From contig NW_003314327.1 of assembly GCF_000143415.4 (NCBI RefSeq), forward strand, positions 326,851 through 390,850: 64,000 bases of DNA, given 5' to 3'. Below the pieces are notes generated by a model. That model made no database searches. It was given only the letters and a program-made list of their open reading frames with translations, and was not told where the DNA came from. Positions 1 through 64,000 of this stretch are shown one piece after another. Source of the DNA: Selaginella moellendorffii. Lineage: Eukaryota > Plantae > Lycopodiophyta. Within the stretch, counting starts at the first letter, position 1; each line of letters opens with the position of its first letter. Position numbers and translations under genes: made by a program.

Positions 1-1399
1 GGTGTTGGTCATGGGATCGGACACGTGGAGGACTTGGACCAAGTGCACGAAGTTGAGTGGCAGGGGTGCCATTCTCGGGCCTAGTAAGCCCAAGTCCAAA
101 ATAGTACTTACGGAGGTTGTGAGTGAGACTCCTCCAAGTGGTCGGAGGTGCGGTTAAGTGACTAAAGTAAAATGGAAAATTTAGTCGCTTACATTGTGAA
201 CCCGCTAACTTGACCTCAAGCCATCACGTCTTGGCATATTTGGTGTCTCCATACCATTAGCTCTACGAATTTACCTTTATGACACTTTTTATTTGTGTCT
301 AGGTCTTTGCTAAGACCAAAACTGCCAACTATCCGTTAGCATTACACCATATAGTTTAGACACAATTTTGTGTCAAAATTGCTTTCTTCTGATAACCTTT
401 TTTCCATAACTTTAGTATGGCACATTCTGCTATCACTAAGATACCCACTATTCTCACACTTAAATCTTATGATCCTCCCCATCCTTCGTGGGGCTCAATG
501 CACCTTAGTCCAAATGTTTTTTACTAATCCCTTAGGACCATTCTTTGACTCTACTTAAATCATCCAACATTTTTGGACTTTGCTAATCCAATGACCTATA
601 AGGTCTTATCTTGAGGTGTCAGCTCACTAGAATACAACTTCGTGTATTCATGTCTTACTCATAAGGACCTATTTTCCCGTTCCTTGTGGGCTACTTTTGC
701 CCTTTAGGACTATCCGTCCATATGATAAGAATACCAACTCATCCTCTAAGCACACCCCTAACTCCTTGGGTTTGTTCCAGCATTTATAAAAGGTAGCCCT
801 CGCTACCATTTCAAGGACTTATGTCTTCATATATATTTGACCTCCCACGGCTATCAATTCTAGTCTCAAATTCATGAGCACCAGCCTCAACTATATGAGG
901 GTAATCTTGTGACTCTTTTAGTTTCGAGCTTGTCCCAGAGACTAACTCTTGGTATTAAGGGAGGCTTGGGGTGAAAGCCCAAAGTGTGTGTTCCTCAGGG
1001 GGGGTTATGGGGGGTTTCAAATGTATAGTAGGGATAGTGATTGGAATGCATATCCGACCATCTAAGACATTAGCTTGGCTCCCATTGGGCTATGTCGCTT
1101 CTTGTTCTACATCCGACTTGGGTCTAAGCCCAAACTCCATGCTGCTCTAATTGGTGGGGTACCCTCCTCCTCACGTTAGGCCACCAGTATGCCAAAATTG
1201 TGCCAAACTCCATCTGACACCATTTTGCATGCAGATGCTAGATACGGGGAGCTGATGCTCGTGGGATTGTACCGGACCCTCATTTTGTAGCGCAACAAGC
1301 TTGGAGTTCAACTCTAAATTCATGTGCACTACAAAAGTGTTCAATTCAAGATCAAGGATATGATGGTAGGCATTTTGAATATATACTCTTTAGCTGACT

Positions 1400-1850
1400 A
1401 TTTTTGAGAGAGAGCTCAATTTTCCAAGTTTAATATGCTCTACAAAATCATTGCAAAAGCATTGGTTAAGAAATTGATACTAATTTTACTAGAGACTATA
1501 CATGGCAGATAATGGAAGGGAGATAGCTAGTGGATACTATGCTTTTAACACAAGAACAAGTTACGGACGAGGAATTACAAATGGCTTTGATTCTTTTAGA
1601 CTATGAAAGTGTATGATAGTTGGGTATTCTTGCAGGCAGCCACTCTATATCAAGATGTAGTTTGTAAAGTTACAATAAAGGACAATTTAAAACCTCTTTC
1701 ATTAGAAGTCTACTAAGTGTGTGTTGGCTTAATTTGTCTTTCTTTTAGTGGTTAATGCCCAAACACACTACTTGTTGAGACTCATTGCAAGACAAACCAA
1801 GGGCCAACTTAAATTTAGTGCCTTTGTAGATGATATAGGAGTAGTTACCT
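1400..1850 (+). mobile_element. Degenerate LINE (L1-like) reverse transcriptase remnant
   Basis: Broken translations give MLYKIIAKALVKKL..ILLETI, GR*LVDTMLL, MALILLDYE and AFVDDIG, matching L1 RT motifs (YKIIAKxL, LDxEKAYD, YADD); many stops and frameshifts; CpG-depleted. Confidence 0.7.
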
Positions 1851-1928
1851 TGCTTTAATTTATTAAAGAGTACCTGCCTCTTTTAATTATTTTAATGTAA
1901 TATTATAAAAGTATAAAAATAAAAACAC

Positions 1929-1960
1929 ATAATAATAATAATAATAATAATAACAATAAT
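1929..1960. repeat. (AAT)n microsatellite
   Basis: Run of aataataat..., seen directly. Confidence 0.9.
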
Positions 1961-3122
1961 ATTGAGAAGTTATTTACAAATGTAGGAAAGTTTAAACTAG
2001 AGATTGATAGGATTTAATTAGATTTTTTTTGTTAGTGTATTTAGTCTAAGCTTGTGAAAGAATATTATTTATTTATTTTGGCTCTTTCACTAGTATAAAT
2101 TAACTGGTGTAATTCTGTTTAATCATTCACATAGTTATGTCTAACTTGTACTTGTCACCCAATCCTATTACTTTTTGCTGTCAAGGAATTGCCATTGACA
2201 GCTGATAGTTGAGGGTTTTCAGTAAAGTGAGGTTTTGTTTTGTTTTTTTTTTCCTTAGATTATATAAAAATATTATAGTATGATATTTAAGAAAAATTAA
2301 ACCAAGCAGGATCATTATGCACACAGCAATTTATTTATACTATCTCTAGTAATCCTAATATAAACCCTGTTTACTTTTAGAGCCATTCCATGGTTGTAGT
2401 GTATATCAAGCAATGCTACTATGTGGTTGAATGACCTGAAAAAATAGGTGTGCTGTAATTCTTGCTAATTTTAGTGGTAACAAGGCCAATATTAAATGCC
2501 ACCCCTTTGAACAAAACAGCTGCTCAATTAAGTAGGGATTGGTTGAGTCAAGGATAGCTTCTCTTGATGGAATTCTAACTTGTTAACATACCAATCTACC
2601 TCAGATACAATGCTTGAGAAAGATCTAATAAATTGGAACATAATGTTAGATATCTCTCAACGAATGGTTATAGGTGACAAACCATGGATCATTTCAACTT
2701 GATGCTAAATGAGATCTTATTCATGGTGGTTTTCATCACATGTAGTAACATAAGTTAACTTCATCAAACTCGAGAGAAGGAATTGATATGGAATAGGACA
2801 TAGTGATCTGGAATTGCTTAGTGCTTCAAAACTGTATTAAAATAAATTGGGAAGGGAAACTTACTGTCAAGAGCTCTATAAGTGACGCCACAGTGTTGGT
2901 GGTGAAGCTGGAATTGCCGCTATACGCAATCGCCATAATCGAAATGATATAATTTGTTGCACTTAGTAGCAACGTTTGGTTTGCTATAAAACAATTAAAA
3001 ACATTCCGTGAAATTCAGATTTATTTATGTCTCACTAAAAATAGAGACTTCACTTCCTTGTAAAATTCTATGGCCACTCTTCCCTTAATTCCTAGCATGG
3101 GTTTTAATGCCTCTATGCCAAA

Positions 3123-3329
3123 GTGACGGGCTTCGAAGTCTTCGTGGTTTACAACCAGTATGACACTCAGATCTGGAGCAGCAACAAGCCCCGCCCCGCC
3201 AATAACAACGCCAAACTCGTGGTGATGGATGACACCGGCATTGGAACTCCGATCACCCACAGTGACACCGCGCAGGCCTTCACGCTCATGAAACCGGGGC
3301 TTGAGAATTCCAGAGCCGCCTTGAAATAA
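3123..3329 (+). pseudogene. Possible bulb-type (B) lectin domain fragment
   Basis: FVVYNQYDTQIWSSNKPRPANNNAKLVVMDDTG resembles B-lectin 'LVLY....IWSS.......A.LVL.DDG'; no complete gene found. Confidence 0.35.
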
Positions 3330-3491
3330 TATGGAAGTGGCACGCCTTGTATGCAATAAGAAATGGAGATGCCATAATGTTCCTAGAAAGCATGAGAAAC
3401 TCTGGAAAGAGATCGCGTGAATATCGACATATACGGTGCTTACATTTGCTTGGGAACCTGTAGTGTACTATAGTGGTAGCCGCTGCCACTG

Positions 3492-4584
3492 TTAAGGAGG
3501 CCTTTCTCCAGCATTTATCTTCTTCAATCTCTCCTCCTCCAGTTTCATTGTGTCCTCCGCAGCCTTGACTGCCTTTTCCCTCTCGCGCTCGGCTTCTTGT
3601 GCCAGGTTCTTGATCTCAGTCATGAATCTAAACAGCGTCTTGGCTGCTTTTGTTTTCCTGCCAAGCCAAAGAAATAGAGCAACAATTTAACTTGCCCAGT
3701 TATAAGATCCACAAGCTACCTTGTCTCCACAACGTCTGCAAGGGCCGGGTCTGTTGTCCTCTCGGCATGGTCTACTACTCGCGTTACAGCCTCTCTGTAC
3801 ATCTGTTCTAGCTCGCTCCAGTCCGATCCACAGGCCTGGCGAAAAGAAAAAAAAGAAAGAAAGAAAAAATCGCCAACTTGAGGAGAAAGAAAGCCGAGAC
3901 AAACCTCAGATGCCAAGAGGAGAGAATAGTAGACGTCATGGATGAGAGTGTCTCGGTCATAGTGATCTTTTCCCATCCTTGACTTGTTCCTATAGTCTTG
4001 AATGCTCCGCGTAAAAATGCCTTTCTCGAAGTCGCCAAACTTGAGCGCCTCGGAGCACACTGACTGGCTCATGACTAGAACGGCGTCGAGTGGAATGCTG
4101 CTGCGCTCTATATCAATCTGTGTATTCCTGAGATAGCATAAGACATCACACACAACCAAGCGCAAAAAGCTGGACAAAGAAAAACTTACCATTCTCTTTC
4201 CCGTGTAGCGACCAGCGGCAGCAAGCTCGTTCTTGTATCCGGCCAGGTAAAGGTAGTACACTCTCCTCAACGCTGCAAAGAATAAAAACAATCGTGGAGA
4301 AATTTGAAAGACAAAATCGTAAGGTCGCAGCCACTAAAACTCATTCGATTTCGCAAGCCGTGTCTAGAAACCAAGAATTGAGAGATCTTACCGTCAAACA
4401 AATGCTCCACGGGCGATTTCCCAGTCTTGCGAAGATCCTCGAGCACGCCGGTCTCGTGCTTATCGGCGTAGCCCTTGCGCACCATATGGATGCCCTGCGA
4501 GAGCGCCGCGAATCCAGTCTTGGTGGCATTGAACAGCATCCCCACCCCCTTCTTGGCGGCGTATGCTGCCGATCCAGACGCCAT
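3492..4584 (-). CDS. Hypothetical protein, 5 exons, C-terminal coiled coil
   Basis: Phase-consistent GT-AG exons (about 4584-4392, 4272-4190, 4117-3906, 3835-3720, 3658-3492), running MASGSAAYAAKKG...EEERLKKINAGERPP*; no family recognised. Confidence 0.65.
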
Positions 4585-4867
4585 AGCCCTCCCTCCCCTC
4601 CCAAAACCCTATCATTTAAAATTTCCCGCAAGAGAAGGTAGAATATTCTAAAAGCGGAATATGACGAGGGATATACTGTCAGCAACAGCCCGGAATATGG
4701 TGCTACCAGAATGAAATATACCGTCAACGAACGAATGAATTGAATTAAAAAGAACAAAAAGACGCAGTTCTTATCAAAGTTCTCTCAAAGGATCTCGAAA
4801 ATTCACGCTCTCGGAAATCCTCTTTATTCCCCACCCATTAATCCCAGCCGCGCGGTGAAAAAGCATG

Positions 4868-5335
4868 TCAGGAGTTCTGCTTGAGAAAGGCGATTAGATC
4901 CGCTCGTTCCTGCGGCTTCTTCAATCCCGGGAAGATCATCTTGGTTCCTGGAATGTACTGGAGAAAACCCGCCACGAAAAAAAAAGCGTGTTTTTTCGGG
5001 AGCAAAAAATCGCAGTGCTTACCTTCTTGGGATTCAAGAGGTACTCGTAGAGCGTCTCCTCGCTCCACTCCACAGCCTTGTTCTTGTTGGCCGCCGAGAA
5101 GCTAAACCCGGGGCAAGTCCCAGAAGTTCTCCCAATCAAACCATGGAGATTGGGGCCTGGAAACAAACAGCCAAAAGAAATGTTAGTGATCCCGCCCAGA
5201 GAAATCTCTATCGCTTCGATTACCTTGCCTGTGCCCAGCTCCCTCCTCCACGACATGGCACTGCGCGCACTTCATCTTGAAGATCTTCTCGCCGTTCTTC
5301 GGGTTCCCAGCCGGGGCGTCTCCGAAAGTCGCCAT
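4868..5335 (-). CDS. CYTC: Mitochondrial cytochrome c (3 exons)
   Basis: [27 protein letters not shown] (CxxCH haem motif), [31 protein letters not shown]. Confidence 0.97.
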
Positions 5336-5625
5336 TCCCCTCGCTTTTCCCTAGACCCTGGGAGGAGATCGCGATGCGCGAATGAGAGGAGGATCGAGAA
5401 TCCATGGATCCATACCTGGAAATCGCAGATCGATGCCGCAGCTCCGAGCTACTGAGAACCACAAAGACCTAAACACTGTTTCGATTCCATTACGCTTTCC
5501 TCGTGTCGGAAATTTAGTCGATATTTCCTTGACACGTGGGCGGCTTGGATGCGACCCACGAGCTTCTAGGGTTTTCTCGAGCTTAGGGTTCTTGGGCGCC
5601 CGGTAGCTAGGGTTTGGGGGGCGCC
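5336..5625. promoter_or_regulatory. Bidirectional promoter (cytochrome c / CWC21) with telo-boxes and a G-box
   Basis: TAGGGTT at about 5567, 5585 and 5608; CACGTG at about 5533; lies between divergent start codons. Confidence 0.65.
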
Positions 5626-7024
5626 ATGTACAACGGGATCGGTCTCCAGACGCCGCGAGGCTCAGGTACGAATGGCTACATCCAGGCGAACAAATTCCAT
5701 GTCCGGGCGCGGGCGGGGAAGATCGAGGCCAAGGAGTATCTGCCGGGCGAGGGCACGGGAGGAGTGAGCAAGAAGGCCAACAAGGAGATTTTGGAGCACG
5801 ACCGAATGCGCAAGATCGAGGTCCGGCTCGTGGAGCTGGAGGAGGAAATGCTGGAGAATGGCTTCACCAATGACGAGATTCTGGCCAAGCTCGCCGAGAC
5901 TCGCAAGGAGCTGGAACTGGAGAGCAGCCGAGAGGCGTCTTTGAACGACAAGTGAGTCTCTAGTTTCTGCCTAGAAGGGTCTGATATGATCTTCTGGATT
6001 TTCTTTTTCTTGCAGGGTGTCCGAGACCCAGACGCATCAGATCGCCGCTCGCAAGGAGCAGAAAATGGACGTTTTGAGGAGCGCGCTAAAGTCCGAGGGA
6101 ATGCAGCCGGGGGAGGCGTTCGATCGAGCTCTTCAGGAGGAAAAGCGGCAGGAATCAAAGAGAAAGAGGGACGAGGATCGAAAGTTGCGTGACAAGGAGG
6201 TCGAAGAACACAAGCGGCGAGCAGAGAAGAAAAGAAAGGAGGACGAGCGTGCCGCCAAAGACGAGCAGAAAAGGAACGAAGAGGAGCGAGAGAGGCACAG
6301 GGCCAGAGATCGAGACGAGCGCAAGGAGCGAGATCGCGAGAGAGACGAGCCGCGGAGGGATCGAGGGGAGCGCAGGGACAGGGACAGGAAAGAGAGAGAC
6401 AGGGACGAAGTCAAGGAGAAAGAGAAAGAAGAAGATGGTGACGAACGCAAGGACCGAGATCCCGCTGCTAGAGACGAGCGTGAAGACGACCGAAAGCTGC
6501 GAGAGAGGGATCTCAAAGATGACCGCAAGGAAAGAAGCAGGGAAGAACGCAAAGAGAGGGACCGAGACGACCGAAAAGAGCGTGAGAAAGAGAGTTTCAG
6601 GGACGAGCGCAAGGAACGTGAGAAAGAGAGAGGCCGGGACGAGGAGCGCAAAGAGAGAGCCCGAGACGAAGAGCGCAAAGAGAGAGTCCGGGACGAAGAA
6701 CGCAAAGAGAGAGCCCGAGACGAAGAGCGCAAAGAGAGAGTCCGGGAGGAAGAACGCAAAGAAAGAGGCCGAGATGACGAACACAAGGACAGAGGCCGAG
6801 ACGAGGATCGCAAAGAAAGAAGCCGAGACGACGAGCGCAAAGAAAGAAGCCGAGACGATGATCGCAAAGAAAGAGAGCGAGAGCGAGAGCGCGACCGAGA
6901 AGATCGAGAGAAAGAGGAAATGGAAGACGATGCTGCTGTTCGCGGGAGATGGTCTCCACCTGGAAGTGATAGCAGTGACTATGAAGATCGACGCAGCAGG
7001 CACCATAGGAGGAGCCGGAGGTAA
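5626..7024 (+). CDS. CWC21: Pre-mRNA splicing factor CWC21/SRRM2-like (cwf21 domain plus charged R/E/D tail), 2 exons
   Basis: Conserved N-terminus MYNGIGLQTPRGSGTNGYIQAN and EILEHDRMRKIEV; intron 5952-6016; second exon begins SETQTHQIAARKE. Confidence 0.93.
6635..6880 (+). repeat. Coding 27-nt tandem repeat (about 9 copies of RDEERKERx)
   Basis: RDEERKERA/RDEERKERV/REEERKERG/RDDERKERS units in the CWC21 tail. Confidence 0.85.
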
Positions 7025-7254
7025 ACCACAAAAAAAAAAAAAGTTTTTGAGCTTTTGTGTGTAGCTAGCTACGTACTGGTTTGTTCTCAAGGTAGTGAAA
7101 AACGAGCTTTTTGTTCAAAGCTACCGAGCTTGATCTTCGAGAAGATCTCTATCTTGTGAAGGATTTAAGTTTGAGGTAGCGAAAATGCGAGCTTTGCCAC
7201 CAAGAAGCGATTCTTCTGGAGAGAATCTTGATTTGAGCTTTGCGGTCCTTTGTT

Positions 7255-7911
7255 CTACCATTTTTCTCGCGGGATCTCTCCAGAGTGAACAATCCGGACG
7301 ACTTTTCTAGGGCGGCCGCTATAGCTGCCGGATCCTTCCGCCATGTAGACGACGTCCATGCCGCTCAAGACCCTCCCAAACACTGCGTGTTGGCCGTCGA
7401 GCCAGCTCGCCTTGACGGTGGTGATGAAGAACTGGGACGTGCTCACACCGCTAGCCGTCGATGCGTTGTTTACCATGGAGAGAACCCCAGCGTGATCGTG
7501 ATGGAGCTTGAAATTCTCGTTCCGGAATGCTCCCCCCGGGTAGATCGACTCGCCGCCGCGGCCATCGCCGCGTGTGATGTCGCCCCCCTGGATCATGAAG
7601 CCCGGGATTATCCTGTGGAAGATCGTCCCCTTGTAGTGGAGGCGCTTGCCGCTGGATCCCTTGCCGCGCTCGCCAGTGCACAGCGCCCGGAAATTCTCGA
7701 CGGTCCTGGGCAGGATCGAGCCGTGCAGGCCCAGGACGATCTTCCCTGCTCGCTGCCCGTCAATGTCGACATCGAAGAATACCTGGTGAGTGACGGTCGG
7801 ATCGCTGGGGGATCGAGTTGCGGCGATTGAGAGCGTGATGAGTAGCACAAGAACGACGGCTAGTCCCAGGATTGCCCAGATCTTGTGATTCTTCCTCGCT
7901 CCATTCTCCAT
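7255..7911 (-). CDS. Cyclophilin-type peptidyl-prolyl isomerase with N-terminal signal/TM segment, intronless
   Basis: VTHQVFFDVDI, PRTVENFRALCTGE, FHRIIPGFMIQGGD, SQFFITT, WLDGQHAVFGRV; hydrophobic N-terminus. Confidence 0.95.
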   Translation of the reverse strand: MENGARKNHKIWAILGLAVVLVLLITLSIAATRSPSDPTVTHQVFFDVDIDGQRAGKIVLGLHGSILPRTVENFRALCTGERGKGSSGKRLHYKGTIFHRIIPGFMIQGGDITRGDGRGGESIYPGGAFRNENFKLHHDHAGVLSMVNNASTASGVSTSQFFITTVKASWLDGQHAVFGRVLSGMDVVYMAEGSGSYSGRPRKVVRIVHSGEIPREKW

Positions 7912-7949
7912 GATTTAGGGTTCTTGCTTGGCATGTTGTAAGAAATCTG

Positions 7950-8070
7950 AGCCGTTCATTCAAAAGCATTAAAAGTCATCGGAGCCGTTCGTTGTGTTTT
8001 CTCAATCCTGGCCGTTCGCTTAAATTGGGGCTCAATTAATTCAAATGGACCTTGTCAATCTTGGCCGTTC
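7950..8070 (-). promoter_or_regulatory. Four GAACGG(C) MSA-like MYB sites upstream of the cyclophilin
   Basis: CCGTTC at 7952, 7985, 8012 and 8065, all in the same orientation, within 160 bp of the ATG. Confidence 0.5.
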
Positions 8071-8179
8071 GCTTACAATAAGGCTCATCTCGGCCATTAA
8101 TTCAAAAACCATGGGATGGAAGGAATTGGGATGGAAGGAATGGAAATGAAATGGAATGGAAGACCGACCCAATTCTTTT

Positions 8180-9037
8180 CTACTGGGCCTTCTTGCTCTT
8201 CTTGGTTTGCGGCTTCTTCCTCACGTAGATCTTGATGTAGTAATTTGTGAGTAGCAGCATGAGCGCGAGATAGAAGACCGCATTGGCGGCGAGCGGCTCC
8301 ATCCCGGAGCACTTGGCGGATTTCTGGCGAACAAGCAGCGCCACCCACGCCGCCGCCGCGATGCCGATCGCGAACTGGAGGATCTGCGCGAGCGTCACGA
8401 ATTCCTTCACGGGAGGGTCGAATCCGAGGCTGGAGAGGAGGAAGTAGGAGTAGAGCAGCGTCTGGATGGCGGTGTTGACGAGCAGGAAGATCACCTGGAG
8501 CGATTGCGCGGTGTGGAGCCAGAGGAAGCAGATTATCGGGTTGCCGGCGTGCTGGATCGCGTGGAAGAGCGTGAGGCGGCGCTTGCGAAGAACAATGATG
8601 AGGGTATCGAGGAGCTCCACGAACTTGGAGAGGTAGAAGGCGTAGGACCAGAAGAAGATCCGCCCCACAGGGCGAGTCTCCACCGGGAAGCAAAAGAGCC
8701 AGTCGATGCCGCCGCTGGCTTTCCACAGCCAGGAGCTCTGCTCGTGCTCCACCAGCGTCGCCTGGAGGCATCCGGCGAAAATCGCCACCGATCCGGCGAG
8801 GAGAGCGAGATTATGGAGGATCTGGAGCGGGCCGAGAGGGATTGGAGATCGCCGGAGGCTCGTCAGGAACTTCAGGACAAGAATCGCCGCCGCGTAGATC
8901 CCCAATGCCGAGATCACGAATCCCCATGAGGCGCCCAGCGTGTGATCTTCGTCCCAGCGGAAGTGGGAGACCATGGGATGGTCCGCGGCATAGTACCTGA
9001 TCGTCGCCAAGAGCTGATCCACTGGAGCCATAGCCAT
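8180..9037 (-). CDS. GNS1/SUR4 (ELO) fatty-acid elongase, HOS3-like, intronless
   Basis: FYLSKFVELLDTLIIVLRK, LTLFHAIQH (variant histidine box), multiple TM segments, C-terminal KKxx-like ER signal. Confidence 0.92.
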   Translation of the reverse strand: MAMAPVDQLLATIRYYAADHPMVSHFRWDEDHTLGASWGFVISALGIYAAAILVLKFLTSLRRSPIPLGPLQILHNLALLAGSVAIFAGCLQATLVEHEQSSWLWKASGGIDWLFCFPVETRPVGRIFFWSYAFYLSKFVELLDTLIIVLRKRRLTLFHAIQHAGNPIICFLWLHTAQSLQVIFLLVNTAIQTLLYSYFLLSSLGFDPPVKEFVTLAQILQFAIGIAAAAWVALLVRQKSAKCSGMEPLAANAVFYLALMLLLTNYYIKIYVRKKPQTKKSKKAQ

Positions 9038-9149
9038 CGCCTCGCCGAGCTTTCTCCCTCTCTCTCTCTAGCTATCCCTCTCGAGTTTTAATGGCAGGGC
9101 CAGAGAAGAGAGTTTAAATTTTAGGGCTTTACAAAGCCCTAAACCTTCG

Positions 9150-11725
<2,576 letters not shown>

Positions 11726-11830
11726 CTGGACCCATTTAACTCCGCAATCACTGTATGCTTCAATGCTGGAAATAATATTAGTGTTAAAATTAAGTTTAAT
11801 AATATTAATATTAATTTAATTACGAACATG

Positions 11831-11904
11831 CATTAGAAAGAGTGATTGAACCTCAGACCTTATGGTTAACAGCCACTCTGTCTAACCAATTAAGCTATTC
11901 TAGC
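11831..11904 (-). pseudogene. tRNA-Asn(GTT) pseudogene
   Basis: Reverse complement GCTAGAATAGCTTAATTGGTTAGACAGAGTGGCTGTTAACCATAAGGTCTGAGGTTCAATCACTCTTTCTAATG is collinear with plant tRNA-Asn; many C>T and G>A changes weaken the stems. Confidence 0.8.
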
Positions 11905-13750
11905 TATATAATAATTAAAATGATAAAGTTAATATAAATGAATAAAACTAAAGTATTCTAAAATATACTAATTACATTTATAAATCATAATTTTTCAACC
12001 AATAGGATATATATGTATTAATATAATTTACCTTTAATTTTATCACTAAAAGTAAATAAATATTTAATTTACATCTAAACAACCATACAATATTTTAGCC
12101 ATATACATAAGCATGATAAAACAAACTAGAAGTAAACCTTAGCCTAGCTTCCTAACTATAAAGCATTTTAACTTTAAATTCCTATATCATAAAATATTTA
12201 TAAAACATTTGTGGTTTGTATCATTCTCTTTTCTTTCATAAATTAGTCATAAATAATAACTTTAACAAGCTAAATAAACTTAATATAAAGTGAGTCTAAA
12301 GCAATATGGCCATGGAAAAAAAAATGTGCATATGGCAACACTAATATTATGACAAATGGCCACAAATGAAAGAAAATAATATAGCTTTCTTGCATGATAA
12401 TAGGTATGAAAAAAAAAATGAGAATAGAGTAACAAAAATTTAAATCATAAAGCAATATGGCTAATTTTCTCCTTCCTTAAGAATGTTATCTAAATTATAA
12501 TTAAAACATGGAAACATTTTCTTCATGTTGATCCTCAAATTTTTATGTAATTTTTTCTATAGAATAACCATTCTATTGAACCAAAAACTTTTTAATTTTT
12601 TTGAAGTGTGACTTTTGACCTCAAATATTAACTAAACCAACTTTCTCAACATTAACCTTTAGAACTTGGATGATAGATTGATTCATGATATCAATAAAGT
12701 GTTAATACATTTTAATTTTACTCACATAAAAAGTTAAATAAATCTTTAAAATAAGTAGCAAATCCAAAGTGTATTTCTATAAATATTCCTGAGTTTATAT
12801 CATAAAAGTTCAAGTATCATGCAACAAATTAAGATGGCTTTTGCATATCTCAATGCATTTAAAGTATATTTCAAGGATCTGTTGTTTGCAATATGAAACA
12901 ACTTCTTAATCATTACAGCGTAAAAAGTGCTTTAATAAAAGTGATGTTATTGAGCTAAAAACCTTCTATCACAAATGTGATTTAAAAATATTTATTGGTC
13001 AATTCTTTTAGACATTTTCCTTTTATTATCATAACAGTAAGAGATTAATAATTAGTCCCCTTTATTAGCCCTTCTTGTGCTAGTGGAGTTAATTAGATAT
13101 TTCAAGTGGATATACATTGGGCAAGTATAAAGCATATAAACACCCTTAGCTTAGTAAGGAGTTTTTATCTTGTTATGTTTTGCATTAACTAATGACAAAA
13201 ACTATCACATATTAAACATAGTCTTTTAATATCATTACATGATAGATTATTGTACCATCAAACACCCTCATTATCATGCTAGTGACTCCTAATTCACAAT
13301 CTAAAACCATTCTATATTTGATACAAAGATTAAGTGAAATCCCAAAACAAGCTTTTATATAAAGGTTGTAAAGGGTCCAAATGTATAACAAAGATAATGG
13401 TCAGAAGCATGGCCAATCACTTAAGATATTAGTCTGGCTCTTGTCAAGTTGTCTCTTTGTTTTGTAATTAGCTTATAGATATCCACCTCTTTACATTAGA
13501 CCACCAATATGTTAAAATTTTGTTTGACATTGTTTTGCATAGAAAAGCTAGATTTAATGAGTTATTGAGTGCATTTTAAACCCTCATTTCATATCATAAT
13601 AGGCTTTAAATTCAACTCCAAATTCAAGTGCACTACACTTTCCCAATACTTCAAAACTAGTAAAAGATATATTTATTAAGATTAAACAGTTAGAATTTAT
13701 TGTTTAGCTTAGTAAAAGCAATTGTTGACAAAGAATATTTTAAATTTGTA
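11905..13750. mobile_element. Very AT-rich, CpG-depleted island, probably a decayed transposon
   Basis: Composition only; no recognisable coding motif. Confidence 0.4.
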
Positions 13751-13762
13751 TGATTAGTATAA

Positions 13763-13824
13763 GCTCCCTCCAGAGCGTTGGTCTTATGACTCGAAGGTCA
13801 TGAGTTCGAATCTCACTAGGAGCA
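13763..13824 (+). pseudogene. tRNA-Ile(TAT) pseudogene lacking most of the D-arm
   Basis: GCTCCC..AGAGCGTTGGTCTTATGACTCGAAGGTCATGAGTTCGAATCTCACTAGGAGCA matches plant tRNA-Ile(UAU) from the 3' D-stem onward; the A-box segment is deleted. Confidence 0.75.
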
Positions 13825-13852
13825 CCTCTTCGGAGATACAAGCTTTCACAGC

Positions 13853-14110
13853 TTGATCGTTTTGTTGCAAGGCATTACACCGATGGGCGAGATGTGGTCT
13901 CCTACAGCACTAACACTTCTGCAAGCTGGAGTGTCTTCCCCAGCAACCTCAGACTTTGATAGGCTGATCACCACATCTGACTACGATCAGGTTGGCCTTG
14001 GTAGCAACCGGGTTAACGGGTTCTCTTGGATCGTCCAGCTGCCGCAGTTGCCTTGTCGCCACCAAGAATTTGATCCGCCCAGAACAAAGCCTATGAAAAC
14101 TTTAGAATAG
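13853..14110 (+). pseudogene. Eroded duplicate of the Gnk2/DUF26 gene
   Basis: FDRLITTSDYDQVGLGSNRVNGFS versus FDRLITTTGYDHVGSGSNRVYGFS at 14970-15040; deletions and frameshifts; downstream flank 14115-14460 also matches 15185-16085. Confidence 0.85.
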
Positions 14111-14821
14111 CGCCTGGGTGAAAAGCTGGACAGTGAATTATAAGTGTGTTATGTAAAAGGTGAATGCCATGAATTTCCTAAGGTCCCATTTCCCTCGTTG
14201 TTCCAGTCTAGAGTAAGAGAGGGTGATTTCGGTCTGAAAATCTTCCAAGTGCCTCTATCCAGAGAATGCTGCGTGTCTTATTGTAAGATCATGGCACCCT
14301 TCTATATTTTTCCCCGAAGATTTGGAGGCGCTGTGCTTCGGAATTGCTCAGGTAGCACTCTTTTACAAAATGTCTGCTACAACGAGGTCTCCATGCCCAA
14401 GCTATTTCTTAACCTTTTTCTGATGTCCAAAGCACTTGGTGCTTCTCAGTTTGTTGTGTAAAGAGTTGAAGGAATTCTAAGCTCCATTCACCTCGTCTTA
14501 CGGCAGGCAGCGTTGCTGGTGGTTAATATAATATTATTAATCAAATATATTTAATCTTAATATTCCCGTCATTATTCAGGAAAACCATCAGCTGAACTCT
14601 TCCACATATATTATCGCATGCAAAATGTCAAGGCTGCCGGCTCCAGCACTTTGAAATGTTCGTCGTCAACGAAAATAATCCTATAGTAGGCCATGTACTA
14701 ATCCGTGTACGATGGACTTATCTTTCGCTAAAAGCATGCATCCCGAAGACTTGCCCCCTTAAATAGCGATGGCTTTGTGCTGAAATGGCATCCCTCCTCG
14801 CCAAGTATTTCCTACACTACA

Positions 14822-15181
14822 ATGGCCAAGAAGTTGTTTCTCCTTGCAATTGTCATTCCCTTGTTTGCAAGCCTGGTTGCAGGGAGATGCACCGATCAGC
14901 GAGATGTGGTCATCAGAAACCTTCGCACTTATGCAAGAGGGAGTGTCTACGGCAGCAACCTCAACCTTCTGTTTGACAGGCTGATCACCACAACAGGCTA
15001 CGATCATGTTGGCTCTGGCAGCAACCGAGTTTACGGGTTCTCCGAGTGCTATGGATCGCCCAACTGCCGCAGTTGCCTTTTGGCCGCCGTGAATTCGATC
15101 CGATCTGCAGCTCCCAGAGCAATAGGCGCTCGGATCTGCAAAGCTTTGTGCTACCTTCGTTACGAAAACTATAGAATCTGA
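14822..15181 (+). CDS. Secreted single-domain Gnk2/DUF26 (ginkbilobin-2-like) protein
   Basis: Signal peptide MAKKLFLLAIVIPLFASLVAG; Y.SNLNLLF..L, VYGFSEC, CxxCL..A, GARI....CYLRYENY. Confidence 0.85.
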   Translation: MAKKLFLLAIVIPLFASLVAGRCTDQRDVVIRNLRTYARGSVYGSNLNLLFDRLITTTGYDHVGSGSNRVYGFSECYGSPNCRSCLLAAVNSIRSAAPRAIGARICKALCYLRYENYRI

Positions 15182-15295
15182 ACGGAGTGAAAAGCTAAAT
15201 AAGAGGAGATGATGGCTTTAGCAAAAATATTATAAGTGTGTTATGTAAGGTGTTCGAAGTGAGAATTTCTTAGGATCCTATTTCTCTCATTGTAT

Positions 15296-15666
15296 TTTTC
15301 ATGCTCCAGTCAAGAATAAGAGAGATAAACTAAGCTTCTAGCGGAATACCATCAACACACTTGGGCAGGGAACAAGATTTCGAATATGTCCGCCTGAGTA
15401 ACAGCAGTTCGCGGCCTAGAAACATTTTGAGAATTTTCTAGGATCCTATTTCTCTGGAAGAGCTTGATCAGCGCTTGCAAAGTTCATGGTAGCGGCAAGA
15501 ACATTTTTTCATGCTCCAGTCAAGAGTAAGAGAGATAAACTAAAGCTTCTAGCGAGATACCATCAACACACTTGGGCAAGGAACAAGATTTCGAATATGT
15601 CCGCCTCGGTAACAGAGTCTGGAGACAGAGTTCGCGGCCTACCACGCCCCAGAAACATTTTGAGAA
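15296..15666 (+). repeat. Imperfect direct repeat of about 140-160 bp (15296-15434 and 15506-15666)
   Basis: ttttcatgctccagtcaaga...gaacaagatttcgaatatgtccgcct...agaaacattttgagaa occurs twice. Confidence 0.85.
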
Positions 15667-16189
15667 CATATAATTGCTGAAGACATTTTGAAAGTTTAGG
15701 GTTTTGACAAAGCCCAGCCCTGGTGAGTGGAGTATGATTTCGGTGTGGAAATCTCAACTTCTATCCAGAGCATGCTGCGTGTCTCATTGTCCTTGCTCCA
15801 GCGTTGCCAAGAGGCTCATTTGGAAGAAACTTTAAGATCTTGGCATCCTTCTTCGTTTATATTTTTCCCCGAAGATTTGTGGTTTTCGTACACCTGGGGG
15901 CGCTGTGCTTCGCACACGCTACGGGAATAATTTGTCTCCAGGTAAATGCTACTATAACGACTAACAAACGTTTGTTTTGCATGTTCCTGCGCAAGCACTC
16001 ACTTACAAAATGTCTGCTACAACGAGGTAAAATATGCCCAGGCTATGTCTTGATGTCCAAAACATTTGGTGCTTCTCAGTTTGTCTCTACTCGAGTTTTT
16101 ATGTATTGTCTGGCCTCTTTCTATTTGCACCAGCAACACGAGCTTCGTTTTGTTTGTCATTTCTCCAATCAATTTCTCACTATACGATC

Positions 16190-16420
16190 TGCAGAACTAT
16201 GAGCGGTTACATTCATTGCATCGGTCGAACTGGTCGAGCTGGGAATGCTGAGGTAGCTATTTCTTTTGTAAGTCGCTCTCGTGCAGCTTCTCAATTGTCA
16301 GGAATTTTCAACCTCAAGAGTCTTCGAGCTGGAGATTAGTTTGGCACTGGCCTGAAGTTTACGCGAGGCGTAACGACTTGACAGAAGCTCGGGCGAAGAA
16401 CTCTGAAAGATGGGAACGTA
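16190..16420 (+). pseudogene. Eroded duplicate of the 3' exons of RH16
   Basis: [21 protein letters not shown]|gtaagt copies 10780-10860; 16362-16415 resembles exon 11091-11173. Confidence 0.85.
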
Positions 16421-16856
16421 TGTCTTTTTCGCTGCGCAGCTACTTGCGCAGCAAGCTTCAGCCTTTTCAGGTCCTCTGGTAGCGGGACAAGTGACGAAAT
16501 CTCCCAATGCTCGGATTTATACAAGAAGTAAAGTCGATTGGCGTAAGCGCTCTGTTCGGGATTCGTTGTTTTGAGCGTTGACTCGGTGATATTTCTTGCA
16601 GAAAAAATGGAAAAAAAAAAAAAAAAACAGAATGCGTGGTGGGAAATCTGATCGGGCACAACTACCAGGCAGGTAGTCATAAGAATGCACATTCGTCGAA
16701 GAGAACACATCAGCAGCAGAAACTGTGAATGCGGTAAGTGCTCTCTTTCGGACTGGCTCACGTGAAACTATGCAGACTCGTTATTGGCACTGAATAAAAG
16801 GCTACGATATATATGCGCAGGAAAAAGTATTCTCGCGCAAGGAAGGCTATAATTCT

Positions 16857-19162
16857 TCAAGTGTCTACGAGCACTCGTTCTTCGTACTCACAGGGTTGAA
16901 GTGCATTTTCCTGTCAAGCAAAAGCGCGAGTCAGGTCAGCCATTTACAAGTGAAGGACAAAAGGGACTTACTTCCGAGTATCTTAGGTGACCGGGTCTCA
17001 GCTTGCGTGATTTGACGGTGGCTTCCCATTTCGCGTTCTTCTGCTCGACCGAAGGAGACTGCGGAAGAGCTTTCCAGAGCCAGGAATGAGAAGGCGATTT
17101 CGGTGGCAGCAGCGGCGACGTTCCACCCGTCGGGGAGTTTGATCCGTTGTTTCTGGCCGGGGACTGTAGTGGCAACTCAAGCGTCGCCGGTCTGTCGAAG
17201 CCGGAGTGCGTTGAAGGTGGCCGACTCCAGTGAACTTCTTTCTTCCTGGCCGGACTGGTTTCGCCATTCGCTACGGCGGCTTTGGAAGTCTCCTGATGGT
17301 TAAGCAACCATCCTGGACTTGGCGAAGTGGCAGCGTTTTTATCAGCGGTCACCAGCAGGTTGGTTTCCAGCCGCTTCGCGAGAGTAGCAGGCACGACGAG
17401 CTCCGTAACTCTCCGCTGGTTGGAGTTCCTGTCGACGACCCATGGAGAGAAGCCATCGTTCCTATACGGGTCCTCGGGAGGCTTGTAGTTCTCCGGCAGT
17501 CCCAGGAAGCCTTTGGCCTCGTGCAGCGGCGACACGGAGCCTCTATAGTACGAAGAGTTCTCGGGCTTTTGCGGACTCACCGGGGGCTTGTTGCCAAAGG
17601 TGCTGTCGCAGTCGTAGAAGGTTTCGTGGCTCTTCGGCGGCAGCTTTCGTGGGGAATCCAGCTTGGTCGCTGCTGCTTTACGAGGCTGGTGCTTTTGTTT
17701 CGGACGGGGGCACTTTCTATCATCTTCCGTTTCGGTCTCGGAGGCCTCGCTCTGTGGACAACAACCGAATCAGTTCGCTCAAAAAGATGGCAGGAGTGGC
17801 GACAGAAAACAAGTATTTTACCTCGTGACGTATGGTCAGGCCGCCGTTCACCTTCTTCACAAAGATGCTCGTGTGGAAGTCGTCCGTGGCGAACCGGTTA
17901 CGGGCCCTGTCGCTGCAGCGTCTCAGTCTGGACGACGGATACTGGGGACGGAGGTGCCGGAGCGCGAACGAGAAGAAGCCGCAAGCTTTCAGCGCGAAGA
18001 AGTCGTCATGCTCGGTGGTGGTGGTGGTGGTGACGGCGGCGGCGGCGGCGGCCTTGTCGGAGCTGCGAGGGATGCTACTGGCGAACTTGTACTGATACGT
18101 TTGGATCCTCTCCACACTCGCCGCGACTTGGTTCCGGGGGCTGCTGGTACTGTGAGGACTACTCAACTTGGCCAAGTTGGCCTGCTGGGAATTGTTACCG
18201 CGCGGCTTGGGAGAGAAGGAGGAAACCAGCGGCGAGGCGAAGGGCGTGGACGAGGCGGACTCGTCGGCCATGGCCTTGGCAGCAGGCAGGAACCTGCGGA
18301 GTATGAAATCCCGAGCCGCCGGGTCGTCGCTCGAGAGATTGGTGGGCGACTTGCGATACGCTGGTGGATCTAGCGTCAAGCTTTCACTTTGCCGAGCGTC
18401 GGAGGACAATGCATCGTCTACCTGAACTAGCTGCTCGTCCGACTCACAGGTGGAAGACGGGACGCCTTTGCTCTTGAAGAGATCCCCAAGCTGCTGCCTT
18501 TGCTTGCCGCGAGGCGGCGAATCCTTGCGCAAATCCGGTGGTGGTGGTGGCGACTTTTTCCTCTGCCTCGACTGCCGCAGCGGCTGAGCTTTCACATCGG
18601 CTACAGAGTGTTTCCTCTGCTGCTCCTGTTGGTGGTGGTGGTGGTGGTGGTGGTGGTGGCGGTGGTGGCGATATGAATCCGTGGTGGCGGGACGAGCAGG
18701 GGTCCAGGTGATGGCTGTTCTTCCCGGGGGCAGTGAAGGCGAGGAGCATGAGTTTCGAGCAGCGGCAGCAAAGTCGGTGTTGGCAGCGGGAGGCTCGAAC
18801 TTAGGCCGTCCGGGCGTCCTCTCCCACACAAACGGCACCGCGCCAGGACTCCTCAGCGATCCCCAGCAAGCGCCCTCGTCCTCGTCGTCCTCTTTACTCA
18901 CCTGGGGGCTGTCGCAGAATTCACTCCTTCGGTTCATCAATCCCCACCTTTGCTGCTGCTGCTGGAGGAGCTGATGCTGGTGGTGAGATTGCTGCTGCTG
19001 CTGCTGGATTTGCTCGTCGTCTGACGATGATGCCTCCAGGTGGTGCCTCCGGATCGACATGAGGGGTGCATTTAGATCCAACTTCTTCTCCCGGAGGAAC
19101 TCCTGGGATTGCTGCTGCTGCTGCTGTAGGAGCTGCTGCTGGATAATGCTCGAGAACACCAT
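16857..19162 (-). CDS. DUF688 family protein, 3 exons, with poly-Q and poly-H tracts
   Basis: LDLNAPLMSIRR, PGAVPFVWERTPGRPK, DPAARDFILRRFLPAAKAMA, PKSPSHSWL, KWEATVK...HLRYSEE; introns at about 17821-17751 and 16971-16911. Confidence 0.85.
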
Positions 19163-20589
19163 CGCTGGAGTCTAGCTTCTACCAGGTAAGCAAATCTTTT
19201 CTTTTCTCCTTTTTTATTTTCTCCTTCGCTACCTCATAGTCGTCAACGATTTCCTTCTTTTCCCCGATCCAGGAACAGCTACATTGATCCAAATCTCCAT
19301 CGCTGGCTCTCGCAATGCCGAAACTCTGGATCGATCAAGCGAAACACAGAAAAGAATAAGAAGAGAGGTAAGTATTTCTATCCTCGTGGAGGTTTAATAT
19401 ATGTTTTCCTCCCAGCCAAACGAAGAAACACCAAGAGTGTGATCGCGAGGCGTAGCTCAACAAGGAACTACCACCGATTCCCATAGAACCTGCATTGCCC
19501 CCCCATCCCATCGCGCTTACAACACACAGATAAAATAGAAGAAGCGAACACCACAAGAACGAGAAAACTGGAAGAACGAAAAAAAAACAGAGAGTAAAAG
19601 CCGTCGGATATTCTGTCTGATCCAGACACGTGACGGGGATATTCTGGTCCGTCAACTTTGGCTGGCCCATGCAGGGAAATTCCTATGTGTGTAAAGGACC
19701 ATGGGATTAAACATAGAAGACTGGACCAACCAAGTCGAGACACGGCATGCAAGGCCAGAGTGTCTTACATGTGTAAGAGGGAACCAAGAAGCCCTGTCAT
19801 GGGCATTTGCAGTAATTATTTTTTGCTGAGGTAGGTTATTTTTCTCGTTTTCCCCTTTGTACGGAAATTGAGAGTGGCTTTCGTAGATCTCCGTCCATTT
19901 TCCTGCTGATTGGGATTTTCTTGATTTTGCTTTTGGGATTGCGATCGCTTACCAACCGTCCGTTCTTTGATTTTTTACCGACTGTTGAAAGCGCGAGCGG
20001 CGAGGCTCGCTCGCGTTACTCATCACGTACTGGATTTTGAGCTACCCGGGGGTGAATCTTAATGATCTTTTCTAGAATCTCACGTCGAGGCAAACGTAAT
20101 TGGCGATTTAGATGTTAGCATACCACTGATGCATGGATGAAATTGTTTTCTTATGGTTTTATTTTCTGTTGGAGAGTGTTTGGTGAAAAATAGCACCGGA
20201 CCCACGTGAGAAATCACAAAACAAAGACCACCCAGTCGACCAGCGATCCATCAGTTAGGTTTGCAATTGAGGAGAAACTGGAAGGATTGGGATTGCTTGC
20301 ACCCCAAAACCAATCGCGATCTGGGCCCTCTAGATTCGATCAATCGATTGATTTGCCCACACTTCCTTGCTAATGCCGAGGGTGATGTCTCATGGCTTTG
20401 ACGCCAAGCAACTTAAACATGTCAAGTCAATGCACAGTAGTCAGCGCCACCGCAAAGACCAAACACTAAAGTCAACGTCACATTTAGAAGTCAAAGCCCA
20501 TGTTCCACCGTGACGTTTACATTTTCCGTCGGTCAACTTTCCTAGTCCATGCTTCGGTCAACTAAAGCTGCTTCAGTTAACATTTTCAC

Positions 20590-21912
20590 CATAGTCAACG
20601 CCGAGGAATTTGTAGAAGCGCAGCCATTTCTCCTCTTCTTCCTTGCTGCGCACTGCGTGGGCCGTGCCGCCTCGGCATCGCCCAGCGCCTTGCGGGCCTC
20701 GCCCAGCTTCCTCGTCACGGCCTCGAACACCGATTTCTCCTTGCGGTTCCTGCGCGCCATCTCCTCGAGCTTGGCCACCTTGCTCGCCAGCTCCTTGATC
20801 TCGTCCTGCTGCCTCACCAGCGAGCGCCGATCCTCCTTCGACTTCCCGGTCGCCGCCACCGCTGGTTTCTTCTCCTTTGCGGACGAATCCATCCGGGACG
20901 AGGACGAGAGCTGGACGTTGATGAAGCTGAACACCTCTGCTTCCTCCAGTGCTTTGCTCGCGCGTCTCGCCTCGGCGAATTTCCTGTCCCGCTTTCTCTT
21001 GCCGCCGCGGGATTTCTTCTTTGCCGACAGCTTGTGTGGAGTGGACTCGCTCACGAAGTCGAGGGATGTCTTCTCGGACCTGGAGAAGTGTGACGAGCCC
21101 CTGGCCGCTAGTCCCAAGGCCAGAGCCTTGCTTGTATCGCATCTTGGCCATGAGCCTGGAAGCCACTCCTCCGGTATGCTTCTCCTAGTTGGCGAACACT
21201 GTCTCGGTTTGCTGGTCTCCTGAGAAAGTCCCGATTCCTGGCAAGATTTCTTCGTCGTCGCTTGACTCGTCACTGCTGCTGCTGCTGCTAGTGCTTCTAG
21301 AATCTGTCACCGCTGCATACTCGCTGAGAGCTAGAGTTTCTTTTTCGACGATCGCTTTGCTGCCATCGTCGCTGAAAACCACATTCACCACTTGGAGCTG
21401 ATCCACCAGCTTCTCGACTTCGGCATCACCCCAAAGACGTGTTCCATCGTCGGTGGAGCTGCAAGCCAGGACTGTAGAGCCGATCTCTATCTCTTGCCAT
21501 CTTACGCCTGGAACCTGTAAAATGGAAAGTTCTCTCTCATTTTTTTACCATGGGAGGAACGACAGCTTTAGCCATATCGGCTGCGCCGCTGGAAGAAGAA
21601 GCTGCAAATCTGCACACTCGGCCGGATGTCGTTAGTTTTTCAATCTCAAAAACCACTAAAACAATTCCATCAGTGTGTCGCAAGCGGCGTAACAACAAAG
21701 TGCTGCTCTCGTTGTTGTTGTTGTTGTTGTTCGTCTTTATCGCGAGTGAGTAATTCTTTCGACGAATCGAACTGGAGAAGCAGGCGGCGACGCTTGAGAG
21801 ACAGCAAGCTTTCCTCGAGCTCCTTGACCCTCGTTGACAGATCCTCTCGCAACTACATTAAGAAAAATACTACAAAGATATACTTACCTCCTAATTCCCA
21901 GGTTGGTGGAGC
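20590..21912 (-). pseudogene. Pseudogene duplicate of the ZGPAT (CCCH/G-patch) gene
   Basis: Highly similar to 26220-27800, with several short deletions and frameshifts, a stop in the CCCH exon (RYG*SCRSSH) and a truncated first exon. Confidence 0.9.
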
Positions 21913-21979
21913 ACTGTGGGAGCGACATTCTTACAAGCCGCGACACGAGACGATCCGCGGGAGAGGCTTCGCAACACCG

Positions 21980-23929
21980 ATGACACGATATCGGCCCCAT
22001 GGCAGATTGGAGTGCAGCCGATCGAATTGTCCCGCAGTCTCCTCGGGTGTTCGGGCCGCCGCCTCCCCGCGTGCTCCAGCTGAAGTTCTTGCCAGCGTCG
22101 CAAGCTCCATTCTTAAGCTCCGATCAGAAGAGGCGAGGCGTTCTCGTGGGAGTGTACGAACGCTAAATTCAAAATAAAACCTCTTTATGGGATTTGGATA
22201 AATTTGCCGATTTTTTCATGGACCATATTGATCACCTAAACTATAATATTTTTAGACTATACCAGTGCCAGAATATTCTGCGATGACGCGGGTATGGGGG
22301 AAAACGGATCCCTTCGCCTTCCCGGCGAGCGAGTTTCAGTTCGGTTTGTTGCGAGCCGTGGAGCCGTTCTTACGAGTCCACCGCACAACGGCTGCCTCCC
22401 AGCTTGGCCCGAACGATAAGTTCAAGGGCGGGCAAATGAACAGGGATGCGCTTGACACATGCCTGCAAGTGATAACTCCTTCCATGGTGGATTATGAGAG
22501 GTATGCTCCTTTCTTTTGTCACGAGTGTTGCTAAGCTGGTATGGTTTTGCTGAGAGAAACGTACAATCCAGGTCCCCCTGCAAAAGGGTTCTAGCACGGG
22601 GCTGGATTGTACCTTCTCAAAGCAAAACCTTGCTTTCTCTACACAGGAGTTTTAAAGAACCTCGCACGGAGCTCAACGTACGACCGAGGCATCTGGAACT
22701 TATCCGCCAAGTGGAGAAGTTCACAAGGCCCACAGAAGTGGCATTGTATGAAGATGACGCAGCAATGGCCGAGGAAGTTGGCGATGAAGATGAACTTGGT
22801 CAGAAGGGCTTCACTATCACGCTGGCGGGTGGAGACAAGGACGACAAGCTGGTCGCCGAAGTTTACAGAGGCAAAGAAGTTGAGGAAGCTCCTGGTCATG
22901 AATCTCCTGGCAGCTCGTCCGACGATGACGAGGGGCTCCACATGGATACGGAAGCTGCTCCAGAGGACGTCCCGGACAAGGATAGGACCGATGCTAGAGT
23001 TTTTGTTTTCAACGAAGGGCCACGCAACCGCGCGGATGAGCTGGAGAAACCTTACTTGTCAGCACAACGTTGTACGCTGGTCAGTGAATTCAACGACGAC
23101 GAGGATTGGAACGCAATCGCTCAAGCTGCAGCATATGCACGAGTAGAAGCACGGCGGAACTTGTCAAGCCGGCACTACAAGCCACGTAAGCGATCTTTGT
23201 TAGCAAATCTCTCTGGAAGCGCCTCGTTCTTGCAGTGTATCTCCTGGTGTTCTCAAAGACGAAATTCACATATGCAATCCTGAAACCGGAGGGGTACATC
23301 TTAACAGGAGGAAACAAAGTCACTGATGCTGCATACGCAGGTACGCAGCAGTATCTGATATCATGAAACGAACCACCTCTTTCAGATTTTGTCAACATTA
23401 CAAAGCCAGGGAGCACCCCTTGGCCCAAGAAAACGATGGACAGCATGCTTGAGGTTGGCACCTCATACCTCCGAAGGAACTACAGTGACAAGAGCAATCC
23501 GAAATACCCCAAGCGTCCTTATGTTGTTGGCGACTTGTTGGTTGCTCCACAGGTGATTTTCCTTCGGTTGGTTTTGTGCTTGACTGGTAATGGTAATTGC
23601 AATGTGTGCAGTGGTATACGCTCCCGAGCACTGAGGTCATGGGTGGCTTCTTCTCGCCAGACGCCAAGAAGTTCTACGAGGGACTGCTGCGTATCGCAGT
23701 GGGCGACAGGGTGCTCAAATTCACTCCATACCATGTAATGGCGGCTCTGGGTGTGAGGATGGCCATGAGTACCAAGACGAGCGCTTTCCTGGGGGCCGAC
23801 TTTTCGAAGGGCTTAGCGGCTACGCAAGGGGCCCGAGCGTTTGAAATTGCTGCCTTTGGTGGGTTTCGTGTGAAGCTCCTGCGAGAGACTGTGGAAGATG
23901 GTGACACTAAGAGGCAGCGTGTCATGTAA
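21980..23929 (+). CDS. Orphan 6-exon protein (about 500 aa) with an acidic linker and a possible PD-(D/E)XK/REase-like core
   Basis: Phase-consistent GT-AG introns 22154-22255, 22501-22646, 23186-23235, 23341-23385 and 23553-23611 give one open frame; the first exon is the least certain. Confidence 0.6.
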
Positions 23930-24189
23930 ATTATACAAAATCTAGAGTATCACTGCTTAACTAATACCAATCAAATATCTTCTCCCCAACCAAGAAAACG
24001 AGTCCGTCAGACGAGGCAAACAACGTCATCTTTGTACTAACTTCGCAGATTTCCTCAATATTTTATGCCACCAGAGGCCAAACGCTTGGTTTCACCTTTG
24101 CCAGTCTTCAATTCAATCACCAAAGAAGCTAGCGACATCATGAGAAAATCTTCCGAGTTGATGCCAGAGCCCATGATATCCGGCACTTA

Positions 24190-25560
24190 GGGGGGCCCGG
24201 GAACCATTCACAAAAGGAACATCCAGTCCATAAACATGGTTTGTTTAATATATATGAAGTTCACATATCCCGTTACAATCTACTTTTGTCTCGAGATTAC
24301 CAATGATCTCTATGTTCCTGGCTCGCCATCTTTTGTCCATTTCTAAAGATTATCGGGTATAGTTGTTCAGTCAAATGAAAGTGCTGGTTCGGAAGATTCG
24401 AACGGTTTTCTTCAAGGAAATGATGCCTGAATATTCAGCCTCCTCTACGCTGGGAATCTCCAGCTCCAGATACTTATTGAATTTTAATTTAACTATGTAT
24501 CCTAGCAGACTAGGGGAAAAGTCGCCACTTCCTGAGGGACCGCCACCAGGGATTCTACCACCGCTAGCAGATTTCTCTCAATGTGTAGAGCACAATGCGT
24601 CAGAATCTCCAGGTATTTCAAATTCAGAGACTAATACCATAAGTTTTACAGAAGAAGAAGCAAGCAATGATCTAGAACCAACAGTCCAGGATAAGATCAC
24701 GCATGAACATTCGAAGACTATCCCTGCTATGTAAAACGGGCTGGCTGCATAGGAAGAATTGCAAGAGCCCGAATAGTACATGGAAACCAACGAGAGACAT
24801 TTTACAGTATCATGCTCACGCCGCTCAGGTGAGCCACTAACTTTACAGGAGATCAAAGAGCTTTCACTTGAAGGCAGCCATGTAGAGTATGCTCAATTTG
24901 AAAATGATTCCTGGAGGCTCGTTCCTCACAAGTCTGTACTGGCAAGGGCCTTGATCGTACCCCAAAGGCTGTACTCAATGAGGAGGAGTCAACTACAACG
25001 AAATATTTTCACCAGTTGCGAAGATGGTTTCAGTTCGTTATTTTCTTGTGATAGCCAATCATTTAGACTTAGATGTGGACGTTAAGAATGCCTTCCTCAA
25101 CTGAAAGCTTGATTAACAACTCTATATGCAACAGGCCCCAACATTTAAGAGATCAAAGGAAAGAACAATACATTTGCATTCTATTTATTGATTAAAGCAG
25201 ATCTAGTACAATACTTTGAATAAGTTTTTTTCTACACTTTGGTTTTTCTTGAATTGAGGCTGACTGGAATCTCTATTACTACGTCCATGACTCCTCAATC
25301 ATCCTGGCGTGTGTCCAAGTTGATGACTTGATCATAGTTCACTTTTTTTGCAGTCCTATAAACTTTCCAGGAAGAATGCACCATTTATCAGAATGTGGTA
25401 GGAGTACTGATTGACTTGACAACTGCGAGCAGGCTAGATCTCAACAGCAGTTTCACGTGTATCCAGTCCATGTAAAATCTAGGAAACAGACACGTCCAGG
25501 AATATTTGCCGGCACAATAGCATCTAGAATATCTGACAGAATATTCTTACTTGGTCCATC
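24190..25560 (+). mobile_element. Degenerate Ty1/copia pol remnant (integrase C-terminus plus RT)
   Basis: SKDYRV..KVLVRKIRTVFFKE; NDSWRLVP; GVNYNEIFSPVAKMVSVR; DVKNAFLN; QVDDLII; YQNVVGVL...SRLDL; many stops. Confidence 0.85.
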
Positions 25561-25569
25561 TGAAATATT

Positions 25570-26040
25570 CTAACGAATCTCAACATCAAGATTTATGGAA
25601 GTTACCATGAAAGATTCAATATGGAAATGAATAACTATGAGAAAAAAATGGGAAACAACCTGCAGTCTAGAGAAAAAAATGTTGTGGTTGAATGTTATAG
25701 ACTTTGTAGCTTTTGATATGGTCATGATAGGCCACAAAAACAATGTTTTTGTCAGAAGGATCAAGTTTGGTACAAGTTGGTGATAAAAGGTGCACAATGA
25801 AGACTCTTAAGTGAGAAAGTGATAAATGCATTGTAGACCAAAGAATGGCATTTGAAGAAAGAAAACAAGTGAATACTTGATTAAAAAGATAATTGGCAGT
25901 GGATGCAGCTTTGCCCCAAAAGATTGATGGCATAGAGGCTTCTGAATCATATTAAGAAGAGTGTGATTTTGATATTCTGAAATGCCATTTTGCTACGCAA
26001 AGTAGGCTACAAGAATATCATGTCAGAGGCAAACATAATT
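25570..26040 (-). mobile_element. Second copia integrase fragment, opposite orientation
   Basis: QNGISE, MPSIFWGKAASTANYLFN, LSHLRVF, TKLDP...VFVAY...KSYKVY. Confidence 0.85.
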
Positions 26041-26219
26041 GTATCATTCAAGGATTAAATTGTATTCTTATGGTTTCTGGAGGATTGGGATTAAAACCAT
26101 TTGCAATCTCAAGCGCAAAACATGTCAATTCAGTAGTCACCGCCACCTGCAAAGATCGAACTTAACAGTCAGCTTTTCAGTCAACATTTTGACCATGGTC
26201 AACGCCAAGCATTTTCTCT

Positions 26220-27897
26220 TCAGAACCGCAGCCATTTCTTCTCTTCTTCCTTGCTGCGCACTGCGTGGGCCGTGGACTGGAGCGCTGCCTCGGCATCGCC
26301 CAGCGCCTTGCGGGCCTCGCCCAGCTTCCTCGTCACGGCCTCGAACACCGATTTCTCCTTGCGGTTCCTGCGCGCCATCTCCTCGAGCTTGGCCACCTTG
26401 CTCGCCAGCTCCTTGATCTCGTCCTGCTGCCTCACCAGCGAGCGCCGATCCTCCTTCGACTTCCCGGTCGCCGCCACCGCTGGTTTCTTCTCTTTTGCGG
26501 ACGAATCCATCCGGGACGAGGACGAGAGCTGGACGTTGATGAAGCTGAACACGTCGGGAGCTTCCTCTGCTTCCTCCAGTGCTTTGCTCGCGCGTCTCGC
26601 CTCGGCAAATTTTCTGTCCCGCTTCCTCTTGCCGCCGCGGGACTTCTTCTTTGCCGACGGCTTGGGTGGAGTGGACTCGCTCACGTAGTCGAGGGATGTC
26701 TTTGGTGGCAGGACTCGGACCTGGAGAGGTGTGACGAGCCCCTGGCCGCTCGTCCCAAGGCCAGAGCCTTGCTTGTATCCCATCTTGGCCATGAGCTTGG
26801 AAGCAACTCCTCTGGTATGCTTCTCCCAGTTGGCGAACAACACTGTCTCGGTTTGCTGGTATCCTGAGAAAGTCCCGATTCCTGGCAAGATTTCTTCGTC
26901 GTCACTTGACTCGTCACTGCTGCTGCTGCTAGTGCTGCTCGGATCTGTCACCGCTGCGTGCTCGCTGAGAGCTAGATTTTCTTTTCCGACGATCGCTTTG
27001 CTGCCATCGTCGCTGAAAACCACATTCACCACTTGGAGCTGATCCACCAGCTTTTCGACTTCGGCATCTCGCCAAAGTCCTGTTCCATCGGTGGAGCTGC
27101 AAGCCAGGACTGTAGAGCCGATCTCTATCTCTTGCCATCTTACGTCTGGAAGATCTTTCAGCGACGAGAGCTGTACGAGGAAACCTGTTGAATGTGTCAT
27201 ATCCAAGCTTTGAAGTTTCATAGAAGAAAATGTTCTCTCTCATTTTTTTTACCATGCGACGAACGACAGCTTTCGCCATATCGGCAACGCTGCTGGAGGA
27301 AGAATCTGCAAATCTGCACACTCGGCCGGATGTCGTTAGTTCCTTAATCTCAAAAACGGCACCCATGGGGAAAAACAACGAAAGAGATGGAGTACAACCT
27401 GCATTTTCTCATTTGTTGGCGTCAGAAAGGAAACACGAGCGTTTGTGCCATCTTGGCACAAATCGAGAACTCTTCCATTATACCATCTTCCATCGGTGTG
27501 TCGAAAGCGGCATTTTGATCCAGCAACAAAGTGCTGCTCTCGTTGGCGTTGTTGTTGTTGTTCTTCGTCTTTATCGCAAGCGAGTAAATCTTTCGACGAA
27601 TCGATCTGGAGAAGCAGGCGGCGACGCTTGAGAGAAAGCAAGCTTTCCTCGACCTCCTTGACAGCAGCCACAAGATCCTCTCGCAGCTACAGCATTAAAT
27701 AGAAAATTACTTCACTAACTCTTTTCATCGCTCGCAAAGAAGATAGGGTCGTGCTTACTTACCGATTGGAGCTCCTGATTCCCAGGCTCGCGGAGCAGCG
27801 CCTCCTCCAGCGCCGGCAAGGACTCGTTGTGCTCGATCAGCTGCTCCTCCAGCTCGCGCTCCAGCAAGGCGCTCTCCTCTTCCTCCTCTACACCCAT
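26220..27897 (-). CDS. ZGPAT: CCCH zinc-finger and G-patch protein (ZGPAT-like), 4 exons
   Basis: KCRFRHTDGRWYNG; small CCCH exon ICRFFLQQRCRYGESCRSSHG (about 27253-27313); G-patch WEKHTRGVASKLMAKMGYKQGSGLGTSGQG; ends EEKKWLRF*. Confidence 0.92.
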
Positions 27898-28003
27898 TTC
27901 TAAAATCTAGGGTTCTTCGTTAGGGCTCTTCGTTCTCAGGATTTAGGGTTTATCTCAGCGCCCGCGCTAGCTCGCTCGCTCGCTCGCCGATCGGTCGTGC
28001 GCC
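27898..28003. promoter_or_regulatory. 106-bp bidirectional promoter (ZGPAT / SNU114) with telo-box-like motifs
   Basis: CTAGGGTT at 27907, TTAGGGCT at 27920, TTTAGGGTTT at 27943. Confidence 0.7.
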
Positions 28004-31000
28004 ATGGACGACAGCTTGTACGACGAGTTCGGCAACTACATCGGCCCGGACATCGAGTCGGAGGAGGAGGGATCCGAGGCGGAGGAGGAAGCGATTCCAG
28101 CGGCCAGCGGCAGCGCAGGTAGAGAGAATGCAGCGTGGCTCACACAGGGAGGCGGGGACGATCTTGACGGCCCCGAGGACATGGACACCGAGGGTGGGAT
28201 CGTTCTTGCCGAGGACAAGAAATATTACCCGACGGCGGTGGAGGTCTATGGCGAAGGGGTGGAGACGCTGGTCATGGACGAGGACGCGCAGCCGCTGGAG
28301 GAGCCCATCATCAAGCCGGTGAGAGCCAAGAAATTCGAGGTAGCATCCAGAGAAGGTGTGAGGACTTTCGTCTCCACGGAGTTTATGCTCGGGCTCATGA
28401 GCAATCCGGGGCTGGTTAGAAATGTGGCTCTGGTGGGAAATCTCCAGCACGGGAAGACGCTCCTCATGGACATGCTCGTGGAGCAAACTCACGACATGAA
28501 GACGCTGGATCCAAACTCGGAGAAGCACTTGCGCTACACGGATACTCGGATCGACGAGCAGGAGAGGCAAATCTCTATCAAGGCCATGCCGATGTCGCTG
28601 GTGCTCGAGGATAGCTGTGGGAAATCCTACCTTTGCAACATCATGGACACTCCAGGTCACGTAAACTTTTCGGACGAGATGACCGCTGCTCTACGCCTGG
28701 CTGATGGAGCGGTCGTCGTTGTGGATGCCGTGGAGGGTGTCATGGTACGTTCCTTTCTCTTTTCTTCAGAGTCTTAGATCTTCTCCATCGTTTCTTCTTC
28801 TGTGATTTTCAACTTTCTTGTGTCGTCTTGTACTCTTTTTTGTTTTTGACGAACTTGTAAGTAGCACATTATTTTCTTCTCTTTGCTTTTGTATTGATTT
28901 TGTTTTCTTCGTTTTTATCCTGCAGGTAAATACCGAGAGGTCCATTCGCCATGCAATCCAAGAGCGACTGCCTATCGTCGTAGTGATCAACAAGGTAAAT
29001 CAACTCTTGGCTCTCGCACGCTTTTGCACTGAACGTTTTCTTGTTTTACTTGAATAGGTGGACAGGCTTATAACCGAACTCAAGCTGCCGCCGACAGACG
29101 CCTATTACAAACTCAAGCATACTATAGAAGAAATCAACACCTTTATCAGCTCTTTCTCGACAAACCAAGCGATTGATCCTGTCTTCGGCAACATATGCTT
29201 CGCAAGTGCCACTGCCGGCTGGTCGTTTACGCTACTTTCTTTCGCAAAGCTCTACGTCAAGCTACACGGCATTCCTTTTGATGCGGAAAAGTTTGCGAGT
29301 CGACTTTGGGGTGACTATTACTACCACTCGGATACCAGAACTTTTAAGAAGACTCCTCCGGCCAGCGGCGGTGACCGGTCCTTCGTACAGTTCGTGCTGG
29401 AGCCGCTGTACAAGATATACAGTCAGCTGATCGGTGAGCACAAGAAAAGTGTCGAGACTGTTCTGGAAGAACTAGGAGTGAAGCTGAGTAGCGCTGCGTA
29501 TAAGATGAACGTCAAGCCGTTGCTTAAGCTCGCGTGCAGCTCGATATTTGGTTCGGCCACTGGTTTCACGGATATGTTGGTAAGGCACATTCCTTCAGCA
29601 AAGGTGGCTGCTGCAACGAAAGTCGAGCACACTTACACAGGTCCACAGGACTCGATGATAGCAGAGTCCATAAAAACCTGCGACGCGAAGGGGCCGCTGA
29701 TGGTGAACATCACAAAGCTCTATCCAAAGAGTGATTGCAGCGTGTTTGATGCTTTCGGAAGAGTTTTAAGTGGAACCATCGCCACGGGTCAGAAGCTCCG
29801 GGTCCTGGGAGAGGGTTATTCTCCAGATGACGAGGAAGACATGGCAATCAAGGAGGTGACGAAGTTATGGATTTATCAGGCACGTTACAGGATTGCTGTG
29901 AGCAAGGCACCCGTGGGAAGCTGGGTGCTTATAGAGGGTGTGGACACATCAATCACGAAGACCGCGACTCTATGCCCGGAGTTCACTGACGAGGATGTCT
30001 TTATTTTTCGGCCGCTCAAATTCAACACGTTGTCTGTCGTGAAAACAGCAACTGAGCCTCTAAATCCGAGCGAGCTTCCCAAGATGGTCGAAGGTCTTCG
30101 GAAAATCAGCAAGAGTTATCCACTGGCTATCACGAAAGTTGAAGAGTCCGGAGAGCATACTATTCTTGGTACCGGGGAGATTTTCCTAGACTCCATCATG
30201 AAAGATTTGCGAGAGCTTTACTCGGAAGTCGAAGTCAAGGTAAGTTCTGTCTTTTATAATTCATTTTCTAAATGACTAACTGGCCTTCTTTAGGTGGCTG
30301 ACCCTGTGGTATCATTCTGTGAAACTGTTGTGGAGTCCTCGTCTTTAAAATGCTTTGCTGAAACGCCTAACAAAAGGAACAAGCTTACCATGGTACGTTC
30401 CATCCTACTTTATCTGCAAGAGTTCTATGAATTTGTGTGGCTTTCCAGCTAGCCGAGCCGCTCGAAAAAGGACTATCCGAAGATATTGAAAATGGAAACG
30501 TGTGTATCGACTGGCCTGCTAAGAAAGTTTCAGAGTTTTTCAAAGTGAGGTATGACTGGGATGTTCTCGCCGCGCGGTCTATATGGGCCTTTGGTCCTGA
30601 TAAGCAGGTTGGTCGATTCTTTCCTTTCTCTGCTTTGCGCTCAACTTAAGTTTCAGGGACCAAACATTCTCTTGGACGACACTTTACCTAGTCAAGTGAA
30701 CAAAGGGCTCCTCAGTTCTGTCAGGGACTCCATTGTGCAAGGGTACCAAATATATTGTTGAACGCTAAAGCCTGAATTTTTTTTTATAGGTTTCAATGGG
30801 GTGCCCGCGAAGGACCTCTCTGTGACGAGCCTATTCGCAACGTGAAGTTTAAAATACTGGATGCAACAATTGCGCAAGAACCTTTACATCGTGGTGGGGG
30901 TCAAATTATTCCCACTGCAAGGCGGGTCGCTTACTCTGCCTTCTTAATGGCAACGCCCCGGTTGATGGAACCAGTTTACTATGTGGAGGTAACATGTGCT

Positions 31001-31599
31001 GTATTTTACATTCCATATCTGAAAACGTTCGTTTCTAGATCCAAACACCTGTGGATTGTCTCACGGCAATCTACACAGTTCTTTCGCGGAGGCGAGGACA
31101 TGTCACGAGTGATGCGCCAAAGCCTGGAACTCCTGCATATGTCGTGAAGGTAGAAGCATCGCTTGATCTCTTCACTGCACAATCTTATGTTTTTCTTCCT
31201 TTTTCTTTTTCTTTTTTTTCCTTTTTGTGCAGGCATTTCTACCCGTGATCGAGTCATTTGGATTCGAGACTGATTTGCGCTATCACACTCAGGGCCAGGC
31301 CTTTTGTTTGTCCGTTTTTGATCACTGGTCCATCGTTCCGGGTGATCCTCTAGACAAGTCCGTGGTTCTCCGGCCACTGGAACCAGCGCCCGTGCAACAC
31401 CTTGCACGAGAGTTCATGGTGAAAACTCGTCGCAGGAAGGTCAGTAGTTGTAGCTAAGCTCTCTTTTTGAAAACTTACGTCCTTGGGAATTTGTGTTTGC
31501 CAGGGAATGAGCGAAGACGTGAGCATTAACAAGTTTTTTGACGATCCAATGCTGCTGGAATTGGCGAGACAAGACGCTGACTTGCAGCAAATTCTCTAA
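28004..31599 (+). CDS. SNU114: U5 snRNP GTPase Snu114/EFTUD2 (GFA1/CLO), multi-exon
   Basis: [87 protein letters not shown]; ends DLQQIL*. Confidence 0.97.
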
Positions 31600-31833
31600 G
31601 AGCTCAAGCTCTTTTCTTTTTCTTTTTGCTGTACCATCAAACGCATCAAAAGGTTGTAGCTCAGCGGTGGAATTCAGTTGGTTGAAGTGGAGTAAGTGTT
31701 GAAGCTGGGATATTCCGTATGGGAATATTCTCAGCATATGTGGTAATTACCATTAAATTTTTTAATTCAATAGTCCTCTTTATTTAGCAATTCAAATTTG
31801 AATTTAGGGCTGCTGTTAGGGTTCTTGAGGTTT

Positions 31834-33024
31834 ATGGCAAGGAGGGCCGCAAGGCTATTCCCGGGCCATGGCGCGCGGAGAATGTCCACCTCCACGCTCG
31901 CGTTCGAGGAGATGGAAGACAATGCAGCGCATTCCAAGGAGAAAACGGTGATGTTCCTGCACGGGTTGCTAGGGTCTGCCAGGAACTGGCGGGGATTCGC
32001 CAAGCGGCTCCAGTATGCGATCGATCCAGGTTCCTGATCGATCGTTTGTGCTGGATCTGTCCTGAAATTCGCCGTGGCGCCTTGCAGCTTGGAGAATTGT
32101 GATGGTTGATCTTAGAAATCATGGCCAATCCGGCGAGCTGGAACTATCACCCCCTCACGACATCCCTGCGGCAGCTAGGGACGTAGCAGATCTCATCAGA
32201 GCTCGTCCAGAGCTCCATCCCGACGTGCTGGTTGGGCATTCCATGGGAGGGAAAGTAACGCTAGAATTTGCGAAGTCCTCCATGGAGAGAAAGTATGGAA
32301 GCATGACCGTGCCTAGACAAGTGAGTCTTTTCTTTCTTCTTTCGTTCTCTCAAGTTGTTCTTACTATGGTCTTTCCTTTTCGTGGAACTTCCTCGCAGTT
32401 ATGGGTTCTTGATTCTGTCGTTGGTGAAGTCCCAATAAAAAACGAAGAAGGCGAGGTGGAAAGAGTGTTGGAAACCATCAGAACTTTGCCTCAAGTCATA
32501 CCATCACGCAGGTCTCCTCTCATTGTTTCATGATTTTCTTTGCCAGATTATAACGGTGTTGTTGTGTTCTTCACTAGATGGCTTGTGGAGCGGATGCAAG
32601 AGCTAGGATTCTCGAAAGGCCTCGCCAATTGGCTGGGCAGTAACTTAAAAGCAATATCACCCGGCAGCGAGGAGTCAAAATGGGTGTTTAACTTCGACGG
32701 CGCGTACTCGATGTTCACGTCTTACAGGTGCTTTGCTCGCAGCTCTCGATTTCTTGCTGACACTCTCCTCTCAGGAAAATGGATTACTGGTCTCTCCTGG
32801 AAAATCCCCCAGCTGGGAGTGATATTGGCATCGTCAGGGCGGGCAGGAGCGATCGATGGACTCCTGAGATCATTGCTCGTCTGGAAGAACTCTCGAGAGC
32901 GGCTCCAGAAGATGGTAGAAGGGGCAGTGTTACGTATCGTGTATTGGAGAATGCTGGTCACTGGGTCCATGCCGATAATCCCGAAGGCTTATTGGAGCTT
33001 CTACTACCATCTTTCCAGTCCTGA
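31834..33024 (+). CDS. Alpha/beta hydrolase, ABHD11-like, multi-exon, probable organellar presequence
   Basis: FLHGLLGSARNW, VDLRNHG, nucleophile GHSMGG, ENAGHWVHADNP. Confidence 0.9.
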
Positions 33025-33189
33025 GGGTAAAGATCAAGGTGAAGACCCTGAGCGAGGTAGAGTTTTGCATACTGCTTACGTTCTTATACAGATAGTCAAA
33101 AACAATTTTTTCGATCTTCCTTGGCCGGCATGATCAAAGGAAGAAAGTTGCTTGCTCACGATGCAGTGTTTCTCAAGAGCACCGAAGAG

Positions 33190-33822
33190 CTAGACACAGC
33201 CCTTGGCCTTCAGTTCTTCGTCATACTCTTCTTCCTCCTCCTCCCGACGCGCCATCTCCTCTTCGTGAATCTCAGGCGTCCTACGAGCAAAACAAAGCAC
33301 GAGCTTTCGATCGACCACACCGACTGGAAAGAGGCCTTACCAGTCGAAGATGAACATCGCGAGGAGCCTGTACACGTCGCGCGTCTCGTACTGTCGCCAG
33401 AGCTCAAGATAAAACAGGTCGCGCTCCTCCGCTTCACAAGCAGTGCTCTCGGCTAGCATGGCTGCATATGAATTCTGCATATGGGTTCCTGTGCTCCAGC
33501 CAGCGTCGAGCGAGGTAGAGAAAGAAAGGTGAGAGATTATCATGCCTCAAGATAGCGATCCATGCAATGATCGGGAGCATAGCGCTGGACGTACCATGAT
33601 TTCTTCCCTATAGTGTAAACAATCGCGTCGAAACCCAGTGAGCGCCTTCCTGACCTCGAGTGTCTGGTAGACCGCTTCCCTCAAGCCGCCAGGAATTGCA
33701 GTGGGCTTCTTAGCAAATATCGCTTCCACCTCCGAGGTCTCTATACTAGCGATGGAGGGCAAAGGAAGAAAGCTGGTAAGGGTTGTCACCAGCCTTTTGT
33801 AGTTTCGAAATCTCGCAAGCAT
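33190..33822 (-). CDS. Small orphan protein, 3 exons, acidic C-terminus
   Basis: Phase-consistent splice: MLARFRN...EEIM | NSYAAML...FIFDW | TPEIHEEEMARREEEEEEYDEELKAKGCV*; no family recognised. Confidence 0.5.
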
Positions 33823-34188
33823 CAATTTAATTTAATTTGCAGTATGGTCTTGAGTTTGCAGACGAAGGACATTGGTTTATGTGTCTATGCAAGATCAAAA
33901 TGACAAGCATATGGATACGAGGAATTACACTGTTTAGTCTAGACTGACATGAAACCCCCCACACATATGAAAGTATGAAGTTGCTTCTCTCACTTTTTTT
34001 GCTTTTGCTCTCTTTTTATCATCAACTATAGCTCCTCTCCTTAACTTCTTTCTAGCTTGGTTGGCTGAATTATTACTGGATGAGCTTACTCATTTGAGTT
34101 CATTTTTAAATTTCAGAAAGTAAAATGTCTTCTTCTTGGATAATCCGGAGGCTGAAAAGGATGACGGCGAACAAAAGAGCTGGAGTTC

Positions 34189-37100
34189 CTAAGAGAAGGT
34201 GACTTGAGCCACTCCATTCGACGCGAGAGCTGCGACCATCTCTGGAACTGTGACGAAAACAATCACTGGATTTCCCGGAGACGCGGCCTGAGCAGCAGCA
34301 GCGGCAGCGATCTCGCCCGAGGACGAGGACGAGGACGAGGACGAAACCGGCACCACCATCACGCTCTCCAGCCCCAGCTGCGCCTTGATCAGCTCCAAGT
34401 TCTCCTCAAACACCCATCGCTCGTCGAATGGCAGCCGCAGCTCCAGCGCCTGCGGCCCGACCGACAGCGTCTCGTCCTTCTTGAACTTGACGAACGGCAT
34501 GCACTTCTTCTGGATCTGCTTGAAGTCCCCGGACTGTCCCACCGAGCTCTCGCGCAGCCGGGCCAAGATCTCCGCGTCCGGAGTGAACGTCTTGCTGCCG
34601 CTGTCGTAGCACGACTGGAGAATCTTCAGGGACTCCTCCTTCCAGCCTTCGTACTTCTCGGCTACGTAGATCAAGCCCGCCAGTGGAGCCGGCGCTGTTG
34701 GAGGCGCTGCTGCTTGTCCCTTCTTGGCCTTTTTCGAGCCGGCCAGGTGCTTCTGCAAGGCCTTCCGGAAGTCGGCAAGGATGGACTGGAAGAACTTGTT
34801 CGCTCTCTGAAGGGTCAAGTCGGGAGTTCCTGAGGCCGGCCAGCCTGCCGTCACTGCAAATCCTTCCTGGTGAAAGATCTCCGATCGGACATACTCGGCG
34901 TAGTGCGGACAAATTGGAGTCAGTAGCCGAGTCTGGACGTCCGCGAACCTGAAGATCAAGTCCCTGTTCATGCCCGAGGAGGAGCACGCCAGCCGGTACT
35001 CGTCCCTGGCGATCTGGAGATCGTAGAAACCCGACTTGAGCGCCTCACGGAACATCAGAGCTTTGTAGTTCTTCTCTGTCTGGTTGATAGCAATGTTGAT
35101 CTCGTTCTCAAACACGCGGTCCGCGAATGTAGTAGGGGGTCCCTTCCTCAGATCCTTTTCAGCAGCAATGAGCTCGTCGCTCATCCAGGCCATCTCCTTC
35201 GTCAGGCGCAGGATGGCGGAGTTTGCCGTCAGCTTGACGAAGTTTGCATCGTCGACCGAGTCTCCAGCGTCCGCCAGGCCGAACCTCGTTGCATCTGCCG
35301 AGAAGTCATTCACAGCGTCCCGAATGGTGAGGAAGTTCCCAGTCGACTTGGCCATCTTCTCCCCGTTCAGCAGCAGGAAACCATTGCACCGGAACGAACG
35401 AGGCCACCTCTCCTCCGGGAACATGGCGGTGTGATTGTAGATGCTAAAAGTCAGGTGGTTCTGGATGAGATCCTTCCCAGAGACGCGCAAGTCGAACGGA
35501 TACCAGTAATCAAACTCTTTCTTCATCCTCTGCAGAGTTTCAACCGGAATCTCGCTCTCTGGAAGAGGTCCCATGCCAAACACGAAGTCCCAGACTTTCC
35601 TCGTCATCTGCTCGGGCTTCACAGCATGATCACCTTTGCCATACAAGTCCCCCTCCTGTAAGATATGTGCCACCGTGTAGTACGCCATGTAGATGGTTGA
35701 ATCCGACAGAGACTCGATCAAAAAGTCCTGGTCCCAAGGAAACTTTGTGCCCAGCCCGAAAGAACGCGAGCAGGCCCATTGGTTCAGCCATCCAAGAGCG
35801 TGCTCGAACAAGCGCCTCGTTTCGTCGCTGTAGAGCTCCATCTGCGTCAGGCATTTTTCCGCCTGTGACTTCCATTCCTCCTCACCATACTGTAAGTACC
35901 ACTGGTCCGTCAAGGCCACCACACACTCGTCTCCTGACCTCGATATCACTTTCTTTTCGGGCTCGCTATAGATAATAGCTTGGCCTGACTCCACCAGCAA
36001 CTTCTTGATCAGCGGCTTCGCCTCCTGGACTTTCATTCCGGCATAGTCACCCACCAGCATCTTCCCGTCTGTGAACCCCTTCAAGTACGTCATCTTCTTT
36101 GCAGCTTCCAGATCATCCCGGTTGTTCTGGCTCTTGATCTTCATGCTGATGCAGACCGCTTCCGCCGACTTGTCCCCGAATTCCGGAATGTTGATGATGG
36201 GAATGACTTCGAAAGGTAGCACCCACTCGTCTCGGACGTTAAACTTCGCCCGCAGCCCAGGCTTCGACTTCAAATCCGAGAGTGCCATGTAGTCGTCGGG
36301 AGAGTCGCTTGGCACACTCGTCACAACTCCAGTACCTTTGTCCGTCTTGATGGTCAGCATCGGCAGCACGTAAACCACTGGATTCTTTGCAAGCGGAGAA
36401 ACCACCGCCAAACCGATCAAGTCCTGTCCCTTGAGTTCCACCAGGCACGTCGGTTGCTGCGGAACCCGTGACAAGTTCTGATAAGCCATGTTCAAGGCAG
36501 CCCGAGCCGTCACCACGAAAACTTCCGTCTCGCTGACTTCATAAGCACCGTAGTCACCGTCTGCCAGAACCCATGCATTTGTTTGGCCATACATGGTCTC
36601 CGGCCTCAAGGTGGCAGCTGCCAAGAAGACCTTCTTCCCTTCCAAAGCCTTGAGTTTCCCTGTGAAAGGAGGCTGGACCTCCATTTTGATAAGGACGTAC
36701 TCTTGAGGAGCCACACCCTCACCGGAAGCTCGATCGTGGTCGGCACAAGGCTGCCTGTCCAGAGGAGAATAGATGGCATACCGCAAATCCTTGCCCACCT
36801 TCTTCTTCTCACGCAAGTGCTCAAACTGCCACCTTACGAAAGAGTCGTAGTAAGGATTCGCCTCTGTGGTGATGAAAGAGCGTCTCCAGTCACAGCTCAG
36901 GCCGAAGAACTTCAAGTCGTTCTTGGCGATGGGCGGAAAATACTCCAGCCAGTAGAGTGGATCCCGGAACTTGGCAATCTCATCGTCCTCCAGACCCAAA
37001 GACCTCATGATCGTCCACTGATACTTGGAAGCACCGGACTTCGCCACAGCCTTGCTTTTCTTTGCTTTGAACTTCACCTCCACTGGAACCTCTTGAGTGG

Positions 37101-37527
37101 CCTCTTCTTTGTTCGCAACTGGAGCTGGAGCTTCTGCTGGAGCGTCGTCCGTCACCTCTGTAGGAAACACTGGAGGACACCCAAATTCTTCGCTCTCGCG
37201 GACCAGCTTATCGGCACAAGCCTTGATCGGCATCCCTGTGCAGTGAAATCCCATTGGCAGCAGCACCTTCGTGCCACAAAGCCTCTGGAACGCCGCGGAG
37301 AACTCTAGCTTGGAGAGCGAGAACGCGTGGCCCAAGTGAAGCGCCCCATTCATGTAGGGGTATGGAAAATTCCCGAAATATTTCTCACCGGGCTTGGGCG
37401 GCTCGTCGCTCGCATCGACCTCGAAGATCTTGGCGTCCTCCCATCGCTTCTGGATAATCTTCTCGATACCCAGCAGCTTGTCACGCCGCTCGGTGCTCAT
37501 CTTCTTCTCGGCGCCATCGCTGGCCAT
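34189..37527 (-). CDS. LeuRS: Cytosolic-type leucyl-tRNA synthetase; CDS uninterrupted from the ATG at 37527
   Basis: FPYPYMNGALHLGH (HIGH), ATLRPET, KGTGVVTSVPSDSPDD editing domain, SGKDLIQNHL, KMAKS (KMSKS). Confidence 0.97.
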   Translation of the reverse strand: MASDGAEKKMSTERRDKLLGIEKIIQKRWEDAKIFEVDASDEPPKPGEKYFGNFPYPYMNGALHLGHAFSLSKLEFSAAFQRLCGTKVLLPMGFHCTGMPIKACADKLVRESEEFGCPPVFPTEVTDDAPAEAPAPVANKEEATQEVPVEVKFKAKKSKAVAKSGASKYQWTIMRSLGLEDDEIAKFRDPLYWLEYFPPIAKNDLKFFGLSCDWRRSFITTEANPYYDSFVRWQFEHLREKKKVGKDLRYAIYSPLDRQPCADHDRASGEGVAPQEYVLIKMEVQPPFTGKLKALEGKKVFLAAATLRPETMYGQTNAWVLADGDYGAYEVSETEVFVVTARAALNMAYQNLSRVPQQPTCLVELKGQDLIGLAVVSPLAKNPVVYVLPMLTIKTDKGTGVVTSVPSDSPDDYMALSDLKSKPGLRAKFNVRDEWVLPFEVIPIINIPEFGDKSAEAVCISMKIKSQNNRDDLEAAKKMTYLKGFTDGKMLVGDYAGMKVQEAKPLIKKLLVESGQAIIYSEPEKKVISRSGDECVVALTDQWYLQYGEEEWKSQAEKCLTQMELYSDETRRLFEHALGWLNQWACSRSFGLGTKFPWDQDFLIESLSDSTIYMAYYTVAHILQEGDLYGKGDHAVKPEQMTRKVWDFVFGMGPLPESEIPVETLQRMKKEFDYWYPFDLRVSGKDLIQNHLTFSIYNHTAMFPEERWPRSFRCNGFLLLNGEKMAKSTGNFLTIRDAVNDFSADATRFGLADAGDSVDDANFVKLTANSAILRLTKEMAWMSDELIAAEKDLRKGPPTTFADRVFENEINIAINQTEKNYKALMFREALKSGFYDLQIARDEYRLACSSSGMNRDLIFRFADVQTRLLTPICPHYAEYVRSEIFHQEGFAVTAGWPASGTPDLTLQRANKFFQSILADFRKALQKHLAGSKKAKKGQAAAPPTAPAPLAGLIYVAEKYEGWKEESLKILQSCYDSGSKTFTPDAEILARLRESSVGQSGDFKQIQKKCMPFVKFKKDETLSVGPQALELRLPFDERWVFEENLELIKAQLGLESVMVVPVSSSSSSSSSGEIAAAAAAQAASPGNPVIVFVTVPEMVAALASNGVAQVTFS

Positions 37528-37528
37528 C

Positions 37529-37596
37529 CTGGATCGATGAACAGAGAAAATGCGACTTAAACCACGGAGGATCTCTCGGCGAGCAAGAAAACTCAC
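37529..37596 (-). other. 68-nt intron just upstream of the LeuRS ATG
   Basis: GTGAGT donor ... ttttctctgttcatcgatccAG acceptor, then G ATG. Confidence 0.8.
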
Positions 37597-37799
37597 GTCG
37601 CGATGCAGCGAAGGATGCGACGTAGAGAGCCTCCCGTGTTGCCGCTACAGCAGCGCCGCCGCCGCCGCCGCCGCGCAGTGAAGCTCTCGTTCTGGTAAAC
37701 CCTAATCCTCACTGGCAAGGCACCTACGATGGTCAAGGGTTCCATACCTATCTATCTTGAGCAAGGCGAGTCGCTTTCTTAATGGCTAAGCAATCTCTG

Positions 37800-37975
37800 G
37801 ACGTGGGTAACGTATTTTTTCATGCGTTTTGTTACACAGTTCTTTTGCGGAGGCGACATGGAACTCCTGCAAAGGTAGACTTATATTTTTCTTTTGTGCA
37901 GTCATTTCTACCTTGAGACTGATTTGTGCTATCATCCATCGTTGGTGCCGTGGTTCTCGCAAGAAAATTCGGGCA
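37800..37975 (+). pseudogene. Heavily deleted remnant of the 3' part of SNU114
   Basis: Collinear blocks tacacagttctt.gcggaggcga, ggaactcctgca, ttttgtgcag.catttctacc, gagactgatttg.gctatca and ccgtggttctc match about 31070-31430. Confidence 0.8.
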
Positions 37976-38038
37976 TCTTATTTAAATCCCTTAGTCTCAT
38001 GCTGCTTGGGGGTGCTACTAGACCATGGAAACAGTATA

Positions 38039-38066
38039 TGAATGAATGAATGAATGAATGAATGAA
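38039..38066. repeat. (TGAA)n microsatellite
   Basis: tgaatgaatgaa..., seen directly. Confidence 0.9.
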
Positions 38067-38069
38067 AGC

Positions 38070-39900
38070 TCAATCAACATGTTACATGGGAGTTGGACTC
38101 CATACTAATTATTAAGAAAATTGATATGAAGTGGAAGCCACTTTTTATTCAATAATTATATATCAAAACTTTTGTGATAGTTTCAAACTTGCATTTGACT
38201 ATTGATTTTAAATTATACTCTACAATAAACTCTTGGAGCTGGATCTTCTTAACTAATTATATAACTTTCTCTGAAGGAAAGTTGGACTATTAAAATAAAT
38301 TGCTATGTGTTGCATATAGTAACACTTGGTTTGTTTAATAATAGTGTTATTCTTACTTATTAATTCAATTGGTTAAATAAAGTTTATAATTAGAAGCATG
38401 TTTGTAATTTATAAACACAAAATTATTTTTATTGCATATCAACCATTAAATGATGGAATAAAAAATAATATACTAGAAAGGGTTTAATTTATAAATTATA
38501 AATATAATATTAATCTAAATGAATAACAACCTTTAGATGGTAAAATATTCTAGAATATTCAAGCATATTCTAGGTATATTCACTACCATACAGGTTTGCT
38601 TAAGCAAACCAAAAATACCAAGTTATTCAACCCTAAACCAAATAAACTTAAAAACCTTTAAATGTACTATAATAGTAATTACTACTATGGTAAATTTAAA
38701 GAAGGGTACATCAGAGTTGGTTTTTTTTTCTAAGAAATTTATTTTAGAAAAAAACCCTTAACTTATGAGGGAGAAGTATTAGCCAAGAGTAACTAGTTAT
38801 ACAATTGTTTACATAAATGACTTTTTATATTATAATTGAGATATACTTAATTATAATATAAAAAGTCATTTATGTAAAAAATTGTATACTTGGACTTTTA
38901 AGGATGTTATGGATCACTAATTAAGTAGCTTTAGGAGGTCTTTGTTCTAAAAAATAATTTGCTGCACATTATATATAGCAACACTTGATTTTCTTAATAC
39001 TGTTTAGTATTATGTTTTGGAACTAAATAAACTAGAATCTAAAAGGTATAAAATGAAAATCTACTATTGTTCTCTAGGAATTCAATTGATCAAATAGAAG
39101 TTTATAATTTATAAACAATAAACTAAAATATAATAAAAAGTGTTTTAGAAAGTTTATAAACTATTAACATGTTTATAAATTATAAATACAAGATTAATCT
39201 TAAGAATAAACTAAAATATACTACAAAATTGTTTTGGAACGTTCGTGCAATCCACAGTTGCGGGATTGCTCAGGGGGATGTATAAATATAAAGCATATCC
39301 CAGAATCCAAACATATTCATGATTTGATTTAAGCAAACCAATAATTTTTACATTTTCCACAAACATATTTGATATCTTCTTTTTCTTTTGACAACCAAAA
39401 AGTGTCTCTTTGATTGAAGTAGACTTCTAGTTTCTATTGCAAACATTTGACCTCTTCTACTTTATATTTCTAATTGAGAGTAGAGAGTTTGATGTTATAG
39501 ATTCTTCTAATTCTTGTTGAGGTCTAGACCTTTGTCATTCACTATCCAAAACTTATCTGCTTTTGACGATCTAAACTAATAAATGACTTTGCACATTAAC
39601 TTATAAGCCAACTCTAAGCCTACTTTTAATAACTCAGAATTTCTATGCAAATGTTCACAAGATAAACCATATAGCATCAATAACACAAGAAAATGGAAGA
39701 TTTTCTTGTTTGTGTAGCATGGCCACTTCAGGTGAACATTAAAACAGTTTACCTTAGAATACTGTTCAAGATAGAAGAATAACATGTAAAAAATAAGAAC
39801 TAAATAATAACAATATCTTCCTAACTAATAGGAAATCCTAGAATGTACCTGAAGATTCTATAAAGCAAACCATATTGAAATGTTTGGACAGAGAAGTCGA
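38070..39900. mobile_element. AT-rich, CpG-depleted island with an internal direct repeat and a hairpin; probable non-autonomous transposon remnant
   Basis: 38298-38425 resembles 38955-39200; long palindrome at 38798-38888; no coding motifs. Confidence 0.45.
38798..38888. repeat. Inverted repeat: 40-bp arms, 1 mismatch, 11-nt loop
   Basis: tatacaattgtttacataaatgactttttatattataatt-gagatatactt-aattataatataaaaagtcatttatgtaaaaaattgtata. Confidence 0.9.
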
Positions 39901-40134
39901 GCTATAAAACAATTGATCAAGCGCTATTTGATGTGGTTCATGTTACATTTACAAATTTTCGGACAGAGCGATGACACTCCCCTCCCGCCCAGCATTTGCA
40001 GAGCAATTTCTTCCAATCATTATATTCTACGATAGGATCTAGCAATGCCTCAGTGGAAATGTGACGTGGCAAATTTCTAGGGTCAGGGTGATCGTTTAAA
40101 ACACGCGTCGGATAGTTTTAGGACTTATCTGGGC

Positions 40135-42207
40135 ATGGCTATGGCGAACGATGGAGGAGGCACGGTGGTCTTTGCGAGCGTGGGACGATCCCACTACGCC
40201 TTCGACGCATTCGCGCTCGATATCGCCACGCTCAAGGAGGAGGTACTCACCGACGGCGTCTCGGTTAACTTCAATGCCCAATTCGTGGAGGACGATCCGG
40301 TCTCTCTGGAGCTCCTGTGCGAACACGATCCATTGCCCAATTATCACCAGGGGGAGAAACCCAGTGCCGTGATCTTCGTCTCGGAGCGAACAGGAGCTAG
40401 CAACATCTTCCTCCGCCGCCAGTCGCTCACAAGTAAGTCCGATCGTGATGATCACAGCTCCACGCTCAAGCTCGGCAGCCTCGACGCTGGCGATGGATTC
40501 CTCTACTGCGATCGCCCCTGCGTCGCTGGCGGTGGAAGGATCATCTTCGCCTCCACCAAGAGCTCGCCGGAAATCTCGCAGAACCTCCGCCAGCCTAGCA
40601 CCGCCATCTTCTCGGCGTGCCTGAGGATCGGCTTGACGAGGCGGCTCACTCCCGAGGGCGTCGCGGACTATAGCCCGGCGCTCTCGCCCTCGAAGAAATG
40701 GATCGCGGTGGCCTCCAACGCTGGCAAGCCGTGGAGCGGCGAGATCCACGAGCTGGAAACGTCACTGTGGATCTTCAAGGCCGAGGATGGATCGTCTCGA
40801 AAGATGGTCGTGGAAAGAGGAGGATGGCCAACTTGGTCGGACGAGAGAACCATCTTCTTCCACAAGAGATCCCCCGAGGACGACTGGTGGAGCATCTACA
40901 AGGCTGTTCTTCCGGAGAGTCTGGAAGATCTCGACGCCGCGAAGATCGATCAGGCCGTGGAGCGAGTGACACCACCCGGAGTTCACGCTTTCACCCCGGC
41001 AGCGTCCAGGACGAGCAACTGGATCGTGGTGGCGACTCACAGGAGCAACACCACGTCGCGGCACATCGAGCTCTTCGATCTCTCTAAAGGATCGTTTCTT
41101 CCCGTCACCTTGGAACTCCACCCCGAGCTCCACCACTTCAATCCTTTCGTGTCCGCCACCTCGGACACTCTCATCGGCTACCATCGCTGCCGCAACGATG
41201 GATCCATCGTCCCAACGCTGGAACACGTCGCTTGCCCCGCGAACAACGACATCACTCTCGTCCGGATCGATGGCGCGTTTCCATCCATCTCCAGCGACGG
41301 AGCTCTCATCGCCTACAACACCGACTTCGAGGCCAGCGATTCCGGAGTGATGGTGGCCAAGCTCGACGGATCAAACCGGAAGAGGATCCTCACAGGCCTG
41401 GCCTTCACGACGTGCTGGAACCCATGCAAGCCCGGGACGATCTACACCAGCGTCGGCCACATCTTCGCGGAGGAGCGAGCGATGGTTCACATCGTCTCGC
41501 TCACTTTCGACGTCACAGCGCTCGAGGATCACTCCAGTTCTTCGAGTTCTACGCTGGAATCCAGCGTCAAAGTTCTCAGCAAGCCGGGAACCAACAACAA
41601 CGCGTTCCCGAGCTGCTCCCCGGATGGCAAGAACCTGGTGTTTCGATCCGGGCGCTCGGGCCACAAGAACCTTTACATCATGGACGCGGAGCTCGGCGAA
41701 GATGGTGGAATCCGAGCTCTCACCGAGGGTCCCTGGGTGGACACCATGCCGTGCTGGTCGCCGGATGGAAACTGGATCGCTTTCTCCTCCTCGAGAGACG
41801 GTCCCTCCAACGAGTTCTTCGCCATCTATCTCGTCCACCCCGATGGATCTGAGCTCCACCGAGTCTTCCCGGAGAGCTCCACGAGAGGCCGATGCAACCA
41901 CGTTTGCTTCAGCCCGGACTCTCAAACGCTGCTCTTCACGGCCGACTGTGGTGGTATCTCGGCCGAGCCAGTGTCCCTGGCTAACCAGTTCCAGCCTTAC
42001 GGAGAGCTCTTCTCGTGCAAGCTTGATGGATCGGAGCTCCGGCGATGGACTCACAACGCGTACGAGGATGGAACGCCTTGCTGGGGGCCTTTACGCCTTG
42101 ATCCTTCCTCCATCTCCAAGCAAGGGCAGGAACTTCACGCAAACTTCCAGGATTGTCTCTGGTTGAGCGCCGTGACTGAGAAGATGAAGCAGTACGCTGC
42201 TGCGTAG
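40135..42207 (+). CDS. TolB-related / PD40 beta-propeller protein, intronless
   Basis: GTVVFASVGRSHYAFDAF; repeated P..SPDG..I.F.S.R units (PSCSPDGKNLVFRSGRSG, PCWSPDGNWIAFSSSR); THNAYEDGTPCW. Confidence 0.88.
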   Translation: MAMANDGGGTVVFASVGRSHYAFDAFALDIATLKEEVLTDGVSVNFNAQFVEDDPVSLELLCEHDPLPNYHQGEKPSAVIFVSERTGASNIFLRRQSLTSKSDRDDHSSTLKLGSLDAGDGFLYCDRPCVAGGGRIIFASTKSSPEISQNLRQPSTAIFSACLRIGLTRRLTPEGVADYSPALSPSKKWIAVASNAGKPWSGEIHELETSLWIFKAEDGSSRKMVVERGGWPTWSDERTIFFHKRSPEDDWWSIYKAVLPESLEDLDAAKIDQAVERVTPPGVHAFTPAASRTSNWIVVATHRSNTTSRHIELFDLSKGSFLPVTLELHPELHHFNPFVSATSDTLIGYHRCRNDGSIVPTLEHVACPANNDITLVRIDGAFPSISSDGALIAYNTDFEASDSGVMVAKLDGSNRKRILTGLAFTTCWNPCKPGTIYTSVGHIFAEERAMVHIVSLTFDVTALEDHSSSSSSTLESSVKVLSKPGTNNNAFPSCSPDGKNLVFRSGRSGHKNLYIMDAELGEDGGIRALTEGPWVDTMPCWSPDGNWIAFSSSRDGPSNEFFAIYLVHPDGSELHRVFPESSTRGRCNHVCFSPDSQTLLFTADCGGISAEPVSLANQFQPYGELFSCKLDGSELRRWTHNAYEDGTPCWGPLRLDPSSISKQGQELHANFQDCLWLSAVTEKMKQYAAA

Positions 42208-42265
42208 TAGCGTTCTCTCTTGCGATTGACAATAACTTGGCATCCTCCATCGCCAAGAGCTTGGT

Positions 42266-44995
42266 TTATCGTATTGGATACTTGCATGAACAAGACCCAT
42301 GGCTGAACTGATGAAAGCTTCGATCGTCCCTGAGCGTGATCACCCTGTCCGCCACCTCGGAGATACACTTGATCACCTCGTGGCAGTCTTGGCACACGCC
42401 GATGTTCTTGACGATCCTCAGGGGCGTCCCCTCGGGTGTGGAGATCAATCCAAACACCACCGCCACCTTCTCGCTGTGGTACGACAACAAGAACTTCTTC
42501 TCTTGCTCGCCGTGATCGTGCACCTTCTTGATCGGATCCCGCTCGTACCCGGCCTTCCGGATCTCCACGCACAGCCTCTCGAGCTCCGCAAAGATTTCCT
42601 CCTCCCTCGGAAGAAGACGATCATCACCCGCGAAGAACTCGTACACCCGGTTGTTGATCTCGATCCAGCTACACCCCGGCTGCGTGATGAATCCCCGCTC
42701 CACCAAGCTCTGCCGCGCGTTCCTCACGTCGTCCCACTTCCGGCTCAGGCAAAACACGCTGGCGAGGAGCGAGTACGCGGAGCCGGATCTCAAGCTCGCC
42801 AGCCGCGCCGCCACCCTGCGAGCTCGTTCCAGATCGCCATACGTCCTACAAGCGCTGAGCAGCGTCATCCACGTCGAGTGATGCGCTCCCAGCGGCGCCC
42901 TCCTCATGAGCGCCTCGGCCTCGCGGATCCACCCCGCGCGGCTCAGCAGATCCACCAGGCACGCAAAGTGTGCCTCGGTGGGGGCGATGCCGTGGTCGTG
43001 GCGTAGCGACGTGAAGAACGCGACCGCCTCCCGGACGAGGCCCGAGTGGCTACACCCCGCGATGGCGCTCACGAAGCTCACGCTGTCCGGCTTGACGCCC
43101 TCCTGCTGCATCGAGTAGAAGCAGCGCAGCGCCTCCTCGGAGAGCCCGAACTGCGAGTACGCTGCCACCATCGCGCTCCAGGCCACCACGTCGCTCGCTC
43201 GCGCGCGCCGGGCCTTCGCAAACTCGGCCTTCGCATCGGCCAAGCTCCCACACTTCGCGTACATGTTGATCACCGAGGTGGTGAGAAGATCCGCGCTCGC
43301 GACCGCTTGACGATCGAAGAGCCCACGCTCGAGCATCCGGGAGTGCGTCAGGCGGCCGAGTCCCAGCGCCGCCAGGCTCGCGCAGGCGTCCAGGATCGAG
43401 AGGAACGTCACCGCGTCCGGGGCTACGCCTTGCAAGCTCATCCTCGCGAAGATGCCGAGCGTCTCCTTGCCTTGATCGCGAAGAACGTAGGCCGCGAGGA
43501 GCGCGTTCCACACCGTCACGTCTCGGACGTCGCGCATTCGATCGAAGGCTCGCCTGGCCGCGTCTGGATTGCCGCACTTGCCATACATGTCCACCAGCGC
43601 GGTCTGGAGGACGGGGTCGAGCTCTATCCCGCTCTCCGCGAGGCGGTCGTGGATCTCCTCGCCGAGCGCTAGCGCTTCCGAGCTCGCCCGAGCTTCGTCC
43701 TTGCCGGAACCAGCGATCGCAACGCACGACTCGAGGAGGTTGACGAAGGTGAAGCTGTCGAGCTTGACGCCTTCGTGGTCCATCCTCTTGATCACCGCGA
43801 TCGCTCGCTTGCCATGGCCGTGCCGGGCGTACGCTGCTAGCAAAGTCGTCCAGGAGATCTTGTCTCTCGTCTCGATCCCTTCCAGCGCATGCCTCGCAGC
43901 TCGGAGCTTCCCACACTTGCCATACAGGTTGACGAGCGCATTCGCCACGGCGTTGTCCGACTCCAATCCCTCGCCAGCGACGATCTCGTGGACGATCCGG
44001 CCCCGGGAGATGGATTGCATCCACGCGCAGGCATCGATGACGCTCACGAGAGTGATCTTGTTCGGCCGCAGCCCATCCAAGTCCATCTCCCCAAGCAAAG
44101 CGAACGCTTCCTTGTAGCGATCGTGTCTGGAGCAAGCCGCGATCATCGTGTTCCAAGTCACCGTGTTCTTCGCCTCCATCCTCTCGAACACCTCCCTCGC
44201 GAGATCCACCTCGCCACACTTCCCATACATGTTGACGATCGTGTTGCCGAGGATCACATCGTCGCCAAGGAGCCCATCCGCGACGATCCTCTCGTGGATC
44301 GACTTGCCCAGCGCGATCGCCCCCAAGCTCGCGCACGCATCCAGGACGCTCACGAAGGTGATCGCGTTGGCCTTGACGCCTTCGTGATCCATGCGCACGA
44401 AGAGCTCCAAAGCATCGGCCGGATGCCCGCGCTGGGCATACGCTGCGATCATCGCACTCCACGACACAACATTCCTCACGACCATCGCATCGAAAGCTCT
44501 CCTCGCGTGGATCACACTACCGCATCGATTGTACATGGTGAGCACCGCGGTCGCCACCACAACGTCGGATCCAAGCCCGGACGCCTCGCAAACCGTGCGG
44601 TGGAAGAACTCCCCCTGCGACAAATCCCCCAGGCTCGCGAATGCGTCGAGGATGGCGATGCACGATACTCTATCCGGCGCCACGCCCTCGAGCGCCATCG
44701 CCCGGAAGATCTCCAGAGCCCGGGCGTGATGCCCATTCCGGGCATACTCCGCGATCGCGAGATTCCAGGAGAAGGGGCTCCTCTCAGCCATTGCGGCAGC
44801 GTCGCCATGGATTTCTACCGGGAGATTCTCCACTGGCGAGCCGGCAATCTGGGCGTGGACGATCTTGGAGCTCCCCAGCAGTGCCGCGCGCTCGCAATCG
44901 CTGGCTGGGAGTGGATTGCCTTGCTCGTGGTAGCCCTGGCTATGGATCCACAAGCATTGGAGCCTGCCCTTGCCTCTCTGGCATTGGCGCAACAT
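42266..44995 (-). CDS. PLS-class PPR protein with E/E+ and DYW-type deaminase domain (organellar RNA editing factor); atypical C-terminus
   Basis: Repeated MYGKCG / VSWSAMIAAY / TFVSVLDAC units, PG box PGCSWIE, HSEK, CQDCH; ends CSCKYPIR*. Confidence 0.92.
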   Translation of the reverse strand: MLRQCQRGKGRLQCLWIHSQGYHEQGNPLPASDCERAALLGSSKIVHAQIAGSPVENLPVEIHGDAAAMAERSPFSWNLAIAEYARNGHHARALEIFRAMALEGVAPDRVSCIAILDAFASLGDLSQGEFFHRTVCEASGLGSDVVVATAVLTMYNRCGSVIHARRAFDAMVVRNVVSWSAMIAAYAQRGHPADALELFVRMDHEGVKANAITFVSVLDACASLGAIALGKSIHERIVADGLLGDDVILGNTIVNMYGKCGEVDLAREVFERMEAKNTVTWNTMIAACSRHDRYKEAFALLGEMDLDGLRPNKITLVSVIDACAWMQSISRGRIVHEIVAGEGLESDNAVANALVNLYGKCGKLRAARHALEGIETRDKISWTTLLAAYARHGHGKRAIAVIKRMDHEGVKLDSFTFVNLLESCVAIAGSGKDEARASSEALALGEEIHDRLAESGIELDPVLQTALVDMYGKCGNPDAARRAFDRMRDVRDVTVWNALLAAYVLRDQGKETLGIFARMSLQGVAPDAVTFLSILDACASLAALGLGRLTHSRMLERGLFDRQAVASADLLTTSVINMYAKCGSLADAKAEFAKARRARASDVVAWSAMVAAYSQFGLSEEALRCFYSMQQEGVKPDSVSFVSAIAGCSHSGLVREAVAFFTSLRHDHGIAPTEAHFACLVDLLSRAGWIREAEALMRRAPLGAHHSTWMTLLSACRTYGDLERARRVAARLASLRSGSAYSLLASVFCLSRKWDDVRNARQSLVERGFITQPGCSWIEINNRVYEFFAGDDRLLPREEEIFAELERLCVEIRKAGYERDPIKKVHDHGEQEKKFLLSYHSEKVAVVFGLISTPEGTPLRIVKNIGVCQDCHEVIKCISEVADRVITLRDDRSFHQFSHGSCSCKYPIR

Positions 44996-45069
44996 GAATG
45001 AGACGACATGATCCTCTCGGGGCGAGTTTTAGGGTTTTTGGAGGATGGGTTGATTTGGGCGGGAACGCG

Positions 45070-48000
45070 ATGGCTTCGTGCCCGGCAAGATCAGCGCCAA
45101 TCCATCCCATCGACAAGGCATCGATTCACAGGATCTGCTCCGGCCAGGTGATTCTAGATCTTGCCACCGCCGTCAAGGAGCTCGTCGAGAACAGCCTCGA
45201 TGCTGGCGCCACCAGCATTGAAGTCAAGCTCAAGGAGCACGGAGGGGATGCGATTGAGGTCTCGGACAATGGGTCTGGCGTCTCCTCCGATAACTATCAG
45301 GTCTTCTTTCTTTCTCTCGATCTCTTTGTTCTTCGCAAGTTCTCAAGTGATTTTTTTTTGCATTTTTTCAGGGACTTACGCTCAAGTATCACACGTCGAA
45401 ACTCTCAGATTTTTCCGACTTGCAGTCTTTGACGTCGTTTGGATTTCGCGGGGAGGCTTTAAGCTCCCTCTGCTCGCTGGCCGACGTAAGTATTCTTACA
45501 AGGACCAAAGAGGACGAAACGGGAACTCGTATATCTTACAACCGCGCTGGTCTCATCGTTTCTAAAGAGACTGCCGCTCGCCAAGTCGGGACTACTGTGA
45601 CCGTCTCAAAGCTGTTCAGTCCGCTCCCCGTGCGGCACAAGGAGTTTTTGCGAAACGTGAGGCGGGAGTACAGCCGCATGATCGCCATTTTGCAAGTAAG
45701 GATCGAGTTTCCTTGTCTTTCTTCGATGTTCTCATCGCTTCTTTGACAGGCTTATGCACTGATTTCCAAAAATGTTCGCCTGGTGTGCACGAACTTGGTT
45801 GGCAAAAGCAGTCGCTCCACGATTCTACGCACACAGGGTGGCTCTGTCAGGGAAAACATCGTCACCATCTTTGGTCCCAAGACGATGGCGTGCTTGGATC
45901 CTATGGACATCAGCTTGCCCGAGGACTTAAGCATCGAAGGCTTCGTTTCGAAGCCGGGGTCCGGCTCTGGCAGAGGATCGAGCGACCGCCAGTTTTTCTT
46001 CGTCAATGGACGACCGGTGGACTTGCCAAAGTTTAGCAAGCTGCTAAACGAGCTCTATAAATCTTTCAACTCACAGCAGTACCCGATGGCTGTGCTCAAC
46101 TTTCGGCTTCCAACAACGGCGTATGACGTGAATGTAACTCCGGACAAACGCAAGCTCTTCCTTCACTCGGAAAGCTCGTTCATGGACGGTCTCAGGAACG
46201 CTCTTGGTAACTTATACGCTCCCAGCAAGTACACGTACGCGGTCCATGAGGTGGAGGAGCAGAAGTCCTATATGGCGGACTTGCAAACTCAGGTAGATAT
46301 CGAGGCTGGAGTTGAAGAAGTTGAAGCTAGTGAAGAAGAACAGAATGAAGATGAAGATGACGAAGCGGAGCCAGAAGCTTCGAAGCCTCTGGACTTTTTC
46401 GCTTTTTCTCATGAGGATGTGAGCATCAAAACATCTGTGAGGCCGGCCAGGGTGGCACTTGCGGACAAGAAATGTTCCGTCCAGGGGAAGCTGACTGGAT
46501 TTGTTTCGCAAAAGAGAAGAACTGAAGACTCCAAAGAGCTGCTTAGTGAAGAACCAGTGCTCAAGAGACGCGCAACGACGATGGAACTCAAAACTCCTCC
46601 AAATGCTTTTCCGAAGGAGAAAAACTTCGAGACCGCTAGACAGGCTGATCACTCGTCGAATCCACAGAATGGATCGGCGACAGATGGTGAGGCTCTTGGT
46701 GAAGAATGTGGAGGCCTTCTAAGTGAAGCGCCATTGCTGAAGAAGTGTGCAAAGGTGGGACTTGTGCCGAAGTACTTTGCTCCCAAACAGCAGGACTCTT
46801 CTGTGCAACGTCCGAAGCCTGGTCGAATCAGCGAGCTGCCGAAAAATCCTGTTACTCTTGAATCTGACGACGATGAGGAGGATTCTAGACCTTCCGAAGT
46901 TCAGGTACGCATCTTTTTTTGCGGTTTTTTTTTTTTAACTTGGTTTTTTTTAAGGTTTTGCATACTAAGGATCAAGATAAGTCGCCCGAGCCTCCTCATA
47001 CTCCCGCTGAAAAGGCGAAATGTTGCAGCGGGACTAGATATAAGCGCGATAGCTTGTTATCCGAGGAGGTGAATCCCGTAGCATCCACGGAAATCCGAGA
47101 GGTCGAAGATGACGAAACCGAAAAAAGCATGGACAGGGCCGAAGCGTGTGCGAGAGAACTTAGCTTCGATATTGAGAAAGTGCGGGGCAGGATACGAAGA
47201 GGTTTGTTTCAATACAACAAAAACTTCTCCGCCAAAAGTGCGAAAGGAAGGTAAGGTGTTAGTATTTCTTACACACATCATGATGTGATATTTCGTGAAC
47301 AGGTCCTTCAAAGCGGCCACTTTAAGTCTCGAAGGCCCAGTTCAAGATAAAGAGGCAGCGTTGGCCTCAGCAACGAAAGAACTCGAGCGCTCTTTTCGGA
47401 AAGGCGATTTTAATCGCATGAAGGTAGTAGTAGTAGTACGCTTTGCAAGTTTTATCTCCTTACGATACAACTCTTGACAGATAATTGGTCAGTTCAACCT
47501 TGGATTTATTATTGCGAGGCTGGACTCTGATTTGTTTATTATCGATCAGGTAGCTTAATATCAAGTTTCTTTCTCTGGAGCAAAGCGTTTTCATTATTTT
47601 CAATTCCGTTCAGCATGCGTCGGACGAAAAGTATAACTTTGAGCGTTTGTCCAAGTCCACAGTCTTAAACCGGCAACCTCTTCTCAGGTGTGACCTTTAC
47701 TTTGTATTCATTGGTTTTTTATAATTCATGTTTTTCAACAGGCCAATGCCGCTACATTTATCTTCAGCGGAGGAAATCATCATCTCGACACACATGGAAG
47801 TATTCAGGTGCACGAGGAAACAAACAGGAAATCTAAAGGAATGCTCGAATTTTTCCATGACAGGCAAAATGGCTTCGATTTTACTGAGCAAGAGGACGCG
47901 CCTCCCGGGCAAAGGATTCTCTTGTCTGCCGTTCCATTCAGCAAAAATGTTACCTTTGGCGTCTCAGGTAAACTTAGAACGCTGATATACCAATCTTTGT

Positions 48001-48355
48001 TTTTCTTCTCTGCTAGATGTCCAAGAGCTAGTGTCGCTCTTATCGGAAGATTATGGGAGCAGCTCCTCCCATCTCGTCCAGCCATCGCGGGTGCGCTCAA
48101 TGCTGGCTTCACGCGCCTGCCGGTCGTCGATTATGATCGGCGATGCCTTGAGTAAGAAAGAAATGGAAAAGGTCAGTGCACAATTTCGAGAGAACTAAAG
48201 TTCTATTCACTCACAAATTTTTGTGTGCTTTGTGTCCAAAGGTTGTGAGGCATCTCGCAGACTTGGACGCGCCTTGGAACTGTCCGCATGGACGTCCCAC
48301 CATGCGGCATCTGTATGATCTAAACGCCAAGAAAAAGGCTTTGCTGTCACCGTGA
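45070..48355 (+). CDS. PMS1: MutL-family mismatch repair endonuclease (plant PMS1 / PMS2 orthologue), multi-exon
   Basis: [81 protein letters not shown]. Confidence 0.96.
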
Positions 48356-48772
48356 TAACCTGTAAGTTATGTACAAAGCTCCATTTTGCAAGTAACCGTA
48401 GTCTTATTTCATCGCTAGTTTTGCTAATTCTCGAATTTCAGGAGACCACAGCTGCAAATGGCTAATAGAAGGTTTGCGATTATAAAAGGACTCTCTTCTC
48501 GAGTAAACTTACATATGTCAGAGATATAAATCTATGAATCTTCTCTTCCAGATGTGCAAGAATAAGTGTCGCTTCATGGACGTCGCACCATTGTATGGTC
48601 TAACGAAGGCTTCGTTGTCACGGTGATATATCGTAAGTTGTATGGTTTTTCCTGTACAGGCACGTAGAATGCCACTTACATCGTTTTTTTTTTTTGTTTT
48701 CGTTAGCAAGCGGGCAGTAAATTCTTAAGAGACGAGATTTATAAACAAAGCATCACCTTCCATGGAAACAAT

Positions 48773-49722
48773 TCAGTATGGAATAGTACCCAGGCCTTCT
48801 CCATCGTGAATCAGGCTCTCGGTAAGCCAGTACCCATCCCAGCTCCCTCCAACCATCTGGAAAACTTTCGGGTTAAGCTCTGAGAAGCATTGAAGAAAAA
48901 CCAGTCACCTGGACGAGAGTAAACTCGAAAGTCCCCTCTTCGTCAGGACGAGCACCCTGGATCCATATTCTCTCCTTAAGCGAATGCTGTAAAGCAAAAG
49001 AATCTTCATCATAAGAAGCGAAAGAGAAGCCATACCTCTGACACTCGTAAGCTACTCAATGTGCGTCTCTCCTTGTGACCGAGGAGCACTCTGTAAGTTT
49101 GATGATGATAAATGCGTCTAAATCTCTCAAACTATATCGTGAAAGTCAAGAGCAAAGCCAAATGGATTCCATGATCTTTCATACTCACTTGTCCTAGATC
49201 CAGGTACCGGCCGAAGTAATTTGAGCGGCTGAATGGATCGAAAGCAGCAAACTGGCCATCCAAGAAAAGAAAAACGATCAAGAAAGAAATGGAAGCGAGC
49301 AAAACACAATTCTACCCGATACATGACTTCGATTCCATGATCAGGATATGGGCGATCGTTCTCTTGGAGAGCATCCAGCTGCTGGAGTATCGTGTCTTCC
49401 GCCGTTAACTACACCGAAAGAAAATCCTCATAATGGATCGAAAATTCACGAAAACTTACTGCTAGAGTCGGTCCGAGGGGCTTCTTTAGCCGTGATTCAC
49501 CCCTGGATAGCGATTAAGAACAAGAAGATCCTACAGGAAGCTCTAGAAGACTCACCACGTCGCGGGAAGAAAATCTGGCACATCCATTTTGGAAATCACT
49601 CGGCCAAGGCGCTGGCGCCTGGGAAATTGCTGCCGCTGCCATGGCCCCGCTGGGGGATAGATCGAAGAGCTCAAGTGATCGATGGAACCTAGAAATCTAG
49701 CGCCTATTTCCAATGCCGCCAT
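48773..49722 (-). CDS. Conserved plant protein of unknown function, probable plastid transit peptide, multi-exon
   Basis: MAALEIGARF...RVISKMDVPDFLPATW, LDALQENDRPYPDHGIEVMY, ERFRRIYHHQTYRVLLGH, GGSWDGYWLTESLIHDG; GT-AG exons, not all traced. Confidence 0.7.
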
Positions 49723-49825
49723 TCAAATAAACTAGACTACGTTTCCCCTTGTAGAGGCCACGCTGGCATTAAAACTAGTGGCTGTAATGTAATGCTTTTA
49801 AAATATTTTAGGGTTCTAGCGAGCA

Positions 49826-51646
49826 ATGGCTCCTCCACCTCCTCGCAAGGCGCAAATCTCACAGGAGGCATTCGATGCCGCGGTGCGAGAGAATGTGGAA
49901 GATTTTGAGATGGAGGAGGGTGAGGCGATCGCTGATGCGGTGCACACATTCCAGCTGCAAGGCGTCGATCTCACAGGTGCGTGTGCGCTGAGCTCTATCT
50001 TTCTCTGTTAATCGATGTTGATCTATCTTGACGATCCGGCAGGGATTATCACCGACGGACGCGGCAAAGAAGAGCATCCTGTGATCCTAGCGATCAAAGA
50101 CCTGAAACTGGCCGTGGACGACAATGCTGGTATGGATCGTCTTTGCGAAGCGCTCGACAAGCTGAGGCTGGCCTCTGCCGGCGAGAACGCTTCCATTGCG
50201 GTGAGAAATGGCGCTGTTGAGAAAGCTGTGTTGGCTTGCAAGCGTTTGATTGATGAAAACAATGCTTCATACGTTTCCACAGCGATGAAGACGCTTCTCC
50301 CTCTCTTGAATGGTAAGCTGACCAAACAGAATATGTCTGGTGCTGGTTTCTAACGAGCCATTTTTTTTTTTCGTTTTTTTTTGTCTTCCAGATGAGCAGT
50401 CCAAGAAGGATTTCTTCTCCTCCGCTGGATGCGAAGTGATTCTAAGTTTTCTATCGAGACACGATGACTCCAGTGAGATTTCAATGCTCTCAGCAGCAGT
50501 GATCGCGTCATCAGCATCAGGATCCGAGATGCTTAAGGAGGAGTTTATGCATTTAAAAGCGGATGAGAAGCTGATAAAACTTCTGAGGCGCTACGTAGAG
50601 AATGCTGAAGTACTAAGCAGTGCTTGTGACGCGTTGAAAGCATTGGTGTCTCCCGACGATACTAACGTGCTAGCTTCAAACGTAAGCAGCAGTTAGATTG
50701 ATTCTTCTCTCAATTTTTTTTGGTACTGTCTATTCTACAGGCCTTTAAAAACGCCAGAACAATATGGAAGGCAGGAGCTGTGAACGCTGTTTTGGAGACG
50801 GCTTCATCCAACCGAAAAGATCCTACACTGTTGGTGACACTTTGTGCGACATTGAAAGCTATGGCAGTGAATGTACGTATCATTTTTGTGAACTCTACCA
50901 TTAGACTCAAGTTCTATGTATCAACAGGAAGAGATCTGTAAATCAATCACGGGGGATAATGGACTTGAGCTAACTTTGGAGTTCGTGGACGAATCTGCAA
51001 AAATGCCAAACAAGCTCTTGGCTAAGAATGCGTGCTCACTGATAACGCAGGTGAGACTACAATTTTTGTCCGGTACAGTCTAAGTCGGTTGCTGATGGAT
51101 TTTTGTCCCGGGTGGCAGCTGGCATTAAGTGATGCCAACAAAGATGCCATTGTTTTGCAAGGAGGATGTCAAAAACTCGTTACGCTAGCTTCGTGCTATT
51201 CAGAAGACGTTTCAGTGATTCAAGAGGTATTTGAAAAAACTGCCTGCGTAAATTAGAAAGCTCTGACCGTGCCCTCTGGCAGGTGATGTCTGCTATTGCT
51301 TCCATAACGTTGAGATCCCCTTCAAATGCTACCAAAGCAGTCGAGGCTGGCGCGATTGACTTAGCGGTGGAGATGATGGACAAGCACCCGCAGGCCCCAG
51401 GCATGCAAAAGCAAACGTGTCACATGCTGCGAAATCTAGCGTCACGGAATCCCGAGAACAGGCAATGCATTTTTTTGTCTCCCACCTTCGTGCATGCCTC
51501 TCACTTATATTCTTTTGCTTGTCAGGGCGCTGATACTGGAAAGGGGCCTTGAGAAGCTGATAAGAGCAGCCAAATCCAGGCATGCCAGCTGCAAAGACGC
51601 ATCTTCTGCTGCGTTGCGAGACCTGGGCCTGGACAATTACAATTAG
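49826..51646 (+). CDS. ARMC6: Armadillo repeat-containing protein 6, multi-exon
   Basis: [19 protein letters not shown]...[12 protein letters not shown]; ARM repeats; ends [12 protein letters not shown]. Confidence 0.9.
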
Positions 51647-53180
51647 AGAAAGAGGTACATGCATTACGGCAAACGCGCCGACTGATCAAAACGCTTAACG
51701 TGAGTCTGTCGTTGTTGAGTGTAGATGGGGAAAGTAGACAAACAGATTCTTAGCGTTCCACATCAACCGGTCGAGGAGAAGATGAGAAAATTCCGCCAGG
51801 AAGCATCTCCGCGGGAGGGGTGCGTCAAACACCAACAACTTGGACGGACGTATGTCAACTCGACTCCCGTGTCCAACACTTTGGCGGGGAAAAGGCGGGT
51901 GGACGGAGCTACTAGACAAAAGCCGCAACACCAAAGCAACACGAAAAGGCGGAGGAGGAGGCAAATAAGAGAGGGGAAGAGCAAGAGGATCCCAACCAAG
52001 ACAAGCTAACCATGGATAGATGGATGGACCACACAAAAAGTTCGCCGCAGTGACGTGCGAAGGCCCCCCCCGACCCCAACAGGTAAATGTGTGGGACTGG
52101 GAGAACAACACAGCGACAACGAACTCGCCGCTCGCACGCACGTACACACGTACGCATCGCCTCAACTTGTCCTCCCCGGCCGGAACCAGTCAATCTAGAT
52201 GGATTTGAACCAGCAACCACCGGATCGATTGAGTGATGGAGATAAACAATTGCCTCACCGCAGCAGCAATCCGTGAGTTAACGCTGGTTTAGTTTCATCT
52301 TTCCTGCTTTTAAATACGTTTTTGCGTTGCAGAGCATTCAATGGCGCTTTCTCTTTTCTCGCGGCCCGATTGCGATGTCGAGAAAGGAGCTGCCGAGCGA
52401 GAAAGCGCTCTCATCCTCACCCAGCTCGCTCAGCAAAAACGCAATCCAGGCCAGTGACCATCAACGATCGAGACGACAACACTATCAGCACCTTTACAGC
52501 GCTGCCGAGCGACCTTTACGTCTATCTCGCGCACCACAAACACACCGGCTCAAATTATGCGGACAAGAGACCACTTAAACCTCTATCCCCAACTGTGACT
52601 TCTCCGGCACCAATCTCGCGCGCAGCACGGCTCTCATCATCATAAATCAGCTCTACTTTCAATGGTAGTTGGCAGCAGCTGACAGGTCGGTCTTTCTTGC
52701 CGCAAAAAATTCTCCTATGCTTGTTTACTAATCCTTCTCTCGTTTTTCTTTTCCAGAGATTCTGTGCGCTATCTATGATCACCAACATCAACGCCACCCC
52801 ACGCAATTATCGCTGCCATCCCAAAAGAGCGACTCGCTGCCCTGCCCGGACGACGCTGCTAGAACAGACTGCCAAAAGCAACAAAGACGCAGAGGAAGAG
52901 GAGTGAATCAAACGAATGCCTCATTGCTTGCTTGGCATTGCAGCACTGCTCCATCCAGGTATATTGGCTCTCTAGAAAACCACCTCTCTTTTTTCCCGGC
53001 GGCTCCTCTCCATTGATTTAATGTTCGTTTGTGTGTGCGCGGGCAGAGAGTCCGGACAGTATATAGTTCCTTTTAGCCCCGCCTTGACCAGCCTTGACCG
53101 GCCTTGACCCAGAGCTTTTGCAATTAAAGCTCTGCCAGATGCCATGCCCGCAGCCAGACAGAGCGCGCCCAGCCCCTCAT

Positions 53181-54963
53181 TTAAGATTCCTCCATCTCAT
53201 CAAAGCCCTGGCGCTGCTCTTCGTCATCATCCTCCTCGTCTCCTCCTCTTTCGCCACCACCGCCACCACCAGCGCCGCCGCCGCCGCCATTCTCCTCCCG
53301 GTCCTCCCAGTCCGGCACCGGCGTACAGTCGCACTTGTGCCGTATCTTCCAGTCCAAGGCCTGGCACGCCCTCGAGCAATAATTTACCGAGCCGCAGGCC
53401 GAGCAACGCCGGAACTCGTGCCGCCGCGACTCGGGCCGCCCACAGTTGGAGTGCGAGCACAGGCGGAGCCCCGACTCGGGCGGCTTGGCCACGAACCAAT
53501 CGACCATGAACCGGTTTGCTACGTGCAGCTTGGGTGGAGGAACGTTGCAGCCAAAGTCACTGAGTAGCGAGCACCCCCCGCTCTGGAGCAGTGTGTACAC
53601 CGGGTGGCACTCGATCGCCGATACTGTTGCTGCTGCTGCTGGCGTCGATGGTGGTGACGAGCAATACAATCCTCCTCCGGAGTTACTCGTAATTGGCGAC
53701 AAGAGCATCGATCGTTGGTGCTGTTGGTGGTGATGCTGGTGGAGTTGGGTCCTCTCGGATTGCTGCTGCTGATGATGATGATGATGATGATCCTGGGATT
53801 GCTGGAGCAAAGGCGACGAGGAGGATGATTTGGCCAGCGCGCCTTTGCCAAGGACGGCGTAGTAATGCAGGTGGTGGTGGAGGCATGCCATGGCGCCGCC
53901 CTTGGCAGTGAGGTGGAGCGCCGCCTCCATGAAGCGGCGTGGCGACTGCGCCACCGCCGCCGCCGCCTCCCTGGTGTTGGCCTCGAGCAGCAGTCCCCTC
54001 CCCTTGACCACGTTCTGGGCGACGCCGTAGCCGTCCTGCAGGCAGTGGCCGAGCTCGCGCATTGCATCGACGTGGCCCAGCGACGCCGCCCTCGCGCACA
54101 ACGCAACGCCCGCCTTGAGGTCCTTGTCCTTCCTGCTTCCCCCGCTGCCATTGAATTGGATAACCGCTAAGGAGTGGAGCGCCGCCGCGTGGGACGCCAT
54201 CGCCGCCTTGGCCATGAGGGAGGCGCCGCCGCCTCTGTTATGGAGGCAGTAGAATCGAATCTGGAATAGAGAGGAAGTCACAGAGTGAGTTTCTTCGTCG
54301 TGGAACTAAAGAAAAGGCGAGGAAACATCGGATAACTGTCCATAAGGGAGGAAAAAGTAAAGACTTTGAGATCGCTGTAAGAGCGTGGAAAAGGGAAAAA
54401 AAAACGCGAGAAAACGCATCGTAACGTTATCCATCGAGCAGGGAAAAACCAAACGAAACTGGAAAGGAAATGAGTGAGCGATGGATTGTGCAGGAGCTTA
54501 CCATTCCCACTGTGTAACAAGCCTCGATGTTGCCAGCGTCGGCGCACTGCTTGAGGAAGCGCGACGATCCATCAGACCAGCTCGATGCTTTCACGGCCAG
54601 CGCGGCGGTGGATGCGTTGGCCAGGACGTGGGGATTCGTGGCGGCCGCGCAGAATCTCCGGCAGCTGGAAGGGACGAAAGGAAAAAAATCAGTCCTTGAT
54701 CAATAAGGGAGAGGCGAAAAAAATGGAACTTACGTGAGCATGGTGTTGACGAGATCGGCCGGCGACGACGCCGTGGAGCTCACCGCCGTGATGATCGTGA
54801 TGAGCACGTCGTCGTGCAGGGAATCGAAGAAGCACGGCGCTCGAGCGGCTTTCGCTGGCCGGTCGGATGTGCCGCTCGGCAGCCGCCGCTTCTGGACGCT
54901 GGGCTTGATGCTGAAAGTGATCCCATCGGAAGGAGAGGGATAGTTCCCCCGCCGAGTCCTCAT
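53181..54963 (-). CDS. F-box / Sel1-like repeat / MYND zinc-finger protein, 3 exons
   Basis: MRTRRG start, FFDSLHDDVLITI (F-box-like), LAVIQFNGSGG, ELGHCLQDGYGV, CSHSNCGRPESRRHEFRRCSACGSVNYCSRACQALDWKIRHK. Confidence 0.9.
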
Positions 54964-57467
54964 CCCCTCTCTCTCTCTCTCTCGCGCAAGATCGCTCGAA
55001 ATATTTCTCTTCTTGGAAGAAAAGATCGCGAGAAGGAGCGCAGAATAGAAAGAGAGGAGGATTGGATTGCGAATTCCCGGATCTTCTAACCAATGGAAGC
55101 GCCTGGGGGATTGACCTGGGAAGAAAGAAGAAGAAAACAAGCCCCCCGGGCGACGATCTTTCCAAGGCGTCGGGCAATCCGACGCCGAATGCTTGCAAAA
55201 TCTTCCTCCTGCTACCTTTGCTAACACGGCAGCATCGATCGAGATCGATCGAGAATCTGCCGCCAGGCGCGCTCTCGAGCTCTCCCTCTTCCTGTGAGCT
55301 CTCCGCCAAGCCCTAGCGCCCAGCCAGGCGGCTTTAAGGGAAGAAAACAAAGCAAGGAAAAGAAAAGGAGAGAGACGAACAAGGAATGAATATACAAAAT
55401 ATATGGCGCCATGGGTAGCAACCACACGCACGAGGCAGCACATTCCGTAGCAGAATGGCCCCCTCCCTCGCCCACGCACGTCCACATTCTCAAAAGAGAA
55501 TGTCATCCCGATTGGGGGCACCGCGGTGACGGACGGCTGCGATCTCCCGTGGCATTACGGGGCCGGTCAAAGCCTCACGGAGCACGTGGACGGCGGGAAT
55601 CTCTCACCGCCGCACGCGGCTTACCGCGGCCACCGCACGGTAGCCGCGGTAGGCTTCAAATCGCTATCTGGCGGTATTTATTTCGTTTATTTTCTTTTTG
55701 CCCCTTTCTTTGCGTATGGATCTCAAGCTCTAGACCTCGTGGTCTTGACATGAATAATGCCAACGAAATTTTTATAAGGTTTCAAACGTTTAAAGTATAG
55801 GCCGAATATTTTACTTTCCAAGGGTGGTGCACTCAATCCACCACTTGAGGGGGAAACTTGCACACAAAACCAAGAAAAACTCGCTCGAGCTTTATAACTT
55901 GAGCCCTACGCAGAGTGGCGCGTGGTTTTCTTTCAGACAATGGACACACAGAGGAAAACAATAAGAACCATCCCCGGCGGCTTCTAGAATCTCGCATGAT
56001 TTCCAATCCCCTCATTTCGTCCAAGCACACTGTTAGTGTTGTGGCTTGGCGGCTTTGCTTTGGGTTTCTCCAAGGAATCACTCTCCTCTACGTAAAGAGA
56101 GAATGTGGTCAATTCAGACGGATTGAATCGTCCAAAGAGGCGGGCTGCCAAGTGACCGTATAGAAATTCTTGAGTCTCTCGATTGACTGGGTGTGATCTT
56201 TGTTCGTTGACAAGCAACATTTTTGGTCGCGTCCAATGCTTTGACACCGTGCTTTGATTTTTAGATTTTTTCCATACAAGCGGCAAAGAGAGATTGACCC
56301 AATCAAGGGATTATAATCTTTGTATCATCGAGCGCGGATTTTACTAACAACCTTGTGGAATCTTGAAACCCTAGACGTTGGAGGCAGGGGTGGCGCAATT
56401 ATGGTCCATCTGGCAACCCTGGCAAGATTTAGGGACAGTTCTCCAGGCTAGGGACAGAGTCCTACACTCAACACACCCCTTCCTACGTCACGCCGCAATA
56501 ATGGGCGCCCGCCGGCGGTTACCCTGCCCCGCCGGCCGGGCAACGGCGGTTACGCTGCCTGCCGGCCGAGAACCGCGGAACGGGCCGGCTGGTGCGACAC
56601 GTGGCATGGCTCCCCGGGCCGGGCGGGTCAAACCTCCGTCCCGGGGGGCAATGCCCCCGTACTGCATCATTGGGCCGCCGCCGCGCCGTACGACACTGAC
56701 CGTTGGGAATCTCGGGTCGAATATCCCGCCCGGTTTGAAAAGAAAGCCGGGTTTAATGGGTGGGCCGCGGGTTGGACCCCGCTCAGCGTCAAGGCCACGA
56801 AGATGTCACGTCTTTGGAATTAAAATCCTTACTAAACTCCGAGCTTTGCTTGCTCGTTCCTTTTAGATCTCTCTGCTTTTTCTTTTTCGTTCTTTGTATA
56901 GGCTACGTAGCTTTCGATATTGACTTTAGCAACAGGAAGAGCAACTCTTGACGATTTGTTTAAGTCTCGTTTGTTTGGCCTTCGTGATCTCTTCGTATTC
57001 CTTCACGAATGTGGAAATAGCTCGCTGTCGTTTTTGTTAAGGCCAGCCATATGATTTAAATCATCATCGCTATCATGGTCACTACACCCTAGGATACGAG
57101 AGCTTTTCGGAATAGCTTATAGGTGGCCTCTCCTCATGAGGCCTCGTATGTATAGTTTTTCTCGTTTATCTAGCTTTGACTTGAGATGGATCATACTACA
57201 CTCCACCATATCTTTACTCGTTTCCAGCTCAGGACCTGTGTGTGCGTTGCTTCCACTTACTCACTCCACTAATGGGATCCACGAGATTGTGATCTCTTGC
57301 ACTACGCAAAGGCGAAACGGACCTTGGAAAGTTTCTTAGATTCCCATTCCCTTCTGTTGAAAGTTTACAAACCAATGTGCAGAGGTTGTGTAAAAGAGAA
57401 CGAACAAGAAGGAACAGAAGAATACACTCGCTACCTGCAAAATAGTGTCGTTGAGGACCCTTTTTGC

Positions 57468-59208
57468 TTAGCGAGGCCCAGCTGGAGCTGCCTGTGGACC
57501 AGATCGACCACCAAACCCAGCCTTTGCAGCTTTAGACTGGAGAAGTAGCTCGTCGTAGTTCTAAAAGAAAACAAAACAAAAACAAGAACACGAGTGAGCA
57601 AGCGATGGGCTCGGGTGAGTTAACTTTGGTTACCTTGGCATCCATCAGAACGTCCGGTTCTTCAATCACTTTGTCAGCCAGACCATACTCGACAGCTTCT
57701 TTGGCCTTGAAGTACTTGGGACGTTGAATATCTTTAGCAATTTCTTCTTCCGGCTTGCCCGTTCCCTTCGCCAACAAGTCAATGTAGTACTTCGTGTTGG
57801 AGTCCAATTCCTTCGCCTGGAAAACAACGAAGAAAAGAGAAAAACAAAACGACATGAGAAGGTTCTGCATGCATGTCGAGAACAAGCAACAACCTTGATG
57901 AACATGTCTATGGCCGACCCGCTCGATTGATTAACTTTGGGAGCGTAGAGCTTGGCTGCACAGAGTCAGCGGACGTCGTGTGAGGAATTCCAAACTACAA
58001 AAGTCAAATGGAAGCACTCACTGGAGGAGCTCGGCTGTACTGCACGGAAGCCTTTTTCACCCACTGAGAGAAGCATCGCTGCTTGACCGAATGCCATTCC
58101 ACAGTTTACTGTGTAAACTTTGGACTTCACGTACTGCATGATCAAACATCCAGAAGAATATTAAATACCCTAGGAAAGAAGAAGAAAGCGACATGAGAAT
58201 CTCACCGACATAGTATCAGCAATCGCATAAGCTTCTGTTTCGAAACCAACGCTTTCCTTCTTCTCATTCTGGATCCATAACAAAGTAAACACCAAGGACA
58301 AACAGGAAAAAAGATAGTTACCTGTGTGCCAGAGCAGTTTATATACAAGTAGATCGGTTTGCTAGGATTATCGAAGTCCAGGAAAAGCATCTCCGCGACT
58401 ATTAGCTCAGTCACAGCTGGTACTATCTGAGGAAAACGAAAAAAGAAAAGAGATGAAGCTTTCACTTGAGAAAACACCACATCACAAAACTCACGGCCAT
58501 TCCCAAGTAAACGATTCGGGCATCTAGAAGAAGAGATGGCAAGTCAGGCGGAGCTGATTTTGGTCGCATGAGTCCTCCACCACCACCACCACGGTACATG
58601 TTCACGCTCATGCTTAGCCTCGAAGCTCCACCTTGAAAAGAAGCAGGACTCCATACACCAGAGCCATCTCGATAGTGGGCTTTGGATGTTATTGATTCCT
58701 GGAAAAATCCACGCTCTCTATCAATTCCAGTTGCGAAAGTTATGATGCAAACAAACCTCTGTGAGTTCTTTGGATTTTTTCGTGAAAGGATTATCGTCGA
58801 CGAGGAACATATCCATCTGAGCGGGAGTGAGGCCGTATAAACTTTGAGGAACGTTCTTGAAATTATCCATCACTGCAACAAAGAAAGACATGAGAACAAA
58901 AACTAGAACGAAGAAATATCACTATGAGAGATACTATGAGAGAAGAATTCAATCCATTCACGCCACTTACGTCCGTCTTGAAGATTATCTTCGTGAAATC
59001 GCTTAGGAATGTGATCCATGGACGCGCTTGCAATCGCCGGAAACCTCGACGAGCTCGCGGCGAGGCGCAATCGCGGCGGCTCGAATCTTCCAACAAACGG
59101 AGACATACCCGATGCGAGCTGCTGATTCTGCTGCCTTTGTGACGTTGCGCTTCCACAAATCCCACACCTGGAGCTCCATGGCGCTGGAACCCTCGTCGCC
59201 ATAGCCAT
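57468..59208 (-). CDS. CLPR1: Plastid Clp protease non-catalytic subunit R1, multi-exon
   Basis: DHIPKRF..NLQDG, LYGLTPAQMDMF, APPDLPSLLLDARIVYLGM, IVPAVTELIVAE, PIYLYINCSGT, DIQRPKYF. Confidence 0.9.
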
Positions 59209-59310
59209 TCTCGTAGAGGGAGGAAGAACAAATATTATCTGTTGATGGGAATCGAACCGGGGAACCAAGCCATTTCAAATTTGCCCTAATCTGGGAAGCT
59301 AAGCTAGGGG

Positions 59311-60551
59311 ATGGCGGCGGCAGTGGCATCATCTCCTTCGCCCTCGCCAGCCGAGAGGCGAGGAATTCCGGCGGCGCCGTTTGTTGAAGATGTCCAGGTT
59401 TTCTTGGAGAAGACGGCCTCCGATGCGTCGAGCGCGCTTGTTTCTCTTCAAGACAGGTAAGAGATCGAGCTACATTCTACTTCTTGGCCTCTCAGCTGGG
59501 TAGGATACTATTGTTGCCGATGGATTTTGCTGTCGATCGAGCACTTTCTTGGTTGGATTTCATTTTTTTGGCTGCATGATCTCAAAGAGCTCGAGTTTTG
59601 CATGAAACCATTTTGAAAAATAGAAACTTTGGCTCGATCCGCAGCATCTTTTGGTTTCATGATCATTTGCGATGGATTTTGGTATCGATCGAGCACTTTC
59701 TTGGTAGTATTTCATTTTTGGCTGCATGATCTCAAAGAGCTCGAGTTTTTGCATGAAATCATTTTGAAAAATAGAAACTTTGGCTCGATCCATAGCATCT
59801 TCTGGTTTCATGATCATTTGCAATTGAGTCTATGCTGAAACTATTCTTTCTTCCCTTTGGCAGACTTCAGCAATACAAAGTCGCGGAAATGAAACTGCTA
59901 GCGCAAAGAAGAGACCTTCAGGTACTTTGTAAGTGTGATCTTTGCACTGCCCGACTGTGGAAGATCGCTGGTTCCTAAAACCGCTGTTACAGGCTAAAAT
60001 TCCAGACATAAAGAAATGCCTGGATATCGTCGAGGCACTGTTGAGCAAGAAGAGTTCAGGCGAGGTATAAGATGATAGTATGTTTCCTCCATCGAAAATC
60101 TAATTTTCTTCTACGTTCAGGAACCAATGACGGTGGATTTCGAGCTAGCCGAAGGGATCTACTCGCAAGCGCGTGTAGACGATGGAGACTCCGTTTGCTT
60201 GTGGCTGGGTGCCAATGTGATGCTCGAATACTCATACGACGAGGTAAAGATCTCGTTTTTCTTCTTCTTCCCTTTGATCAATGTCTTCCATTTGTGTTTC
60301 TTAGGCACTGTTGCTCTTAAAGAAGAACCTGGAGAACGCAAACTCCAGCCTTGAGGCTATCATCGAAGATCTCAAGTTCATACGAGACCAAGTCACCGTG
60401 ACCGAGGTATTTCTCTCCCAAAAATCGTTTGTTTCTCCTTAGCTTTGTGAATCTCAAGCTTATCACTGGAACTCAGGTGACAATCGCGAGAGTGTACAAT
60501 TGGGATGTACATAACCGCCGCAAGTCAAAACAACAAAAGGACGATCCCTGA
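59311..60551 (+). CDS. PFD3: Prefoldin subunit 3 (VBP1), 6 exons
   Basis: [50 protein letters not shown]. Confidence 0.95.
59518..59821. repeat. Tandem duplication of a 152-bp unit in PFD3 intron 1
   Basis: cgatggattttg...tcatgatcatttg starts at 59518 and again at 59670. Confidence 0.9.
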
Positions 60552-60829
60552 AGAACACACCGTTAAAATTCTTTGGGATTTGAGATAGTTAAATTCGACG
60601 GTTATGCTTTGTCCACGTGTGGCTTGTTTGGTGTTCTTAGTTTTTAGGGCTCTTGGAGCGAGCGGATGCCGCACGGCCGGGATGGATGCGCAGATTCGAT
60701 CTAATCCCCGGTGAAATCCCTCGAAATCTCGCCTCTCCAGCGGCAAGAATCTCGATATTTCGGTGAGATTTCTCTTCTTTTCGCGATCATCGTTCTAGAA
60801 CGCTCTTGATTCCTCTGGCAGCGGCAAGA

Positions 60830-61921
60830 ATGCATGGCGCGAGCGATAGAGGAAGAGGAGGTGGCGAGGAGGACGAGGAAGAGGAAGAGAGCCAGCAGCA
60901 GCTTTTGATCCCTGGCTTGCCGGACGATCTGGCGCTGCGATGCCTAGCCCGGGCGGCTCGGCAGGATCACAGCGCCTTGAGGTCCGTGTGCCGGCGATGG
61001 TGCCAAATCCTCACCAGCGAGCAGCTGCCAGCGCTGCGGCGGGGGTTGGGCGTGGCGGAGGGATGGCTCTACGCTCTCAGCAGGGACAAGTCGGAGTGCC
61101 TTTCCTGGCACGTCTTGGATCCCTCCAAGCGCAAGTGGATGGAGCTGCCGCGATTGCCCGAGGATCTGGCAGGGAAATTCGGCCTCACTTGCGCGGTGCT
61201 GGGCCGGGAGCTCTTCGTTATGGGTGGCTGTGATAAGTACGAAGAGCCCACCGCCGAGGTGTGGCGATACGACGCTCTCAAGAACAGATGGTCCGGGGCT
61301 CCACGCATGGAAGTCGCGCGATGCCACTTCGTCAGCGGCTCCTCCAGCGATCGTCTCTACGCGATCGGTGGCATGGGACTAGTCTCGGGAGCTCTCACTT
61401 CGTGGGAGATTTTCGACAAGGAGAAGAACCACTGGTCGCTCTACAACGATCCAAACATCGTCTCGGACTTGGGCGAGTCGCTGGTGCTGGACGGAAGGAT
61501 TTACGTGCGGCATGCCAGCCCGGGGATCATACCGCCATTCTACGCCGCGGTGTATGATCCACAGGCGAATGCTTGGGACGCTCTCGACAATCAAATGACC
61601 CGGCAGTGGTGTGGCCCGGCTGTGGCAGTCGGGGGCGACGTTTACATGCTCGACCAGACTCTGGGGATCAAGCTCATGGTGCTCAACAGGGCTACTGGGG
61701 AATGGAACACGGTTGGCAGGCTTTCTCCTCATTCCATTCGGACTCCTTGCCGGATCGCCGCTGTTGGGAAGAACTTATATGTTGTAGGACGCGGGCTCAA
61801 GACCATGGTCTTGAACTTAGAGGAAGCAGGGAAGCACAGGGGGCTGCTGGTGACTTCTTCCATAGAAGGGCTTCGGTCAGTGGACGATGTAGTTGTGAGC
61901 TGCAACGTCATTGAGCTCTAG
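60830..61921 (+). CDS. F-box/kelch-repeat protein, CDS intronless
   Basis: LIPGLPDDLALRCLAR (F-box); kelch units ELFVMGG, RLYAIGG, YDPQANAW. Confidence 0.93.
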   Translation: MHGASDRGRGGGEEDEEEEESQQQLLIPGLPDDLALRCLARAARQDHSALRSVCRRWCQILTSEQLPALRRGLGVAEGWLYALSRDKSECLSWHVLDPSKRKWMELPRLPEDLAGKFGLTCAVLGRELFVMGGCDKYEEPTAEVWRYDALKNRWSGAPRMEVARCHFVSGSSSDRLYAIGGMGLVSGALTSWEIFDKEKNHWSLYNDPNIVSDLGESLVLDGRIYVRHASPGIIPPFYAAVYDPQANAWDALDNQMTRQWCGPAVAVGGDVYMLDQTLGIKLMVLNRATGEWNTVGRLSPHSIRTPCRIAAVGKNLYVVGRGLKTMVLNLEEAGKHRGLLVTSSIEGLRSVDDVVVSCNVIEL

Positions 61922-61984
61922 AGGTTTAGATTACAGGTAGAGGGGGAAACGCAGGAAACTTACGACACAGGTTCAGGTTATCAC

Positions 61985-62520
61985 CGCAGGAAGGGAAACA
62001 TGGATTCTTACTACTTCGATGGCTATCAAGCGAAGCGAAGCCGCTCGACAATTTATATACAAGTATGGTGGTCTTCTTCGGGATTGTGGGGTTATACTGG
62101 AGGGAGACGAGTTCATGAGAAGCGGGTCAGGTTTCTGGGGAACTTTTTGGTAGAAGTGTGATCGCTTGGAGGAGTTTTGGACAGGATGCGAACGAAAAGA
62201 TAATGGCTTCTGTCTGGCTCCGGCTCTTGGGAAGTGTCACTCCATCAATCTCGGCTCTTTAGAAGCGGTCTTTGGGAAAGCTTGGGCCAGAGATGCCAAC
62301 AGGTTCGTGGACGACGAGCAGGAACAGGTTCTTGTAGACGCGTGTGGAAGCCTTGGATGACTAGCAGCAGAGGCGAGAGCTGTGCATGGTGTGGATCATA
62401 GCTCCGTGCGTCACTTCGGCACCATGTCACGAGCTCTATGACGCGTTCTACGTTACACAGGCTATCGGTGAGATCGACCGAGAAGCTCTCGAGCTTCATG
62501 GATAAAGTTTTATGCAAGCT
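61985..62520 (+). pseudogene. Eroded duplicate of the PPR gene at 62870
   Basis: GFLLLRWLSSEAKPLDN (62002-62052) versus GFLLLRWLSSEARPLDN (62948-62998); broken KYGGLLRDCG, RRVHEK and FLGNFLVE; 3' limit approximate. Confidence 0.8.
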
Positions 62521-62675
62521 AAAGCCATGGGATCGTCGTTAACGCTGGTGGCCTTCAGATGATCGCTTTTGGAAATAAGCTTTCAATTAATTTATTGGAT
62601 AAAACCAAATTTGGAAATATACCCGTTTGAAAGACCTTTAAACCCTAATCTCTTAGGGCTCTTCTCCTCTTCGCG

Positions 62676-62910
62676 ATGGACGAAGAGGAGGTAGAGGCGA
62701 GCAGGAAGGGGTGGATTCTGGCGCTGGACGCGGCGGAATCACGGCTTTCTGAGGTGCGTCCGGCAATGCAGCGAAATCGCTGTACGCGGCCTTTGCGTCT
62801 TGGATCCGTCCAAGCTGAAATGGATGGAGCTTCCGCGACTATTCAAGGATCTTCGTGCTGGGCTTGGCCATGACTCTCAGACGCTGCCAAGGCATTGAGC
62901 TCTACTACAG
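62676..62910 (+). pseudogene. Eroded duplicate of the F-box/kelch gene
   Basis: cgtcttggatccgtccaagctgaaatggatggagcttccgcga matches 61111-61155; cattgagctcta matches the kelch stop region; most of the sequence in between is deleted. Confidence 0.8.
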
Positions 62911-64000
62911 AGAACTATGTCTCACTCACCACGGGAAGGAAAGGCGTGGATTCTTGCTTCTTCGGTGGCTGTCAAGCGAAGCGAGGCCGCTGGACAACTT
63001 GGACAAGTACGCCATTCTTCTTCGCGAGTGTGGCACACTCGGGGACTACGCCAGAGGCAGGCGGCTTCACGAGAAGCTGGTGCAAGAGGGGCTTTTCGGA
63101 AGATTTCTGGGGAATCTCTTGGTGGAGATGTATGGCAAGTGTGGCAGCCTGGAGGAGGCGCGAGCGGTCTTCAACAGGATACGCACGAAGAACGTCTTTA
63201 CGTGGAATCTCATGGCCGGTGTCTACACGCAAAATGGCCGCGACAGGGAAGCCCTCCGGCTCTACAGGGAGATGTGCGTGGAAGGAGTCGCAGCCGACGA
63301 CTTCACCATCTTGGCCGTGCTCGCGGCCTGCGCGAATCTCCGCTGCTTGAAAGCTGGAAGAGCGGTTCTTGAGAGCATCAGAGGAAGCCGGATGATCCTG
63401 GAGAACTCGCTGGTGGGAAGCTCGATCGTTAGCATGCTTGGGAAGTGCGGCAGCGTCGCGGATGCCAAGAGTTTCTTCGACGACGAGCTCTCCAGCAAGA
63501 GCACGAGCTCCTGGAACGCGATGCTTGCAGCGTACTCGCAGAACAGTTTCGGAGCCGAGGCCATTCTTGTCTTCCGATCCATGCTGCTCGAGGGCGCGAA
63601 AGCGGACAGTGTGACTTTCGTGAGCGCCTGTGGAAGCATTGGAAGTCTAGCGATGGCGAGAGCTTTGCATGGAGTTGCCCGTAGCGGCGGCCTGGAGAGC
63701 GATTCTATCGTCGGGAACGCGCTGGTGAGCATGTATGGGAGATGCAAGAGCTGCGAGGATTCGAGGAACGTCTTCGACCGGCTAGCGGTGAGGAACATCG
63801 TCTCCTGGACTGCGATGATCTCGGCCTATGGACAGTGCGGCCATCACCGAGAAGCGCTGGAACTCTTCGAGGCGATGGACTGCGAGCCGGACAGGGTAGT
63901 GCTTGCCAGCATCCTGGATTCCTGCGGCAGCCTCTGCGATCTGGATTCCGGGAGGAGGATTCACGAGCGCTACTGCAAGGCACTGGAGGAGAAGTCCGTC
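62870..64000 (+). CDS. PLS-class PPR protein, runs off the window end
   Basis: KYAILLRECG..GRRLHEKL..FLGNLLVEMYGKCGSLEEARAVF..NVFTWN, VSWTAMISAYGQCGH; upstream RRGFLLLRWLSS is presequence-like; start codon uncertain. Confidence 0.85.
   Translation, partial: MTLRRCQGIELYYRELCLTHHGKERRGFLLLRWLSSEARPLDNLDKYAILLRECGTLGDYARGRRLHEKLVQEGLFGRFLGNLLVEMYGKCGSLEEARAVFNRIRTKNVFTWNLMAGVYTQNGRDREALRLYREMCVEGVAADDFTILAVLAACANLRCLKAGRAVLESIRGSRMILENSLVGSSIVSMLGKCGSVADAKSFFDDELSSKSTSSWNAMLAAYSQNSFGAEAILVFRSMLLEGAKADSVTFVSACGSIGSLAMARALHGVARSGGLESDSIVGNALVSMYGRCKSCEDSRNVFDRLAVRNIVSWTAMISAYGQCGHHREALELFEAMDCEPDRVVLASILDSCGSLCDLDSGRRIHERYCKALEEKSV

What the first reader, a model, noticed from the sequence alone, without database searches (positions are those of the whole stretch)
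37525..37745. Hidden spliced N-terminal extension on cytosolic LeuRS: candidate mitochondrial retargeting
Seen: removing the 68-nt intron 37529-37596 puts the upstream exon in frame with the LeuRS ATG, with no stop back to an ATG at 37745. The extension reads MEPLTIVGALPVRIRVYQNESFTARRRRRRRCCSGNTGGSLRRILRCIAT-MASDG. Its distal part is Arg-rich, has no acidic residues and looks like a presequence. An in-frame ACG in strong context (AAC-ACG-G, 37637) would give (M)GGSLRRILRCIAT. Established: the S. moellendorffii mitochondrial genome lacks tRNA genes, so cytosolic tRNAs must be imported, and several plant cytosolic-type aaRS are shared with mitochondria through alternative starts. Inference: one gene makes cytosolic and mitochondrial LeuRS via an alternative TSS, a non-AUG start or intron retention (retention shifts the frame). 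The ORF track misses this and starts at the GTG of the splice donor.
Basis: partly seen in the sequence, partly recalled or inferred. Interest (0 to 1): 0.75.

Follow-up and report, generated by a model that had tools for sequence, protein, structure and literature searches.

The report
Spikemoss LeuRS with spliced upstream leader
A spikemoss gene for the enzyme that loads leucine onto tRNA has a small spliced upstream exon that adds a 50-residue arginine-rich leader in frame; the public annotation already includes it, and it may send part of the enzyme into mitochondria that lack tRNA genes, but that is untested.

Summary
On the minus strand a 68-nt GT..AG intron (37596-37529) lies 1 nt before the LeuRS ATG (37527). 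Assembled RNA contigs from four runs in four studies show it spliced out. Removing it puts a 50-codon exon-1 ORF (ATG 37745, context GGTATGG) in frame with LeuRS. One contig runs 57 nt beyond that ATG.

It is not hidden. RefSeq XP_002985270.2 (Selaginella moellendorffii, "leucine--tRNA ligase, cytoplasmic", 1162 aa) is exactly this model. Two of the three other genomic copies carry the same extension. The fourth has a 14-nt deletion that breaks the frame.

Mitochondrial targeting is plausible but unproven.
- For: net charge +10; a strongly amphipathic SLRRILRCIAT segment with Tom20-type and -3R-type motifs; liverwort LeuRS genes with a presequence-like exon 1 at the same boundary; Arabidopsis cytosolic-type LeuRS serves mitochondria.
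- Against: substitution patterns do not reject neutrality; the Arg run comes from a (CGG)7 microsatellite; no other Selaginella species could be compared; no start-site or protein data.
- Intron retention and the ACG start have no support.

If real, this is a new member of a known kind. Interest is moderate to low.

The parts
37597..37802 (-). Exon 1 (5' leader exon) as far as RNA contigs show it. The true transcription start is not mapped and lies at or upstream of about 37802 in run X1.
   Evidence: spliced contig X1 record 3 spans 37187-37527 and 37596-37802. Other runs end at 37748, 37745 and 37739.
37743..37745 (-). Upstream in-frame AUG, context GGT ATG G (purine at -3, G at +4). It is the first AUG within the leader seen in the contig.
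   Evidence: It is the start of RefSeq model XP_002985270.2.
37597..37745 (-). Coding part of exon 1: 49 codons plus the first two bases of codon 50. The N-terminal extension has net charge +10, 12 Arg and 2 Glu.
37653..37673 (-). Trinucleotide microsatellite, (CGG)6 plus CGC, encoding the run of seven Arg.
   Evidence: period 3, 7 copies, 37654-37674.
37635..37637 (-). It is kept in all four genomic copies but has no evidence of use.
37597..37628 (-). Distal amphipathic segment SLRRILRCIAT (residues 40-50). It has the highest hydrophobic moment in the leader, contains LRRIL (phi-x-x-phi-phi), and R-C-I|A-T fits a -3R cleavage pattern. It is identical in all four copies.
37529..37596 (-). 68-nt GT..AG intron (GTGAGT...pyrimidine tract...CAG). 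It is the only intron of the gene.
   Evidence: (joint in 4 of 4 runs); it is 65 nt in the paralogous locus.
37525..37527 (-). Canonical LeuRS AUG, context ACG ATG GCC. It aligns with the N-termini of other plant cytosolic LeuRS.
34189..37527 (-). Intron-less LeuRS coding sequence: 1112 codons plus the stop at 34189-34191. It is a eukaryotic cytosolic-type class Ia enzyme.
   Evidence: (tRNA-synt_1, Anticodon_1, RBD_LARS1).

Best explanation
This is one of four genomic copies (two loci, two haplotypes each) of the eukaryotic cytosolic-type leucyl-tRNA synthetase of Selaginella moellendorffii.

Shown: the mRNA has a 5' exon joined to an otherwise intron-less coding body by removal of a 68-nt intron that ends 1 nt before the canonical AUG. 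In the spliced mRNA an upstream AUG (37745) in good context opens a 50-codon stop-free extension in frame with the enzyme.

Inferred: ribosomes start at this AUG on a substantial share of transcripts and make a 1162-residue precursor. Its Arg-rich leader, above all the amphipathic SLRRILRCIAT segment next to the mature N-terminus, acts as a mitochondrial (possibly dual-organelle) import signal. This would supply tRNA-gene-less mitochondria with the enzyme that recognises imported cytosolic tRNA-Leu.

Also inferred: the shorter cytosolic enzyme comes from the canonical AUG, by leaky scanning, by transcripts that start at or just upstream of 37745, or by incomplete import.
For: - Splicing and frame come from the sequence and from RNA contigs of 4 runs in 4 studies.
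- The upstream AUG lies inside the transcript. The X1 contig reaches 37802, with no other AUG in between.
- Exon-1 contig depth is similar to that of the coding contigs (120 vs 127-176; 22.2 vs 22.1-26.4).
- AUG context is G at -3 and G at +4.
- RefSeq models for three of four copies include the extension.
- The frame stays open across two loci that differ by dS about 0.15.
- Pooled substitutions in in-frame alleles are 6 synonymous to 6 non-synonymous, where neutrality expects 72% non-synonymous (p=0.085).
- The last 51 nt show only one change, and it is synonymous.
- Leader features: net charge +10, no acidic residue after position 20, hydrophobic moment 0.86 for residues 40-50, an LRRIL motif and an R-C-I|A-T motif.
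- Parallel: Marchantia paleacea and Riccia fluitans LeuRS genes have an exon 1 that encodes a 26-residue presequence-like extension and ends right at the canonical Met, with intron 1 at the same boundary.
- There is a weak local similarity, GGSLRRILR to GGHLKSFLK and GTVRRFL (joint shuffle p=0.027).
- 37 of 172 full-length plant cytosolic-type LeuRS models carry extensions of 20 or more residues, many of them presequence-like.
- Need: S. moellendorffii mtDNA has no tRNA genes (PMC5654404).
- Precedent: the Arabidopsis cytosolic-type LeuRS AT1G09620 is the mitochondrial LeuRS (PMC13308715).
Against: - No protein, ribosome or start-site data exist. Contigs cannot show transcript starts.
- Exon-1 omega is 0.3-0.56 on 10-11 changes and is not distinguishable from 1. 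Overall exon-1 divergence (6.7%) equals the local neutral level: about 9% in the intron and dS 0.068 in the first 150 codons.
- Copy D has a 14-nt deletion that breaks the frame. Its upstream AUGs then open an out-of-frame ORF across the main AUG, so D may simply be an impaired allele.
- Frame maintenance could be selected only to avoid such an overlapping uORF.
- The Arg run is a (CGG)7 microsatellite.
- The leader has Glu at positions 2 and 20 and four Cys.
- The amphipathic score is reached by 18% of residue shuffles.
- The strong context of the first AUG makes it unclear how enough cytosolic enzyme would be made.
- Arabidopsis LeuRS enters mitochondria without a predictable presequence (PMC8067559), so an extension is not required.
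- No other Selaginella species could be compared.
- No trained targeting predictor was available.
Confidence: 0.45

Rival explanations
1. The extension is translated but has no targeting role. Exon 1 is in essence a 5' leader that happens to hold an AUG in frame. The extra 50 residues are tolerated on a functional cytosolic enzyme. The frame is kept only because an out-of-frame upstream AUG would create an overlapping uORF and cut LeuRS output.
For: - Substitution pattern is compatible with neutrality.
- The Arg run comes from a microsatellite typical of leaders.
- Copy D shows what an out-of-frame version does: a 62-66-codon ORF that ends 44 nt past the main AUG.
- Homology between the two loci starts only about 3 nt before the AUG, and the upstream sequence is unrelated.
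- No relatives of the peptide were found in 1.84 billion representatives, apart from repeat artefacts.
- No Pfam family matches the peptide.
Against: - The distal third is unchanged in four copies.
- The leader combines high positive charge with a strongly amphipathic segment. Such N-termini often confer import (general knowledge, not tested here).
- Liverwort genes have a presequence-like exon at the same boundary.
Confidence: 0.25
2. The extension is not translated to any meaningful degree. Most transcripts start at or just upstream of 37745, or scanning bypasses that AUG, so LeuRS starts at 37527. The RefSeq extension would then be a longest-ORF artefact.
For: - Three of four contigs end within 6 nt of the AUG (37748, 37745, 37739). 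If those ends reflect starts, the AUG would be absent or too close to the cap.
- The original genome annotation and UniProt entries start at the canonical Met or later (P0121, P0124, P0125, P0126).
- The canonical AUG has the better context (A at -3, GCC after it).
Against: - The X1 contig runs 57 nt past the AUG at the same depth.
- Contig ends in k-mer assemblies also arise from allele or paralogue forks and from falling coverage, so they are not starts.
- The upstream AUG has a purine at -3 and G at +4.
Confidence: 0.2
3. The polybasic leader serves another purpose. It could be an appended non-specific tRNA-binding helper or a nuclear or nucleolar signal, as basic N-terminal appendages do on other eukaryotic aaRSs.
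For: - Seven consecutive Arg and 12 Arg in 50 residues.
- N-terminal appendages that combine a signal with a tRNA-binding part are described for yeast ValRS (introduction of PMC8067559).
Against: - The Arg run is the least conserved kind of sequence, a microsatellite. One Arg is replaced by Leu in locus C/D, and the run is partly deleted in copy D.
- There is no homology to known appended domains.
Confidence: 0.07

Closest known systems
Arabidopsis cytosolic-type LeuRS AT1G09620 (classified cyto-mito; the bacterial-type AT4G04350 is chloroplast-only)
   Same: It is the same enzyme family (64-67% identity to plant cytosolic LeuRS). One eukaryote-type gene serves cytosol and mitochondria, because mitochondrial tRNA-Leu is imported (PMC13308715).
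   Different: The Arabidopsis enzyme is reported to lack a predictable presequence and to use a tRNA-dependent TIM22-type route (PMC8067559). Here a 50-residue N-terminal extension is encoded by a separate exon. Localisation in Selaginella is untested.
Arabidopsis ValRS, ThrRS and GlyRS made from two in-frame AUGs (mitochondrial long form, cytosolic short form)
   Same: Two in-frame AUGs sit on one mRNA. The upstream extensions are 33-44 residues there and 50 here, and the downstream Met is the cytosolic start (PMC8770321).
   Different: [quoted passage not shown] The first AUG here is in a good context, which does not favour leaky scanning. An intron separates the extension from the body.
Sileneae cytosolic aaRSs retargeted to mitochondria after mt-tRNA gene loss
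   Same: The evolutionary logic is the same: loss of mitochondrial tRNA genes is followed by N-terminal extensions on cytosolic aaRSs, sometimes through alternative transcription starts (PMC10375062).
   Different: Those gains are recent and are supported by Iso-Seq isoforms, predictors and localisation assays. LeuRS was not among them, because tRNA-Leu was lost before angiosperms arose (PMC13308715).
Liverwort cytosolic-type LeuRS genes (Marchantia paleacea Mapa_003870, Riccia fluitans R1flu_018220)
   Same: Exon 1 encodes a short basic presequence-like extension. Intron 1 sits at the junction with the canonical Met. There is weak motif resemblance around G-x-L/V-R/K-R/S-F/I-L.
   Different: The liverwort extension is 26 residues, and the canonical Met is the last codon of exon 1 rather than the first full codon of exon 2. 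The liverwort genes span 9-11 kb with many introns, whereas the Selaginella body is intron-less. Function is untested there as well.

Membership tests
Eukaryotic cytosolic-type class Ia leucyl-tRNA synthetase | Class I catalytic domain, anticodon-binding domain and LARS1-type C-terminal domain | tested here: met
   PF00133 (2.6e-26), PF08264 (1.4e-10) and PF24810 RBD_LARS1 (9.9e-09), all above their curated cut-offs.
Eukaryotic cytosolic-type class Ia leucyl-tRNA synthetase | HIGH and KMSKS signature motifs present | tested here: met
   Read directly from the translation...NGALHLGHAF... and ...GEKMAKSTGNF....
Eukaryotic cytosolic-type class Ia leucyl-tRNA synthetase | Full-length similarity to plant proteins named cytoplasmic LeuRS | tested here: met
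   64-67% identity over about 1090 residues to plant 'leucine--tRNA ligase, cytoplasmic' entries. The match to RefSeq XP_002985270.2 residues 51-1162 is 100%.
Dual cytosol/mitochondrion aaRS made from two in-frame starts | Two in-frame initiation codons with no stop between them on the mature mRNA | tested here: met
Dual cytosol/mitochondrion aaRS made from two in-frame starts | Both proteoforms are produced, by leaky scanning or alternative transcription starts | tested here: inconclusive
   Only contigs were available and they cannot show starts. The first AUG is in a good context, which does not favour leaky scanning.
Dual cytosol/mitochondrion aaRS made from two in-frame starts | The long form is imported and the enzyme is present in mitochondria | not testable with these tools
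   This needs GFP fusions, import assays or organelle proteomics.
Dual cytosol/mitochondrion aaRS made from two in-frame starts | The extension is conserved as coding sequence in relatives | tested here: inconclusive
   The frame is kept in 3 of 4 copies within the species and broken by a 14-nt deletion in the fourth. Omega is 0.3-0.56 and not significant. No other Selaginella species was found.
Cleavable mitochondrial presequence | Net positive charge, few acidic residues, amphipathic helix | tested here: met
   net charge +10 and 2 acidic residues, both in the first 20. Hydrophobic moment is 0.86 for residues 40-50, a value that 18% of residue shuffles also reach.
Cleavable mitochondrial presequence | Receptor motif (phi-x-x-phi-phi) and an Arg at -2 or -3 from a cleavage site | tested here: met
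   and direct reading: LRRIL, and R-C-I|A-T two residues before the canonical Met. These are short motifs, so specificity is low.
Cleavable mitochondrial presequence | Positive call by a trained predictor (TargetP, MitoFates) and experimental import | not tested
   No such predictor is among the tools.

The most novel reading that the evidence does not exclude
Exon 1 is the Selaginella version of an ancient land-plant LeuRS presequence exon, shared with liverworts. It was kept together with intron 1 while every other intron of the gene was lost. It directs the eukaryote-type LeuRS into mitochondria that have no tRNA genes, and perhaps also into plastids that import cytosolic tRNAs. This would make Selaginella a natural case of an organelle translation system running on cytosolic tRNA-Leu and its cytosolic synthetase.
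Probability: 0.2. Interest if true: 0.55.

Novelty: new member of a known kind. Interest (0 to 1): 0.35.

Why it matters
Selaginella moellendorffii is the land plant whose mitochondrial genome has lost every tRNA gene, and Selaginella plastids also import nuclear tRNAs. None of the papers I could search describes how the matching aminoacyl-tRNA synthetases reach these organelles. A presequence-bearing isoform of the cytosolic-type LeuRS would give one concrete, testable piece of that rewiring. Together with the liverwort parallel, it would suggest that a presequence exon on cytosolic-type LeuRS is old in land plants.

The gain is limited. The gene model is already public. Cytosolic-type LeuRS serving mitochondria is already the rule in angiosperms. 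The mechanism of two in-frame starts is textbook for plant aaRSs.

Tried and rejected
- Other Selaginella species. Three word-index protein searches found nothing closer than 67% identity outside S. moellendorffii (N-terminal 160 residues, full-length P0122, and P0122:1-250 to catch fragments). Frame conservation across species therefore stays untested.
- Exon shuffling from another gene's presequence. phmmer of the 50-residue peptide against 1.84 billion representatives gave four hits, all repeat or low-complexity artefacts. This was rejected for lack of evidence.
- Pfam on the peptide gave nothing. Rfam on 37300-38300 gave nothing.
- Leader RNA structure. The fold energy is no better than shuffles (z = -0.97). 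The ACG lies in the 3' arm of the CGG-repeat hairpin and a 6-bp stem starts 16 nt downstream. I did not count this as support for non-AUG initiation.
- Loose-end sequences of odd contigs were searched in the window and are absent.
- Exact look-up of the short-form protein failed. The reference I gave included the stop codon.
- Diphasiastrum gene structure is not on record, and no Cryptomeria DNA was served.
- I did not type or search my own joined exon-1 plus exon-2 protein. The exons were handled by reference. The database protein P0122, returned by a tool, served as the joined form.
- walked codons across the junction by index only, to locate stops. It built and searched no joined sequence.
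- Read laying was given 1,401 letters.

Full report
**What is in the sequence.** The gene is on the minus strand. A single ORF (34189..37596) encodes a cytosolic-type leucyl-tRNA synthetase. Its canonical ATG at 37527-37525 aligns with the N-termini of other plant cytosolic LeuRS. One base upstream of that ATG lies a CAG acceptor ending at 37529. A GTGAGT donor starts at 37596, which gives a 68-nt intron with a pyrimidine tract. Upstream of the donor, a 50-codon ORF runs from ATG 37745. The split codon AC|G puts it in frame with the LeuRS ATG. An in-frame TAG lies three codons upstream of 37745. Every coordinate in the finding checks out, including the ACG at 37637 and the GTG 'start' of the mechanical ORF.

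**Is the intron real?** I laid contigs of four public runs on 37000-38400. They come from four studies and carry three coded organism labels. The runs are recorded only as probable RNA. All four show one joint that skips exactly these 68 nt with GT..AG ends, and none has a contig across the intron. A form without the intron, present in every run, is what RNA gives.
- The spliced contigs extend 5' to 37802 (X1), 37748 (X5, then 216 unrelated letters), 37745 (X2) and 37739 (X15).
- In X1 the contig that carries exon 1 has mean depth 120, against 127-176 for the coding contigs. In X15 the figures are 22.2 against 22.1-26.4. Exon 1 is therefore in the bulk of the transcripts.
- Contigs cannot show transcript starts. 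What is established is that the upstream AUG lies within the mRNA in at least X1, with 57 nt of AUG-free leader before it.
- Its context, GGT ATG G, is good. The canonical one, ACG ATG GCC, is better.

**It is already annotated.** The closest database protein cluster is Selaginella moellendorffii 'leucine--tRNA ligase, cytoplasmic'. Member XP_002985270.2 (P0122, 1162 aa) equals the exon-1 peptide followed by the 1112-residue enzyme of this window at 100% identity. So the 'hidden' extension is the current RefSeq model. Older models (EFJ entries, UniProt) start at the canonical or a later Met.

**Four copies.** The genome assembly holds four copies.
- A is this window. B (L003, XP_002970079.2) has the same neighbours as A, with coding dS of 0.031, so A and B are two haplotypes of one locus.
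- C (L002, XP_002990283.2) and D (L001, XP_002961420.1) share other neighbours, with dS of 0.018, so they are haplotypes of a second locus.
- The two loci differ by dS about 0.15 and omega about 0.08 in the enzyme.
- The alignment of the 5' regions shows that homology between the loci begins about 3 nt upstream of ATG 37745. Further upstream the sequences are unrelated.
- A, B and C keep the 50 codons with no length change. C has lost the ATG (it reads ATC) but starts six codons further upstream in its own leader.
- D has a 14-nt deletion in the CGG-repeat part, so its upstream AUGs are out of frame. They open a 62-66-codon ORF that overlaps the main AUG and stops 44 nt beyond it. This should depress LeuRS translation from D.
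- D therefore reads as an impaired allele as easily as it reads as proof that the leader is non-coding.

**Selection.**
- Exon 1, A against C: 4 synonymous and 6 non-synonymous changes (dS 0.10, dN 0.057, omega 0.56). B against C gives omega 0.30.
- Pooling all changes among in-frame alleles gives 6:6, against a neutral expectation of 72% non-synonymous (p = 0.085).
- Total exon-1 divergence (6.7%) matches the local neutral level. The intron differs by about 9% plus two indels, and dS is 0.068 in the first 150 codons.
- The last 51 nt carry one synonymous change against nine in the first 99 nt (Fisher p = 0.17).
- Overall there is a hint of constraint, strongest on the distal third, but nothing significant.

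**Chance.** Dinucleotide shuffles of the leader give an AUG-initiated open in-frame extension of 50 or more codons in 1.7% of trials. This is rare for one gene, yet expected for some genes in a genome.

**Does it look like a presequence?**
- Net charge is +10, with 12 Arg and two Glu (positions 2 and 20).
- The profile of hydrophobic moment is flat until residue 35 and then rises to 0.86 for SLRRILRCIAT. That segment contains a phi-x-x-phi-phi motif (LRRIL) and an Arg three residues before a possible I|A cleavage.
- 18% of residue shuffles reach the same moment, so this is compatible with a presequence but not diagnostic.
- The Arg run is a perfect trinucleotide microsatellite.
- No trained predictor was available.

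**Comparative lead.**
- Among 172 full-length plant cytosolic-type LeuRS proteins fetched here, 37 carry extensions of 20 or more residues before the canonical start. Many lack acidic residues and are rich in Ser, Arg, Leu and Phe. Seed plants show a recurrent R-x-F-C/S-Q-F motif a few residues before the Met.
- In two liverworts, Marchantia paleacea and Riccia fluitans, exon 1 encodes a 26-residue basic extension and ends exactly at the canonical Met, followed by intron 1.
- In Selaginella the only intron sits at the same junction, four bases away relative to the Met.
- The liverwort genes span 9-11 kb, while the Selaginella coding body has no intron. This fits reverse-transcript-mediated intron loss that spared the 5'-most intron. 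It would make exon 1 the ancestral first exon rather than a recruited one. This step is inference.
- A local alignment of GGSLRRILR with GGHLKSFLK and GTVRRFL is only suggestive (joint shuffle p = 0.027).

**Literature.**
- S. moellendorffii mtDNA lacks all tRNA genes (PMC5654404).
- Selaginella plastids import nuclear tRNAs (PMC11573648). That paper does not deal with synthetases.
- In Arabidopsis the cytosolic-type LeuRS AT1G09620 is the cytosol-plus-mitochondrion enzyme, and the bacterial-type one is chloroplast-only (PMC13308715). It is reported to lack a predictable presequence (PMC8067559).
- ValRS, ThrRS and GlyRS use two in-frame AUGs (PMC8770321).
- Sileneae gained extensions on cytosolic aaRSs after mt-tRNA loss, sometimes through alternative starts (PMC10375062).
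- I found no paper on Selaginella aaRS targeting.

**Verdict.** The reading 'one gene, cytosolic and organellar LeuRS' is the best single explanation at about 45%. Shown: the intron, the frame, the AUG within the mRNA, and the open frame in three of four copies. Inferred: translation from 37745, import, and the origin of the short form. The rivals are a tolerated, functionless in-frame leader (about 25%), little or no translation of the leader (about 20%), and another role for the basic tail (about 7%). Intron retention and the ACG start are unsupported. If the targeting is real, this is a new member of a known kind.

Noticed in passing
window 37431-37519 (contigs X2 record 14 and X5 record 18): An expressed, more diverged partial copy of the LeuRS 5' end. 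It has 6 differences in 89 nt and unrelated sequence on both sides. Its exon-1-like part joins 10 nt differently (GATGGCCAGC is missing), which puts the exon-1 frame out of register with LeuRS. In X5 its depth is similar to that of the main transcript. It is not in this window and matches none of the four genomic copies aligned.
   Followed up: partly
window about 37748 and upstream, compared with L002 and L001 (alignment A2): Homology between the two paralogous LeuRS loci starts about 3 nt upstream of the extension's ATG. The promoters and 5' leaders are unrelated. Locus C/D supplies its own two in-frame ATGs six and two codons further upstream. The X5 contig joins a C/D-type leader to an exon 1 that still has the ATG.
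   Followed up: partly
L001:2850-3001 (copy D, GL377566.1): A 14-nt deletion in the CGG-repeat part of exon 1 turns the upstream AUGs into a 62-66-codon out-of-frame ORF that overlaps the LeuRS start. This is probably a translationally weakened haplotype.
   Followed up: yes
window 34189-37527, compared with L004 and L005: The 3.3-kb LeuRS coding body has no intron in any of the four Selaginella copies, whereas the liverwort orthologues span 9-11 kb. Only the 5'-most intron survives. This is the pattern expected from cDNA-mediated intron loss.
   Followed up: partly
proteins P0017, P0081, P0030, P0024, P0062, P0104, P0042, P0160, P0164, P0116 and others: About a fifth of plant cytosolic-type LeuRS models (37 of 172) carry N-terminal extensions. 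Many look like mitochondrial presequences. Seed plants share an R-x-F-C/S-Q-F motif just before the canonical Met. The Arabidopsis enzyme is described as lacking a presequence (PMC8067559).
   Followed up: partly
window 37800-38030: Low-depth contigs in run X1 (8-11 against 120) lie upstream of the main transcript end. They carry the 7-nt insertion of haplotype B. This could be a minor upstream start, read-through or another transcript. A 14-codon upstream ORF (ATG 37823) would be included in such transcripts.
   Followed up: no
window 38038-38066 and 37513-37532: There is a perfect (ATGA)7 microsatellite upstream of the gene. There is also a 10-nt near-tandem duplication across the LeuRS start (GATGGCCAGC / GATGGCGCC), which creates a second, out-of-frame ATG 10 nt after the first.
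   Followed up: no
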